Assembly: GCA_040290255.1 (NCBI GenBank)
Contig: PSMU01000001.1
Coordinates: 64,001 to 128,000 of the forward strand
Direction: 5' to 3'
DNA from: Nitrososphaerota archaeon
Lineage (GTDB): Archaea > Thermoproteota > Nitrososphaeria > PSMU01
Length of the DNA stretch: 64,000 nucleotides
Shown: piece by piece, positions 1 to 64,000 of the stretch
Numbering within the stretch: the first letter of the stretch is position 1
How the letters are laid out: each line of letters opens with the position of its first letter
Translations under genes and position numbers: made by a program
The notes under the pieces: generated by a model
What the model saw: only the letters and a program-made list of their open reading frames with translations
Told to the model about the DNA's origin: nothing
The model's database searches: none

Positions 1-918
1 ATAGAAGGGGACTTAGAGCCCATCAGCTCGAGGCTTAACTCCCAACGGCACTTCAGGATCTTGGCCCTAGCCACCATCGCGGCGAGGCCGGGCTTAACCT
101 TCAAGGGGTTGGCGAAGTATTTCTTCAATACTCTCATCGCCAACGAGAAGGGGCAGGACTATGTGGTGGAGGCGTTGAGTGACGCGAAGGACTTCCTCTT
201 GGATCAAGGGTTCGTTAGAGAGGTGAGGGAGAGGTACTTAGCCACCGACTTTGGCTATAGGGTCTCGACGCTCTACATAGACCCGCTGACGGCGCTCGGC
301 TTTCGCGACTTCATACGTTTATGCGCGGAGAGCGAGCCAACCGAACTGGAAACGCTCTACACGGTCGTAGCCGCCGAGGACTTCGAGCCCCGTCTCCCTC
401 CTAGGTCCAGGGATATCGAGCTAGCCGAGGACTTCCTCGAGGTACACGGGCACGAATTTCGGGTAGTGAGGCCACCGGAGCTTGACTACTTTGCCTTCGA
501 ACAGTTCCTGAAGCCCTTCCGCAGCCTCTTGGCCCTTTACTACTGGGTCCAGGAGAAGGGCGAGGATGACATTCTGAGGGACCTTGGCGTTGAGCCCGGT
601 GACCTACATAGGACGGTGGAGACGGCCATCTGGCTCACATATAGCTTAGGCGAGCTGGCAAAGCTCATGGGCAACTTAGGAGTCTATACATGCTGTTCTA
701 AGCTCACGGAACGAATGAGGTATGGCATCAGGGAGGAGCTGCTCGAACTCGTAAGCTTGGAGGGGGTGGGAAGAGTGAGGGCTAGGATACTGTATAATGC
801 CGGGTTCAGGACCAAGAGAGACCTGCGGAGAGCTAGGCTGGAGCAGCTAAGCAAATTACCTACCATCGGCGAGGTGATGGCCAAGAAGATAAAGGCCCAG
901 GTACAGGAGGAGCGCTAG
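1..918 (+). CDS. hel308: Hel308/Ski2-like DNA helicase, C-terminal part (starts before window)
   Basis: ATDFGYRVSTLYIDP, GDLHR..ETAIWL and RYGIREELLELVSLEGVGRVRAR HhH region; frame open from position 1. Confidence 0.9.
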   Translation: MEGDLEPISSRLNSQRHFRILALATIAARPGLTFKGLAKYFFNTLIANEKGQDYVVEALSDAKDFLLDQGFVREVRERYLATDFGYRVSTLYIDPLTALGFRDFIRLCAESEPTELETLYTVVAAEDFEPRLPPRSRDIELAEDFLEVHGHEFRVVRPPELDYFAFEQFLKPFRSLLALYYWVQEKGEDDILRDLGVEPGDLHRTVETAIWLTYSLGELAKLMGNLGVYTCCSKLTERMRYGIREELLELVSLEGVGRVRARILYNAGFRTKRDLRRARLEQLSKLPTIGEVMAKKIKAQVQEER

Positions 919-919
919 G

Positions 920-2299
920 ATGACCATCCTGCCCATCGATGCGAAGCGCTATGGAAGCGAGCAGATGAGGGCCTTATTTGACGAAGAGGAAAGGATGAGG
1001 CGCCTACTCTTGGTGGAGGTCGAGGTGGCCAAGGCGCAGGCAAAGTTAGGCCTGATACCAACAGAGGCGGCCAAAGAGATAGAGAAGGCGGCCGCTTCCT
1101 CGGGATTGACTTTACGCCTCTGGAGGGAGAAGGAGAAGGAGGTAGGGCATGAGGTGGGCGCTCTGGTGGAACTGCTACATGAATTATGTTCACCCGCGGC
1201 GAAGCCCTACGTGCATTATGGATTGACCAGCAACGATGTGCTTGATACGGCGACCTCCCTGCAGGTCAAGGATGCTCTGGCCCTTATAGAACAGAGAATA
1301 TCCAAGGTGATTCAGGCGCTCTGCGAGCTGGCCGTTAGGTACAAGGACCTCCCCGCAGCGGGTCGCACGCACGGCCAGTATGCCTCCATCATTCCCTTTG
1401 GGCTCAGGTTTGCGGTCTGGGCAGACGAGTTTCGCAGCCATCTGGAGCGGGCGCGACAACTAAAGGTGAGGGTCCTGCTCTGTAAAACTCTGGGACCCGT
1501 GGGCACGGGCTCACTGATGGGCATAAGGGCCCTAAGGGTGCAGCGGGAGGTGGCAAGGAACCTGGGCCTTCGCCCAGTGCAGGCCGCCACGCAGGTCATC
1601 GCCCGTGAAAGGATGGCCGAGCTCATGCTCTTCCTGGCACTGCTTAGCTCCACCGCCGAAAGAGTTGCAGTAACGCTCAGGTTGCTCCAGAGGGCCGAGG
1701 TGGGGGAGGTAGAGGAGCCCTTCGGCGAGAAGCAGATGGGCAGTAGCGCCATCCCCTCCAAGAGGAACCCAGTTAGGCTCGAAAGGGTAACCTCTCATGC
1801 GAGGCTTGTGAGGAGCTTGGCCCTGACGGCCCTCGAAAACGTCGCACTGTGGGAGGAGCGCGATCTGTCGAACTCGGCCAACGAAAGGATCGTGATTCCT
1901 ATGTGCTTCATAATAACGGAGGATGCCCTTATAGCCCTCGAAGAAGTGCTCAACGGCCTACGCGTCTTCGAGCAGAGGATACTCGAGAATGTAACAAAGG
2001 GCGAGTGGAGCCTATTCGCCGAAGGGCTGCTGGGCTTGCTCCTTAAAAGGGGCATGCCACGTTCTGAGGCGTATAGACTAATCCAAAGATTGAGCTGGAG
2101 GGCCAGGGAAGCCGGCGGTTATCTAGCGTTGTATGAGCAGGATGAGGAAGCCAGGAAGTACTTCACTAGGCAGGAGATAAGGCGCCTACTGAACCCCCGC
2201 GCGCAGATCGCTCCGGGCAGGAGAATATTAGAGCTCATCGTAAGGCGTGTCAGGGCTACGTCTATACGCGACGCCCACGGCGGCCGCCCTTTTTCCTGA
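920..2299 (+). CDS. purB: Adenylosuccinate lyase
   Basis: [14 protein letters not shown] and [11 protein letters not shown] fumarase-superfamily signature. Confidence 0.93.
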
Positions 2300-2675
2300 C
2301 CGAATCGTGAGGTATAGGGGTGACATCCTCGATCCTGCCTATCTTAAAGCCCATGCGCGCCAAGGCTCTTATGGCGGCCTGCGCGCCCGGGCCCGGTATT
2401 CGAGGCTTAACGCCCCCCGGCGCCCTCACCTTTATGTGGAGGCCGACGATGCCCCTGGCCATCGCGAGCTCGCCGGCGGCAGTGGCTGCCTTCATTGCCG
2501 CGTAAGGCGAGGCTTCATTCCTGCCTCCCTTCACATGCCTTCCGCCAGAGCTTATCGCTATCGTCTCGGCGCCCGAGAGATCGGTGATGTGAACGATCGT
2601 ATTGCTGTATGAGCTGTAAATGTGCGCTACGCCCCACTTTTCTAACTTCGCCTCCTTTGTGGCCTCTTGGCTCAA
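2262..2675 (-). CDS. rps11: 30S ribosomal protein uS11
   Basis: [13 protein letters not shown]...[10 protein letters not shown]...GGRRGRRV. Confidence 0.97.
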
Positions 2676-2735
2676 GGCCCGGAGCCGGGCCTAAAGGCTT
2701 TTAAGGTTTAAGGCCCTCATCGAGCGGAATCAGCT

Positions 2736-3506
2736 GTGAGTGAGAAAGTAATCATGCTAGAAAAGCCCGTACTGCATGAGCCCGTGCTGGTGGTGGGTCT
2801 TCCTGGATCCGGACTCGTGGGCAAGCTAGCCGTGGACCACCTGATAAGCCTCTTTGGCGGGAAGCTCTTTGCTGAGATATACTCCTACCGCTTCCCTCCC
2901 TATCTTGTAATAAAACAGGACGGGTCCTCGAGGCTGCTTAGAAACGAGCTATATTACTTGCATGTCAACGATATAAACCAAGATCTCATCGTCCTTACAG
3001 GCGACGCGCAGCCCTCCGATCCCGTAGGCCAGTATGCGCTGAGCGACAGGGCCCTAGATATAGCGGAGAGCTATGATGCGAAGCTAGTCGTGAGCCTTGC
3101 AGCGTACATAACGTACAGCCTCTCCAGCCCACCCATCAGCGTTTACGGGGTCACAACGCATAGTGAGCTCGTGCCCAAGCTACAGCAGATAGGCGTTAAG
3201 GTGATGGATGAAGGGAACATAAGCGGCATGAACGGCCTAGTGTTAGGTCTAGCTAAGCTTAGGAATATGAAGGGCGTATGCTTCCTCGGGGAGACCTCGG
3301 GCTATGTGGTCGACCCTATGGCCGCGGGCGCCACCCTAGAAGCGCTGGGCAGGTTCTTGGGGTTCACGATCGACGTGAAGTCCCTGCAGGAGAAGCAGAA
3401 GGAAGTTAGCGAATTCGTCAAGTCATTGCGTGAGTTCCAGCGCAGGGTCGAGGAAGAAAGGGCCAAAGCGGGAGAGCAGGCAAAGGACCTGGGCTACATA
3501 AGCTAG
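2736..3506 (+). CDS. Proteasome assembly chaperone PAC2 family protein
   Basis: GLPGSGLVGKLAVDHL, LTGDAQP, CFLGETSGY.VDP motifs. Confidence 0.85.
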   Translation: MSEKVIMLEKPVLHEPVLVVGLPGSGLVGKLAVDHLISLFGGKLFAEIYSYRFPPYLVIKQDGSSRLLRNELYYLHVNDINQDLIVLTGDAQPSDPVGQYALSDRALDIAESYDAKLVVSLAAYITYSLSSPPISVYGVTTHSELVPKLQQIGVKVMDEGNISGMNGLVLGLAKLRNMKGVCFLGETSGYVVDPMAAGATLEALGRFLGFTIDVKSLQEKQKEVSEFVKSLREFQRRVEEERAKAGEQAKDLGYIS

Positions 3507-3531
3507 CGCCTTAGCACGTATAATAGCCCCA

Positions 3532-3921
3532 CTAAACTAGGTCCTCTTCCGTGCCCACCTTCCTAAGGGCCTTGGGCGGGAGTTTGACGTCAATCTTGAA
3601 CTCCGAGGGCGTAAATTTCTTCAGCTGAGGCTTGGTAAGCACAAGCGCACATCGGTTATCGGGGAGCCTCTTATTTATGAAGCAGTCCGCGTAGATGCAG
3701 GAGGGGCCCAAGCAGTCGGCCTGGAACCAAGTGCAATACATTCTGCCGGCCCTTATCTCTAGGGCCCTCTTATTACACTTGAAGTGTATACAGCGGGCCC
3801 AGCACAGGCCCTGCGGGTCGGGGCCTTCAACCCTTAGCGGTTGCCTTTGCGGCAGAGGCTGAGGGCCGGGCCTGCCCGACTCCCTAGACATGCTCCTTCT
3901 ACCTACGCCCGTTGAGCCCAC
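3532..3921 (-). CDS. Cys-rich hypothetical protein (probable metal-binding)
   Basis: CxxxCxxFxC and CTW...CxGxxCxYAxC...C pattern; start uncertain. Confidence 0.6.
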   Translation of the reverse strand: MGSTGVGRRSMSRESGRPGPQPLPQRQPLRVEGPDPQGLCWARCIHFKCNKRALEIRAGRMYCTWFQADCLGPSCIYADCFINKRLPDNRCALVLTKPQLKKFTPSEFKIDVKLPPKALRKVGTEEDLV

Positions 3922-3974
3922 GCTGAGCTAATAAGCCTTATGGTAAGCTCGCTCTTCGCCGGCGCTCAGGATCT

Positions 3975-4868
3975 TTACCATTTTCTTACGTCCCCCTCCA
4001 GCAGGCCGGAGCCTATGTGCACGCGATCGATATGCCGACTCAGTTCCTTTTCATCTTCAAACGCCGATAGGCAGTAGGGGCATCTGAGCGATGGAGCTCT
4101 TGTTATGCTGACCTCTGGCTTGACGGCGTAGTATGTGGGATCCTCGACTCCTGCCTTCAGGAAGGCCAAGGCCCTGCGCTTGCAGTTAGAGCAACGGCCA
4201 CAGTGAATGGGAACCCTGTCCCCGTTATGCTTCGTGAATCCCAGCCCTCCCGCATAACAACTATAGGTAAACTGCCAAGGTACCGAAAGCTCCTCGCCCA
4301 GCTTCACCACCGCATCCTTGTCATAGCCTATTAGGGGAGCATGAAACCTATATCCTCCGTGGAAGGTCGCGTGCTCCTGAAGAGCGTTCAACGCGTTAAT
4401 GAACTCAGGCGTGTTGTCGCGCATGGCGACAGGGGTCTCCCTCCTTATACCGAAGTAAATGTCGTAGCGCTCTCCCTTAGAGAGGTAAAGCGACTCAGCA
4501 TGCGCTAGCGCCACTAAGCCAAGAAGGGCATTTCTAACGGGATCCCACCACCATTGCATGCGCTTCTTGGCCTTTTCTATATCATTCAATTCTTCCATGC
4601 GCGTTTCAGGAATGGCCACGCCAGGCTTAGTCAGCAACGAGGTGCTCAGCCTACCGAGCCACGTTATATCCACCGTGATCAGCCCGCTTTTCATTATCTG
4701 TGCTATCCTTGAGACGCAGTACCTCTCCTCCGAAGCCGTCCTCTGGCCGTAGTCACAGAAGAGCAATAACAGCTTGGGCACAGCCAACTTCTTGTATACG
4801 TAAAAGGCCGTGGTGATGGAGTCAACCCCACCGGACGTAAGGATTATCGCGTTTCTGGCCTCGCCCAC
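3975..4868 (-). CDS. queC: QueC-like 7-cyano-7-deazaguanine synthase with C-terminal C2H2 zinc finger
   Basis: SGGVDS PP-loop, DYGQR, PVRN, TYSCY, HCGRCSNC; tail CPYC...HIDRVH. Confidence 0.85.
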   Translation of the reverse strand: MGEARNAIILTSGGVDSITTAFYVYKKLAVPKLLLLFCDYGQRTASEERYCVSRIAQIMKSGLITVDITWLGRLSTSLLTKPGVAIPETRMEELNDIEKAKKRMQWWWDPVRNALLGLVALAHAESLYLSKGERYDIYFGIRRETPVAMRDNTPEFINALNALQEHATFHGGYRFHAPLIGYDKDAVVKLGEELSVPWQFTYSCYAGGLGFTKHNGDRVPIHCGRCSNCKRRALAFLKAGVEDPTYYAVKPEVSITRAPSLRCPYCLSAFEDEKELSRHIDRVHIGSGLLEGDVRKW

Positions 4869-4949
4869 GGTGCAGTCTCCCCGTCCTGCCTTATCTGTTT
4901 ATCACTTCGCTACTTAAGAATAAATAGGGGCGCCTCCATGTGAGTAAAG

Positions 4950-5822
4950 GTGCAGCCTTTGTTATCACTTGAGACCTCGTTGGGCGACGTCGCCAGAACC
5001 AAGCTGGTCACGCTAAACCATAAGGATACGCTGGCGGAGGCCGTAAGGAGAATCGTCAGGGAGAGCTTCAGGAGGGTGCCCATCGTGGATGACGAGGGGT
5101 ATCTGCTGGGCCTGAGTAATGCCATGGACCTGCTGACGGTCGTATACAGGGCCTACAGGCTGTCAGCCCAGAAGGGCGATTACAGCATATTTAGAAGGGT
5201 CATAGAAAGGCCGCTGGGGGAGTTCAACTGGCTTAACTACATCTGCCTCCCCGCGCAGACCCCCTTAGCGGATGCCATACGCGCTATGTGGAGAAAGGGC
5301 GTGGGGGTCGTGGTCCTACTCGAAGAGGGCAAGCCCACGGGCATCCTAACCGAGAGGGATATCGTAATCCGCCTTACCAAGGAGCCTGCCCTGCAGGAGT
5401 ATGTTTCAAGGCATATGACCAAGGACTTCTATAAGGCTTCGGCGGATGCCCCCCTGAGGGACGTCCTCGAGAAGATGGTGGAGGTGGGGATTCGCCGCAT
5501 ACCCATCTTCGATGGCGAGGAGTTGGCCGGCCTGTTAAGGGAGAAGGACGCGCTGTCGTCCATCGCCACCCATTTAACCAAGCCCGAGGAGCTGAATAGG
5601 CTCCTACAGGAACCCGTCATCAAGGTCAGCTCAGCAAAGCCGCCCTCCGTGTACCCAGAGGCATCACTGAGCTATGCCGCCTCGCTGATGTCAGAGCTGG
5701 GCCTTGGCATCCTGATGGTCTATAATGGCCAGAGGTACTTAGGCGTCCTGACCGAGAAGGATATTCTGACCGCGCTCGTTAAGAGGCACCCGCACCTACG
5801 TCCCTTAAGGCTCAGGAGTTAG
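4950..5822 (+). CDS. Multi-CBS-domain protein
   Basis: Repeated RRxPxxD..GxL / GILTERD CBS motifs. Confidence 0.85.
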   Translation: MQPLLSLETSLGDVARTKLVTLNHKDTLAEAVRRIVRESFRRVPIVDDEGYLLGLSNAMDLLTVVYRAYRLSAQKGDYSIFRRVIERPLGEFNWLNYICLPAQTPLADAIRAMWRKGVGVVVLLEEGKPTGILTERDIVIRLTKEPALQEYVSRHMTKDFYKASADAPLRDVLEKMVEVGIRRIPIFDGEELAGLLREKDALSSIATHLTKPEELNRLLQEPVIKVSSAKPPSVYPEASLSYAASLMSELGLGILMVYNGQRYLGVLTEKDILTALVKRHPHLRPLRLRS

Positions 5823-5827
5823 CCCGC

Positions 5828-7294
5828 CTATCCCTTTATGACGCCCAGCGGCACCAATCTCACGACCTTGGTGGCGATCTTCAGCGCATGGCTCGTTTCG
5901 ACGACCTCGTCGACATCCTTATACGCCTGGGGCACCTCTTCTGCCGCTCCCTTCCAGCTGGGCGTTTCTATGTAGACCCCCTTTTCTTGCATTATCTGCT
6001 TTACCTTGTCGCCATATTGCCTGACCGCCGCCGAGCGGCTCATCATGCGCCCGGCGCCATGGGCCGTCGTTCCGAAGCTAAGCTCGTAGCTGTTTGCATG
6101 TCCTAGGAGCACCCAGCTGGCCGTGCCCATGCTGCCGGGGATTAGCACCGGCTGTCCGAGATCCTGATAATCCCTAGGTATGAGTGGCGAGCCGGCGGCG
6201 AAACTCCTCGTTGCCCCCTTTCTATGAACCAGCACCTGTTTTCGCTCCCCATTTACCTTATGTTCCTCGACCTTGGCTATATTATGGGCCACATCGTAGA
6301 CGAGCCTCATGCCCAGGGCCTCAGCGCTATTTTTGAAGACGCGCTCAAAGCTGAGCCGCGTCCAGTGCGTTATGAGCTGGCGGTTCGCCCAGGCGTAATT
6401 GCAGGCCGCATGCATGGCCGCCCTGTAATCCAGGCCTTCCCTACTGTTCACAGGGACACAGACCAGTTCCCTATCGGGCACGCTGATATTGTACCTCCTC
6501 ATTGCCTGCTCGCTGATTCTAAGGTAATCGCTGCAGACTTGGTGGCCAAAGCCCCTGCTGCCGCAATGAATGAGCACGGTGATCTGGCCCACCTCATAGA
6601 TCCCCATTCGCTTAGCGGCTTGCTCATCGAAGATGGCATCCACCCTCTGCACTTCAAGAAAGTGGTTCCCACTGCCCAGGGTCCCGAGCTCGGGCGCCCC
6701 CCTCCTCTTGGCCATTTCGCTCACCTTGGTGGGATCCGCGCCCTTCATCTGACCCTCCTCCTCGGCCCTTCTGTAATCCTCCTCCCAGCCATAGCCGTTG
6801 GCCACGGCCCACTTCGCGCCTTCTACTAGCACGTCATCCAGCTGCGAAGGACTTAGCCTTACCGTATGGTGGACCGCGCCCACGCCCGTGGGCACCTTCG
6901 TGAAGAGCTCATGCACCAGCTCCTTAATCCTGGGCCTGACGTCCTTCTCGTGCAGGTTTGTCGCTATGAGCCGTACGCCGCAGTTGATGTCATAGCCAAC
7001 GGCGCCGCTCGATATGATGCCTCCATCTAAGTCCGTGGCCAAGACGCCCCCCACGGGCATGCCATAGCCTTCATGGGCGTCGGGCAGCAGGACGACGTGC
7101 TTTTGCGCGCCCTGCAGATGGGCTACATTAACCGCCTGGTCGATCGTCCGATCGGTCATCATCTTATCCAAGAGCTTCCTGCTGGCGTAGATCGTGACGG
7201 GTACCCTCATACCGGGCTTGGCGTCCTTAGGTATCTGCCAGACATATTCGCTGATCTGCCGCAGGGGATACCTAAAGCTAACTAGAGCGCTCAT
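5828..7294 (-). CDS. rtcB: RNA-splicing ligase RtcB
   Basis: PDAHEGYG, VGYDINCG, GTLGSGNHFLE, HRKGAT, HGAGR. Confidence 0.97.
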   Translation of the reverse strand: MSALVSFRYPLRQISEYVWQIPKDAKPGMRVPVTIYASRKLLDKMMTDRTIDQAVNVAHLQGAQKHVVLLPDAHEGYGMPVGGVLATDLDGGIISSGAVGYDINCGVRLIATNLHEKDVRPRIKELVHELFTKVPTGVGAVHHTVRLSPSQLDDVLVEGAKWAVANGYGWEEDYRRAEEEGQMKGADPTKVSEMAKRRGAPELGTLGSGNHFLEVQRVDAIFDEQAAKRMGIYEVGQITVLIHCGSRGFGHQVCSDYLRISEQAMRRYNISVPDRELVCVPVNSREGLDYRAAMHAACNYAWANRQLITHWTRLSFERVFKNSAEALGMRLVYDVAHNIAKVEEHKVNGERKQVLVHRKGATRSFAAGSPLIPRDYQDLGQPVLIPGSMGTASWVLLGHANSYELSFGTTAHGAGRMMSRSAAVRQYGDKVKQIMQEKGVYIETPSWKGAAEEVPQAYKDVDEVVETSHALKIATKVVRLVPLGVIKG

Positions 7295-7398
7295 AGCGCG
7301 TGAAAAGGCCTCTTGCTATTTAAGCCTAGCTGACCTGCCCCTTAGGGGATCAGGGGCAGGTGTGGAAGGCGCGCCACCTTATGAAGATGAGGCCTCTC

Positions 7399-7866
7399 CT
7401 AGGGAGCCTGCTTGGCGTCCCTCGCCTGAGCCCTCATGCCTACATCCCAGATGCTTGTGGTGAGCACGACCATCATGCCGAAGGTGGCCACTGCCACGGA
7501 GAGGTGGAGGGTTACAAGCACAGGCACGAGCTCCTGAAGGACCACCAGTCCTCCTAACCAAATTTGAACCATTAAGAGCAGTAAGGCGAGCAGGCCCTTG
7601 GCCACCAGGCCCCTTTCTTTCCTCCTACGCAAAAGCAGATAGAGCACCGTCGACACCAGCAGTAGCCCGCTCAGGGCTGCCAGGAGCCTATGAGTCCATT
7701 CTATGAGGAGCGCCGCGGTCATGGGCTGTGGGAATAACTTTCCATGGCAAAGGGGCCAATCTGGACAGGCCAAGCCCGATCCCGTCTGCGTCGTGTACCC
7801 TCCCATGGAGACGGTAAGAAAGATGGCTATCGTAGCCGAGAGCGATAGGGTCCGTCCGGCATTCAT
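7399..7866 (-). CDS. ctaA: Heme A synthase CtaA/Cox15 family (short 4-TM type)
   Basis: GSGLACPDWPLCHG, IEWTHR, LHL in hydrophobic helices. Confidence 0.85.
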   Translation of the reverse strand: MNAGRTLSLSATIAIFLTVSMGGYTTQTGSGLACPDWPLCHGKLFPQPMTAALLIEWTHRLLAALSGLLLVSTVLYLLLRRRKERGLVAKGLLALLLLMVQIWLGGLVVLQELVPVLVTLHLSVAVATFGMMVVLTTSIWDVGMRAQARDAKQAP

Positions 7867-7898
7867 GCCGCCGCTTACCGTCGGTGCTTAAGAACTTT

Positions 7899-8063
7899 TT
7901 AATCATCCGGAAAGTAATAGCGCTTAACCACCCTATACCCCTTATCCGTCCTCGCCAATTCCAGGTTCAGATAGCAGCGCTCGCAAAACGCCAGCCATAC
8001 AGAGCCCTCTCCCTCTCGAATTGCTACTTCGTTCCCGCATTCACATGTTATGTTGGCCGTCAA
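7899..8063 (-). CDS. Small putative zinc-binding protein, 54 aa (MTANITCECGNEV...FCERCYLNLEL...)
   Basis: Hand-translated TTG-start ORF below the track cut-off; CxC and CxxC; fills the gap between same-strand genes. Confidence 0.6.
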   Translation of the reverse strand: MTANITCECGNEVAIREGEGSVWLAFCERCYLNLELARTDKGYRVVKRYYFPDD

Positions 8064-8068
8064 GGCAC

Positions 8069-8641
8069 CTAAGGTCTCCTGCCCAAGGCGCTTCTGGGCA
8101 CCTTGAACTCCCGCCCGCCCTGGAGTAAATTGACGTACCTGGCGAGCACAAAGAGAAGGGAGGAGAGCCTATTGATATAGGCTATGATTAGAGGGTTGAG
8201 GGCCTGCTCCCTGCTTAAACCGACCACGCGCCTTTCAGCCCTCCTACACACAGCCCTTGCCAAGTGCAGGTAAGCGCATGTCACCGAGCCGCCGGGCAGA
8301 ATGAATTGACGAAGGGTAGGCAGCCTACTGTTGTACTCATCTATGAGCCTCTCCAGCCTCTTAAGGTGATGCTTGGTCGTCGTCCTTGCCGGCTTAACGC
8401 CCTCGCCCGCTGCCACCTCAGCACCTATGATGAATAGGTCTAGCTGAATCCGCCTAAGCAAACCAGCTATGGTCCTCTCTTTGGCGCCCAGCGAGCTTAT
8501 GGCGATGCCCAACACCGAGTTAAGTTCGTCCAGCTCCCCTAGGACCTCCACCCTCTTATCGTCCTTGGGCACCCTTTCGCCGCCATAGAGCGATGTGCGG
8601 CCATCGTCTCCTCTCCCGGTATACGCTATCGTTTTGCCCAT
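8069..8641 (-). CDS. pduO: PduO-type cob(I)alamin adenosyltransferase
   Basis: YTGRGDDGRT, GELDELNS, FILPGG, RAVCRRAER, NRLS. Confidence 0.92.
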   Translation of the reverse strand: MGKTIAYTGRGDDGRTSLYGGERVPKDDKRVEVLGELDELNSVLGIAISSLGAKERTIAGLLRRIQLDLFIIGAEVAAGEGVKPARTTTKHHLKRLERLIDEYNSRLPTLRQFILPGGSVTCAYLHLARAVCRRAERRVVGLSREQALNPLIIAYINRLSSLLFVLARYVNLLQGGREFKVPRSALGRRP

Positions 8642-8674
8642 GGATCCCTACCTTTCATAGAATCAGCGCACGCT

Positions 8675-8980
8675 TTAGAATTTATGCTTGTGCTCTGCTG
8701 AGTGAAGCTTGAACGTGAAATCTCCTCGGATCAGCCTCTCTTGGAGCGAGAGCTCCAGTTCCCTTACCTCATTCTCATCCAGGCCCAGCTCTTTTAGGCC
8801 CCTCTTCGCAGCCCTCGTAAAGGAGACCGAGGCGTTAAAGCCGCCTATTCTGCCGAAAGTGACGCCGCTAAAACGAAAGCGCCTCCCCTCAACCTCTATG
8901 TAGCCCCTAATAAGGTGTGCGTGGGAATCCTCGTCGCCTTTGGCGCTGTAGACCACGACCGTGAATTTCTTATGTTTCAT
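8675..8980 (-). CDS. Hypothetical protein
   Basis: 101-aa ORF tightly packed with same-strand neighbours. Confidence 0.6.
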   Translation of the reverse strand: MKHKKFTVVVYSAKGDEDSHAHLIRGYIEVEGRRFRFSGVTFGRIGGFNASVSFTRAAKRGLKELGLDENEVRELELSLQERLIRGDFTFKLHSAEHKHKF

Positions 8981-9203
8981 CAGAAGCTTGCTCCTCCACG
9001 AACTCTATCCTCCTCTCCTCCTTGCTGACCCAGCTTACCCTAATCAAGCCGTTTATCTCAAAGGCGAGCAGTTCTTTATTTAGGTCACGCTGGGCGACAT
9101 CCCCATATTCGCGTTTTAACTTCTGAAGCAGGTCCTTGTCCGTCATGACCTTCTGCTCCTTTAACATCGTATAAATCACGTAGCGGAGCGGCGGTTTGAG
9201 CAT
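8970..9203 (-). CDS. Small winged-helix protein
   Basis: LNKELLAFEINGLIRV wHTH-like segment; ATG at 9203 preferred to the track start 9287. Confidence 0.6.
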   Translation of the reverse strand: MLKPPLRYVIYTMLKEQKVMTDKDLLQKLKREYGDVAQRDLNKELLAFEINGLIRVSWVSKEERRIEFVEEQASDET

Positions 9204-9479
9204 TTTTCCTACCTCGGCCCTTCCGCAGATGTGCCTCTTAAACAAAGCCATGGGGCCTGGCCTGGCTCGCCAAGGCAGGGAGCCCATAGCTGGGACTAAA
9301 TGCCAAGAAAGGCGGGCGCTCTACCAGATGGCTTGTCCTCCGGCTCCTTTTGGTCCCTCGCGCACATACTCCTGAGCCGAAGTCATGCTTCAGCTTAATT
9401 ATAGCGGCCTACTCTAAGGCATGCAAGCATAGCGGCTCTTGAGCATATATGGGACAGAGCGAGCGGCGGTCCTGAGCCA

Positions 9480-10331
9480 TCATAGCTTCACCGCGACATT
9501 CAGAATGGCCAAAGTACACAGGAGCGCCTCTTCAGACCTAACGGTGGCCACGTGCTGCTCGGGGATCGTGTTTAGAATGTAGTGCGCGATGCCTTCAAGC
9601 CTTGCGCCTTCGTCCCCCACGATCTCATACAGTCCACGGGCAGGTGAGCCAAATGCTACCAAGACCGATGAGGCCCGCTTTAAGTTATCGATCACCTCCT
9701 GCCAAACAAGGTGAACGGGCGTTCCTTCCCTCGCCGTGGCCACAAAGAGCGATGGTGCATAACGCCTGAGCAGCGTCAGGAGGCCGCCCACCTTATGGAC
9801 CGTGAAACCCCATCCCCTTGGCAACTGATTTTTATTGGCCAGCTCGCCCATCATACGAGCTCCTCTTCTAACGACCCTGACCGTGACCCTAGTGCCAGGC
9901 CGGGCCTCCGCGAGCAGCTCCAGGGGGTCGCTTAGCCCCACATCGGCCACCAACTTGGAACCAGCGCGCTTTACGATGCCCTCTCTCAGCTCCCCTTCCT
10001 TAAGCTCGGAGAGTGGGATGTATTCTTTATGATGGACCATTTTGAGGGGAGGAAGCAGCCCCGCGAACTTGAGCTCAGGCTTAATTGGGAATAGTGCGCG
10101 CCTTAGGTAGGGAGGCGTCTCCATATAGCTCAGGAGGAGAGATACGAGGTGGGCGTCTTCATCCTTGCCGTCCCTCCTATCACGATAAATGAAAACGCGC
10201 TCTACGCCAAAGATCGCAACCGCCCTGCCTATCAGGCCTACCTTCTCGGTCTTTTCTCTCAGCGTAGAGCACTCCATCAGGATGCTATCCGGTATGGCCA
10301 CCCAGAGCCTCTGCACAAGAGCGGATAGCAA
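9480..10331 (-). CDS. SPOUT RNA methyltransferase (DUF171 family)
   Basis: IGRAVAIFGV, YMETPPYLR, FGSP.RGL, NTIPEQ.VATVRSEEA. Confidence 0.88.
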   Translation of the reverse strand: MLSALVQRLWVAIPDSILMECSTLREKTEKVGLIGRAVAIFGVERVFIYRDRRDGKDEDAHLVSLLLSYMETPPYLRRALFPIKPELKFAGLLPPLKMVHHKEYIPLSELKEGELREGIVKRAGSKLVADVGLSDPLELLAEARPGTRVTVRVVRRGARMMGELANKNQLPRGWGFTVHKVGGLLTLLRRYAPSLFVATAREGTPVHLVWQEVIDNLKRASSVLVAFGSPARGLYEIVGDEGARLEGIAHYILNTIPEQHVATVRSEEALLCTLAILNVAVKL

Positions 10332-10360
10332 GCGATAAATTAACGGTTTCCTCGCGAGAG

Positions 10361-10540
10361 ATGTTGGCTCAGGACGATATATGGAGAAAGGGAAGTAAGA
10401 CTAAATGTCCACGCTGCGGCTACGACGTTATAATGCCCCTTAAGCCTAGCGACAGCAAAGTCGCCAGGGTATGGGACTTTTACTGCACCCGATGCGGTTA
10501 TACATGGACGGCCGACTCCCCAGTCGAGGATGTGGTATAG
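10361..10540 (+). CDS. Small zinc-ribbon protein, 59 aa (CPRCG...YCTRCGYTW)
   Basis: Hand-translated ATG ORF with two CxxCG knuckles directly upstream of thiL. Confidence 0.65.
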   Translation: MLAQDDIWRKGSKTKCPRCGYDVIMPLKPSDSKVARVWDFYCTRCGYTWTADSPVEDVV

Positions 10541-10546
10541 CAGGTC

Positions 10547-11518
10547 ATGAACGAGGAAGAAATCATAAGGCTCTTTATAAAAAAGTTAGGAAGAGTTAGA
10601 AGGGGCTACCTGCCCCTAGGAGATGATGTGGCCGCATATTTCTTGAAAGGCCTAGGAAAGTGGTTAGTGGCCAAGGCGGACATGCTGGTCGCGTCCACCG
10701 ATATTCCCCCCGGCATGAGCCTTGTCCAGGCAGGCAGGAAGGCGTTGGCAATGTCGGTCAGCGACTTCGCGGCCAAGGGCGTAAAGCCCCTTTTTGCGCT
10801 CGTTTCCATGGGGCTCCCCAAGGAGCTCGCCTCGCGGGCCCATGTTAAGCGGCTCGCCGATGGTATCTCTCTTGCCGCAAGGGAATTTGGCTTCAAGATA
10901 GCGGGGGGCGATACAAACGAGGCTAAGGAGCTGGTGCTCGACGCCTGCCTGGTGGGTCTCGCAGCCAAGATCGTGCCCAGGAGCACGGCGCAGGTCGGGG
11001 ATCTGGTGGCCGTGACGGGGCCCTTCGGCTATAGCGCTGCAGGGTTAGAGATTCTATTAGGCGGCATTAAACCGATAAGCCCCGAGGAAAGGCTTGCTGT
11101 CTCCAAGGTCATGAAGCCAGAACCGCCGCTAAAGCTCGGGCTGGCCTTGGCCGAGCAGGGCATAGTAACCAGTTCTATCGACTCGAGCGATGGGCTGGCG
11201 CTCTCCCTTCATCACCTGGCAGAGGCTAGCCATAAGCGCATTAACCTTCATGGTTTACCGACGGATGAGGGGGTCAGGAGGCTGGCCGCACGCTTAAACA
11301 GAACGGTGGAGGAGTTGGCGTTGTATGGAGGCGAAGAGCTTGAGATCGTCTATACGTTGCCCATCAGCAAGCTGAAGGCAGGACGAAGGCTTGCCCGTCG
11401 CTTCGGCAAGGACCTTCTGGTGGTTGGAAGAGTTACCGAGGGAAGCGGGGTGGCTTTTAACGGGAGCGAAGTGGAGCGAAGAGGCTGGCTACACTTCAGG
11501 CGAGCATCAAGGCCTTGA
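10547..11518 (+). CDS. thiL: Thiamine-monophosphate kinase
   Basis: GDDVA, SDFAAKG, GGDTN, DSSDGL, GGEE. Confidence 0.92.
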   Translation: MNEEEIIRLFIKKLGRVRRGYLPLGDDVAAYFLKGLGKWLVAKADMLVASTDIPPGMSLVQAGRKALAMSVSDFAAKGVKPLFALVSMGLPKELASRAHVKRLADGISLAAREFGFKIAGGDTNEAKELVLDACLVGLAAKIVPRSTAQVGDLVAVTGPFGYSAAGLEILLGGIKPISPEERLAVSKVMKPEPPLKLGLALAEQGIVTSSIDSSDGLALSLHHLAEASHKRINLHGLPTDEGVRRLAARLNRTVEELALYGGEELEIVYTLPISKLKAGRRLARRFGKDLLVVGRVTEGSGVAFNGSEVERRGWLHFRRASRP

Positions 11519-12872
11519 GCTCCTCTTCGACGAGGCCCAATAATCTTCGCAGTCCCTCTTCGCTTTTGGCTTCAGCCCTCAGTTTTATCTGAGGCAGTGT
11601 GTTCGAGGCCCGCACTAGGGCCCAGCCTTCATCGTCGATGACCTTGACCCCATCTAGTCGAACAATTGTATAGCCCTCGCTCTCTAACTTTGCAGCCAGT
11701 CTATCCACGACTAGGAACTTCCTCTCATCAGGGCAGTCATACGTTATCACGGGCGTCGAGGGGTAGCGAGGTATATCCTCAAGTAGCCCAGATAACGGCG
11801 AACCTGTCACTACCTGAGCCATCTTCATTGTGGCGAATATTGCGTCGTCGATGCCATTTAATTCGCTAAAATAGAAGTGGCCTGCGATCTCCCCGCCTAT
11901 GAGCGCCCGCTCCCTTACCATGGCGTTCAATAGATAGGCGTGGCCAACCCGGCTTAACAGCAGCTCGCCCCCATATTTCTTAACGACATCTTCGACGGCC
12001 ATTGAACAGGCAACGTCGGCGATAACCTTCCCCCCACGATGTCTCTGGAGGTAGTGCTTTGCGAAGAGGGCCAACGTTATATCGCCCGGCAGTATCCGCC
12101 CCTTATCGTCTACAAAAACCGCCCTATCCCCATCACCGTCGTAGGCAACGCCGAAGTTATGTCCTCGCTCCCTTACCAGCCGTGCCAAGGGCTGCAGGTT
12201 ATCGTCCTTCGGCTCCGGTCCTCGTGACGGAAAGCTTCCATCGGGCTCCCCGTTGAGCACCGTCACCTTCAATCCAGCTTCCCTGAGTAAGGGCTCGGCA
12301 TAGAGGGCACAGGACCCGTTCCCCACATCCACCGCAACTTCTCCCACGAGCGACTCGTTAAGCGCGTGCAGGAGTAATGATTCTACTTCGCTCACTAAGC
12401 CTTTCCCGTCATACACCTTGCCCTCTTTATTGCCTCGGGATATGCCCTTAAGGTAAAGCTCCTTGACCTCCTCTAGCCCAAGGCCTTCAGCCACAAGGAG
12501 TCCTCCTTTTCTGAAGAGCTTGAGGCCATTCCATTCGGGCGGATTGTGGCTTGCCGTGACGACCACTCCGCCGGCGACATCGGCCTTAAGGGTAGCTAAA
12601 TAAGCGAAGGGAGTGGGGACCAGCCCCAGGTCTATTACATCGCTTCCGGCTGCGGTGAGCCCTCTGAGCAGGGCCCGCTTAAGCGAATGGCTGCTGAGCC
12701 TTACGTCATGGGCGACCACCAAAGGAGCGAATTGAAGAAATGCGGAAAACGCCATTCCGACTCGCTCTGCTATTCGCTCCGTCAGGGTCTTACCATAGAT
12801 TCCGCGTATGTCGTAGGCCCTAAAGGCCGATAGGTCCCCCTCCACCCTACCCGATTTCCTTTGCCCCAACAT
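11496..12872 (-). CDS. Phosphomannomutase/phosphoglucomutase
   Basis: FRAYDIRG, TASHNP, DGDGDR, GEIAGH, RASNT; start moved so it does not overlap the tRNA. Confidence 0.92.
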   Translation of the reverse strand: MLGQRKSGRVEGDLSAFRAYDIRGIYGKTLTERIAERVGMAFSAFLQFAPLVVAHDVRLSSHSLKRALLRGLTAAGSDVIDLGLVPTPFAYLATLKADVAGGVVVTASHNPPEWNGLKLFRKGGLLVAEGLGLEEVKELYLKGISRGNKEGKVYDGKGLVSEVESLLLHALNESLVGEVAVDVGNGSCALYAEPLLREAGLKVTVLNGEPDGSFPSRGPEPKDDNLQPLARLVRERGHNFGVAYDGDGDRAVFVDDKGRILPGDITLALFAKHYLQRHRGGKVIADVACSMAVEDVVKKYGGELLLSRVGHAYLLNAMVRERALIGGEIAGHFYFSELNGIDDAIFATMKMAQVVTGSPLSGLLEDIPRYPSTPVITYDCPDERKFLVVDRLAAKLESEGYTIVRLDGVKVIDDEGWALVRASNTLPQIKLRAEAKSEEGLRRLLGLVEEELKALMLA

Positions 12873-12906
12873 AAAATTTTTAGCCGCCAACACGGCCTCA
12901 GTGCTC

Positions 12907-13007
12907 GCGGGGGTAGCCAAGCCAGGTCAACGGCGCGGGACTGAGGTGCGCTAGCGCGGAGCTCCCGTCCCATTAGGGGTTCGTGGGTTCAAATCCCACC
13001 CCCCGCA
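12907..13007 (+). tRNA. tRNA-Leu(GAG) with ~15-nt intron at 37/38 (12947-12961)
   Basis: GCGGGGG/CCCCCGC acceptor, CGGGA-CTGAGG..C-TCCCG anticodon arm, long variable arm, GGTTCAAATCC. Confidence 0.9.
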
Positions 13008-13129
13008 TCCCAGCTGCCAGAGAGATGTATATAGGACGACCCTATCCTCCGCCTTCTCGCCAGAGATGCGCTAGGGGCCCTGTGCGCATTAAAATTATAA
13101 CGTTAAACCGCTCCTGTTCGGAGATCGGG

Positions 13130-14383
13130 TTGGCGCTAAAGCCAAGGACCACCGTCATAGGAAGTTATCCGGTCTTTCCTACACCTGATGAGGTGGACTT
13201 TTATAGGCAGTGGGGCACATTTGATGAGGACCTTCGAGATCCCTACCTCTTGACCGTCCAGGCGGCGCTTGATGATTTTATCAGCGCCGGCATAGAAGTG
13301 CCGTCCACGGGGCAAACGAGGGAGCACTTCGTTAAGCTCTTCCTAGACCCCTCCTATGTTGAGGGCGTATCGATAGAGGGGGCTGATATCCTAGTCACGG
13401 GAAAGATTGCGCGCAAAAGGCCGATAAGGCTCGAGGACGTCAGGTTTGCCAAATCCTTGCTGCCCCCATATTATCAGTTTAAGGAGCCTATCACGGGCCC
13501 CTATACGTTAGCACGAAGCTGTCGGCTCAGCACGGGCGAATATAGCGACATACGCCAGCTATCCTTTGAGCTCGCGAAACGTATCTGCGTTCCAGAGGCA
13601 CTGGAGCTACAGCCCTATGTGGACTACGTCCAATTCGATGAGCCCTTCCTCTCCATAGACCCATGGCGGGACTATATCGTGGACCTCTACCAAGAAGTAG
13701 CCAGCGCGATTACCAAGCCTATCGTCCTGCACGTCTGCGGCGACTCCCTTTTGGTCTTCAAGAATCTGGTAAGGTTGCCCGTTCAAGCGCTCAGCCTAGA
13801 TTTTACCTATAATCCCATGCTCCTAGAGGAGGTGGCGAGGAGGAATTACGATCAGCTGATAGGCTTCGGATGCGTTAACACAGGCACCCCTATTGTGGAG
13901 GATATTTCTTCCATAGAAAGGCTGATCCTTATGGGCGTTAAAAAGTTAGGAGAGGATAGGATCTTATTCATACACCCAGGCTGTGGCGAAAGGGCCTTAC
14001 CCTTAAACTCAGCTTATCAGAAGAATGTAAATATGGTCATCGCCAGGAATAGAGTCTTTTATGGTGAGCCCCTAGCGGCTCATGCCCAGCCCCTCAGAAG
14101 AGAGGAGTATGACCCCAGGGGCTATTTCCTTATAGAAGTGGATCACGGGAACAAGCAGATCCTGCTTTTCCTTTATTCGTATGACCATAGAATCCTTCAT
14201 GGCCTTGCTTCCTCAAGCGCCGAGAAGTTGCTTTATAGCGCTCTGGAGCTGGGCCTAATAGGTGAGGGCAAGACCGCACTGAGACACTTGGCGTATTTGG
14301 GCTATGAGCTTGGAAAGGCGGAAAGCGCCTTGTTGAATGGCGTACCCTATAGACAGGGGCAGCTGCTTCGGATTCAGCGTTGA
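13130..14383 (+). CDS. Core (MetE-type) methionine synthase fused to a C-terminal DUF4346-like domain
   Basis: TTVIGSYP, ITGPYTLA, QFDEP, HVCG, P.CG; C-terminal DPRGYFLI...HLAYLGYELGKAE; TTG start chosen downstream of tRNA. Confidence 0.8.
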   Translation: MALKPRTTVIGSYPVFPTPDEVDFYRQWGTFDEDLRDPYLLTVQAALDDFISAGIEVPSTGQTREHFVKLFLDPSYVEGVSIEGADILVTGKIARKRPIRLEDVRFAKSLLPPYYQFKEPITGPYTLARSCRLSTGEYSDIRQLSFELAKRICVPEALELQPYVDYVQFDEPFLSIDPWRDYIVDLYQEVASAITKPIVLHVCGDSLLVFKNLVRLPVQALSLDFTYNPMLLEEVARRNYDQLIGFGCVNTGTPIVEDISSIERLILMGVKKLGEDRILFIHPGCGERALPLNSAYQKNVNMVIARNRVFYGEPLAAHAQPLRREEYDPRGYFLIEVDHGNKQILLFLYSYDHRILHGLASSSAEKLLYSALELGLIGEGKTALRHLAYLGYELGKAESALLNGVPYRQGQLLRIQR

Positions 14384-15261
14384 AGATCAGCGAGCTCATT
14401 AGGGCGTATGGTCTGGTCAGAATAGTGGAGGTCACGCCTCCAAGGTATCAGATCAACTTCAGCGTCACTGTGAGGCAGTTGCGGCTCAGGATGTACAGCT
14501 GGCTTGAGATGGTTAGGAGGATGAGCTTATACTGTGATGCTATTGCCATAGCGGACCTCAAGGAAACCGAGGCATGCCACGTGCCTCCCGCGCTCCTCGC
14601 CAGGGAGCTGAAGCGAGAAGGCGGCATAGAGCCGATGCCGTCAATAGCCCTGAGAGATTATTCGAAGGGTGCCCTTCTCAACGTGGTTGTAGGATGTCTT
14701 AATGTGGATATAAGGAACTTGCTTGTGGTTCGAGGTGATCCCCATAAGAAGGGGGAGGGGCTGGAGGGAGACCTCTTCGGCTTCAAGAGGGTAGCGGATG
14801 CCCTAAGGGAGATAAGGAGGCTAGTGGGCGAGGGCGACCAGGCGCCCCTTTGCTTGGCTACGGCGTTAGACCACAGAATGTCGCAGGAGGAGGAATATGT
14901 CGAGGTATTAAGGCAAAGGGAGAAGCTCGTGGATTTCTATGTGGCTCAGCCTTTTTTCATGCCACCCGAGCGCTATCTAGAGCTGATAGATGACCTTAAA
15001 TCGAAGGGGATAAGGAAGCCAATTTTACACTCGATCTTTCCTCTGCTAAGCCAAGAAGATATAGAAGTGGTTACCAAAAGGTTCGGCTGGACCATTTCGG
15101 AGGAAGAGAGGAAAAAGGTGAGTGAGGGGCCAGGGGCCGGCATAGAGCTGGCGGCCATGAAGTTTGATTATCTGCTGAAGAACAAAGGGCGCGTGGCGGG
15201 GGTCTATGTGAGTTCTAGGAACAGGCCAGAGCTGATCAGGCTGGTCATGTCGGCCCGTTAA
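14380..15261 (+). CDS. MetF-like (methylenetetrahydrofolate reductase family) protein
   Basis: EVTPP, LRD, NLLVVRGDP, FYVAQPFF motifs; coupled to the metE-like gene. Confidence 0.7.
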   Translation: MKISELIRAYGLVRIVEVTPPRYQINFSVTVRQLRLRMYSWLEMVRRMSLYCDAIAIADLKETEACHVPPALLARELKREGGIEPMPSIALRDYSKGALLNVVVGCLNVDIRNLLVVRGDPHKKGEGLEGDLFGFKRVADALREIRRLVGEGDQAPLCLATALDHRMSQEEEYVEVLRQREKLVDFYVAQPFFMPPERYLELIDDLKSKGIRKPILHSIFPLLSQEDIEVVTKRFGWTISEEERKKVSEGPGAGIELAAMKFDYLLKNKGRVAGVYVSSRNRPELIRLVMSAR

Positions 15262-15770
15262 GCTAACTGGCCCTTCATGGCCTCGAACTCTTTCAGCTTG
15301 TCATCATACCCACCCTTCTGGAGCAAGGCGAGCACTTCCTTAGGATCCTTACCATCCACCTTTATTCCCATGCTTATGCATGTGCCCAATACCTCCTTCA
15401 CCGCCGCCTTCAGACTACTCGAATAAGAACTCTGCATCTTCAACGCCGCGACCTCGAGTATCTTATCGAAGCCAAGGTCGGCCACATACTCGGACCTAGC
15501 CTTGCCGCTGCCCTTCTCTAGGCCCGCCGCCCTGAGCAGCAACGCTGCCGTGCTTGGAATTCCTACTTGCACTTCGAACTCCTTCGATTCTATATCGACA
15601 GTAACCGTGACGGGGACCTTCATTCCCTTGAACCCGGCCGTAAGTTCATTTAGCTTGTTAACCACGGCCAACAGGTTGACGCCCAGGGGGGCGAGCGTAG
15701 TCGCTAATGGGGGTGCGGCGCTCACCTGGCCCCCATCTACGGTAAAGTTGAAGCTCTTGCGCTCTCCCAT
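15258..15770 (-). CDS. rpl11: 50S ribosomal protein uL11
   Basis: PPL..LAPLGVN, GMKVPVTV, KEVLGTCISMG. Confidence 0.95.
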   Translation of the reverse strand: MGERKSFNFTVDGGQVSAAPPLATTLAPLGVNLLAVVNKLNELTAGFKGMKVPVTVTVDIESKEFEVQVGIPSTAALLLRAAGLEKGSGKARSEYVADLGFDKILEVAALKMQSSYSSSLKAAVKEVLGTCISMGIKVDGKDPKEVLALLQKGGYDDKLKEFEAMKGQLA

Positions 15771-15962
15771 AACGGTCGCTGCCTGAGGGGGCGCTTAAAA
15801 AATGTATGGTGGAAGGGGCCTTCGGTCCTTTGTAGCGCCCTCATCTATTGCTCGGCGTGTAGCCGGCTCTTCATCGGCCCTATAGGCATATGGTTAAGCT
15901 CATATATAACGGGTGAGCCAGCGCAGGTGAAGGTTAATTAAATGCCCGGCCTCCCCAGCAAA

Positions 15963-16087
15963 GGGGCCGTAGCCCAGCACGGTAGGGCGGCGGGCTCCAG
16001 AAGTAAAGAAGTCCCTACCGACGATAAGGATGAGGAGCTTCTGGAGCGGAAACCCGTAGGTCGTGGGTTCGAGTCCCACCGGCCCCA
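15963..16087 (+). tRNA. tRNA-Trp(CCA) with 51-nt intron at 37/38 (16001-16051)
   Basis: GGGGCCG/CGGCCCC acceptor, GCGGG-CTCCAG..A-CCCGT arm, GGTTCGAGTCC. Confidence 0.92.
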
Positions 16088-16103
16088 CCCGTTCTTAAGG
16101 GCC

Positions 16104-17063
16104 TCAGGCAAGCAGCGACCTCTTATACGCCTTAGCTATCTCTAGCGCCTTGACGGCCGCCCGCACGGCGTCCTCCGCGAAGATATACATCATGGGCTCT
16201 ATTCCTACATCCCCCTCATCGACCAAGACGTCGGGTACCGCGCCCTTCTCAGCTACAGTACGCCTTATCCTTGCCAGTACACGATCCTCGTTCATGGCAC
16301 CCTTCTCCTGACCCCGAATGGTCCTGAAACAGGAATAGCCCAGCGGAGTGAGCAGGCCCTCGATGCGTGGCTCATACTTTACGTTAAGGCAGGCCCTCTT
16401 GGTGGGGTCCACGGCCAAGGCCGCCAACAGCACGGAAGCCATATGCCGGGAAACACCGAACTCGGGCTCTCCCCCTACCTTTACCCCGCCCTTAAACCTC
16501 GCTATCCTGCCCGGAATGCCTGCAACGTCCTCCAAGCTCTGGGCACCGGCCCTTGCCATGACCACATTGGTGAATACCTCAGGTATCAGGCTCGGGAATA
16601 GAGGGCTGCTCTCGAGCAAACGAACGGCGCGCTTTAAATTCGTCAGCACTTCATCCTCTTCTAAGTCAAATCGATGGACAGCGCGGCCCTTGTTGAGGCA
16701 AACATCGCAAGTAGCCAGCTGCCTAAACTGAGCGATGTGCTCGTTACATGCTTGTCCCCTCGATAGAAGTTTGGACCAATAATGGTAGAGGGCAAACGTG
16801 GCCTCGACGGGGCTTATCAGAGATAGGTTCGCGAGCAACTTAGCGAGATCATGGGCTTCTTCCTCGGATAAGCCGAAGCCCGCTAGAAGTCCTAAGGCCT
16901 CCTCACCCCTCTTCTTTAGATATCCGTTTACGGCCGCCTGCGTAACGCCCAAGAGTTCCGCTATCCTCAGCTGGCTTAACCCCTTGTTGCGTAGCTCCTT
17001 GGCCACTAAGATCCTCAGGGCCGGCAAGAACCTCTCCGTCATGAGAACACAAGGCGGGAGCAT
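16104..17063 (-). CDS. HTH + ThiN-like domain regulator (ThiR family)
   Basis: N-terminal SQLRIAELLGVTQAAV HTH; LIPEV.TN, VAGIPGRI, PEFGVSRHMA, G.EPM. Confidence 0.8.
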   Translation of the reverse strand: MLPPCVLMTERFLPALRILVAKELRNKGLSQLRIAELLGVTQAAVNGYLKKRGEEALGLLAGFGLSEEEAHDLAKLLANLSLISPVEATFALYHYWSKLLSRGQACNEHIAQFRQLATCDVCLNKGRAVHRFDLEEDEVLTNLKRAVRLLESSPLFPSLIPEVFTNVVMARAGAQSLEDVAGIPGRIARFKGGVKVGGEPEFGVSRHMASVLLAALAVDPTKRACLNVKYEPRIEGLLTPLGYSCFRTIRGQEKGAMNEDRVLARIRRTVAEKGAVPDVLVDEGDVGIEPMMYIFAEDAVRAAVKALEIAKAYKRSLLA

Positions 17064-17218
17064 GCTATAAGCCTCTTAATTAACAGCTTATTAATCCTTC
17101 TCATTTGTGGGAAAATTTGAATGACAACAGGTTGACGGTAAGTTAAGTAGGCTAGGTCAAACGGGCCGCTAATCTTGATCCAAAATTTTTTAGCTTCGGT
17201 TTAGACCCCCTGAACGCT

Positions 17219-19219
17219 TTGGAAAGTAACACCAGGCGTGTAAGGGCCATCTTCTCCGTCGTGGCCAACCCCGTGAGGCTGGATATAATTCAAAAGCTCA
17301 ACATGAGGGGGAACATGACCTATACAGAGCTCAAGGCGCTGACCGGCTTTAAAGCTAAGAAGGAATCCGGCAAATTTGCCTACCACTTAAGAAAGCTAGT
17401 TAAAGCTAATCTCGTCATGCACTATTCTTCAGATAAGAAATACGGCGTAACGCCGTTGGGCAAAGCTGTGTTGCTGCTGGCCAGGCAGATTGGCGAGCAG
17501 GCCCTGGCGGGCGGCCCCAGGCTCTTGGTTCATACGTCGGATGGCAAAGTGGAGGAGTTCGCCAGCGAGAAGATCATACAGTCGCTGGTAAAGGAGGCAG
17601 GTATGGCGCTTGACTTAGCCTATAATCTGGCAGGCGAGATAGAATCTACTCTCCTTAAGTTCAGGGCCAGCTATGTGACCACGGCGCTCATCAGGGAACT
17701 GATAAACGCTAAGCTCTTTGAAATGAACATGGAGGACTACAGGCATAAGCTGAGCAGGGTAGGAATATCCGTTCATGACCTCACTCAGGCGCTAGAAGGA
17801 GGGGCCACAAACTTCGCCGATACTCATATGTTGAGCAGATGGATGGCAAAGAGGCTCCTAACAGAGTATGTGTTGCACTATAGGCTTCCTAGGCATCTGG
17901 CTGAGTCACACATGGCCGGAGATGTCGGCTTCTCCGACCTTAGCTCGTGGCTGACGGCCGTCGATACACTGTTCATTAAAGGCGACCTGCAGGGAGAAGC
18001 CGGCTGGGTCTTTGAGGTCATACCCCGCTCAAGGGCCCTCATAGAAGGGGAGTGGGGCGATTCCCTACCAAAGAGGATAATAGGCGTCATCGCCTGCTGC
18101 CTTAACGAGGCCTCCCGCGAGGTCGTCGTCGACATCTCCGCCCTTGCTGGGCAAGTGAATGAGGGGGACGCCCTAGCTATGATGCGGCAGGCGCACATGC
18201 TTGCCACGACCGGCGGTTCCACGACCCTACTGACCCTCGCCACAAACGTGCCTTCCGAGGCCCTGCTCAGGGCCTATCGCAGCTATTGTGCCGAGGTTCC
18301 GGTGCCGCTGGTCGCTCTTTCGCTCACGTTCGATAAGGAGCGGCATCGGTCTAAGGTGTTGATGGACATGCTCTCAGAAATCTTCAGGGCGGGCGGGCTG
18401 GTAAGCCTGTGCTCCGGCCAAGGGCCCACGTCTTATTTAGGCATCCATCACAGCGCGGCCGAAGGCTACCACATAGCTGGGGCCATACATGGCTTTAGTG
18501 TTAACCTAGTAAGGCTGGCTTTTGAGAGCGAGGGTGACCCCTCCTACTTCAGGAGTAAACTCAGCATGGCCTTCAGGCTACTTGCGGAGGCTGCCGAGCA
18601 AAGGATGAGGGATCTCTCAAGGCCCACAGTAGGGGGCGCCGGTAGCCTAACACAAAGGCTCGTGCAAAGAAAGGAGGTAACTGCCACCATAAACTTAATC
18701 GGAATGCAGCAGGCAACGAAGGTCTTTGGCAAAGGTAATGATTTCGTGAGCTTACTCCAAGAGGTCTTAGCGGTCGGAAAGAGGGTCTTTCAAAACGTTG
18801 ACCTGAAGATCAATTACGGCCTCCTTTTCGACCGCGAGGCGAGCAGGTTCCTCTGGCTTGATTATCAGAAATATGGCGAAAGGATTCGTGAAGAGGCTGG
18901 CATAGCCAAAACACAGGATAGCTACAGCAACGGGTTTGTGATCGAACTAGAAGGGGATGGAATAGAGGATAAGGTCAAGGAGCTGAGGACCATAAGCGAG
19001 TTGGTTCATAGCAACGTGAGCGTAGGGCTTAGGCTAAGGGATTATGTGGATGATACCTGCTTTGATAGGATGGCAAGGGCACTGGTTTCGGAGATAGGAG
19101 TCGGGAAGCCGGCCTTGGTCTACACCGCCTGCACCGTCTGCTCATCTAAGGTAATAGGCAATAGGGAGAGGTGCGCCGCCAACGCTCATACCAATGTGAG
19201 GGTCTACTCGACCTTCTGA
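17219..19219 (+). CDS. ArsR-HTH + ATP-cone + degenerate class III ribonucleotide reductase-like protein
   Basis: GKFAYHLRKL HTH; EEFASEKIIQSLVKEAG..IRELIN ATP cone; HMAGD, SVNLVRLA; no C-terminal RxxGY. Confidence 0.7.
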   Translation: MESNTRRVRAIFSVVANPVRLDIIQKLNMRGNMTYTELKALTGFKAKKESGKFAYHLRKLVKANLVMHYSSDKKYGVTPLGKAVLLLARQIGEQALAGGPRLLVHTSDGKVEEFASEKIIQSLVKEAGMALDLAYNLAGEIESTLLKFRASYVTTALIRELINAKLFEMNMEDYRHKLSRVGISVHDLTQALEGGATNFADTHMLSRWMAKRLLTEYVLHYRLPRHLAESHMAGDVGFSDLSSWLTAVDTLFIKGDLQGEAGWVFEVIPRSRALIEGEWGDSLPKRIIGVIACCLNEASREVVVDISALAGQVNEGDALAMMRQAHMLATTGGSTTLLTLATNVPSEALLRAYRSYCAEVPVPLVALSLTFDKERHRSKVLMDMLSEIFRAGGLVSLCSGQGPTSYLGIHHSAAEGYHIAGAIHGFSVNLVRLAFESEGDPSYFRSKLSMAFRLLAEAAEQRMRDLSRPTVGGAGSLTQRLVQRKEVTATINLIGMQQATKVFGKGNDFVSLLQEVLAVGKRVFQNVDLKINYGLLFDREASRFLWLDYQKYGERIREEAGIAKTQDSYSNGFVIELEGDGIEDKVKELRTISELVHSNVSVGLRLRDYVDDTCFDRMARALVSEIGVGKPALVYTACTVCSSKVIGNRERCAANAHTNVRVYSTF

Positions 19220-20184
19220 ACCGCATCTAAAACTATTTCATCATTCAGGATCAGCGCCAGTAAGGCAGCGCGGAGCCATACGCCGTAGTGGGCCTGCCTA
19301 AAATAGCAGGCAAAGGGAGTCCTGTCGACCTCGGGCGATATCTCGTCCGTCTTGGGGAGCGGGTGCAGTATTATTAAGTCTGACTTGGCGCCTTCCAGCG
19401 ATCCTAGGTCGACTCTATACGAGCCTCTTACCTTCTCGTATTCGTTGGGGTCGGGGAAGCGTTCACGTTGTATCCTAGTGACGTAGAGCACATCTAGCTC
19501 AGGCAAGCATTCCTTTAGCTCCCTTAGCTCTCTTATGTCAAGCCTGTTTGAAATGTCCTCGAATACCTCGCGCCTGAGGCGTAGCGAAGGAGGCGAGATG
19601 AGCCTAATCCTTAGATGCCCTTGCATTTTTACCAAGGCGTAGAGCAGCGACGGAACGGTGCGACTATACTTCAGATCGCCCAGGATGCCTATAGTGAGTC
19701 CATCGAGCCGGCCCTTCAATTTCCAGATCGTATATAGGTCCAAGAGCGCCTGTGTTGGATGTTCCTCGGTCCCACTGCCAGCATTTATCACGGGCTTTTC
19801 GCTCACGATGGACGCATATCTACTGGCGCCCTCCATCGGGTGTCGCATCACGATCACATCCGCATAGCCCTCCAGTACCTTCACCGTATCGTGGAGGGTT
19901 TCTCCCTTCGCCAGAGAGGTGGTCTGGGGTTCATCGAAGCCTATCCACGAAGCGCCAATGGTGGCTACCGCCGCTTCGAAGCTGAGCTTGGTCCTCGTAC
20001 TAGGCTCGAGGAACATAAGCGCCGCTATTTTGCCCTCGCCCAGCGCCCTCCTTTGTCGGGGGGACACCGCCTGTAGCCTATCCGTTAGCTCAAAGAGGGA
20101 CCACATATCTTCGGCGGAAAGGTCCTTTACCGAAATTATGTCCCTGCCGTGCAACGGTGACTTCATTCCCTTTGAAGGTATCAA
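19204..20184 (-). CDS. pyrB: Aspartate carbamoyltransferase catalytic subunit
   Basis: FLEPSTRT, HPTQ, GDLKYSRT, HPLP. Confidence 0.96.
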   Translation of the reverse strand: MIPSKGMKSPLHGRDIISVKDLSAEDMWSLFELTDRLQAVSPRQRRALGEGKIAALMFLEPSTRTKLSFEAAVATIGASWIGFDEPQTTSLAKGETLHDTVKVLEGYADVIVMRHPMEGASRYASIVSEKPVINAGSGTEEHPTQALLDLYTIWKLKGRLDGLTIGILGDLKYSRTVPSLLYALVKMQGHLRIRLISPPSLRLRREVFEDISNRLDIRELRELKECLPELDVLYVTRIQRERFPDPNEYEKVRGSYRVDLGSLEGAKSDLIILHPLPKTDEISPEVDRTPFACYFRQAHYGVWLRAALLALILNDEIVLDAVQKVE

Positions 20185-20225
20185 TGAGGGAATAAATAAT
20201 TATCTAGTCCCGGCACAAGCGTGGG

Positions 20226-20711
20226 GTGTCCAAGGAACTAAAAGATGAGGAAAGCCTTATCGTCAGGCGCATAAAGGAAGGCACGGTCATCGACCACATA
20301 ACGGCTGGAAGGGCATTGAGGGTGCTGGAGATTCTAGGCATAAGGGGGGAGGCCGATAACGTGGTCACCGTGGCCATAAATGTGCCAAGCCATAAGCTAG
20401 GAAAGAAGGACATAGTGAAGATAGAGGGACGATTTCTTAGTGCCGACGAGACCAATAAGATCGCGCTGATAGCGCCGCATGCGACCATAAACATCATCCG
20501 GGGTTATAGAGTAGTCCAGAAGAGAAAGGTTGAGCTGCCAAAGGAATTCGTGAATGTGTTTCGGTGCCCATACCCAACCTGCGTCAGCAACTCAGCGGCG
20601 GAGCCGATTGTGCCAATCCTCGTTGTCGTATCCGCGGACAGGCCTCAGCTCAGATGCTTTTACTGCTCACGCATTATAGAGGTGGAGGACATCATCAGGC
20701 AGATCGTATAA
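20226..20711 (+). CDS. pyrI: Aspartate carbamoyltransferase regulatory subunit
   Basis: GTVIDHI, GKKDIVKIE, CPYPTC...CFYC. Confidence 0.95.
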   Translation: MSKELKDEESLIVRRIKEGTVIDHITAGRALRVLEILGIRGEADNVVTVAINVPSHKLGKKDIVKIEGRFLSADETNKIALIAPHATINIIRGYRVVQKRKVELPKEFVNVFRCPYPTCVSNSAAEPIVPILVVVSADRPQLRCFYCSRIIEVEDIIRQIV

Positions 20712-20751
20712 GGCGATAAGGCTGGACAGAGGGGGTGGATAAGATGCGTAG

Positions 20752-21069
20752 CTACGGCACCTTGGCCAACATCAGGAAGGCGATGGCCAGCCCGTAAATT
20801 GCTATCGCCTCTCCCAGCGCGGTTATGATCAGCGCGAAGGTCTGCAGTTCTGACTTTTCGGCGGTAGCCGCAAGGCCAGCCGCGCCTGCCCTACCGATGG
20901 CCAGGCCTGCTCCCACGGCGGCCAGCCCGAATCCGAGTCCTATTCCTATCAAGGCAAGCCCCCTTTCAGTAGCTTGCGGCGCGGCTTGGTCCTGCCCAAA
21001 CGAAGGAGCGACGCCGCCAAGGATGAGGCTTAAGGCTAACAGGCCCAGCAGAAGAGTTTGCAAACGCAT
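20752..21069 (-). CDS. atpK: A-type ATP synthase subunit K (c), single hairpin with N-terminal signal-like segment
   Basis: GLGFGLAAVGAGLAIG and ALGEAIAIYG with the ion-binding Glu. Confidence 0.92.
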   Translation of the reverse strand: MRLQTLLLGLLALSLILGGVAPSFGQDQAAPQATERGLALIGIGLGFGLAAVGAGLAIGRAGAAGLAATAEKSELQTFALIITALGEAIAIYGLAIAFLMLAKVP

Positions 21070-21097
21070 GGGACGGCCCTGCCTAGGGCCACGTTAT

Positions 21098-21259
21098 TTA
21101 TATTTTTTCGGCCAGAAGCCTCGCATACTTTTCCAATAGCTCCGAGAGCTTGGCCTTCAACTTGGTCCTGCTCTCCTCGTAAGCTTTACGCAGCCTCTCT
21201 TCCGCGGCGCTGTACTTCTTAGCCATCAGCTCCTCGATCGACTTACGATCCGTCTCTAT
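21098..21259 (-). CDS. Small charged helical protein between atpD and atpK
   Basis: Hand-translated (I/M)ETDRKSIEELMAKKYSAAEERLRKAYEESRTKLKAKLSELLEKYARLLAEKI; start ATA 21259 or ATG 21226. Confidence 0.6.
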   Translation of the reverse strand: METDRKSIEELMAKKYSAAEERLRKAYEESRTKLKAKLSELLEKYARLLAEKI

Positions 21260-21903
21260 TGCCCCTCACCCCTAGCGAGCACCGCCTTTACCCTCTTTAA
21301 CCTTACGAACTCCTCCCTTTCGCGCTCCTCTAGCACAGAGGATATGAACTTCATGCGCTCTTTGTAGGTGGGTATTATGACATACTCGAGCGCGTTAATT
21401 AACCTCTGAGTCCTCTCAAGCTCCTTGGCAAGCCTGATGATCGTGCTCTCCAGCTCGGCGGCCTTCACGAGAAGGGGGAATGTATCCTTCATATGAAAGA
21501 CGTACTCATCGAGCTCAGGAGGAGTGTCAGCGAAGCCGTATTGTATTGGGCTCTCGGACTTCCTATTCACGAGACGTATCGAGGGCATATCTATGTCTAA
21601 GACCCTCTTCAGTTCTATTTCTACCTCATACAACGGGGGGGTGGTCGCAGCGATGGAGAAGATCCTAGAGGAGCCGGCCTTTAATAGCGCCGCCAGATAC
21701 AGGCCGTATGCCCGCTCCAAGGAACCCTGCAGTAGGCCCGAGACCTTTTCCGATTCATCCACGACCTCCTCTAATTTCTTCAATATCACCTCCCTTTTAT
21801 CCTCTAGGATCCTATGCACGGCTTCAGCCACCTTTACGCTGCGCTTGAGCCTTATCAGCTCGATCTTAGTCGGCTGAACCTTGCCCCCCAGCGTCTGGGA
21901 CAT
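21256..21903 (-). CDS. atpD: A-type ATP synthase subunit D
   Basis: PTKIELIRLK, TQRLINALEYVIIP, LEEREREEF.RLK. Confidence 0.95.
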   Translation of the reverse strand: MSQTLGGKVQPTKIELIRLKRSVKVAEAVHRILEDKREVILKKLEEVVDESEKVSGLLQGSLERAYGLYLAALLKAGSSRIFSIAATTPPLYEVEIELKRVLDIDMPSIRLVNRKSESPIQYGFADTPPELDEYVFHMKDTFPLLVKAAELESTIIRLAKELERTQRLINALEYVIIPTYKERMKFISSVLEEREREEFVRLKRVKAVLARGEGQ

Positions 21904-21905
21904 GC

Positions 21906-23312
21906 CTACGGGGTGGCGCCGGCCGTCCTGTAGTAGCGCTTTATGTGCGCAGGCTTTATTTTAGTTAGCTCGGCTTCAGGCAGCGTCGAAAGGATGTCCC
22001 AAGCCAGGTCCAGCGTCTGCTCGATGGTTCTATTTTCATTGGGGGCCTGCTTCAGGAAGCGCTGCTCGAAGGCCTCGCCGAATTCTATATATTTTAGGTC
22101 GATCGGGCTCAGGCTGGCCCTGCCCACTATCTCCGCAAGCGCCCTTATATCTTGGGCCCTGGCGTAAGCGCTGTAGAGCTGATTGCTCACATCAGCATGG
22201 TCCTCCCTAGTTTTGCCGGCGCCTATGCCATCTTTCATCAGCCTGCTTAAGGACATCAGGACGTTCACCGGCGGGTATATGCCACGGTTGTATAACTCGC
22301 GCCCAAGCACGATCTGCCCTTCAGTTATGTAGCCTGTGAGGTCAGGAATAGGGTGCGTTATGTCGTCCGCAGGCATCGATAGAATGGGCATCTGAGTTAT
22401 GCTACCCTTCTTGCCCTTTATCCTGCCGGCGCGCTCATAGATGGTGGCTAAATCCGTATAGAGATAGCCGGGGTAACCCTTTCTCCCTGGCACCTCTTCG
22501 CGTGCGGCGCTGATCTCCCTAAGCGCCTCCGCATAGTTGGTCATATCGGTAAGCACTACGAGCACATGCATGCCGGCTTCATAGGCAAGATGCTCTGCAA
22601 CCGTCAACGCTACGCGAGGAGTCACCACGCGCTCTATGGCTGGGTCGTCGGCCAAGTTCAGGAAGAGGACGCTACGCTTTAGAGCGCCCGTAGCTTCAAG
22701 GCTGCGCCTGAAGAAGGCCGCCTCAGAGTACTGCACGCCTATGGCCGCGAAGACCACCGCGAATTCTTCGCCCGTCACGACGGTAGCCTGCGAAGCTATC
22801 TGCGCGGCCAACATGGCGTGAGGAAGGCCGGCGCCCGAGAAGATGGGCAGCTTCTGCCCCCTCACAAGGGTATTCATGCCATCAAGGACTGAGACGCCGG
22901 TCTGTATGAAGTCCGTTGGATAATCCCTCCTTTCGGGATTGATAGGGGCGCCATTCACATCTTGGTAAGATGCGCCTATAGGCTCCGGCAGCCCATCCAA
23001 GGGCCTGCCCAGCCCATCGAGGACCCTGCCTAAGTAGTCCTCCGAAACAGGTATCTTGAGCGTCTCACCGGTAAACCGCACTTTGGTGGATGTAGTCGAG
23101 AGTCCTAGGGTGCCTTCGAAGACTTGAACCACCGCCAAGCCCTTGCCCGTTTCTAGGACACGGCCCAGACGCCTTTCGCCATCCTGCGTCTCTATCTCCA
23201 CCAGCTCTTCATAGGCTGCTCTCTCCACTCCCCCTACGACCAGTAAGGGGCCCCTGATCTCCCTAATGCTAGTATACTCTATTCCTCCGCGTGTGCCCTT
23301 GACCTCAGGCAA
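21906..23312 (-). CDS. atpB: A-type ATP synthase subunit B
   Basis: [33 protein letters not shown]. Confidence 0.97.
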
Positions 23313-25089
23313 CTCTCTCCACCACCTTTCCTAGGAGGGCCTTGAACGCCTCCTCCACTTCCTTCTTCAGGACGTCTAATTTTTCCAACTCCTTCTCGGA
23401 GACCTCAAACCGCGCCCTCATCAGCGAGGAGATTACTGGGAGGGACCGTATGCGGGAGAGCGGAACTCCCTTCTGCAAGGCCAGGTTGGCGTTCTTATAG
23501 AAGGTCAGCAGGAGGTCGAGCAGCTTCACCTGCTTTAGGGGACTACAGTAAGCATCTATTTCGTCAAAGGCGTTCTGCTGAAGGAAGCCCTCCTTTATTA
23601 TACGCGCTACGTCTAAGATCAGCTTCTCCGAGTCGGGCAGGGCCTCAGGCCCCAGCAGCCTGACGATTTCCCTCAGCGCGTCCTCCCTGAGGAGCACCTC
23701 ATAAGCTAGGCTTCTCTTCTCGTACCATTGCCTATCCACGTTCTCTATCCACCAGTGCTTGACCTGCTCGACGTATCCGCTGTAACTCTGCACCCAGTTT
23801 ATTGCAGGATAATGCCTGGAATACGCGAGCTTCGTATCGAGTGCCCAGAATACCTTTATGAAGCGCAAAGTGTTCATAGTTACCGGCTCAGTGAAGTCAG
23901 CTCCTGAAGGAGATACCGCGCCGATGATGGTGACGGAACCCATTCGCTCTGGTGTGCCTAGAGCCTTAACCCTTCCAGCCCTCTCATAGAACTCAGCCAG
24001 CCGGCTAGCCAAGTAGGGCGGAAATCCCTCCTCCGCCGGCATTTCTTCTAGCCTCCCGCTAACTTCCCTTAGGGCTTCGGCCCACCTGCTCGTAGAATCG
24101 GCCACAAGCACCACATCATAGCCCTGGTCCCTATAGTACTCAGCAATGGTAACACCTGTATAAATGCTGGCCTCGCGAGCTGCCACGGGCATATTGCTTG
24201 TGTTGGCTATCAGCACGGTCCGCTCCATGAGGGGCCTGCCGCTGTAGGGATCCTTTAACTCGGGGAATCTGACTAGGACCTCGGTCATCTCATTTCCGCG
24301 TTCGCCGCACCCTATGTATATCACTACCTTAGCGTCAGCCCAAGCGGCGATCTGATGTAATGTTACCGTCTTACCGGTGCCGAACCCGCCCGGTATCGCC
24401 CCCGTCCCTCCCTTCGCCATTGGGAAGAGGGTATCTAAGATCCTCTGGCCAGTTATAAGTGGAAGTGTGGGATCGAGCCTCTCTAGATAGGGCCTAGCTC
24501 TTCGCACAGGCCACAGGTGATAAAGGAAGAGGTCCGAACGAACGCCATCACGCTCGATCCTAGCCACCGGATCCTTCAAGGTGTACTTCCCATCCTTTAC
24601 TATATCGATCACTATCCCGTGCATGTGAGGCGGAGCTAAGATCTTGTGTTCCACAATGGGCGTTTCCTGAACAAAGCCCAACACATCGCCGCCTGTAAGC
24701 TTCGCGCCCTTGCTTATCAGGGGCCTAAACTCCCACTTGACATCCTGATCTAGAGCCGGAACCGAGATGCCTCGCCTTATGAAGTGTCCGCTGATCTTGG
24801 AAAGCAGCGAGAGGGGGCGTTGTATGCCATCAAAGATGGTGCCTAAAAGGCCTGGGCCCAGCGAAACCGAAAGGGGCTGACCTGTGGAATAGACGGGATC
24901 CCCGGGCCTAAGCCCCGAAGTGCTCTCATAGACCTGTATGAAAGCTATGTCGCCGGAAAGCCTGACGATCTCTCCGATCAACTTATCCTCGCCTACCTTC
25001 ACTACCTCGTACATCTTAGGGTTGGGCAGACCGGAGGCCTTTACCAGAGGGCCGCTCACGTAGATGACGGCGCCCTTAGCTGTCTCCAT
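23305..25089 (-). CDS. atpA: A-type ATP synthase subunit A (no intein)
   Basis: [29 protein letters not shown]. Confidence 0.97.
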
Positions 25090-25705
25090 GCCTGACCAAC
25101 CTGTAGATTTCAGCCCGTATATCTGCCTTAGCCCTCTGTAGCCTAGCTTCGACCGTATTATTGACGGCCAGCTTACCGTCTAAGCTCACGAGCCTTAGCC
25201 CTCCTGCGGTTATAATGTGGTCCTTGGCCATCTTCAGGGCGTAACCTCTGGCGTTAAACTCATGTAACAGATCCTCCATAAGCTTTGAATCCTCGGCAGC
25301 CACCTCTACGTAGCCCTCCCTTATCCCGCTAAGCCCCAACGCCTCCTCAAGTAGCTTTGCCAGAACCAGCCTATATTTCTTTGGCTGGCGTCTTAATTCA
25401 CCTAGCCTTCGCTTTGCTTCCTCCAGCACCTCCTCCATATACCCTTCTAGCTTTCCCAGCGAGACCTGTTTTAGCTCCAGTTCAAGCTGTGCTGCCTGTT
25501 GTCTCTTGTAGGACTCCGCTTCCTCTGTTATCTCATTCAGTTTGGCGATCAGGGAGGCCAGGCGGGCCTTTCGCTCCTTATCGAGTTCTTCCAAAAGGCC
25601 CTGAAAATATTGTTTCAGCTGCTCTTCGATACGGCGTTCTAGATCGCCTACTACCTCTGAAAGCAGGGAATGCGCTCTCTCCCTGCCACTTTCGCCGGCG
25701 CTCAT
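25076..25705 (-). CDS. atpE: A-type ATP synthase subunit E
   Basis: Coiled-coil N-terminus, GGL...DG...NNT.EARL. Confidence 0.85.
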
Positions 25706-25998
25706 ACTCCTAGTATTTGCTTTATCAATTTCCTATAATCTCTGGCCTTAGAAGCGGCCCCCGGCCTAGGCACCGAGAAGATCAAGGGCAGTGACCTTGA
25801 CTTTCTCGTCTCGGTCAGGAAGCCTTCTAGAGGAGCTGCGAGGTTCTCGTCCAATAAGATAAGGCCCACATCGCTGGCCCTGCTCAGTTCGGTCAACATA
25901 TCCTTAGCTTGCTCCGCGTCGCTCACTGCGTAGCCCTCGATGCCTGTTAACCGAAGGCCATTGACGAATACCTCGTCGCCAACAGCTATTATCTTCAC
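25702..25998 (-). CDS. atpF: A-type ATP synthase subunit F
   Basis: MKIIAVGDE.FV.GLRL.G, P.I..VP. Confidence 0.9.
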   Translation of the reverse strand: MKIIAVGDEVFVNGLRLTGIEGYAVSDAEQAKDMLTELSRASDVGLILLDENLAAPLEGFLTETRKSRSLPLIFSVPRPGAASKARDYRKLIKQILGV

Positions 25999-26070
25999 GC
26001 CTGGCCGATAGAGGGCGCCGCCTTAAAGTTATCGGGGTGTAATAATTTAAGAGGGGAAGCGCGGGCTCCC

Positions 26071-28122
26071 GTGAGGCTCATGCCGCTTGAGAAGGTAGCC
26101 AGAGTGGCCATCGTGATCCCGCGTTCGGCCATCCTCGATGTTAGCCGCGCACTTGCATCGCTGGGGCTCGTGCATTTAGCGCAGGATGAAGGGTTCACCA
26201 GCGATAGGAGGGTGGCGGAGCTTCTTGCAGGCCTTAGAGGGCTATTGGTATCGCTAGATACCGTGGCCAGGGACCTGTCGCTCAAAGAGGAGAGGCCCAT
26301 AGTGCATCAGATACTAAGGGGGAGAATAAATGAAGTCAGGAGCTTTGACGTAGCCGCCTGGGAGGCTTTCTTTGAGAGCGTGAGGGAAGAGGCCCGGCCC
26401 ATAATTGAAGCCCTTAGCGAACTTTTTAGAAGGGAGAGGGAGCTTAGCGCCACAATAGAGAGCAAGAGGAGCCTGCTCGCCTCTCTCGCCGTTCTAAGGG
26501 AGCTGGATTATGACCTCTCTCGACTCAAGAGAAGCAGGTACCTTAGGCCCCTCATTGTCTCCGTGCCGAAAGGTGCAAAGGAGGAACTCCTGCGCTCCTT
26601 AAGCAAGGCAGCCCACTATACGGTCTATGAAGATGAAAGGGTAGCTGTCCTCCTGTTGATCGTGCTGCCGAGTCAAGAAAAGGAGCTGGACAGGATAATG
26701 AAGGTTTTGGGGGCAACTCCCCTGCCTCTTGAGGATCTGCCCGAGGTAAACCCCTCTAAGTTGACGCAGAGACTACGGCTTGAGTTATCGGAGCTGGAGC
26801 GGGAATTGCAAGCGGTAAGACGAAGCATAGGCGAGATGGCTAGGGAGAAAGGGGAACAGATCCTAACGCTGAGAGAGGCCTGCAGCTTAGCCCTGGGTTA
26901 CTTGGAAAAGGTGGCAAGGGTTGGCACTCTAAAATACTTCGGCGTCCTTAAGGCCTATGTGCCTTTAAGGATGCTCGATGAGCTTAAGCGCAAGCTAACT
27001 AAGGGCGTGATTATAGTGGAGGATGATCGTCCTAAAGAGGCGCCCACTTTGATGAGTAACCCGCGTTGGGCCAAGGCCTTTGAGTTGGTCACCTTAGCGC
27101 AGGGCCCGCCTGCACATACGGAAATTGACCCAACGCCGATCATCGCCTTCATCTTCCCTATCTTCTACGGGCTTATGTTCGCCGATGCGGGACAGGGACT
27201 TATACTGGCGCTCGCTGGCCTGCTAGTCGCTCAAAGGCTGGAGCCGCGGTATAGGAGGTGGGGGATATTGCTGTTAACATGTGGCATCTCGGCCACTGTA
27301 GGTGGTTTACTGACCGGTGAGGCCTTCGGCCTAAAGCTCGCGGAATTGAACTTCGGCCCGATCACTGAATTCTTGGCCGCGATCAGCGTGCTTAGGCTTG
27401 AAACCACCGAGGACATCATCAGAATTCTAGCGCTCTCGGTTTGGATGGGGGCCCTGCATCTGGCCTTAGCCTTCCTTTTGGACGTCCAAAGGAGCCTTAA
27501 AGAAAGTAAGAGGGTGAAGGCGCTGACCCTGAGCTTGCCCACCTTCCTTCTCTACGCAGTAGTAGGTACCCTTTTCGCTACGGGCTTGGTTGCTTCAAAC
27601 TATAGCTTTGGGCTCTTATTGACTAATGATGCGTCGCATCCTCTACTGCCGCTTCTCTCTATCGGTCAGGTGACGAGGACGATTGTGCTGCCGCTGGGCA
27701 TCGTCCTCTCCCTATTGATAGCTCTGAGCCATCTTCTCTCCATCAAGGCCGGCGAGGAGGCGGGCAGGCTGACGGATGCCTTAATTCTGGGGCCCATAGA
27801 GTGGTTTCTGCGCATCACCGAGTTCCTAGCGAATAGCATAAGCTATGTTCGAATAGGGATCATGCTGCTTGCCCACGCGGTGGTAATGGGCATCGTTGCA
27901 ACTCTTTACGGCTACCCCGCTTTCCTGCCCCTCGCAGTACTGGGCAATATAGGCGTCATGTTGCTAGAGGGGCTCATCGTCTATGTGCAAGCCCTCAGGC
28001 TTCATGTTTATGAATGGTTTACCAAGTTTTATGAAGGTAAGGGGACGATCTTCCAGGGGCTCTCCCTGACGGGCAGAAGGGCTAAAATCATATTCGTAGC
28101 GCTAGCGGGGGCTGGGAAGTGA
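26071..28122 (+). CDS. atpI: A-type ATP synthase subunit I (a)
   Basis: EIDPTP, FYGLMFADAGQG, NSISYVR, QALRLHVYEWFTKFYEG. Confidence 0.95.
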   Translation: MRLMPLEKVARVAIVIPRSAILDVSRALASLGLVHLAQDEGFTSDRRVAELLAGLRGLLVSLDTVARDLSLKEERPIVHQILRGRINEVRSFDVAAWEAFFESVREEARPIIEALSELFRRERELSATIESKRSLLASLAVLRELDYDLSRLKRSRYLRPLIVSVPKGAKEELLRSLSKAAHYTVYEDERVAVLLLIVLPSQEKELDRIMKVLGATPLPLEDLPEVNPSKLTQRLRLELSELERELQAVRRSIGEMAREKGEQILTLREACSLALGYLEKVARVGTLKYFGVLKAYVPLRMLDELKRKLTKGVIIVEDDRPKEAPTLMSNPRWAKAFELVTLAQGPPAHTEIDPTPIIAFIFPIFYGLMFADAGQGLILALAGLLVAQRLEPRYRRWGILLLTCGISATVGGLLTGEAFGLKLAELNFGPITEFLAAISVLRLETTEDIIRILALSVWMGALHLALAFLLDVQRSLKESKRVKALTLSLPTFLLYAVVGTLFATGLVASNYSFGLLLTNDASHPLLPLLSIGQVTRTIVLPLGIVLSLLIALSHLLSIKAGEEAGRLTDALILGPIEWFLRITEFLANSISYVRIGIMLLAHAVVMGIVATLYGYPAFLPLAVLGNIGVMLLEGLIVYVQALRLHVYEWFTKFYEGKGTIFQGLSLTGRRAKIIFVALAGAGK

Positions 28123-28439
28123 GCGAAGCTCTAAAGAGCGTTCTCGAAGCGCTGGAGAACTTCGAGAAGGAGGCGGATCGAATAGTTGAGAGCATCGACG
28201 AGGAGAAAAGAATGCTTAGGGCGTTGCTCGACCAAACCTTAGCTGAGCTCAGGGTCGAGGAGGAGAGGTTGATACAGGCCGTCAGGGAGCGCGCCCTGAT
28301 GGGTGCGAAGCAAGAGGCCGAGAGGGTCAAGGCCGAGAGAATGAGGCAGTTTAATGACCAATTACGGGCCATGGAAGAGAAGTTAAGGGCGCACAAAGAA
28401 AATGTGATCAGGATGATAGAGGGCATCGTGCTTCCATGA
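28119..28439 (+). CDS. A-type ATP synthase subunit H/G-like (peripheral stalk)
   Basis: Charged coiled coil, translationally coupled between atpI and atpC. Confidence 0.7.
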   Translation: MSEALKSVLEALENFEKEADRIVESIDEEKRMLRALLDQTLAELRVEEERLIQAVRERALMGAKQEAERVKAERMRQFNDQLRAMEEKLRAHKENVIRMIEGIVLP

Positions 28440-29515
28440 GGTTGAGGGTAAAGGAGGAGGCCTCTAGCCTCTACGCCACGATAAGGAGTTATGCTTTACG
28501 GGGCAAACTTCTGTCCTATAAGAATCTCGCAGAGCTGGCCGAGGCTCTAAGCTTAGATGACCTTGTCAATAAATTAAAGCTTCTACCATACAAGGACGCA
28601 CTTGCGTCCCTCGAGGCGCCCTATAGCGCTCGCGATATAGAAAAGGCACTTATTACGGATCTCGCCAAACTGCACCTATCGTTGGCTAAGGCGTCTGGCA
28701 GTAAGCTTCTCTTTGCCTACTATCGAAAGTATAGGGCGCTCAATATCAAGGGTATAGTCAGGGCAGTTTTGATGAATAAGGGCTTCGAGGAAATCAAGGA
28801 GTTAGTCAACTTGGATATTGAGGCGCTGGTGGGAACTAGGGACAGAATCTTGAAGCTCATGCAAGCCCGAAGCTTGGATGAGTGCGTAGAGGCATCAAGT
28901 GGCGATGAGTTCTTTCCCGAGATAAGGTTACTGCAGCAACTTAACAGAGCCGGACAGGCACTAGACCCACAGCTCTTGGACGTTATCATAGAGCGGGCCG
29001 TGATGCGCGATATCGCTGTAAATCTTTTCGAAGATGAAGGAAGGAAGTATCTGAATCTGGCCGGATTCGAACTCGATTCATATAATCTCATGGCTCTTTT
29101 ACGCGGGAAATCCTCCAATCTGCCGCAGGGAAGATTAAGGGAGCTGGTCGTCAGACCGGGCTATAGGCTTGACGCCGCGACCATTAATAGAATCATCGCC
29201 GCGCCCGATTTGGAAGACGCCATACGCGCGGTCCGGGGCTCCGTCTTCGCGGGTCTGATAGCGCGACTTCCGCAGGGTCAGAACCCCATCGAGGCGATTG
29301 AAGCCGTCCTCAGGGAGGAGCTGCTTAAAAGAGCGCGTGGCACCTTCGCGTGGAGAGCGCTGGGCGAAGAATGCATCTTGGCGATCATTCTGCTAAAGCA
29401 AGAAGAAGTGAGGCTGCTCAGTGGCCTGGTATGGGCGGTCCAAGAAAGGGTGCCCGCCAAGACCATCGCGGATACCTTGCTAAGCCACATAAAGCGCGTC
29501 GAAGAGGCGCGATAG
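28436..29515 (+). CDS. atpC: A-type ATP synthase subunit C
   Basis: YATIRSYALRGKLL N-terminus, D.YNL..LLRGK, K.EEVR.L; operon context. Confidence 0.85.
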   Translation: MRLRVKEEASSLYATIRSYALRGKLLSYKNLAELAEALSLDDLVNKLKLLPYKDALASLEAPYSARDIEKALITDLAKLHLSLAKASGSKLLFAYYRKYRALNIKGIVRAVLMNKGFEEIKELVNLDIEALVGTRDRILKLMQARSLDECVEASSGDEFFPEIRLLQQLNRAGQALDPQLLDVIIERAVMRDIAVNLFEDEGRKYLNLAGFELDSYNLMALLRGKSSNLPQGRLRELVVRPGYRLDAATINRIIAAPDLEDAIRAVRGSVFAGLIARLPQGQNPIEAIEAVLREELLKRARGTFAWRALGEECILAIILLKQEEVRLLSGLVWAVQERVPAKTIADTLLSHIKRVEEAR

Positions 29516-29523
29516 GCTGTTGC

Positions 29524-30228
29524 TCACCTATGGGTTATAAGCGTCCCCTGGCTCACGCCCTTCAGCACATTTGTTATGATGGAGGGGTCACACTTTGTTA
29601 TTCGTGTGGGTATCTTGGATCTCGATATTATCTTAAGGGCAACGAGGTCCAAGAGCTCATACGTGCCCGCTTTGCTTCCAGCTCTCATCAGAAGCTTGTA
29701 TAGCTGAGGTACCGTAACTGTCTCAAGAAGCTTAGCCTTCCTATCTATCTTAGGATCCCGGCTGAACACCCCTTCTACATCGGTCGCGATTAGGAGAAGA
29801 TCGCTTCTAATTCTTTCCGCGGCCAGCGCCGCGACGGCTGAAGTGCTGTGTCCAGGGTGCAGCCCTCCCAAGACCACTATGGGGTAATGCCTTAATTTAT
29901 CCACCATCTCATCTAGGCCCGAGGGTACTGCGGGACAGGCTAGGGGTGCCAAGGCCCCAGCGAACAGAGCCGCGTGCAGCCTCGCGACACCGATGCCTAT
30001 GCTGTCAAGCGACGTCTCATCCAGCCCGAGAGTTCTTCCAACCTTTATCAGGGAGCGGGCGAGCTCCCCACCTCCCGCAACGACGACCAGCCTTTCGAAG
30101 AGCCCTCTATCCTGCGCCTCACGAAGTGTGATGCTAAAGCGCCTTAAGTTCGCCTCCAAGCGCTGGGGATCAAAAAGGTGACCGGTCAGCTTTAGCACTA
30201 CGTTTTTATAAACGGGCATGCCATGCAT
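29524..30228 (-). CDS. pyrH: Uridylate kinase
   Basis: VVAGGG..AR, GGLHPGHST.AVAA, TDVEGV...DP. Confidence 0.92.
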   Translation of the reverse strand: MHGMPVYKNVVLKLTGHLFDPQRLEANLRRFSITLREAQDRGLFERLVVVAGGGELARSLIKVGRTLGLDETSLDSIGIGVARLHAALFAGALAPLACPAVPSGLDEMVDKLRHYPIVVLGGLHPGHSTSAVAALAAERIRSDLLLIATDVEGVFSRDPKIDRKAKLLETVTVPQLYKLLMRAGSKAGTYELLDLVALKIISRSKIPTRITKCDPSIITNVLKGVSQGTLITHR

Positions 30229-30263
30229 GCTGTCGGCATCTGAATATAAGGGTTGAGAGTAGG

Positions 30264-31526
30264 ATGGAAGGAAAGGTAGATCTGAAGTCTCTACAGAGCC
30301 TGAAGATAAAGCGCGCCTTAAACGAGCTGGCCCAAATAAGAGGTAGGGGGACCGAGCTGATTTCGCTTTACATACCTCCTAAAAAGGCCCTCAGCGACGT
30401 GATGAATGAGTTAAGAAATGAGTGGGGAACAGCCTCCAATATTAAATCTGATGTTACAAGGAGTCACGTACAGGACGCACTAACGAAAATAATGCAGCGC
30501 TTAAAGCTTTACAATAGACCCCCTCCCAATGGCCTTATCATCTTCGCAGGAGCTTTGCCTAGAAATGGGCCAGGAACTGAGGCCGTCAAGATCTTCGAAA
30601 TAGTGCCCCCAAAGCCCGTCCAAGTATACCTGTACAGGTGCGACGATCACTTCCATTTGGAACCCCTCAGAGACATGCTTAAGCATGAGAAGGTCTACGG
30701 CCTGATCTCGATCGATGCCACGGAAGCGGGCCTGGCGGTAATATCGGGCGAGAGAGTCCAAGTCCTGGATGTCATCACATCCGGAGTTGGCGGTAAGACA
30801 CGCAAGGGGGGACAGTCGGCCAGAAGGTATGAGAGGGAAAGAGAGATGTATCTCACCTACTATTTTCAGAGGGTGGCCGAGTATGCCAATAAGTACTTCC
30901 TGCAGGACTATAACGTCGAGGGCCTTATAGTGGCTGGCCCGGGCTTTACCAAAGACGACTTTCTTAAAGCCGGGTATCTAAACTATCAGTTGAAGAACAA
31001 AATCCTCGCCACTTTAAACACCTCCTATGCAGGCAGAGAGGGAATAAGGGAACTTCTCGATAAACTAACAGAGGTCATGAGCGGAGTTAGGGTCTTTGAG
31101 GAGAAGAAGCTCATCGATAAAGTGCTCAAGACCCTAAGCGAGAATCCTTCCTACGTGGTGCTAGAGCCGCCGCGGATCCTAGAGCTTATGGATAAGGGGT
31201 TGGTGCAGGTAGTGCTCGTCTCCGGTAAGCTGGAAATGAACTATCTGGAGGTAAGCTGCAAGGCCTGCGGCCTTATCGAAAGGCATTTGGTCGATAAAGC
31301 AACATATATGGTGAAGAGGGATGAGCTGATAGGATCCTCATGCAAAGCATGCGGTTCTACGGAAAGGGAGGTAAGGGAGAAAGACCTAACCGAGCTTCTT
31401 GAGGAAAAGGCCTTAGAACATAACGTACAGGTAGAGGTCATCTCGGAGGAAACCGAAGCAGGTCAGATCCTCTCAAATATGGGGGGAATGGTGGCCCTGC
31501 TAAGGGCACTGCCGCAACGCCCATAG
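30264..31526 (+). CDS. prf1: Peptide chain release factor aRF1
   Basis: ASNIKS, YRCD, GGQSARR. Confidence 0.97.
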   Translation: MEGKVDLKSLQSLKIKRALNELAQIRGRGTELISLYIPPKKALSDVMNELRNEWGTASNIKSDVTRSHVQDALTKIMQRLKLYNRPPPNGLIIFAGALPRNGPGTEAVKIFEIVPPKPVQVYLYRCDDHFHLEPLRDMLKHEKVYGLISIDATEAGLAVISGERVQVLDVITSGVGGKTRKGGQSARRYEREREMYLTYYFQRVAEYANKYFLQDYNVEGLIVAGPGFTKDDFLKAGYLNYQLKNKILATLNTSYAGREGIRELLDKLTEVMSGVRVFEEKKLIDKVLKTLSENPSYVVLEPPRILELMDKGLVQVVLVSGKLEMNYLEVSCKACGLIERHLVDKATYMVKRDELIGSSCKACGSTEREVREKDLTELLEEKALEHNVQVEVISEETEAGQILSNMGGMVALLRALPQRP

Positions 31527-31585
31527 AGCGGCTTCCTTAACGCCCCATAAAAATAATTTTAAGAAGGGGGCAGGCAATCGTATAC

Positions 31586-31679
31586 GCCCCGGTCGCCTAG
31601 CCCGGTAAGGCGGCGGCCTTGTAATCAGGAATGTGGAGGGGAGAGCCGCTTATCGCGGGTTCGAATCCCGCCCGGGGCT
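31586..31679 (+). tRNA. tRNA-Thr(TGT) with 20-nt intron at 37/38 (31624-31643)
   Basis: GCCCCGG/CCGGGGC acceptor, GCGGC-CTTGTA..A-GCCGC arm, GGTTCGAATCC. Confidence 0.88.
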
Positions 31680-31981
31680 CGGCTCAAGGGTATTGTATGA
31701 AGCGTGTCCTTGATCAGGTATCCGATGTATTGATAGGCCTCGTCCGCCCCAAGCCTGACCACGCCGACGGAAGAGGAGGAGCTGCTCTCTCTCAGTTCGA
31801 GTAGATGGTGACACTCACGCCCTGCCCTTAATAGCTTTACGAAGTAATAGTGACGACACGTGCAGGCCTTAAGGGATGGGCTCACTAAGTATTCTCCTTC
31901 TTTCCCGAGCACGCTCACCAAGGTTATCCCCTTATCATGAACCTGCACATGTCGAACCGCCAACATTTCGAATAATGCCAA
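31625..31981 (-). CDS. SWIM zinc-finger protein
   Basis: Y.V...ACTC.HY...ECHHL SWIM motif; 3' end overlaps tRNA-Thr antisense. Confidence 0.7.
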   Translation of the reverse strand: MALFEMLAVRHVQVHDKGITLVSVLGKEGEYLVSPSLKACTCRHYYFVKLLRAGRECHHLLELRESSSSSSVGVVRLGADEAYQYIGYLIKDTLHTIPLSRAPGGIRTRDKRLSPPHS

Positions 31982-32041
31982 CTCGGTATCTTAACCGTTT
32001 CCCTTACCTGTTCGCTACAAAGCCCTCGCGCATGAGATTGG

Positions 32042-32130
32042 TGGGGTCGGTGGGATTTGAACCCACGATCACGGGCGTTCCCGTCGATAGATCCCGAGGC
32101 CCGCAGCTTACCATGCTAGCCCACGACCCC
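32042..32130 (-). tRNA. tRNA-Pro(CGG) with 15-nt intron at 37/38 (32078-32092)
   Basis: Minus strand GGGGTCG acceptor, CGGGC-CTCGGG..C-GCCCG arm. Confidence 0.9.
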
Positions 32131-32180
32131 GAGAATCATGTAAGAGATAAGGTTAAAACTTTTCCTCCTATGATGCTGCC

Positions 32181-32270
32181 GCCCCGGTAGCTCAGGAGGT
32201 TAGAGCGCGGCACTGGTAATGCCGAGAGGTATGGCCCGGCAAGTCGCGGGTTCGAATCCCGCCCGGGGCT
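32181..32270 (+). tRNA. tRNA-Thr(GGT) with 16-nt non-canonical intron at 45/46 (32227-32242)
   Basis: Uninterrupted anticodon arm CGGCA-CTGGTAA-TGCCG; BHB GCCG-AGA...CGGC-AAG in the variable region. Confidence 0.9.
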
Positions 32271-32477
32271 GGAATTGTCTCCTTGGCCACGGAAAAAGCT
32301 TATTAAGCTGGCCGATGTTCAACGTGATTGCACGTCGGCGGCTCAGGGCCAAGTGAGGATGCAATCCTAGCGGTGAGGCTCTGACCTCCAGACGTGCAGA
32401 CAATAATGCAGGCATAACCCGTGAGGGTTATGTCCAAGGGAGAGAGGTCCGCAGGAAGCCGGCCGTATTTCCCTTTG

Positions 32478-33977
<1,500 letters not shown>

Positions 33978-34109
33978 TAATACGGCCGGCCTGTAAAGGG
34001 CCTCTCTCCAGGTAGATGCAGCCTGTTAGCGCAGCGCTAATAGGCGAAGGGCGGAGTGCATGTGCACGATTACCGCCGTGTAAAGGCCGCCAACTCCACC
34101 TCAGTGGGA

Positions 34110-37146
<3,037 letters not shown>

Positions 37147-37233
37147 CCCATTGTGGTGGGGGCGAAAGCCTTTACACGGCGGGGATATTTTTTAGGGAAA
37201 CAGATAATTAGGTCCGCTCCAATTAGAGGAGCT

Positions 37234-37530
37234 GGGCGGGGTGCCGGGCAGGCGCGGGCAAAATGCCCGAGGAACCTCCCCACTCCACGCGGGCCGCGCA
37301 ACCCCGAGAGGGGGGGTCCGAAAGGACCCGGCCGCCACAGAAATGGCACCTCCTGCCGACGGGATGAGGATGATGGCGTCAAGCCTGCAGACGTGTGCGG
37401 GAGGGTGAAACAGGCGCGCCTGCGCGAGCAAGGCCAAGCAGGGCCCATGAGGGGGCCCGAGGAGGCCCGGGTAGGCCGCTAAGATGAATGCCTGCCTAGG
37501 AACAGGATGGGGGGTACGAGCACCACGCCC
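37234..37530 (+). ncRNA. rnpB: RNase P RNA
   Basis: GAGGAACCTCCCC and AACAGGATGGGGGGTA P4 elements, ACAGAAA, GGGTGAAAC, GAGCAAGG; P1 GGGCGGGGTGC/GCACCACGCCC. Confidence 0.9.
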
Positions 37531-37542
37531 TTAACCCTTGGC

Positions 37543-38388
37543 CTACAGTAGCGAGAGCAACGTCATGATATCTTCCTTATACTCCTGCCATTCCCTTACG
37601 GGGGTCTCAAGTATCATTGGCAGCCGCCTCAGAGCCCGCTGCTGCAGAATATTCCTGAACCCCCTTAGCCCAATATAGCCCTTACCTATTCGCTCATGCC
37701 TATCCAGCCCGGACCCAATAGCGGCCCTCGAATCGTTCAAATGTAGCACCTTAACCCTGTCGAAGTCACAGAGCTCATCTATCTGGCGGAGAAGGGCATT
37801 AAGCGCCTTTTCAGATCTTAGCTCATAGCCAGCCTGAAAGAGGTGGCAGGTATCAAGGCAGAGGCCCACTCGCTCCTCGCCTATGGCCGAGAGTATCCGT
37901 GCTATATCTTCTAGCTTGGAGCCCATGCTGTTAGCCTGTCCGCTCATGTTTTCCAACAGCAATATGACCCTTCCATCAAAGGAGTCGAGCACCTTCTTAC
38001 AGCCCGAGACCAGACGTTCAAAGCCCTTATCGAACCCGGTCCCTAGGTGGCTGCCTATGTGAAGCACAAGATAGGGTATCCCAAGCGCTTCACACCTCTC
38101 CAGCTCGTCCTTGACAGCCATAATCGAGAGTTCATGTACTTTTTCATCTGGGCTTGCCAGATTAGGCAAGTAGGAGGCATGGGCCACTAGCGCCAAGCCC
38201 GTCTTTCTGGCGGCCTCCTTAAACAGCTCCACTTCTTGGGCGTCTAGGGGCGCAGCCCTCCATCCTCGCGGATTTCTGGTGAAGATCTGTACAACCGCGC
38301 AGTTTATTTCGGTGGCGCGCTCAAGGGCCTTATGGAGGCCCCCTGCTATGGGCAGGTGAGCGCCCAAGAGCAACCGCTCGTCGGGCAA
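37543..38388 (-). CDS. nfo: Endonuclease IV
   Basis: QIF..NPR, HASYL.NL, LEN, CLDTCH, HLNDS, DRHE, ETP. Confidence 0.95.
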   Translation of the reverse strand: MPDERLLLGAHLPIAGGLHKALERATEINCAVVQIFTRNPRGWRAAPLDAQEVELFKEAARKTGLALVAHASYLPNLASPDEKVHELSIMAVKDELERCEALGIPYLVLHIGSHLGTGFDKGFERLVSGCKKVLDSFDGRVILLLENMSGQANSMGSKLEDIARILSAIGEERVGLCLDTCHLFQAGYELRSEKALNALLRQIDELCDFDRVKVLHLNDSRAAIGSGLDRHERIGKGYIGLRGFRNILQQRALRRLPMILETPVREWQEYKEDIMTLLSLL

Positions 38389-38432
38389 GGCGCACTTATG
38401 TCGGTCTTACAATAATTAATATTATGTTGGCC

Positions 38433-39533
38433 TTATGGGACAAGGGCGGGCACCCTCGCCTTAGCGGCCAGGCGCGCCCTTAGGATTTCGCCCAACTTCT
38501 CAAGCCCCTGGCCCGTTACGGCCGAGACAACGACGTATGTTTTATCGCTGGGCAGCAGCGCGCTGACCTTTTTTTCGATCTCATCCAGAGGCATGAGGTC
38601 CGCCTTTGTAAATACCGTAATGAGCCTATCCTGAGGGATTCCGATGCCCCCCAGCGTTGACCAGGAGACATGCAGCTTCATGGCCAGCTCAGGCTCCGGG
38701 TCGGTGCTATCTACCAGCAGCAGCACTAGGTCCGCGAAGTTAAGCTCCTCTAATATCGAGCGAAAGGCTTCGATCATATACGTTGGAAGGCGCTTTATGA
38801 AGCCTATGGTGTCCATCGCGTAAAACTTGAGGCCCATTAGCTCCGCTACTCGAAGATATGAAGTCAGAGTCGTAAAACTGCCCAGCCCGACGGGCATCGC
38901 CTCACGCGTAAGCCGATTGAAGAGCGTGGTCTTGCCGGCTCCTGTATAGCCAACAAGCGCCACCAAAGGCAGCTTGAGCCTTCTGCTCTGCCTATTTACT
39001 TCCCTGTGGCGCCTGACCTCTTCAAGCTCTTGCTTTAGCTTAGTGGCCTGCCTCTTGATCATCCTATAATAGACCTCTACATCGTACTTGCCCAACCCCC
39101 TGAAGCCGGGCTGCTCGCCCAGCTTGGCCAACCTGACCTTCTCTCTTGCCCTGGACATCTCATAGCGCAACTCAGCAAGCTTAACCTGCAGCTTCGCCTC
39201 CTTCGTTTTTGCCCTTCTCCAGAAGATGTTCAAAATCAATCTCTCCCTATCGATGACTTCCACGCCGACTACCTTCGCCAAATTATAGAGTTGCACGGGC
39301 CTTAGGTGCTCATCCACCACGAGCAGCTCGGCCCCGCTGGCCTTTACCAGCTCCTTGATCTCTTCAAGCTTACCTGCGCTCACGCCGTAGGGGCCTAGGC
39401 CGAGCTTATCTCTTACCATTAAGGCTACCGGCTCATAAAGCGCTGCGCTACAAAGCTCTATTATCTCCTCTATGGCCGAGGGGCTGTTGTAGGTCAGGGC
39501 TACTACCCTCGGTACGGGGCCTGGGCTCGTCAA
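38433..39533 (-). CDS. hflX: GTPase HflX
   Basis: EAKLQVKLAEL, GYTGAGKTT, DTIGFI. Confidence 0.93.
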   Translation of the reverse strand: MTSPGPVPRVVALTYNSPSAIEEIIELCSAALYEPVALMVRDKLGLGPYGVSAGKLEEIKELVKASGAELLVVDEHLRPVQLYNLAKVVGVEVIDRERLILNIFWRRAKTKEAKLQVKLAELRYEMSRAREKVRLAKLGEQPGFRGLGKYDVEVYYRMIKRQATKLKQELEEVRRHREVNRQSRRLKLPLVALVGYTGAGKTTLFNRLTREAMPVGLGSFTTLTSYLRVAELMGLKFYAMDTIGFIKRLPTYMIEAFRSILEELNFADLVLLLVDSTDPEPELAMKLHVSWSTLGGIGIPQDRLITVFTKADLMPLDEIEKKVSALLPSDKTYVVVSAVTGQGLEKLGEILRARLAAKARVPALVP

Positions 39534-39928
39534 GCCTCCTCTTCCGTGAGGAGCCTGATCTTAAGCACGCGCTCTAATTTCCTGGCCAACTCCAGCGTTG
39601 GCCTCAGCTTACCGCGTTCTATAAGGCTTATCACGGATGCCTTTTCGCCCACTAGCCCTCCCAGTTGATCTTGGCGCATCCCTAGCTTTTCGCGCGCCGA
39701 TTTTACTAACTCTGGGTACTCGGGTCGCAGACCGAGCTCGGCCTTGGTGGATATCTCCAGCGGAGCGGGGAGGCTTCTATTCCGCTTTCGTTCTGCCTTG
39801 ACCTGCTTGGCCACGACCGGCGTTCCAAGCTTACTGCATGATGCGCATGCGGCCAATATGGCACCCTCTATCTGAACGAGTATGGCCTCGCCTAGTACCT
39901 TCGTGCCGCATATCTCACAGGTGGCCAA
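39530..39928 (-). CDS. mbf1: Multiprotein bridging factor aMBF1
   Basis: CEICG...CxxC zinc ribbon plus Cro-type HTH; TTG start at 39928 chosen. Confidence 0.88.
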   Translation of the reverse strand: MATCEICGTKVLGEAILVQIEGAILAACASCSKLGTPVVAKQVKAERKRNRSLPAPLEISTKAELGLRPEYPELVKSAREKLGMRQDQLGGLVGEKASVISLIERGKLRPTLELARKLERVLKIRLLTEEEA

Positions 39929-39987
39929 ACTGCGCTTAGTTCGTAAGCAACTAAGTAACATTAAAGCGTTCTGCCTTTAGAGGGTTC

Positions 39988-40443
39988 GTGCTCGAAGAGC
40001 TGCAGGTTAAAGCTATGCTCTGCTACCTCTTTGGATCGCGCGCCAAAGAGATCGATATGCAAGGGTGGTCCTTTGAGAGGTCTAAGAGGACGGGTAGGCT
40101 AAAGTATGTTAGGAATGCTGAGGGCAAGCTGCTCTTCGTCGTACGGGAGGACGGAACGATGGCTCCAACCTTGGACGGGGCCCGCGTTTTGTTGAAGCAT
40201 GGCGCGATGACAGACTGCTCTGTCATTGTAGGCGAGCAAGGAATGCAGCGTCTTGTGAGGGGATACAACGTGCTTGCCGCCCAGCTTGAGGGCGTAGGAA
40301 AGGGGATAAGGCCCAAGAGCGACGTGATAATTTTAGATAAAAGCGGGAACGTCCGCGGCGTTGGAAGAGCCGTCCTCTCGGCACACCAGCTTAAATTTAT
40401 AAGATATGGAATCGCCGTCAAGGTTAGAAGGGTGGAGGCGTAA
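39988..40443 (+). CDS. PUA-domain protein
   Basis: YLFG, SKRTGR, IRP..DV, GVGRA.LS, GIAVKVR. Confidence 0.82.
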   Translation: MLEELQVKAMLCYLFGSRAKEIDMQGWSFERSKRTGRLKYVRNAEGKLLFVVREDGTMAPTLDGARVLLKHGAMTDCSVIVGEQGMQRLVRGYNVLAAQLEGVGKGIRPKSDVIILDKSGNVRGVGRAVLSAHQLKFIRYGIAVKVRRVEA

Positions 40444-40444
40444 C

Positions 40445-40810
40445 TTGAAGCCGCTCGCTTGGAACAGGGAGATGAGAAGGGCAATAGAAAGGATGGGGAT
40501 GAACTTCACGCCTCTAGAAGGTGTGAAGGAAGTGATCATCCGCACTAACGATCGCGAAATACTGATCAAAAAGGCGGCAGTAAACTATCTTTTATTTAAC
40601 GAAATCAAGATCTATCAGGTAATGGCGGAGGAGGTTGAGGAGAGGGGGCTCCAGGCCAAGCAACCGGAAGAGCGATTACCCGAAGAGGATGTGGAGCTCG
40701 TCGCCGCCAAGGCCGGCGTCGCCAAGGAGGTGGCCAGGGAGGCGTTGCGAAAGACTAAAGGGGATTTGGCGGAGGCCATCCTTTTGCTAAAGGGTGGACG
40801 GCAAGCATAG
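40445..40810 (+). CDS. nac: Nascent polypeptide-associated complex protein
   Basis: REMRR...RMG, EEDVELV..., GDLAEAIL UBA-like end. Confidence 0.9.
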   Translation: MKPLAWNREMRRAIERMGMNFTPLEGVKEVIIRTNDREILIKKAAVNYLLFNEIKIYQVMAEEVEERGLQAKQPEERLPEEDVELVAAKAGVAKEVAREALRKTKGDLAEAILLLKGGRQA

Positions 40811-40949
40811 GGTGCCGCGCTATAAGGTCTCTTAATCTGTTCTCGTGACCATTAGACGACCTGCTAACTATCTTCTCTGGCTATGAGAGCGGAGCAAGAA
40901 ACCTTTATAAAGACCCTTTATGGCAAAGCCCCAAACGGTGATGTGATAT

Positions 40950-42578
40950 ATGTCGGCTACTCAAGCAGGGATACCGGTCTTAATCTTAAAGGAGAGCGCG
41001 CAGAGAACTAAGGGCCGCGAAGCCCAGCTCAACAACATCACGGCCGCTCGTCTTGTTGCAGAACTAATTAAGACGACGCTGGGTCCCAGAGGTATGGATA
41101 AGATGTTGGTAACAAGCTTGGGCGACATTACAATCACAAACGACGGGGCATCAATTATGAAAGAGCTAGACTTGCAGCATCCTGCGGCCAAGATTTTGGT
41201 GGAAGTCGCCAAGACACAAGATAATGAGGTAGGAGATGGGACCACGAGCGTTGTCATCCTAGCGGGAGAGCTGCTGGCCAACGCAGAAAAGCTGCTCAAC
41301 CAGAACATACATCCTCGGATAATCGTTGAGGGCTACAAGCTGGCCGCCGCTAAATGCACCGCCTTATTAGAGGAGATCGCCTTGCCCGTAGGAATCGATG
41401 AGGACGACAAGCTTAGAAAGATAGCTGCCACTTCCATGAGAAGTAAAGGTGTAGCTACGGCTAGGGAGTATCTGGCTGAGCTTGCTGTGCAGGCCGTGAA
41501 ACAGGTACATGAGGTCATCAACGGCAAAATTAAGGCGGACATAGATAGGATAAAGATCGTGAAGAAGCACGGCAAGAGCCTCCTTGAGAGCGAGTTGGTT
41601 AAGGGCATCGTCATCGATAAGGAAATAGCGCATGCCCAGATGCCTAAGCGTGTCGCAGGTGCTAAGATCGCTTTGGTTAACCAGAAGTTCGAGATAGAGA
41701 AGCCGGAAATAAGTGCCGAAATAAGGATAACGAGCCCAGAGCAGATTAAGGCCTTTTTGGACGAGGAGACCAAGATCCTAAGGGAAATGGTCGACAAGGT
41801 CGCATCCGTGAGTGCGAACGTTCTCTTCTGCGAGAAGGGAATGGACGACATAGCCCTTCATTACTTGGCCAAGAGGGGCATCTTGGCCGTCAAGAACGTC
41901 AGCAGCAGCGATATGGAGAAGTTGGCGAAGGCTACAGGCGCTAAAATCGTCAGCAATGTTAACGACCTGACGCCGGAGTTCCTAGGGGAGGCAGGCCTTG
42001 TAGAGGAGCTAAAGGTGGGCGACTCAAAGCTCATCTATGTAAGGGAATGCAAGAATCCGCGCGCCGTAACGGTGGTGCTGAGGGGAGGCAGCGAACACGT
42101 AGTCTCCGAGGCGGAAAGGTCCTTCCATGATGCTCTCTGCGTGGTAAGGGATGCCATTGAGGATGGCAAGTACGTAGCAGGAGGGGGTGCCGTCGAGGCT
42201 GAGCTGGCCGCTAAAGTAAGGGAGTACGCCATCCAAGTTGGCGGGAGGCAGCAACTGGCGATAGAGGCCTTTGCGGAGGCCCTTGAGTCCATACCGCTGA
42301 CCTTAGCGGAGAATGCTGGCTTAGACCCTCTGGACATCCTAGTTAAGATAAGAGCTGCTCATGCAGATCCTAAAGGAAAATGGATGGGCGTGGACGTCTT
42401 TAGCGGCGATATAAAGGATATGCTGCTCCTGAACGTCGTGGAGCCCCTTAGAGTTAAACTCCACCTCGTGAAGGCTGCAACTGAGGCCGCTACCATGATT
42501 TTAAGGATCGATGACATCGTGGTAGCCAAGCCAATGAAGGAAGGCAAAGAAAAAGAGAAGGAGAAGACTGAGAGCTAG
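40950..42578 (+). CDS. ths: Thermosome (group II chaperonin) subunit
   Basis: [22 protein letters not shown]. Confidence 0.97.
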
Positions 42579-42676
42579 GTCTCCAGCTCTCTAAGTTTTT
42601 CGACTTTTCCTTTCTTGACGAAGCGAGGTAGTTTTCTAATTATACCCTTTAGTACCTTAATCCCTTGACCATAGCT

Positions 42677-42798
42677 AAGTCGCCGGCACCGCTGCTTCCC
42701 GAGGGCATGCGCACCTCAGTACAACAGCGGCGACGCGTGGTTTCACTTCCGGGTTCGGTATGAGACCGGGTGGAGCCCACGCGCTATGGCCGGCTTGA
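42677..42798 (-). rRNA. rrf: 5S rRNA
   Basis: Minus strand GCCGGCCATAGC...CACCCGGTCTCATACCGAACCCGGAAGTGAA...GGGAAGCAGCGGTGCCGGC. Confidence 0.93.
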
Positions 42799-42824
42799 CC
42801 TAGCCTAGGTGTAGCCGCTTAAAA

Positions 42825-43994
42825 GTGTTTGGCCCAGAAGAGTTAAAAGAGACCGCCGCCAAACCCCACCGTAAAGTGTCAGGCGTGATCGCTCTCCAGC
42901 TGCTCCCTTCGGGGAATGAGAACATCCTCATGCAGATCTTACTGATAATAATCACTATGTCTCTCCTCATTCTTTACGGCGGAAGACTCCAGCTGCAGAT
43001 ATCACTCATGCAGCTCAGCAGTGCCTTAAACAAACTTAAGCATATTCGCGACGCTTCGAAGCGGGAAGTAGTGAATCACTTGAAAGACCAAGGCCAAGAG
43101 GGAATAAACGTCGATGAGGCCGTCGATAAATTCATAGAGTACTTCGTCGTCTATCCCGTCGACATAGAGCCGACGGGCTTGGTGAGCAAGATCGAATTCA
43201 TCTTTAATCAGCATGACGAAAGATTGAGGTACGAGGTAGCTCAATTAGTCAAAGACAAGAGCGACGTTAACGTAAGTAAGCTGGTAAATATGGTTGAAGT
43301 GGCGACGGCCCTAAACCAGTATTATAAGGTAGTGAGGCATTATTACCTGCTCAGTAAGAAAACCTCTTCCCTGCTTTATGTTATAACACTACAGAACCAG
43401 ATGCCGCAGATATTACAGGAGGCCAGCGCGCTGTTGAGCGCGTTAGAGGCGTTCAAGGCTGGCCAACCTATCGGCGATAGCATAGGACCCATCGTTGTCG
43501 GCAGGCTGATGTATAACCGCGAGAGAGTCAAGATAGAGAAGGACACAGTGATGAGTCAGGTAGAATATAAGGGCAGGCAGCTATACTTGCTGAAGGCAGA
43601 AGGCCCGGGAGGCAATGTAGGAGATATGGGAAACGCTACCCTCAAGCTAGTTAACATGTTGCCTGTTAGGCCGAGTGTGGTCATCATGATAGATGCGGCT
43701 TTGAAGCTTGAGGGTGAGGCGTCAGGCTCTATAGCTGAGGGCACCGGGGCGGTAATAGGTGGGCTTGGTACCGATCGCTTCAAGATAGAGGAGATATGCA
43801 CCAAGTACAAGATCCCTCTCTATGGCATCGTTGTGAAGGAATCCCTTATCGAGGCCATCACAGTGATAAGAAAGGAAATCTTCGATGCCGTGGAGGGGGT
43901 AATAAAGGCGATCTACAGGGTCGTAGAGCAGCGAACTAAGGAAGGAGATAACGTCATCATCATAGGGGTAGGGAACACCATTGGCGTGCTGTAG
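42825..43994 (+). CDS. DUF1512 family protein
   Basis: PIGDSIGP, KAEGPGG, IDAALKLEGE, IIGVGNTIGV; start uncertain. Confidence 0.8.
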   Translation: MFGPEELKETAAKPHRKVSGVIALQLLPSGNENILMQILLIIITMSLLILYGGRLQLQISLMQLSSALNKLKHIRDASKREVVNHLKDQGQEGINVDEAVDKFIEYFVVYPVDIEPTGLVSKIEFIFNQHDERLRYEVAQLVKDKSDVNVSKLVNMVEVATALNQYYKVVRHYYLLSKKTSSLLYVITLQNQMPQILQEASALLSALEAFKAGQPIGDSIGPIVVGRLMYNRERVKIEKDTVMSQVEYKGRQLYLLKAEGPGGNVGDMGNATLKLVNMLPVRPSVVIMIDAALKLEGEASGSIAEGTGAVIGGLGTDRFKIEEICTKYKIPLYGIVVKESLIEAITVIRKEIFDAVEGVIKAIYRVVEQRTKEGDNVIIIGVGNTIGVL

Positions 43995-43996
43995 GT

Positions 43997-44182
43997 ATGT
44001 CGAAGGATATCTTTGATAAGAAGGGGTATCGTGTATTTACCGTCGAGACCTGCTTTACCGATAACATAAATATCAAAAGAAGCTTCCAGGTGGGTGACTA
44101 TATCTACAAGGATAGCGGGGAATGTCCTAAGTGCAAATCCAAAATGGTAATAACGGCTATTTTCGCGGAAACAATCAAGTAG
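43997..44182 (+). CDS. Small zinc-ribbon protein
   Basis: R.FQ.GDYIYK...CPKC...I.AIF; follows DUF1512 gene. Confidence 0.7.
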   Translation: MSKDIFDKKGYRVFTVETCFTDNINIKRSFQVGDYIYKDSGECPKCKSKMVITAIFAETIK

Positions 44183-44188
44183 GCTGGC

Positions 44189-45079
44189 CTATGCGGTTAG
44201 TACCAATATTCCGTTATCGGTGAGCGTGATTGTATGCTCGAACTGCGCAACGACGGCCGAGTTGCTTTCCATTAGGACGGGATAAGGCCTTAAGATGCCG
44301 AGGCGGGCGAGCTGTGCTAGGCGTTGCTCCAGCTCTTTAGCTCCATAAGTGTCGATGAGCCACCTAGACGTGAAGGGTAATGTTCTGTATCTGCTCCATA
44401 TCAGCTCTTCCATTTCATTAAGTTCCGGGGCGGAAAGGCGTCGTCGAGAGACCAAGCTGTAAATCTTCGTCATTGGGAGTTCTCTAACTTGGCCTGTTCC
44501 CTCTCTCGTCGTTAGGAAGGGCTCTACTGCATATACTCCTCCGCGCTTAAGAGTTTGGCGCGCGGGAACGCGCACATTTGGGATAGTGATGCCGCCATGA
44601 ATTTGAAAACGCTCTATATTGTGGCCTCCTAAGTTGGAGATGGCTTTAAACCCGCCGCTTTTGGCCGTCGCCTCGACCAGCGCGCCTATTTCGCCCACCG
44701 TGATTCCCTCCTTTATCATTTCCAATGCGCCGCGCAGAGCCCGCTCGGTAACGGCCACGAGCTCCGCATATCTCCTCCCTAAGCTAACCGTTAGTGCAGT
44801 ATCCACGATATACCCGTCTATCTGGACGCCAAGGTCGAGCTTAACTACATCATCCGCCTGTATGCTAGCCTCATCCTCGACGCCCGCCGTATCATGCGCG
44901 GCGATATGATTTATGGAGATATTACAAGGAAATGCGGGCCTTCCGCTAAGTTTTTCAATTCGAGATTCCACATATTGGCATATGTCTAAAACCTTAGCAC
45001 CAGGTCTTATTAGGGTAACGGCCTCCTCACGTACCCTGGCCGCTATTTTCCCGGCAAATAGGTAAGCTTGGATGGACAT
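44189..45079 (-). CDS. map: Methionine aminopeptidase type II
   Basis: AFPCN, AAH, KLDLG..IDGYIVD, GGH, AVEPF, QFEHT. Confidence 0.95.
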   Translation of the reverse strand: MSIQAYLFAGKIAARVREEAVTLIRPGAKVLDICQYVESRIEKLSGRPAFPCNISINHIAAHDTAGVEDEASIQADDVVKLDLGVQIDGYIVDTALTVSLGRRYAELVAVTERALRGALEMIKEGITVGEIGALVEATAKSGGFKAISNLGGHNIERFQIHGGITIPNVRVPARQTLKRGGVYAVEPFLTTREGTGQVRELPMTKIYSLVSRRRLSAPELNEMEELIWSRYRTLPFTSRWLIDTYGAKELEQRLAQLARLGILRPYPVLMESNSAVVAQFEHTITLTDNGILVLTA

Positions 45080-45120
45080 GTGAGGGCTTTTATCCTACTG
45101 GTTAAAAAACTTCCAAGGAC

Positions 45121-45609
45121 GTGCTGCTTAATTTGGCCACTGTCGGAGGCACCTTTGATCTTCTGCATCGTGGCCATAAGGAGCTACTGCGCGTAGCGTT
45201 TCTTTCGGCAAAGCGGGTCATCATCGGCCTGAGCAGCGATGAATTCTGCAGTTCTAGGGGCAAGAAGCCACTATGGGACTACGCTAGACGCGAACAGGCC
45301 CTAAGAGGGTACTTGGAGAATGAGTTGCATGTGACGCCAGAGAGATACAGCATAGTAAGGCTGGATGAAGCCTTCGGGCCCGCGGCCACCTTGCGTGAGC
45401 TGGAGGGAATAGTGGTGAGCACCGAAACCAAAGCCGTTGCCGAAGAGATAAACAAAGTAAGGAGCCGCATGGGGCTTCCCCCTCTTAAGATTATAGAGGT
45501 GCCTCTAGTTTTAGCTGACGATGGATTACCTATCTCATCCACCCGGATTAGGGCCGGGATAATAGACGCGGAGGGCAAGCTAGTCGGGAGGGGCCTGCAG
45601 CGCGCATAA
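45121..45609 (+). CDS. coaD: Phosphopantetheine adenylyltransferase
   Basis: GGTFD.LH.GH, VVS.ET, ISSTRIR. Confidence 0.92.
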   Translation: MLLNLATVGGTFDLLHRGHKELLRVAFLSAKRVIIGLSSDEFCSSRGKKPLWDYARREQALRGYLENELHVTPERYSIVRLDEAFGPAATLRELEGIVVSTETKAVAEEINKVRSRMGLPPLKIIEVPLVLADDGLPISSTRIRAGIIDAEGKLVGRGLQRA

Positions 45610-45655
45610 AAGACCGCGAAAAACGGTTTTAAGCTTCTGACGAATGCGTGCTTTG

Positions 45656-45741
45656 GGGGGTTCCACGAACTGCACGTCCGACGGCCGCTACCCGATAAAT
45701 GAGGGCTAGCGGTGACCCAAACGTGCTACAGTGGAACCCCC
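45656..45741 (+). ncRNA. Candidate box H/ACA guide RNA
   Basis: Stem GCACGT/ACGTGC followed by TACA, internal pocket, upper stem capped by CGA..TGA K-loop, outer GGGGTTCCAC/GTGGAACCCC stem; pocket matches 23S in this window. Confidence 0.7.
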
Positions 45742-45812
45742 TCTTTGTAGCTTAATATGGGCAGGGCATCCGAGGGCCATAAACGCTTAATTTATCCTTT
45801 TGCGCGCTTGGC

Positions 45813-47006
45813 GTGTCCCATATGCTTAGCCGGCGGTTCAGCTTAGAGGCGGGCCGCGCAGTATTGGTTGCTGGACCAGCGGTCGCGCAGATCCTACGAG
45901 GGCGGCTTGAGTGCTTAGGAAAGGAGCTTTACGAGGGGGAGAGGGTCGTTGTACGAGAGGGGAAGGAACTGCCTCTTGAAGCGCTGAGCAATGCTGAGTT
46001 AGAAGTTAAGGTAACGCGTGGAGCGAATTGCCGACTCATAGGCTCAGGTGAAAGCCTAGGCACGAGGATTTGGGATAGTGCTATCTCCAACATAGTAAGC
46101 CATAGCGAGAGCTGTAGGGACTGCGTGATAACCGCCCTCGGGCCTGTAAGCACCGGCAAATCTACCTTCCTCTGCTATGTTGCCAATCGCCTCCTAGATA
46201 AGAAGGAAAAGGAACTCGTGATAATAGACGCGGATATAGGACAGAATGATCTTGGCCCTCCTTGCTCGCTGGCGCTGGCTAAGGTAGACCGTCAAGTAAC
46301 CGATCTACGGGAGCTGAAGCCCACGATGTTCGACTTCGTGGGGTATTTCTCCGCCGGCCTTAACCCGCATTACGTCGCACAGCGTGTTATCGGTTTCGTT
46401 TCGAGACTTAAAAGGGACAGGGCCCGAGAAAGGCTAATCCTTCTTAACACGGACGGGTTTGTGGAGGGGGAAGGCCTGGTCACAAAACTATGGCTACTAA
46501 AGGGGACAGGAACACATTTGGCCGTGTTTACCGATAACGGCGTGGCCAGTAAAGCCCTGCAGTTAGGCCTAGCTCCAAACAAATTTATCGTGATAGCCAG
46601 GCCTGATATTAACGTCCGAAGCAGGCTAATAAGGGCCAACAGGCGCTTGCTGCAATACCTGAAATTCCTTCAGGGAGCAAGGCCCAGAAGATTGCATCTG
46701 AGCGACACAAGATTGGCTTTCCTAGGCAGGAGTTGCAGGGTGGTTGACTTTGAGCCCCACGCCAGGAGTTACCTTCTCAGCTTATCCAGCAACGAGGTCC
46801 TAGTGCCAGCTATAGCGATGGACCACATGTTCGTCGCACTAGCCCGTAACGACGAGGTGCAGGGCTTCGGCGTCATTAAACAGTATAGGCGTGATGGAGA
46901 AATGGTAGTACTGACTCCAACTTCTGGCCCCGTTAACACGATATTTCTTAGCCTAGTGCGGCTGCCAAGATTAGGTGCGGAGGAAGCCTTGCGCTTAGCT
47001 ACCTGA
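45813..47006 (+). CDS. Clp1/Grc3-family polynucleotide 5'-kinase
   Basis: GPVSTGKST, DADIGQNDLGPP, NTDGFV.G. Confidence 0.88.
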   Translation: MSHMLSRRFSLEAGRAVLVAGPAVAQILRGRLECLGKELYEGERVVVREGKELPLEALSNAELEVKVTRGANCRLIGSGESLGTRIWDSAISNIVSHSESCRDCVITALGPVSTGKSTFLCYVANRLLDKKEKELVIIDADIGQNDLGPPCSLALAKVDRQVTDLRELKPTMFDFVGYFSAGLNPHYVAQRVIGFVSRLKRDRARERLILLNTDGFVEGEGLVTKLWLLKGTGTHLAVFTDNGVASKALQLGLAPNKFIVIARPDINVRSRLIRANRRLLQYLKFLQGARPRRLHLSDTRLAFLGRSCRVVDFEPHARSYLLSLSSNEVLVPAIAMDHMFVALARNDEVQGFGVIKQYRRDGEMVVLTPTSGPVNTIFLSLVRLPRLGAEEALRLAT

Positions 47007-47016
47007 GGATCGGTGT

Positions 47017-48903
47017 TTAGTTGTTGCGATGGGTAGATAGCATCGTCTGCAGGCCCTTCTTATCGGATATTGTCTTTGCGTCGCGTAGAAGCCACTCTGG
47101 TAAGTGTTCACTCACTTGAGGGCTGAGAAAGCGCTTGTCGAGAAGGTAGACAACTATCTTCTTCGACTTAGCCCTTAGCGCGCGGCCTATACATTGCAGG
47201 CATGCCTCTATCGCGGGCCTTAGGAACAGATGAGTGTAGGCAAGCCTTAAAGATGGCCGCAGTGCCCTGAGCGTGAGCAAGAGCGGCCTTTTCGGTTGTG
47301 GCAGGGCTAGACCTACGATGGCGACCCCTTGAATAGAATCTGGCGGGAAATCCTCCCCTTCCGAGAATCGCCCATTCTGAACTGCCATTAGCAGCGCTCT
47401 TGAAGCGAGATTTGCCTTAAAGAGGCGCATCATGTTCTCGGCTTCTTCCATGGAAAGCTGCCTTTCTTCGGTCATAATAACGATATTATCGGGCAATAAC
47501 AGATGGGGCTTCACGGCCTTCATCATCGCATAAGATGAGAAGAAGAGACAGGTGTTGCCAGGAATGCTGGCCACGAAGAGGCTGAGTCGCTCACCTATCT
47601 CCCTCAAGTTGGCTTGGCTTCGCTCCCTAAGCCTGCTGGTTAGAGCTGCATCTACTATGCAGAGAAGGCCAGGGAATGCGGCCTTGGCATCCCTTAATGC
47701 CCAGTAAGTTATAGGTCCTTCTAGATCGAGCAGCCTGCGTAACACCTCTGGCGACCCAAGTGTGGCGGAGAGGAGGATCTTACCTCCACGCCACAGAGGC
47801 TTGCTCGGGAGGCTTAACGAAGGCCTGATGCATTTTATGAGTATTGTGCTTCGCTCTTCTGGCTTATAGGAAGGTACGAACGTTATGCAGTCCTTCAACA
47901 TTCCCGCTTCCCGTAAAGAGGTGAGGCGTTCAAGGGCCTCAAGAACCCCTACAGATGCATGGGACCTCATGATTAGGGGGCTAGCGGCAAGAGTCCTTTG
48001 GAGAGATGTAGCCCTGAGGTCAGCATAGATTCTGTCTAGAGTATGATGTAGGCCACTAGTGAGCCGCATATAAGCTTCCTCGCCTGTAATGGCCTGCCCC
48101 TTACTAAGCTCTCCCGCCAAGGCACCTAGATTGGCCTTCAAGAGGCCAAGTTGTTCCGCCAGCGCAGGCGGAGCGCTTCCAGCTACTTCAGCTAGGGCTT
48201 CATGAAGAAGTGACCCGGAGAGGGCTACAGAGAACAGCGAGGTCAGACTAGAAAACAGGCTGTGAGCCTCATCGATGACGTAGCATAGACGGGTGGTGAC
48301 GGCACTTAGAAGCTGTACTAGGTAATTCCTGAAGGATAGGAAGAAATAGCGGTACGTCATAACAAGAACGTTAGAGTTGAGTGCGAGCCTTAGCAGGGCC
48401 TCATAGGGGCAGAAAGCGTTATGCCTGCTAGTCGCCAGCAAGTCCTCTAGCAGGTTCCTTCTTATGGAGGTGAGGGCCGCTATTGGTAAGGCGTGCGTCC
48501 TTTCGTAGTACTGACAAATTCTATTCCTCACTAGATGGTTACAATACGCGCTGAAAAGCGCGCGTTCTACCTCGATCTGCTCATCTCTCCTCTTCAAGCA
48601 TAGTTCAAACCTGGGCAGGAACGATATGGGTTTAAGCGATGTTAGTTTTTGGCTAACTCGCATATATTCCTCAATAACGCGAGCAACCTCTCTTCTAGTT
48701 CTAGCTAAAAATATAAGTTTGTACTCTTCGTGGGATCTCGCCACGTTGTCGAACGCTGATAGCACGCACACCGTCTTTCCGAATCCGCTTGGAGCTTCTA
48801 CTAAGAGTGTTCTTTCTTCTTCGAGGGCTTTCTGTATTAACCCTACTAATTCCTGCTGGCCCTGACGAGGCGGCTCGTAGGGGAATGGCTCTTTGAATGA
48901 CAA
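47017..48903 (-). CDS. xpd: XPD/Rad3-like Fe-S DNA helicase
   Basis: R.GQ, APSGFGKT, CPY, IDEAH, SATL, FF.SY, SEG.D, Q.IGR..R. Confidence 0.88.
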   Translation of the reverse strand: MSFKEPFPYEPPRQGQQELVGLIQKALEEERTLLVEAPSGFGKTVCVLSAFDNVARSHEEYKLIFLARTRREVARVIEEYMRVSQKLTSLKPISFLPRFELCLKRRDEQIEVERALFSAYCNHLVRNRICQYYERTHALPIAALTSIRRNLLEDLLATSRHNAFCPYEALLRLALNSNVLVMTYRYFFLSFRNYLVQLLSAVTTRLCYVIDEAHSLFSSLTSLFSVALSGSLLHEALAEVAGSAPPALAEQLGLLKANLGALAGELSKGQAITGEEAYMRLTSGLHHTLDRIYADLRATSLQRTLAASPLIMRSHASVGVLEALERLTSLREAGMLKDCITFVPSYKPEERSTILIKCIRPSLSLPSKPLWRGGKILLSATLGSPEVLRRLLDLEGPITYWALRDAKAAFPGLLCIVDAALTSRLRERSQANLREIGERLSLFVASIPGNTCLFFSSYAMMKAVKPHLLLPDNIVIMTEERQLSMEEAENMMRLFKANLASRALLMAVQNGRFSEGEDFPPDSIQGVAIVGLALPQPKRPLLLTLRALRPSLRLAYTHLFLRPAIEACLQCIGRALRAKSKKIVVYLLDKRFLSPQVSEHLPEWLLRDAKTISDKKGLQTMLSTHRNN

Positions 48904-48926
48904 CGTCCGTATGGGAATGCGCGAAT

Positions 48927-49307
48927 TTAAGCTCCCCTCCTCGGTTCTCTAGAGGACTGTATTAATTTCAGGAGCTGCAGGTAGGCTTTAGCGAGCTCAA
49001 CATACTTTAATTCCTCCTCCAGATTTAGCGGACTCTGCAACTTCTCGGAAAGTTCCTGCAGTCTCCTATAGCTAACATTTTCCAAGGTAGAGAAGGGGCT
49101 GGTCTGCTCGGCATGGGTTCCCGCGGCCTTAGAAGTGGTAACTTCCTTTGGCCCTGGCTTTGGCAATATGCCGCAGTTAAGGCAATATTGGGAGCCTTGG
49201 TACAAGAGTAAGATGCCGTTGCACTGAGGGCAGGGCTCCTTAAGGAGCGTGGCACCCTTTCGTAGCAACTCGGCCGCTTGGCGTAGATCTTTCCTTGTAG
49301 CGCTCAT
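48927..49307 (-). CDS. UPF0148/SSSCA1-type zinc-ribbon protein
   Basis: AELLRKGATLL.EPCPQC...YCLNC. Confidence 0.8.
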   Translation of the reverse strand: MSATRKDLRQAAELLRKGATLLKEPCPQCNGILLLYQGSQYCLNCGILPKPGPKEVTTSKAAGTHAEQTSPFSTLENVSYRRLQELSEKLQSPLNLEEELKYVELAKAYLQLLKLIQSSREPRRGA

Positions 49308-49340
49308 CTAGGACGACCACAGAGGTCGAAGCACTTATTT

Positions 49341-49640
49341 ATGCTCTTTCTTCGAGGGCTGCTAGGGAGCTTTATGATGATAAACGAGAAGCTCGACCGT
49401 ATAAAGAAGGCCTTGGAGCTGCTGAGGATAGTGGCCGAGGACGCAGCTACCCCCAGGGCCGTTAAGCGTATACTCAAAGAATCCCTCGAGACCTTACAAA
49501 ATGAAAAGCTAAGCCCCGGCGTCAGGGCTGCTAATGTCGTTAGCGCATTAGAGGAAGTGGTTCAGGATCCGAACCTGCCCTCTTTCTCACGCGTTCAGAT
49601 CTGGTCGGCAGTATCACAGCTCGAGGGCATTAGGGATTAG
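49341..49640 (+). CDS. UPF0147 family protein
   Basis: D..TPR.V, VRAA..VS.LE...DPNLP...R..IW. Confidence 0.85.
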   Translation: MLFLRGLLGSFMMINEKLDRIKKALELLRIVAEDAATPRAVKRILKESLETLQNEKLSPGVRAANVVSALEEVVQDPNLPSFSRVQIWSAVSQLEGIRD

Positions 49641-50209
49641 GTGAACACGTCGTCCACGGAACCCATAGACTTCAGGTGGTGAGCTGTCTCTATGGGCAGA
49701 GTTAGCACATCGCCCTCCTTCACGGGTCCATATGTTCTTAGGTCCGTGTCCGTGACCTGATCTATAGGCTTAAGGCATCTGACTATAAGCCTTGATCCCG
49801 ACAATTCTTCCTTGATACGGCTCAGAGCGCTTACTCTTACATTCTTGAGCGCAAACCGAACAATGAAGAGACGTCTCTCGAATTCTAGCAGCGGCTCCAG
49901 AATGTATTTCTCTTCATCGGGTAGAGTAGCCCAAGGAATGTCCTCCGGTTTGCCACTAAGCAGCAAATCTATCATTTTAGTGACGCGACTCATGAGTAGT
50001 TTTGATAATAATTCTGATAACAGCTGTCGCCTTCTGCTCATCAGCCGTGAGTAGAGGCTATCGGTGTCTATTTCTCCCAATGTAAAATCCGCGACCGTGC
50101 CTAAGGCCTCCCGATAAAACTGTGATGGTAGTCTCCCGATGGTCTCCGAAGCCATCTCCTCCTTCAAGAGTGGGACGAGACGCTCTATATAGGGAAGGGC
50201 TCTCTCCAT
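49637..50209 (-). CDS. GINS subunit Gins15-like
   Basis: LP..FY, R..K, LxxEEK and D...YGP...GD...LP tail; follows priS; ATG 50209 chosen. Confidence 0.75.
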   Translation of the reverse strand: MERALPYIERLVPLLKEEMASETIGRLPSQFYREALGTVADFTLGEIDTDSLYSRLMSRRRQLLSELLSKLLMSRVTKMIDLLLSGKPEDIPWATLPDEEKYILEPLLEFERRLFIVRFALKNVRVSALSRIKEELSGSRLIVRCLKPIDQVTDTDLRTYGPVKEGDVLTLPIETAHHLKSMGSVDDVFT

Positions 50210-50256
50210 CAATCCCAATTTCGGGAGTGGACTTATAGCGTTTGTGGCCTGGCGTT

Positions 50257-51408
50257 CTATTGCTCTATTACCAAGCTGGCTGCCCCCTTGCAAAGCAAGT
50301 AGATGGCCAGCCCTTGCGGTAGTCTTACGACCGTGTCTCTGGCTAGGCGATATTCCTGACCCTTCCAATAGAGGATGGGGACGAATTTCACCTTAACTTT
50401 AACCTGTGGATCATCCTCAAAGGCAACAGCCTCGGTAAAGGGATCGAACTTCGTTAAATCTCTACACCTGATCTTGATAAGCCCTGTATCTTCGTGAAGA
50501 CTGCCCTCAAGCCTAGCCAGCCTGTGCAGGTCGCCTGTCACCACTGGGTCCAGCCTGACTTTATGTCTCTCTACGGAAGCTTGCAGCAGGGCTGTGAGCT
50601 CGTTCAAACCCCCCCGCTTATAGCTCTCGAGTACGAGCTGCTCGGAAAGGTCAGCAAAGAGTTTCGTCCTCCACCCCCCGTCGAGCCTCAACCTTTGTAC
50701 TAGCGATGAGAGCTCTTTTTGGTTCATGTTATCGCGGAATCCGAGGGCCGTCGCATTGATGCCGCGCCCCAAGAAGTAATCCAGCAGTTCAAGCCGTTCC
50801 TGCTGGCCAAGATCCTGCACCGCGGTTGAAGTTACAAGTATGTGAAAGCCCCTATTGCCCGAGAAGTAAACGGAGATGTCTTGGGCATCAAAGCCAAGTT
50901 CCTCCTGCATGATCTTAAGGGCTTTCGCTACCTCAATTTTGGCTTGTTGCACACAGTTACCGCAAGTCCATTTTTGCGTCTTCAGGTTTGTAGAACCGCA
51001 GCTGCTGCACTGTGTAACTTCAGAGACTGCCTGTATTGCATCACAAGCTAGGCAGAATACGAGGTCATGCTTAGCCTTACAAGGTAGGTCCAGCATATCG
51101 GCATCAATATCGAGAAAGAGATCGGCGCCCAGGAAGCCTTTATCCTGGATGGGTAAGGCTGGATGGCTATAGTAAGCTACGGAGGCGAATATGCCTCTTG
51201 GTATAACTCGGAGTATAAGGCTCCTGAGCTCTCCGACATCTCTCACGCTCAGATGTCTAACCATAGCGTTGCTGAAGGTCAGGTACCCTATCTCCCTAGA
51301 CTCTATCTGAGGGGGGCCTGTTATGGTTTCTATATTTCTATAATAGTATTCCCTGAACTTCCTGTAAATGAACTCGTTTAGGTCAGGCTCAACGGTCAAA
51401 TCTAGCAT
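50257..51408 (-). CDS. priS: DNA primase small subunit
   Basis: REIG, RHLS, DLFLDIDAD, FSGNRGFH, D..VT.D.HRL.RL.GSLH. Confidence 0.93.
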   Translation of the reverse strand: MLDLTVEPDLNEFIYRKFREYYYRNIETITGPPQIESREIGYLTFSNAMVRHLSVRDVGELRSLILRVIPRGIFASVAYYSHPALPIQDKGFLGADLFLDIDADMLDLPCKAKHDLVFCLACDAIQAVSEVTQCSSCGSTNLKTQKWTCGNCVQQAKIEVAKALKIMQEELGFDAQDISVYFSGNRGFHILVTSTAVQDLGQQERLELLDYFLGRGINATALGFRDNMNQKELSSLVQRLRLDGGWRTKLFADLSEQLVLESYKRGGLNELTALLQASVERHKVRLDPVVTGDLHRLARLEGSLHEDTGLIKIRCRDLTKFDPFTEAVAFEDDPQVKVKVKFVPILYWKGQEYRLARDTVVRLPQGLAIYLLCKGAASLVIEQ

Positions 51409-52060
51409 AAGATCGCATCGTCTGTCTTAAGCTTGCTCTTCTCATAAGGTAGCCTATCAATTCAGCTAAGAGAGAGGAGCTATTAGGGGGATATCGAGTA
51501 GGGTCTCTTAATTTATTTTCAAGGTGACCATAAGAGGCCAGCATGGCAAGCTCTCCTAGTTCCAGCGTGTTTAGCTTTAGCGTTCCAGCGCTTAGGGATA
51601 AATTCGAAAGCCGTAGGCTGCGGTCAGCCATCCACTCAGGACACTTCTTCTTTATCTCCAGATAGCTAGAGAGCGGAACGCAGAAACTGGGTGAGCCTGA
51701 GGGGTCCATGCGGAACGTTATGTTGCCGATGATCGTTCTCAAGGCCCTAATGACTAGTTTATTTCCAATGTATATCAGCACTAGATGCTTTGTGCGGTAA
51801 GCGTTAAAGTAGGCCCAGTTGCTGATAAACTCACCTATACCTGAATTAGATACAGCTGTACTGATCAGGTGATAATAAACTGGATACCTCTCAGTAAGCG
51901 AGGCGGCCAGCTCAGCTGGATTCGCCTTGAAAGCAATTACAGGTTTCATCAGATCATGAATTTCCCTGAGCGCATCTTGCTTTAATTCGATGGGGTTATA
52001 ATACGTAGTCCTCACTAAAAATGGAAATAGGTAGGCCATGAGTGGCAAACGCTCCGTCAT
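51389..52060 (-). CDS. Divergent DNA primase large subunit-like protein, N-terminal domain only
   Basis: FPFL near N-terminus and VPLSSYL...RL.N..L..G...L segment resemble PriL; between pcna and priS. Confidence 0.55.
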   Translation of the reverse strand: MTERLPLMAYLFPFLVRTTYYNPIELKQDALREIHDLMKPVIAFKANPAELAASLTERYPVYYHLISTAVSNSGIGEFISNWAYFNAYRTKHLVLIYIGNKLVIRALRTIIGNITFRMDPSGSPSFCVPLSSYLEIKKKCPEWMADRSLRLSNLSLSAGTLKLNTLELGELAMLASYGHLENKLRDPTRYPPNSSSLLAELIGYLMRRASLRQTMRSYARFDR

Positions 52061-52098
52061 CCCGAGCTAGTTAAGCCCTGAGCTTTAAGCGCCCCTGC

Positions 52099-52872
52099 TT
52101 ATTCTAAACGCGGAGCCAGAAAGAACGTCAGCGTTAGACCCTCCGCCGGTCTGGATTCTAGTTTTAACGGACTTTTATTGGAGAACTCGAATAAGACCGT
52201 CGGCGTGGCCTTGCTTACTGATTTAATGAACGCGTCTAGGAAGTCCAGATTGTAAGACGCGGCTGCTGATTCTTTCACCTTGTAGTCGTAAATCTCCGAT
52301 GCGCTTTTTGGTACCGTTAGAGTTACTTCTCCAAATTCACTTCTACCCTTAAAGGTCAAGCTGTCAGGGTTCGCCTCTATCATTATGTGATCCGAAATGG
52401 TTGAAATACGTTTTATGCAGCGACCTAACAGGGCGGCCGAGAGCTGAGCTGAAACACTAAAATTGATCTTCGGCAAGGGCGGCGTACCTGTCTCAAAGAC
52501 TTCGACCATTTGAAGGCGCCATCTCTCAACGCCTCCTTCGTCTTCACTAAAAAACGAAAAGGTAACGGTATCGCCCTCCTCTATTGCCAATTCTACTCGA
52601 TTTGCCTTATCCACCCCCTTCAACATTTTCACGAGATCTTCCATGCGGAGCCCGAACCTTATCTTGCCTTCGCAGCTGTATTCTTCGAAGGCTGTCTTAC
52701 TCCAAGAAAGGTCGATCATAGCGACGTGTGAAGGGTCCATGGCTCTAAAGGATATACCTGCTTCATTGGCTTCGAATGAAGCCTCTTCCACGAGCGCCGC
52801 TATGCTCACGGCAACGGTCCGCCAGACATCTACGGATGAAGTTACGGCCTTAAGTGCCGCCATATCACACAC
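52099..52872 (-). CDS. pcn: DNA sliding clamp PCNA
   Basis: RAMDPSHVAM, P..L, FFLAPR. Confidence 0.95.
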   Translation of the reverse strand: MCDMAALKAVTSSVDVWRTVAVSIAALVEEASFEANEAGISFRAMDPSHVAMIDLSWSKTAFEEYSCEGKIRFGLRMEDLVKMLKGVDKANRVELAIEEGDTVTFSFFSEDEGGVERWRLQMVEVFETGTPPLPKINFSVSAQLSAALLGRCIKRISTISDHIMIEANPDSLTFKGRSEFGEVTLTVPKSASEIYDYKVKESAAASYNLDFLDAFIKSVSKATPTVLFEFSNKSPLKLESRPAEGLTLTFFLAPRLE

Positions 52873-52911
52873 TACTTACGGATATACTATTTAAGCGAGC
52901 AGCCCTTAGCC

Positions 52912-53244
52912 TTAGGCGTACTGTCGCCATGTGTAATTGCACTTTAGGCACCTATAGAACTGGGTGGAGGGCTCGTCGCCTCCCCTTGTTTGCACGATCC
53001 ACCAAGTGGCTTCATCATGACCACACTGAGGGCACTCGGCTCGTGTAACGGGCAAGGTCTTAAGTTCTGAGAGGTTCCTGTCTACTACCCTTACCGAGGT
53101 CGAACTCTGTTGTAGCACCTGACTAGTTATTATTCGAGGTGTTTCGTTGTAACCACATTTTTCGCATAAGAGCTGAAAGCCCGTAGACGAGCCCTTTACG
53201 GACTTTAGTCTCAGTCGAGTACCGCATCTAGGACAGAATCTCAT
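52912..53244 (-). CDS. tfs: Transcription factor S
   Basis: FCPRCG...CPQCG...QTRGGDEPSTQFYRC..C..TWR. Confidence 0.95.
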   Translation of the reverse strand: MRFCPRCGTRLRLKSVKGSSTGFQLLCEKCGYNETPRIITSQVLQQSSTSVRVVDRNLSELKTLPVTRAECPQCGHDEATWWIVQTRGGDEPSTQFYRCLKCNYTWRQYA

Positions 53245-53528
53245 TTTTTACTACTCTTTGTCAGGCTCTTGTCGAGCTCCGCTTCCAATGACTCTAAGAC
53301 TTTCATGCTACGTGCCCAAGCTTCCCTTAGAGCGGCCTTCGGTTGCTCCTTGGCTAAGACGTTCAGAACGACAACCTTCTGAAGGGGGTGTGGTATGACC
53401 ACGCCCGATGAGAGGACAGAGCTGTCCGCAAGGAGTTCATACTGCAGTATATCCGCTACAGATGCGTTTACCTCTCTAAATCTAACCTCCAGCCTGTCCT
53501 TCCCTTTCTCTATTAGCTCAACGGACAC
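53241..53528 (-). CDS. rpoL: RNA polymerase subunit Rpo11 (RpoL)
   Basis: PHPL motif; csl4-rpoL-tfs order. Confidence 0.85.
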   Translation of the reverse strand: MSVELIEKGKDRLEVRFREVNASVADILQYELLADSSVLSSGVVIPHPLQKVVVLNVLAKEQPKAALREAWARSMKVLESLEAELDKSLTKSSKK

Positions 53529-53560
53529 GGGCTACTCGCTTGGCGGGCGCTATTTTAGGT

Positions 53561-54100
53561 TTACTTCTCGGCGGAACTGATGGCCAAAGGAACGCGCTCC
53601 TTGTTGCCACATGCTACACACTTGACCGACCTAGGGCCTATCTTAAGGGTACGCTCGCCACAGACCGAGCATCTTGTGCTCAGAACGCCCAACCCTTCGC
53701 CTTCGATTGAACATAGAGGAAGGCCGCCCACGACTCTAAGGACCTTAGCCTTTACCAAGTCCGTGGGCTTGATCCTTAGAGTGTTATCTCTATCGAAGGA
53801 CATCAGCAGCAGGGCAGGCAAGTTGTTACGCAAGGCCAGAGAGTTGATCTTGAGTATCTTAATGTTCGCGTGCTTGTGTGCCACTTCGGTTACTAAAGCC
53901 TCCACCATATCTCCTGGCCTGGGCAGCGAGAATGATCTATAAGGTACCACGCGCACCTTTCGGGACTCATAGTCATAGAGGGCCTCACCAAGCAGCTTAG
54001 CTCTAAGTTCGGGTCCCCACAGGTATACGCCTTCTCCTCCCTCAAACTCCTCTATCACCGCCAGTTTATCGCCGGGAGCGACGAGCTTCGATTTTGTCAT
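53561..54100 (-). CDS. csl4: Exosome RNA-binding protein Csl4
   Basis: V.PGD.L..IEEF..G.G, S1 domain, LGV...CSVCG...C..CG..E. Confidence 0.9.
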   Translation of the reverse strand: MTKSKLVAPGDKLAVIEEFEGGEGVYLWGPELRAKLLGEALYDYESRKVRVVPYRSFSLPRPGDMVEALVTEVAHKHANIKILKINSLALRNNLPALLLMSFDRDNTLRIKPTDLVKAKVLRVVGGLPLCSIEGEGLGVLSTRCSVCGERTLKIGPRSVKCVACGNKERVPLAISSAEK

Positions 54101-54103
54101 AAG

Positions 54104-54610
54104 TTACCGTTGAACAGCCGCGGTCGTTACTCTTATGTCCGTTGAAATGGGGAGCTTGCTCGAAGCCACCTTAAGCGCCTCTTTCACTTTGGCCAAATAC
54201 GTTGAGTAAGTTTGAACCTCCATTACTGGCTCCCCAGCTTTCACGCGAGCTGCCAGGCCTATTGGTTTACCGAAAGCTCTTCGCATTCCTTCCTGCAGTC
54301 GATCGGCCCCAGCTGTAGCTATCATCTTGTTTTCACGTAATATAACATGAGGGTACTTTTTGATCAGCAGATAGTAATTCGCGTCCCCTACCTCCCTAGA
54401 AAGGAGTTTGTTGGCTGCCGTGCGGGCCGCTTCAAGAGCGTTATCCCTTATCTGCGCTTCATTGCCCGCGACAAGAAGAACCTTAGTATCATAATCAGTC
54501 TTGAAGGTGCCCATCACGAACTTATTAAGCTTCGTCGAGGGAATGCTCTCTATGTACTCCTTTCTGGAGTACGGCATGCCCCTTACCGGCCGATAGCATG
54601 AACCGCGCAT
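54104..54610 (-). CDS. rpl10e: 50S ribosomal protein uL16 (L10e)
   Basis: YPH.ILRENKM...AGADRLQEGMRRAFGKP. Confidence 0.97.
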   Translation of the reverse strand: MRGSCYRPVRGMPYSRKEYIESIPSTKLNKFVMGTFKTDYDTKVLLVAGNEAQIRDNALEAARTAANKLLSREVGDANYYLLIKKYPHVILRENKMIATAGADRLQEGMRRAFGKPIGLAARVKAGEPVMEVQTYSTYLAKVKEALKVASSKLPISTDIRVTTAAVQR

Positions 54611-54646
54611 GTTAACCCTGCTCAGAAGAGCAACGGATTTAAACTT

Positions 54647-54991
54647 TTAATCCTGCCTATTGTCAGCCCTAGTTTCTTTGGTTATGATAGCGAGGATTCT
54701 CTGCAAAACCTCCGTACTCAGCAATTTTTTCCAGCCGCTGACTATGCCTCTTAGTTCGTCAAGAGTTTCGGGCAATATATTTACTATTTCGACCGCCTCC
54801 TCTTCAGCTAATCCTACCTCGGACTTTAGCTTGATTATCAGTTCCTTAGCGCGATCGCCGGGCAGCTTGGAGAACTTTGAGGTGTAGTCGAGAACTCGTT
54901 TCTGTATAGGATTTAGTTGCTCAGGAGCGACCTGCTTTAGCAGTTCATTTACCTCCGCGATGGTAATCGCCTTTTTCTTTAGGATCCTCAT
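54647..54991 (-). CDS. rpoF: RNA polymerase subunit Rpo4 (RpoF)
   Basis: Q...LDY..KFSK, EIVNILP.T.DELR. Confidence 0.9.
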   Translation of the reverse strand: MRILKKKAITIAEVNELLKQVAPEQLNPIQKRVLDYTSKFSKLPGDRAKELIIKLKSEVGLAEEEAVEIVNILPETLDELRGIVSGWKKLLSTEVLQRILAIITKETRADNRQD

Positions 54992-55275
54992 TATCCCGAC
55001 CTTAGTGGCTTAACATGCTCTAATCGCGTGTAAACTTGCTTAATCTTCTCGCCCATAGGTACTTCCACGACCAGAGCCCTTCGCATCACCTTTTTGACAA
55101 AACCCACTTTCCCATGAAACCGCTTATGAGGCATCCCTTTCTGCTCCTTGGGATAGCACAGTATCACCACACGGTCTCCCTCCTTATAATTGTATAGGAG
55201 GTAGGACAGGCCTAGGTTAGCCTCCTTAGCCATAAGGTGCCTAGTTTTCGCCCTAGGACCCTTACTCTTGGGCAC
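54991..55275 (-). CDS. rpl21e: 50S ribosomal protein eL21
   Basis: SKG.R.KTR, GMPH.RFHGK.G, EHVKP; GTG start at 55275. Confidence 0.95.
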   Translation of the reverse strand: MPKSKGPRAKTRHLMAKEANLGLSYLLYNYKEGDRVVILCYPKEQKGMPHKRFHGKVGFVKKVMRRALVVEVPMGEKIKQVYTRLEHVKPLRSG

Positions 55276-56386
55276 GCAGGCCGACGCCAAAAGGTGAATT
55301 TAAACTTAGAGCGCTTTCGAGCAGTTTGACCTCTAGGATGTCGTAGTGAATCAACTCTAATGAGGTCCTCAAGAGTTGGTGGGCATTAGGTTGGGCCCTG
55401 CTCTCTTTCTCACGGCCGAAGAAGGCCCGTATATCGAAACCGCCTTCAAAGGTGCCTGTCATCCGCAGCTCGCTATCAGATAGCCTAAAGCCTCCAAGCG
55501 ACAGGAGCCGCCTTGTCTTGGGAGGTCTTCCTGGTCTTTCGAAGAGCACGTCGATAGAGCTGAATGCGGAGAGTCCCGTGAACCGCGTCAACGCCCCAGC
55601 CGAACTGTTAATGAGCCTGCAGGCTATCTCCGCAGTAAATATATAATGAAAGGGAAGCTTAGGTCTCGAGGTAAGCACCTCGAGCTGCGTGACCCCAACG
55701 CCGAGCGCGCCCAACTCGTCATTTATGGAGTTTATGAGGGTAGGCGGCAAGGTTCTGCGCCTAGGGTTAGTAAGTTTGGCGACGAAGGGTCTTCCTTGGC
55801 CTAAAACCAAGCTATCTTTGTCCTCGCCGCCTGCCCAACTGAACTTCGCCTCTTCTGCACCAAAATGCAGAACTAATGCTCTTTCTAGCAGTGCTTCAAG
55901 AGAGGGGCTCTGAGTGTTGACTCGTTCTCGTGTCCTTAGCGGGATCCCCCTTTTCTGTTTGATATAGCGGCCCAACAAGTATATGGGTGATGCGCGAATA
56001 TCTACCGTCTCCGTTATAAAATCCAATGTTAGCGAAACGTCGGCGTTGATATGCGAGAGCATTACTGGCCTTCCAAGCATTGAGCGAAGCTCGGCGATGG
56101 CCACATTGGCCAGATACCTCTTGATCGTAGGCGGCTCCTTTAGCTTGAGTGACGCCCGCAGCTCGTCCTCCCTATTGATGATGTGCGCGGGCAAGATTAT
56201 GCCCAAGCTGACTGAACTGAACTCGAAAGCTTCAATGAGGCTAAGGTGTCTATATATCAACCCAGCGATCTTGTCAGTCAAGCCTTCGCACAGTTGGCAC
56301 TTGCCGCCTTTATCCGTCAGTTTCAAAGCAGCCCTAGCTCTCACGTGCCTTGCTAAACGCTGCCAGCAATGGCGACAAAGCCTCAT
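55262..56386 (-). CDS. pus10: tRNA pseudouridine synthase Pus10-like
   Basis: N-terminal CxxC..CxxC, GRY.K..RG, GGEDKDSLVLG.GRPF; srp54-pus10-rpl21e order. Confidence 0.8.
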   Translation of the reverse strand: MRLCRHCWQRLARHVRARAALKLTDKGGKCQLCEGLTDKIAGLIYRHLSLIEAFEFSSVSLGIILPAHIINREDELRASLKLKEPPTIKRYLANVAIAELRSMLGRPVMLSHINADVSLTLDFITETVDIRASPIYLLGRYIKQKRGIPLRTRERVNTQSPSLEALLERALVLHFGAEEAKFSWAGGEDKDSLVLGQGRPFVAKLTNPRRRTLPPTLINSINDELGALGVGVTQLEVLTSRPKLPFHYIFTAEIACRLINSSAGALTRFTGLSAFSSIDVLFERPGRPPKTRRLLSLGGFRLSDSELRMTGTFEGGFDIRAFFGREKESRAQPNAHQLLRTSLELIHYDILEVKLLESALSLNSPFGVGLRAQE

Positions 56387-56397
56387 TGTATGAGGAG

Positions 56398-57732
56398 CTA
56401 GAGGCTTAAGCGCTGACCGGACAGCATCTTAATCAGCCTTCCTCTGTTAGATCTCAATAGCTGCCTAGTTCGTTTATAGTATTCCAAGAGTTCCTTGACG
56501 GCCCGCTCATCCCGTCCGGATCCGCTAGCGATCCTCCTAATTCTCCTCCCATCGATTATGTCCGGATTTTCCCGCTCCTGTGGCGTCATAGAGTTTATTA
56601 CGCTTTTCCATACCTTCAGTCTTGACTCTATATCGTCTATGTTTATCTCCCCTCCGCCTATTGGCCCGATGGGAAGCAGCTCAAGAAGCTTCCTAAGCGG
56701 TCCCATCTTTCCCAGTCTCTGAATCTCCCTGAGCAGGTCGTCCAAAGTAAAGCGTCCTGACAGCATTTTCTTCACATACTTCTCCTGATCTTCCTCCTCT
56801 ACCGATGCTTCCTTAACTCTTTGGAGTAGAGCCTCTAGGTCCCCAAGGCCCAGTAACCGAGCTGCGAAGCGTTTAGCGTCGAATACCTCTAAATCATCTA
56901 GCCTGTCTCCGGAACATACGAAGTAGATCTTGGCTCCGATGGCAGCTACAGCCGATAGGGCGCCTCCGCCCTTTGCTGTGCCATCTAGTTTAGTTACCAC
57001 TATGCCGCCAAGGCCAACGGCTTGATTAAATGCGATGGCTTGCGCAGCGCTTTGCTGGCCCATAGCAGCGTCAATAACTAAGAAGGTGAGAGTGGGCTTG
57101 ATCGCTTCGTTAAGTGCTCTGACCTCCATCATTAGGGATCTTTCTTCCTTATGCCTGCCAGCCGTGTCGACTACAACGACATTATAGCCCATATCTCTGA
57201 AATGTTTTGTTCCGGCCTTGGCTATCTCCTCGGCGGAGCTGCCCTCAAGCCAATATACCGGGATGCCAACAGGCGCGACGAGCGACTTTAGCTGTTCGTA
57301 TGCCCCCGGCCTGTATGTATCCGCGCATACTAAGCCAACCTTGTAACCACGTTTTTGGAACCATCGCGCAAGTTTAGCTGCCGTTGTGGTTTTGCCGCTG
57401 CCTTCCAGGCCCACAAGCATTATTATATTGAATTCTCGTGGATCGATGTTTAAATGCGCGGTTCCCTCGCCACCTAGCAGACTCACGAGTTTCTCATAGA
57501 GAAGGCGGATCGCGTGCTCCCTCAGCGAAATGCCTGGAGGGAGCTTCTCCTTTCTCACCTTGTTTTCTATATCGCGAGTTAGACGCGCGACCTGCTCAAC
57601 AGCCACATCTGCTAACAAAAGACTCCGCTGTACATCCTTAGAGAATTCTTCGATTGCCTGCTCGACAGGGGTGGTGCTGCTGAGGAGCCTCTCGATCGCC
57701 CTTGCTAGCCCAGCCCTCAGCTCTGAAAGCAT
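56398..57732 (-). CDS. srp54: Signal recognition particle protein SRP54
   Basis: GLEGSGKTTT, DTAGRH, TKLDG, SMT..ER, RIA.GSG; ATG at 57732 chosen. Confidence 0.96.
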   Translation of the reverse strand: MLSELRAGLARAIERLLSSTTPVEQAIEEFSKDVQRSLLLADVAVEQVARLTRDIENKVRKEKLPPGISLREHAIRLLYEKLVSLLGGEGTAHLNIDPREFNIIMLVGLEGSGKTTTAAKLARWFQKRGYKVGLVCADTYRPGAYEQLKSLVAPVGIPVYWLEGSSAEEIAKAGTKHFRDMGYNVVVVDTAGRHKEERSLMMEVRALNEAIKPTLTFLVIDAAMGQQSAAQAIAFNQAVGLGGIVVTKLDGTAKGGGALSAVAAIGAKIYFVCSGDRLDDLEVFDAKRFAARLLGLGDLEALLQRVKEASVEEEDQEKYVKKMLSGRFTLDDLLREIQRLGKMGPLRKLLELLPIGPIGGGEINIDDIESRLKVWKSVINSMTPQERENPDIIDGRRIRRIASGSGRDERAVKELLEYYKRTRQLLRSNRGRLIKMLSGQRLSL

Positions 57733-57819
57733 TCTCTGGGCTTGAAACTCGCGGCAATTAAAAGCTTTCACTAATGTTTTTATTGCACGCATTGACGCTG
57801 GGCTCGGAGGTGATATGAC

Positions 57820-58234
57820 CTGAGCAAACAGGCCGAACTGGGAGAGGTTAAGGAGGGCAGCTACATGGTAATCGAAGGAGAGCCTTGCAGGATCGTGGAA
57901 GTAGAGAAGAGCAAGCCTGGAAAGTAGCGATATGCTACCCAGGTAGCATGGCTCTGCGAAGGTCAGGGTTGTAGGAATAGGCTTGTTTACCGGCTCGAAG
58001 AGAAGCTATCTAGGACCTGCCGACTCATTAGTAGAAATACCGCTGATCGATAAGCGCATCGCGCAGGTACTCGCGCTCCTGCCTGACAGGGTACAGTTGA
58101 TGGATTTGGAAACTTACGAGGTGTTCGAATCAGATATGCCACAGGAGGAAGGGCTTCGCGGTAAGCTTGAGCAAGGCAGGCAGGTGGAGTATTGGGTGGT
58201 AGGCGGGCGAAGGAAATTAATGAAGCTGCGTTAA
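57820..58234 (+). CDS. eif5a: Translation factor aIF5A; two exons (57820-57922 and 57945-58234) joined after removal of a 22-nt BHB intron
   Basis: Spliced product (M)[54 protein letters not shown]..., 130 aa; probable CTG start after GGAGGTGA. Confidence 0.92.
57923..57944 (+). other. Bulge-helix-bulge intron in aIF5A mRNA (AGTAGCGATATGCTACCCAGGT)
   Basis: Central helix CTGG/CCAG, 3-nt bulges AAA and GTA, inner stem GTAGC/GCTAC; standard cut sites restore the frame. Confidence 0.9.
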
Positions 58235-58275
58235 GGAACAAAATTTAATAAGCTCGAGCCTGCCTGTAGGCATCT

Positions 58276-58443
58276 GTGAGCAGCAGAAGGAAAAGGGAAG
58301 CGCCGCTGCCTGCCTCGGGCGCCGGGCTTCTGCGGTTCTTTGAGGATGAGACGAAAGGGATTAAGATCAGGCCCGAGGCCGTCGCAGCGATGTCGATCAT
58401 ACTGGTAGCGGTCTCGATACTGATTAAAATACTGATACGCTAG
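58276..58443 (+). CDS. secG: Protein translocase subunit Sec61beta/SecG
   Basis: Hand-translated MSSRRKREAPLPASGAGLLRFFEDETKGIKIRPEAV + TM helix (AGL.RF...I.P motif). Confidence 0.9.
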   Translation: MSSRRKREAPLPASGAGLLRFFEDETKGIKIRPEAVAAMSIILVAVSILIKILIR

Positions 58444-58454
58444 GGCCTCGCGTA

Positions 58455-60212
58455 GTGAGCTGGAAGGCCCTTCCACCCAAGAGGCGCTATATAATATCAA
58501 TACCGCCGCTTTGGGCAAACCTGGTTTTGTATGTGGCCCTGCAGTTAGTACTCGCTTTCTCTTCGCCGTCTAAATGGATAGTGCCGTGGAGTGCAGCGAC
58601 GCAGTTAATTGCGTTACTGACAGTACCTCTGCTGTTTGGGTCCGGCACCGTGGTGCCTCACGGGGTAATAAGTAACCGGATGATCTTCTCTTCGAATGTT
58701 GCTAGCGTGATATATATAGTAGAAGTTACGATCATGAGATTCGCCAGGGGTTCGGATATCACCTTGGCAGAGCTCATGGTGCCCCTCTCAATGGGATATG
58801 CCTTTTCATTTATCGTAATCCGCTCCCTCTGTTTTCCCAACGGATATCTAGCCAGCGCGCTTAGCGTCCTTTGCGTGGCAACTCCCTTGGTAGAAGGCCT
58901 AGCGGTTGGAAGCGTGGCTGGCCAGTCACCTGTGCGCGCCTCTCTCCTGTTCATTCCCTCCATTTCCACGGTCTTCACATTAGTGCTCTCGGCCCATGCG
59001 GTCATTCGTAGGGGAAAAGCGGTTCTTAAGGAGGATCCCACGGTGATCCTGCCGGCGCTGCTTGAGGCCTGGAGAGGAAGGAATACGACATCGATCGAGC
59101 GGTGGCTAGAGGGCAAGGCCGAGCGAGCAAGGCTGAGCAATTATCTCCTATACTTTCGGTCTATTGATTCTAACGCGGCACAAGGCATATGGGCTATACT
59201 TGGCGCTCACCCAGGGCCCTTCAACCCGTTAGGCTCATATAATTTGCCGAGCCAAGTATATTCTTATCTTAAGCGTGCTTTGGGTAACGTCCCTACGTGC
59301 GTCTTTCATGGTCCGTCTACACATGAATTCGATTTGGTCTCGGCACGCGAGGTCATGAAATACCTGCAAGGCTTAACGCAAACGCAGCCCGATTATATCT
59401 CATCGGGGATATCTAGGGCAGAACTCCTAGTAAAGGATGCTGAATCAGCTTTTCCCTCACTCCTCTGGCTGGGCAAAGACCTGGTGCTATTTACTGGCCG
59501 AGCCTTAGACCCTTATAGTGATGATGTCGCGCCAGATCTGATCGGCGCCTTGCGCGACGCTTTGCGACTGGGGCATGCTAAGTGTGTGGTAATAGATGTG
59601 CACAATGGCATTACCTCACTAAGTAATGGAGAGGAACGTCTATCCAGCATGGGGAGTGAGTTAAACAACCTAATAAGAACGAATGAGGGCCCGAGGCAGG
59701 AGTCGCTGGTAGCGGGGTTTGCCGAAGTGGCCAAGAACCAGCTCTTGGATGTTATAGAGGTAGGGCCGGCTGGGGTCTGCTTCACCTACTTATCCAATGG
59801 ACAGCAGGCGTTGGGCGTAGTAGTGTTTGACGCGAATAGTATAGTTCCTACTGTGGCTAGATCGCTGACGAAGCTCTGCTCAGAACGCCTTGGTTACCCG
59901 ATATTGCTATGCACCACAGATAATCATATCACGGCTAGTGATGTCACATCACGTCACGGATATCTAAAACTGGCTCAAGTGACCGGAGTCGAGCGACTGG
60001 CTGACATAATTCTGGGCGGCATGTTGACCGCCCAAGCCAAGGCCGGGCGCGTTGTCGTCGATTTGCACGAGATACATACGGAGAGCCTAGTACTGGGTAA
60101 TCTGTTGAACGCCATTTCCGAACTCACGGAATTCGCTTCACGCGTTGTGCCGCGCGGCCTCTTATTGAGCTTAGCCCTACACGTTGTTGCCTTCGCAGGC
60201 AGTTTGCTCTAA
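58455..60212 (+). CDS. DUF2070-family membrane protein
   Basis: N-terminal TM helices; HPGPF..GS.NLP, HG.S.HE.D, DVHN, D.N, TTD.H. Confidence 0.8.
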   Translation: MSWKALPPKRRYIISIPPLWANLVLYVALQLVLAFSSPSKWIVPWSAATQLIALLTVPLLFGSGTVVPHGVISNRMIFSSNVASVIYIVEVTIMRFARGSDITLAELMVPLSMGYAFSFIVIRSLCFPNGYLASALSVLCVATPLVEGLAVGSVAGQSPVRASLLFIPSISTVFTLVLSAHAVIRRGKAVLKEDPTVILPALLEAWRGRNTTSIERWLEGKAERARLSNYLLYFRSIDSNAAQGIWAILGAHPGPFNPLGSYNLPSQVYSYLKRALGNVPTCVFHGPSTHEFDLVSAREVMKYLQGLTQTQPDYISSGISRAELLVKDAESAFPSLLWLGKDLVLFTGRALDPYSDDVAPDLIGALRDALRLGHAKCVVIDVHNGITSLSNGEERLSSMGSELNNLIRTNEGPRQESLVAGFAEVAKNQLLDVIEVGPAGVCFTYLSNGQQALGVVVFDANSIVPTVARSLTKLCSERLGYPILLCTTDNHITASDVTSRHGYLKLAQVTGVERLADIILGGMLTAQAKAGRVVVDLHEIHTESLVLGNLLNAISELTEFASRVVPRGLLLSLALHVVAFAGSLL

Positions 60213-60228
60213 GCCGTCTGCGGAAGTT

Positions 60229-60468
60229 CTATAGCTCACCTCTATTGTATTTATCGACCGCCAAGTTATAAATGTCTATTATCTCGGGTTTCTTTTCGTA
60301 ATCGTAGCTAAATTTTAAGCCGCAATCTGTATTTCCACACATTACTATCACTCTGTTGGGATCCTCGTACCATGCCCTCACGCTTATTTGCCCACATTTG
60401 GGGCAGATGTACACTTTCGGCAGACTGCGCTTGAGCGGCTTAGGTATCTTTCGCCTTCTCCTACCCAT
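60229..60468 (-). CDS. elf1: Transcription elongation factor Elf1-like
   Basis: MGRRRRK...LPK.Y.CPKCG...C...C...ID.Y...D. Confidence 0.85.
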   Translation of the reverse strand: MGRRRRKIPKPLKRSLPKVYICPKCGQISVRAWYEDPNRVIVMCGNTDCGLKFSYDYEKKPEIIDIYNLAVDKYNRGEL

Positions 60469-60506
60469 ATGGGCGCAGGCAGATCCCTAAATTTAAGTAC
60501 TTGGTC

Positions 60507-61088
60507 CTAATCCCTAAGCTGCGATAACGCTTCTCGTCCTTTTTCAGTTAACCGGTAAACGTAGGGCCTAGAGGCTGAGCGAGAGACCAAGCCCTGGTCC
60601 AGCATTGCCTTCAAAAGGCGTGATGTGTGCTCCCGGCTCCTGCGGATGCTCCGGCTAACCTCCGAAGCGCTCTTCTCGCCATCTTTGAGGGTGTAAAGAA
60701 CAGCTAATGATCCTGTCATGATATGTGACGAGCGTGATGATGTCACGCGTTCAGAGTTATCCTCAGGTGATTCTCTGCCACCCGGCGATCCCGTAGGTTG
60801 AGCATGCCCGCTGCTAACCATGCTCTTGGCCCCCGGTATAGGAGGTCTAGCCGAGCTCACTCTAAGTTCTAACATATCCATATCGGCCTTCAGTTTACCA
60901 AGATCCTGTTGCACTTTGGTCAATCGTCCGCTGAACGCCTCTATGATTACGCTCGCAGGTCCGATCCAACTCAAGGCCTTATCTAGCGAAGAGGACATCC
61001 TACGTATGCTCCATATCACTATGGTCAAGGATGCGACTGAAAGGATCAGGCTGATGATTAATGTGATGACGTCAATTGACGGCATCAT
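60507..61088 (-). CDS. Membrane-anchored coiled-coil + MarR-like wHTH protein
   Basis: N-terminal hydrophobic helix, heptad segment, C-terminal SREHTSRLLK...GLV.R...Y.LT.KG. Confidence 0.7.
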   Translation of the reverse strand: MMPSIDVITLIISLILSVASLTIVIWSIRRMSSSLDKALSWIGPASVIIEAFSGRLTKVQQDLGKLKADMDMLELRVSSARPPIPGAKSMVSSGHAQPTGSPGGRESPEDNSERVTSSRSSHIMTGSLAVLYTLKDGEKSASEVSRSIRRSREHTSRLLKAMLDQGLVSRSASRPYVYRLTEKGREALSQLRD

Positions 61089-61111
61089 GTTGTTGACTCC
61101 AAGTCATCATT

Positions 61112-61501
61112 TTAAGTCTTTCCCTCTGCTAGCTGATGCACCAAGGCGTCCAAGGTGGCTATTATATCCTGCAGCTTATCTTGTCTAGCTTTCGGCCCAC
61201 GGCCCGCCTCATGCACTAACGTAAGTGCTCTGCTTATGGCGTCTAGATCTAGCAGGTCTAGGTAGGACAACAAGAGCAACGTATAAAAGCAGCGCCTAAC
61301 CTGGGTTATCCCCTGACGCAAACTTCTGTAGTAGGCGCCTTTAGAGACAGCACCACCATCCTTGAGGCGGAGTCTTTCGAATAATTTCAGCTTTCTAGCG
61401 GTCTTTTGGATTAAAAATATGTCGAATGATGCAGGCTTTAGGCCGCTTCTCGAGAACAGATGCTCGGCGAGGGGGTCGTCGGCAAGAAGTCCTTTGAGCA
61501 T
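61112..61501 (-). CDS. Hypothetical protein (conserved-looking)
   Basis: 129-aa ORF with VSKGAYYRSL.Q segment in a same-strand cluster. Confidence 0.6.
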   Translation of the reverse strand: MLKGLLADDPLAEHLFSRSGLKPASFDIFLIQKTARKLKLFERLRLKDGGAVSKGAYYRSLRQGITQVRRCFYTLLLLSYLDLLDLDAISRALTLVHEAGRGPKARQDKLQDIIATLDALVHQLAEGKT

Positions 61502-61546
61502 AGTAGAGGGTGTTATACGACTCCGTATAACCCTATGCGAAGGTGG

Positions 61547-61963
61547 CTATTGAGTCGAGATTGCTGGAGCGGGTAGCCTGTAGAACCAGATTCGACCTAT
61601 TTTTTGTCGATAAAGAAGGCCCCTACTGACATACCTGCCGAGGTAGGTCGCTATAACGCTTAGCTCTATTGGCCGGCCAAAGTAATTTTCGTAGATCCTC
61701 TTCAAATCCTTAGATGTAAAGCTGCCGTATCTGAAGTTTAGTTGCAAGAGTGAAAGGAGCCTAGAATTAAGGGATTGATCGTCTGCGTCTGACAGCTCTG
61801 GGTTGGCCATAGCTGCTGGCTCAGTGGGTGGGGAGACTGACTCACGAGCCTCCACCTGTTTCAAGATGGAAGCTATGATTGTCGAATCCACATCGCCTTC
61901 AAATGACATGGTTATCTTTGAGCCCGGCTGCTCTATCGTTACCTTTACCCTCCTCGGAGGCAC
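61547..61963 (-). CDS. Winged-helix hypothetical protein
   Basis: FTSKDL...Y.....I.LS.IATYL.R....G.L.R....W.Y. Confidence 0.65.
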   Translation of the reverse strand: MPPRRVKVTIEQPGSKITMSFEGDVDSTIIASILKQVEARESVSPPTEPAAMANPELSDADDQSLNSRLLSLLQLNFRYGSFTSKDLKRIYENYFGRPIELSVIATYLGRYVSRGLLYRQKIGRIWFYRLPAPAISTQ

Positions 61964-61979
61964 CGATCGGCATAGTGGG

Positions 61980-62390
61980 GGCCGTTGTTAATAGGGTAAC
62001 TGTTAAGATTGTTGACATTATTGTTAAGTTAGCAATGAACGCGCACTCAACGCTCAGTCCATAACAGCGCTGTGAAAAGGAGTTAATCTTCGATGGAGGC
62101 AGATCCTCCACCTGCTCCACTGGAAAGGCAGGGGTCTTGAAATAAGGTAGAGGGTGGGTTACCACAGTTTAGTGGGGCATTTAGCTAGCGCGAGGGCGCA
62201 CCCCTCCGTTTCCTGTCGAACGTACCCCAGCGAGCCGACACCGATACTATATTGTTTGTACGCAGGATATCAATAACGCTTGACCTAACTACAGAAATAA
62301 GGACCCTGGCGACCAAGCCCGAGCTAGGATATATGACCACAGATAAACCTAATATTGAAGAGCTAGGATCTTCCACTGGAAAACCAGGGG
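61980..62390. promoter_or_regulatory. Probable replication origin (oriC) with ORB elements
   Basis: ORB-like CTCCACTGGAAAGGCAGGGG (62115-62134), inverted TTCGACAGGAAACGGAGGGG (62201-62220), TTCCACTGGAAAACCAGGGG (62371-62390); AT-rich TGTTA tract; next to cdc6. Confidence 0.8.
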
Positions 62391-63601
62391 CCTCACCGGC
62401 ATCGTTACTCATCGATCAAATCCTAGAGAGGGCTGCCCGAACCAGCGCGGTATTTATCAATAAGAACGTATTAAGTATGGACTACATTCCTGATTACTTG
62501 CCTTTTAGAGACAAGCAAATAGCCGAGGTAGCGTCCACTTTATCCCCCATTCTTAAGAAGGAAAGATGCTCCAACCTTTTCTTATACGGCAAACCCGGTA
62601 CAGGTAAAACCGTAGTCGCCCGCTTTGTGCTTCGAAGGTTGGCTGCAAAGGCGGTCTCCTTGGGCCTTCAGGACGTGTTCGTCTATGTCAATACAAGGCT
62701 ATCCGGTACAGCATACAGGGTTGTTTGGGAGCTGGCTCACCAGCTTGGCCTTTCGCTTCCATTCACAGGTCTATCAATACCGGAGATGATGCGAAGAATC
62801 TACGGCCATATCGCTAGGCAAAATACCAGGGTAATAATAGTCCTCGACGAAATCGACTTCTTGGTGAAGCACTTCGGTGACGATCTACTATATGAACTAA
62901 CCAGAGCGCGCCTAGATACAGGTGAGTACGCAGGATCTGCCTATACCATCGTGGGCATATCAAACGACCTAATGTTTAAGGAAGTTTTGGATCCTCGTGT
63001 CCTTAGCACCCTAGCCGAGGAAGAGATAGTGTTTCCTCCATATACTGCTCAGGAATTAGGAGAGATATTAAGAGAGCGAGCCCGGATCGCATTTAAGTCA
63101 GGGGCAATTAGCGACGCAGCGATAAATCTTTGCGCAGCTCTTTCCGGGTCTGAGCATGGCGATGCAAGGAGGGCCGTGGAGCTGTTGAGAGTAGCAGGCG
63201 AGATAGCAGAAAGGGCCGGGGCTTCACAAGTCACCGAGGAACATGTTCAGCAGGCTTCAATTCGTATAGAGAGCGACCGCCTACAGGATGCAGTCTCTAC
63301 ATTACCCCTCCACGCCAAACTCTTACTTCTATCCTCTCTAAGGCTTCAGAACGCCACTACCGGACAGGTTTACAGGAAATATGAGAGGCTCTGCGAAGCC
63401 TGCGGTGCCTCGCCAGTAACCCCCCGACGTGCAACAGGAATACTCAGTGAGTTAGACGCCCTAGGCCTTCTTCACGCCGAGCTGATTAGTTCTGGCAGAT
63501 ACGGCCGGACCAAACGTATAAAGACACAGGATAGTGAGCGCCTGCTGTCAATACTAGCTGCGGATCCAATACTCAAAGATCTAGTATCTTCAGAGGGCTA
63601 A
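62333..63601 (+). CDS. cdc6: Orc1/Cdc6 replication initiator
   Basis: GKPGTGKT, VLDEID, FPPY, GDARRA, GRYGRT wing; start uncertain. Confidence 0.95.
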   Translation: MTTDKPNIEELGSSTGKPGASPASLLIDQILERAARTSAVFINKNVLSMDYIPDYLPFRDKQIAEVASTLSPILKKERCSNLFLYGKPGTGKTVVARFVLRRLAAKAVSLGLQDVFVYVNTRLSGTAYRVVWELAHQLGLSLPFTGLSIPEMMRRIYGHIARQNTRVIIVLDEIDFLVKHFGDDLLYELTRARLDTGEYAGSAYTIVGISNDLMFKEVLDPRVLSTLAEEEIVFPPYTAQELGEILRERARIAFKSGAISDAAINLCAALSGSEHGDARRAVELLRVAGEIAERAGASQVTEEHVQQASIRIESDRLQDAVSTLPLHAKLLLLSSLRLQNATTGQVYRKYERLCEACGASPVTPRRATGILSELDALGLLHAELISSGRYGRTKRIKTQDSERLLSILAADPILKDLVSSEG

Positions 63602-63652
63602 CAGACACCTGCCGCTGATAGCCCGCCGGATCAAGTCCCCTTGACCCTCAGG

Positions 63653-63748
63653 CGCCGGGGGAGGGACTCGAACCCTCACGGGCCGTGAGGCCCACCGGCT
63701 ATCATGTAGGATCTCGAGGCCGGCGCGTTACCACTCCGCCACCCCGGC
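63653..63748 (-). tRNA. tRNA-Ser(CGA) with 12-nt intron at 37/38 (63701-63712)
   Basis: Minus strand GCCGGGG acceptor, CCGGC-CTCGAG..A-GCCGG arm, long variable arm. Confidence 0.9.
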
Positions 63749-63851
63749 GATAGCTTTACTTGCTCCGGGCCCATTTTAATGTTTATACCCGTGGGCTAAG
63801 CGTCAATATAGACCGATTCATAACCCATAGGACGATACTAGTGAGCTGAGA

Positions 63852-63961
63852 TGCGGGGGGTGGGATTTGAACCCACGAACCCCTTAGGGGAGCGGATCCC
63901 CCGGCGAACTTGAGTCTCGGCCTTATGACCGCCGCCGTTAACCGGGCTTGGCTACCCCCGC
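63852..63961 (-). tRNA. tRNA-Leu(CAA) with two introns (30/31: 63916-63928; 37/38: 63898-63908)
   Basis: Removing both inserts gives arm GCGGA-CTCAAGA-TCCGC; body nearly identical to tRNA-Leu at 12907. Confidence 0.85.
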
Positions 63962-64000
63962 GATCACTCGCTGATGAAACAACAACATAAGCTTTTATTC

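Follow-up and report, generated by a model that had tools for sequence, protein, structure and literature searches.

Within the window (the whole 64,000-nt stretch of DNA analysed here) the gene for the translation factor aIF5A lies in two halves that occupy different reading frames (57820-57927 and 57947-58234), with a short insert at the junction between them. The features of this gene are as follows.

57820..57922, plus strand: exon 1, codons 1-34 and the first base (A) of the hypusine-lysine codon, assigned by profile match and frame.
57945..58234, plus strand: exon 2, the last two bases (AG) of that lysine codon, 95 codons and a TAA stop.
57923..57944, plus strand: candidate 22-nt intron, the removal of which restores the frame; unique in the genome and present in contigs of runs X1, X2 and X6/X7.
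57820..57822, plus strand: CTG at the aIF5A start position, with the His codon exactly 35 codons further on.
57806..57814, plus strand: GGAGGTGAT, resembling a Shine-Dalgarno sequence and of putative function, 5 nt upstream of the start position.

The exon 1 frame runs from 57820 for 35 codons and then meets a TAG at 57925-57927, while the exon 2 frame runs from 57947 and ends in KLR and a TAA at 58232-58234. The triplet directly before the exon 2 frame and in frame with it (57944-57946) is also a TAG. Deletion of 57923-57944 generates a 393-nt ORF encoding 130 amino acids plus a stop, and the sequence-only reading that preceded this work, which had described a two-frame aIF5A gene with a 22-nt insert at 57923-57944, was correct in its coordinates, its frames and its 130-residue join. 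The split lysine codon is A|AG and the predicted cuts give P-G-K-H-G, such that the hypusine-loop motif K-x-G-K-H-G-x-A-K is regained on splicing as SKPGK|HGSAK. From established knowledge of eIF5A and aIF5A, we take the lysine at this site to be the residue that carries the hypusine modification. Against the NCBIfam profile NF003076, exon 1 covers profile positions 4-36 and exon 2 positions 37-128 of 129, abutting at 36|37 with neither gap nor overlap. Scored singly rather than as a joined protein, the two pieces reach 43.7 and 110 bits, neither of them above the cut-off of 138, and the sum of 153.7 bits exceeds it; for TIGR00037, exon 2 alone is above the cut-off (89.4 vs 75.45).

There is no in-frame ATG, GTG or TTG from which exon 1 could start. 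The same start position is occupied by ATG in 117, TTG in 35 and GTG in 33 of 185 relatives, and the CTG found here is an unusual start codon that might be taken to indicate decay; it is kept in a 96%-identical contig. An intact aIF5A copy elsewhere in the genome, which the sequence-only reading had itself named as evidence that would count against it, was not found, aIF5A giving a single match in the host assembly (nine contigs, 1.21 Mb, 91% complete). In a collection of 5.8 billion proteins, the gene is present solely as a truncated 83-residue ORF, opened by a TTG at 57983, and a full-length, near-identical aIF5A protein, a possible trace of a spliced transcript, is absent from that collection.

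A gene in this state may simply be dead or mis-assembled, the 22 nt representing either an insertion mutation or an error in the assembly of a metagenome-derived genome. The fragmentation and 91% completeness of the nine-contig assembly, the CTG at the start position and the solely truncated ORF in the protein collection are all in keeping with this, and the aIF5A gene of a Korarchaeum MAG carries a plain 1-nt frameshift, so such errors do occur. However, the insert is present without any indel in contigs of runs X1, X2 and X6/X7, which come from three or four separate studies and have depths of 7.8 to 139, and the concern that the DNA itself might lack the insert is thereby answered by independent assemblies. 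The 96%-identical contig of run X6 is particularly informative. All six of its differences in exon 1 are at synonymous third positions in the exon 1 frame and exon 2 has seven synonymous and three conservative non-synonymous differences in the exon 2 frame, amounting to a synonymous to non-synonymous ratio of 13:3 over both exons, each in its own frame; the sole difference in the intron is at loop position 57932. These substitutions indicate that both exons are under purifying selection, each in the frame assigned to it. Furthermore, aIF5A is single-copy and yet the host genome has kept two genes for deoxyhypusine synthase, which needs aIF5A as its substrate, and 21 other genomes (see below), single-contig and 99%-complete ones among them, have an interruption at the lysine codon. 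We therefore regard a dead or mis-assembled gene as close to refuted.

The sequence around the insert can be laid out as a BHB (bulge-helix-bulge) motif of the following parts.

57915..57916, plus strand: 5' strand (GC) of the outer helix h, pairing with 57946-57947.
57946..57947, plus strand: 3' strand (GC) of the outer helix h, pairing with 57915-57916.
57917..57920, plus strand: exon strand (CTGG) of the central 4-bp helix H, pairing with CCAG at 57939-57942.
57939..57942, plus strand: intron strand (CCAG) of the central helix (H'), pairing with 57917-57920.
57921..57923, plus strand: 5' bulge AAA, with a predicted cut after 57922.
57943..57945, plus strand: 3' bulge GTA, with a predicted cut after 57944.
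57924..57938, plus strand: inner hairpin h', with the stem GTAGC/GCTAC (57924-57928 paired with 57934-57938) and the loop GATAT.

All 11 of the named pairs of h-BHB-h' are present and all are Watson-Crick. Three cut registers (0, +1 and +2) would yield an identical mRNA and register 0 alone fits the BHB cut rule, which also recovers the 37/38 splice site of the host tRNA-Lys(CUU). The strict, all-Watson-Crick 4+5+2 motif occurs 237 times on the two strands of the 1.21-Mb genome, compared with 148 in a mononucleotide shuffle, and 52 times with an intron of at most 40 nt, compared with 35. Given a motif frequency of about 1e-6 per position and length, a BHB fit at one of the three frame-restoring registers is not plausibly a matter of chance.

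The junction had been described as a canonical BHB, a description that stands for the sequence, which offers two 3-nt bulges on opposite strands, a 4-bp helix between them and h and h' on either side, but not for the predicted minimum-energy fold of the host RNA. In that fold C57916:G57943 and G57915:U57944 are paired and the 3' bulge is absorbed, and the outer GC pairs have a base-pair probability of at most 0.008 at 37-80 °C. The BHB-constrained fold of the host is 5.5-9.2 kcal/mol worse than the minimum at 37 °C, varying with the stretch folded, and 4.0-5.7 kcal/mol worse at 70 °C; in one folding series, the gap falls from 9.2 kcal/mol at 37 °C to 4.8 at 80 °C. Three clear tRNA introns of the host genome gave gaps of 4.6-8.6 kcal/mol at 37 °C in the same test. 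Of the 22 aIF5A introns described below, 12 have the BHB-constrained fold as their minimum and 18 have it no more than 1.5 kcal/mol above the minimum; at 5.5 kcal/mol (37 °C), the gap in the host exceeds that in every other gene.

Inserts at the same lysine codon are present in 22 genomes including the host, distributed over six families and at least four orders of the phylum. They are 17-40 nt long and five are multiples of 3, and in every one of the 22 the unspliced frame stops within 1-7 codons and the predicted cuts restore the frame, giving a spliced aIF5A of 130-136 residues where the locus is long enough. Each of nine genomes tested has exactly one frame-restoring register that fits the BHB rule, with four of four pairs in the central helix in seven genomes and three of four in the other two. 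The 22 cases were verified by script, true and chance pattern matches having been sorted by eye from the sequences; being kin, these genomes are not independent and perhaps amount to 4-6 independent lineages. True inserts were found in nine of 401 genomes sampled across the phylum (13 had a pattern match; a reversed-pattern control matched one genome) and in 15 of 401 sampled across the class, these being all ten genomes of family f10, all four of family f72 and the host. None of 34 genomes from the 18 other families of the order that contains f10 and f72 matched. The families f25 (4/4) and f38 (2/2), both from one order comprising 17 genomes, also have inserts, and one 99%-complete, single-contig genome (G397) has the insert together with just one aIF5A match. 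The host is the only genome of its order in the genome set compared. The insert was confined to the host's own locus in a set of 190 loci matching aIF5A (identity no higher than 65%), which comprised the 30 best matches from 60 class relatives together with 80 loci from metagenomes and 80 from genomes; two of the other loci are cut by contig ends and one (L188) has a 1-nt frameshift. The pattern searches covered gaps of up to 42 nt, with long introns (for example, those with an endonuclease ORF) falling outside this range. Loop variants without the proline gave 49 matches in 42 of 401 genomes, approximately as many as the reversed control, and none was aIF5A-like by eye.

Two forms of the insert can be distinguished. 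A phase-1 intron is present in the host and in two families (f10 and f72) of a neighbouring order, whilst a phase-2 intron, one base further on, is present in two other orders. The phase-2 introns have no outer helix directly adjoining, and in f38 the central helix contains a mismatch; these introns fit a relaxed motif only. When the 15 phase-1 sequences were aligned, 99.0% of 192 cells were paired, compared with 14-46% in slid controls; the outer-helix columns (13-14 with 62-63 of alignment A2) were paired in 96.7% of cells and the central helix was invariant and paired in all 15 genes. Three pairs of the inner stem have changed on both sides (15 cells), giving a covariation score that none of 500 shuffles reached, and the four f25 sequences are 96.4% paired with two compensatory pairs. 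Same-codon inserts with compensatory changes in relatives, the search for which had been proposed on the basis of the host sequence, are thus present in 21 further genomes, which came to notice through short open frames in the phylum sample, and the inner stem covaries. In their lengths and early stops the inserts behave as non-coding sequence, and the aIF5A intron is one of a family that several lineages of the phylum have at this one codon.

A recoding signal, too, could have a stem that is conserved and covaries, and the arrangement here, in which a stop directly follows the lysine codon with a stable hairpin just downstream, resembles the phage T4 gene 60 take-off site. The insert would then stay in the mRNA and the ribosome would pass it by programmed frameshifting, by stop read-through or by a hop like that of gene 60. 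A single shift cannot connect the frames, however, since the exon 1 frame is closed by the TAG at 57925-57927 and the exon 2 frame by the TAG at 57944-57946. Read-through of the TAG yields unrelated sequence, and neither the host nor f10 has a matching pair of take-off and landing codons from which translation would resume at CAT. Moreover, over insert lengths of 17-40 nt, the 22 genes conserve the BHB geometry, namely two bulges of 3 nt, a helix of 4 bp and cuts that restore the frame, and this geometry is what the endonuclease, rather than the ribosome, measures. Ribosomal bypass therefore appears very unlikely. Split genes occur in small archaeal genomes, and one might also envisage two separate polypeptides that assemble, namely the 35 N-terminal residues and a C-terminal part translated from an internal start, for which the TTG at 57983 that opens the 83-residue ORF would be the candidate. 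Such a break would, however, sever the hypusine loop at the very lysine that is modified, with no start codon or ribosome-binding site at the exon 2 boundary, and the 12 residues encoded by 57947-57982 would be lost although purifying selection acts on them, the change at 57952 being synonymous. We find this arrangement scarcely credible.

If the insert is an intron, the host would need the means to remove it, and two features relevant to this are found in the same window.

5831..7138, minus strand: RtcB RNA ligase gene, the presumed exon-joining enzyme (contig 69831-71138; Pfam match E 1.7e-170; open frame 495 aa).
32039..32130, minus strand: tRNA gene with a 15-nt BHB intron in its anticodon arm (7-bp outer helix, central helix CTCG/CGGG).

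The presence of this intron-containing tRNA gene shows that the splicing machinery is in use. ARAGORN calls introns in 24 of 43 host tRNAs, a few of which are surely spurious, and the host tRNA introns are mostly 10-20 nt in length. Two genes of the EndA family are present in the host genome, with minus-strand ORFs of 183 aa (locus L031, 1459-2010) and 182 aa (locus L032, 1465-2013); one of the two matches chains of solved two-subunit enzymes (E 7.6e-48), and the other is distant and also matches structural-subunit chains. These matches indicate that the host encodes a two-subunit EndA, a type which, in the accessible text of two sources, has a broad specificity and accepts motifs outside tRNA (PMC5829648, PMC2738675).

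Other introns were sought in the host genome, a genome-wide scan for BHB motifs having been recommended in the sequence-only reading. A loose motif combined with an ORF-bridging test gave no discrimination, with 2683-2750 candidates compared with 2630-3033 at random positions. Among the 237 strict motifs, nine with introns of at most 60 nt bridge open frames, and aIF5A is the one convincing case; a bridge at sufB was rejected as the natural end of the gene, and the remaining bridging motifs were rejected because they read as out-of-frame junk. A search of the host genome for a paralogue of the aIF5A intron, at up to 5 or 7 mismatches, returned one match, which was the intron itself, and cbf5 is uninterrupted in this genome.

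Taken together, these data make it highly probable that 57923-57944 is an archaeal BHB intron within the coding sequence of the single aIF5A gene, to be removed by splicing. The original proposal, that a tRNA-type BHB intron splits the hypusine-lysine codon and is removed from the mRNA, now has strong support from its recurrence, from covariation, from selection on the exons, from the single copy of the gene and from the presence of both EndA and RtcB. With a BHB-like insert in the lysine codon here and in 21 other genomes, we infer that the aIF5A mRNA is very probably cut and rejoined before it is translated. The sequencing runs listed as containing window positions 57300-58600 include none of RNA. 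The gene would be transcribed with the insert included, after which the exon sequence GC-CUGG would pair with the intron CCAG and the exon GC, and the intron would form a 5-bp hairpin. With this pairing, each strand would have one 3-nt bulge and 4 bp would separate the two, allowing the two-subunit EndA to cleave each bulge behind its second base (at 57922/57923 and at 57944/57945). RtcB would then join the exons, rebuilding the A|AG codon of the lysine that is later modified by deoxyhypusine synthase. The 130-residue factor would arise from spliced mRNA only, as unspliced mRNA would stop at the TAG after 35 codons.

It had also been suggested that splicing could act as a switch, in which case the intron would be spliced and would at the same time be a regulatory gate, the level of aIF5A being set by splicing efficiency through EndA/RtcB capacity or temperature-dependent folding. 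The cleavable conformer is predicted to be rare in the host and to become relatively more accessible with heat (the gap narrowing from 9.2 to 4.8 kcal/mol between 37 and 80 °C), the unspliced mRNA would lead to a 35-residue dead end, and the interrupted codon is the single one that a working factor cannot do without. On the other hand, the BHB is the minimum-energy fold in 12 of the 22 genes, which argues for efficient constitutive cutting, and bona fide tRNA introns of the host have similar energy gaps. Sister families also do without the intron (0/34 genomes in 18 families of the f10 and f72 order). We therefore find no support for a switch and rate it less likely than constitutive removal; a gating role is possible, but we would not expect it. 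It is probable that removal is constitutive and that the intron is a retained element, once mobile or neutral, rather than a regulator.

The closest known parallel is the BHB intron of the cbf5 pre-mRNA, which is described for Desulfurococcales and Sulfolobales with a length of 16-44 bp in the accessible text of Yokobori 2009 (PMC2738675). The parallel with cbf5 had been drawn from the outset, and it proves to be closer than was then stated. In both genes a short insert (16-44 bp in cbf5, 17-40 nt in aIF5A) interrupts coding sequence at the codon of a key residue, split after its first base; some introns are multiples of 3 and must still be removed; the hosts have hetero-oligomeric EndA; and the patchy distribution suggests gain and loss. 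The cbf5 intron has reportedly also been treated by Watanabe 2002 and Yoshinari 2006. The two cases differ in that aIF5A encodes a translation factor rather than a pseudouridine synthase, is interrupted in different lineages and has two intron variants, offset by one base, in different orders. In addition, cbf5 splicing has been shown experimentally, whereas that of aIF5A is deduced from sequence. The non-canonical short tRNA introns (hBHBh', cut by (alpha-beta)2 EndA) share the same geometry and cut rule, and the aIF5A intron falls within the size range of the host tRNA introns. Here the substrate would instead be an mRNA, with the same enzymes presumed to act, and as there is no tRNA body to aid recognition, the enzyme must act on the bare motif, as is described for the crenarchaeal heterotetrameric EndA in the accessible text of one source (PMC2738675). 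Another mRNA is a splicing endonuclease substrate, as predicted for aIF5A: that of Haloferax volcanii HVO_1309, which has a BHB intron in its 5' UTR and, according to the accessible text of two reports, is cleaved in vitro with further evidence from knock-down (PMC7714728; PMC10485636). That intron is located in an untranslated leader, interrupts no frame and is a substrate for an enzyme of the homodimeric type, whereas the aIF5A intron splits coding sequence. A search of the literature, with subscription-only papers and supplementary files outside its scope, found no published aIF5A intron. The accessible text of a 2023 review counts "at least two archaeal genes", the 5'-UTR case included, and expects more (PMC10485636).

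The positions of these mini-introns lead us to a speculative suggestion, which has only a small chance of being correct: that introns in archaeal protein genes are non-randomly located, each interrupting the codon for the residue that its protein can least do without. In Cbf5 this residue is the catalytic Asp and in aIF5A it is the hypusine Lys, and the two codons are alike in being split after the first base. Such introns could be descendants of mobile BHB introns of a homing type which, like inteins, target the best-conserved DNA of a gene. Horizontal spread among thermophilic Thermoproteota could be a part of this, and would account for the occurrence, in different orders, of two forms offset by a single base. 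Alternatively, the position itself could have been selected, tying the output of a core translation factor strictly to the capacity for tRNA splicing.

Endonuclease-dependent splicing inside an archaeal coding sequence has been published for one gene, cbf5. If our interpretation is true, aIF5A adds a universal and essential translation factor to the list of archaeal mRNA introns, with its intron in the codon for the factor's defining residue. Conservation extends to whole families (10/10 and 4/4 of the genomes sampled), and some of the genomes that carry the intron are complete and in a single contig; the f10 genomes measure 1.2-1.6 Mb, and of the ten sampled three (G397, G506 and G542) are single contigs. 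Since gene callers emit only an 83-residue fragment, aIF5A looks missing or broken in these lineages, an apparent absence that would distort marker-gene sets and estimates of genome completeness. The phase and key-residue position that cbf5 and aIF5A have in common may, in turn, provide a handle on how archaeal mRNA introns originate and persist.

The gene for aIF5A in the window is read as two pieces in different frames:

57820-57927 (+), aIF5A exon-1 frame by translation, opening at 57820 and closed by a TAG stop at 57925-57927
57947-58234 (+), aIF5A exon-2 frame by translation, reading from 57947 through ...KLR to a TAA stop at 58232-58234

Pfam and NCBIfam assign both pieces to aIF5A, and on the NF003076 profile (129 positions) they abut exactly, with exon 1 covering 4-36 and exon 2 covering 37-128. 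Taking out 57923-57944 gives a 130-aa ORF in which the split codon encodes the hypusine lysine; re-reading the sequence, translating both frames and recomputing the ORF bore out what the sequence-only reading had said of the sequence, the frames and the product. The same mRNA comes from three adjacent cut registers, because AG recurs at both intron borders, and only the first agrees with the bulge-helix-bulge (BHB) cut rule used here, which places cleavage after the second base of each bulge.

All base pairs named in that reading are present and Watson-Crick, in the order outer helix, 4-bp helix, 3-nt bulge, inner hairpin, 4-bp helix strand, 3-nt bulge and outer helix. The same layout and cut rule retrieve the canonical 37/38 intron of tRNA-Lys(CUU) in G000, the genome of the window, as well as the intron in the first of two divergently placed tRNA genes (90-92 nt):

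32039-32130 (-), tRNA gene with a clean 15-nt BHB intron and a 7-bp outer helix, its anticodon unnamed by ARAGORN because of the intron
32181-32270 (+), tRNA gene

Introns appear in 24 of the 43 ARAGORN tRNA calls in G000, mostly of 10-20 nt, although a few are surely spurious. Both strands of the 1.21-Mb genome together contain 237 strict motifs of the quality seen in aIF5A vs 148 in a shuffle, or 52 vs 35 with introns limited to 40 nt or less. At the resulting rate, about 1e-6 per position and length, chance does not plausibly explain why one of the three frame-restoring registers fits. Outside the window, a sufB-like gene has another such motif at its 3' end (G000:C4:273531-273568, -), where excision would bridge two open frames; it is unconvincing, since the natural gene end follows two codons on and the downstream frame looks non-coding.

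The description of the junction as a canonical BHB holds for the sequence pairing but not for the predicted minimum-energy fold of the G000 RNA (-26.8 kcal/mol, z -4.09), in which C57916:G57943 and G57915:U57944 lengthen the central helix and the 3' bulge is absorbed. When a 111-nt context is folded, constraint to the BHB costs 9.2 kcal/mol at 37 °C, falling to 4.8 at 80 °C; with a 69-nt context the cost at 37 °C is 5.5. Three clear tRNA introns of G000 show comparable gaps (4.6-8.6 kcal/mol at 37 °C), so the energy gap does not disqualify the motif, and G000 has the least favourable BHB fold among the aIF5A introns.

Where the sequence-only reading had allowed that the DNA might lack the insert, we found the opposite. 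Contigs assembled from sequencing runs span 57500-58400 with no indel, at depth 139 with 2 differences (X1), 7.8 with 9 (X2) and 14.8 with 37 (X6, 96% identical); these stem from separate studies, although X7 evidently represents the X6 data and the window may itself derive from one of these runs. Relative to the X6 contig, the six exon-1 changes all fall at third positions and are synonymous when read in the exon-1 frame, while in the exon-2 frame 7 of 10 exon-2 changes are synonymous and 3 conservative. The only intron change (57932) falls in the hairpin loop, and the exon-2 change at 57952 replaces a G:C pair in the extended outer helix with G:U. Purifying selection on two exons in two frames, with the insert retained, is as expected for a spliced gene rather than a pseudogene.

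The start position (57820-57822) is CTG, where 185 relatives have ATG (117), TTG (35) or GTG (33). The CTG is preceded, at a distance of 5 nt, by a Shine-Dalgarno-like GGAGGTGAT and overlapped by an out-of-frame mini-ORF, ATG ACC TGA (57815-57823); all three elements (57806-57823) are unchanged in the X6 contig. The neighbouring gene is:

56398-57792 (-), longest ORF of SRP54

Its true start is probably 20 codons in, at MLSELRAG; upstream of this (57733-57792), the X6 differences are unlike codon changes.

Matches to aIF5A were found in 58 of 61 class relatives, all with an open frame of at least 131 aa, and no insert was present in 160 metagenome and genome loci, each at most 65% identical. 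A phylum-wide sample contained four matches with open frames of just 96-108 aa, each interrupted by an insert at the same lysine codon. We searched phylum and class samples (400 genomes each of larger groups) with a pattern covering gaps of up to 42 nt, judging true and chance matches by eye and confirming the 22 positives by script. Of 13 phylum genomes with a match among 401, nine were true cases and four were rejected as chance or intact genes, and a reversed-pattern control matched in one genome; the class sample gave 15 of 401. Inserts at the same codon, for which the sequence-only reading had proposed a search, occur in 21 genomes beyond G000, and the stems that were aligned show compensatory changes. 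By family, the 22 comprise G000 (f1), f10 (10/10), f72 (4/4), f25 (4/4), f38 (2/2) and f24 (1/6). One order holds f10, f72 and 18 other families, the latter without inserts in 34 genomes; another (17 genomes) holds f25 and f38 alongside f19 (0/8) and f34 (0/3); the G000 and f24 cases each add one more order. No case came from f4 (0/224) or f11 (0/78), both large families, their pattern matches in the class sample (54 and 14 genomes) being chance or intact genes by eye.

Two further loci were set aside. The aIF5A gene of a Korarchaeum MAG (L188:2700-2830) carries a plain 1-nt frameshift just 5' of the PGK codons; it lacks a BHB and is probably not an intron but either a real lesion or an assembly error. 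In L204 (G260:C5:27592-27634, -) the gene is intact and AAGCCTGGCAAAA, 13 nt 5' of the real KPGK codons, imitates an interruption, which is a caution for automated surveys. P0004, a 90-aa ORF of exon 2 only on a 1029-nt ENA contig, is 72% identical to exon 2 of the window and may come from a closer relative that also has the insert.

Across the 22 genes, splicing at the BHB sites would give aIF5A of 130-136 aa with the expected start (ATG in 21, CTG in G000), whereas the unspliced frame stops within 1-7 codons in every case; only five intron lengths are divisible by 3. A phase-1 form (cut A|AR; f1, f72, f10) has introns of 17-40 nt, outer GC/GC and central CTGG/CCAG helices, an inner stem of 3-11 bp, and bulges of AAA, AAT or TAT (5') and GTA, ATA or ACA (3'). 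In the phase-2 form (cut AA|R; f25, f38, f24; 19-36 nt) the central helix sits one base over (CGGA/TCCG, AGGG/CCCG with one mismatch, or GGGT/GCCT), A begins both bulges and the immediate outer helix is absent, a relaxed motif that the accessible text of PMC2738675 describes as frequent in cbf5. Among 15 aligned phase-1 sequences, 99.0% of 192 cells are paired, with both partners changed in three inner-stem pairs (15 cells); the covariation score was reached by 0 of 500 shuffles, and slid controls paired 14-46% of cells. The four f25 sequences add two compensatory pairs. The T of the phase-1 proline codon takes part in the central helix, and this codon is CCT in 15 of 15 genes vs 78 of 151 intron-less genes; as kin are not independent, a preference tied to the intron is only suggestive.

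Taken with the indel-free contigs and the selection on both exons, this recurrence and shared anatomy exclude a pseudogene or assembly artefact for practical purposes. That the insert stays in the mRNA and the ribosome passes it by frameshift, read-through or hop is highly improbable: a single frameshift is unable to link the frames because TAG closes both (in the exon-2 frame at 57944-57946, directly 5' of CAT), read-through leads into unrelated sequence, matching take-off and landing codons are absent around the insert, and what is conserved is endonuclease geometry, neither length nor sequence. The best reading is that the splicing endonuclease EndA and the ligase RtcB would remove the BHB intron constitutively. 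The proposal of the sequence-only reading that splicing also acts as a regulatory switch found no support and seems unlikely, as the cleavable form folds directly in most relatives (in 12 of 22 genes the minimum-energy fold is itself the BHB, and in 18 the BHB falls no more than 1.5 kcal/mol short of the minimum) and sister families are viable without the intron.

G000, the only genome of its order in the comparison set, is assembled in 9 contigs (91% complete) and contains a single aIF5A locus, with no sign of the intact second copy that the sequence-only reading had considered. It has two EndA-family genes. One matches, over its full length, catalytic chains from two-subunit enzymes of solved structure (E 7.6e-48); the second is divergent and matches structural-subunit chains and Sen54 as well. 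Its cbf5 gene is uninterrupted. Other relevant genes are:

5831-7138 (-), RtcB by profile match
G000:C3:156751-157608, outside the window, deoxyhypusine synthase paralogue
G000:C3:270386-271261, outside the window, second deoxyhypusine synthase paralogue, within a 471-aa open frame

Two such paralogues thus sit in a 1.2-Mb genome.

In the accessible text of PMC2738675, cbf5 introns are 16-44 bp, frequently use a relaxed motif and occur in hosts with hetero-oligomeric EndA, and the paper states that confirmation was lacking for any other protein gene. The accessible portions of PMC7714728 (2020) and PMC10485636 (2023) add just one, the 5'-UTR intron of HVO_1309, with the latter review considering further substrates likely. 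Our literature search, with supplements and subscription journals outside its scope, found no aIF5A intron. The exact place of this intron in the hypusine codon parallels the position of the cbf5 intron, and what sets it apart is its host gene, that exact position, and its conservation across whole families.
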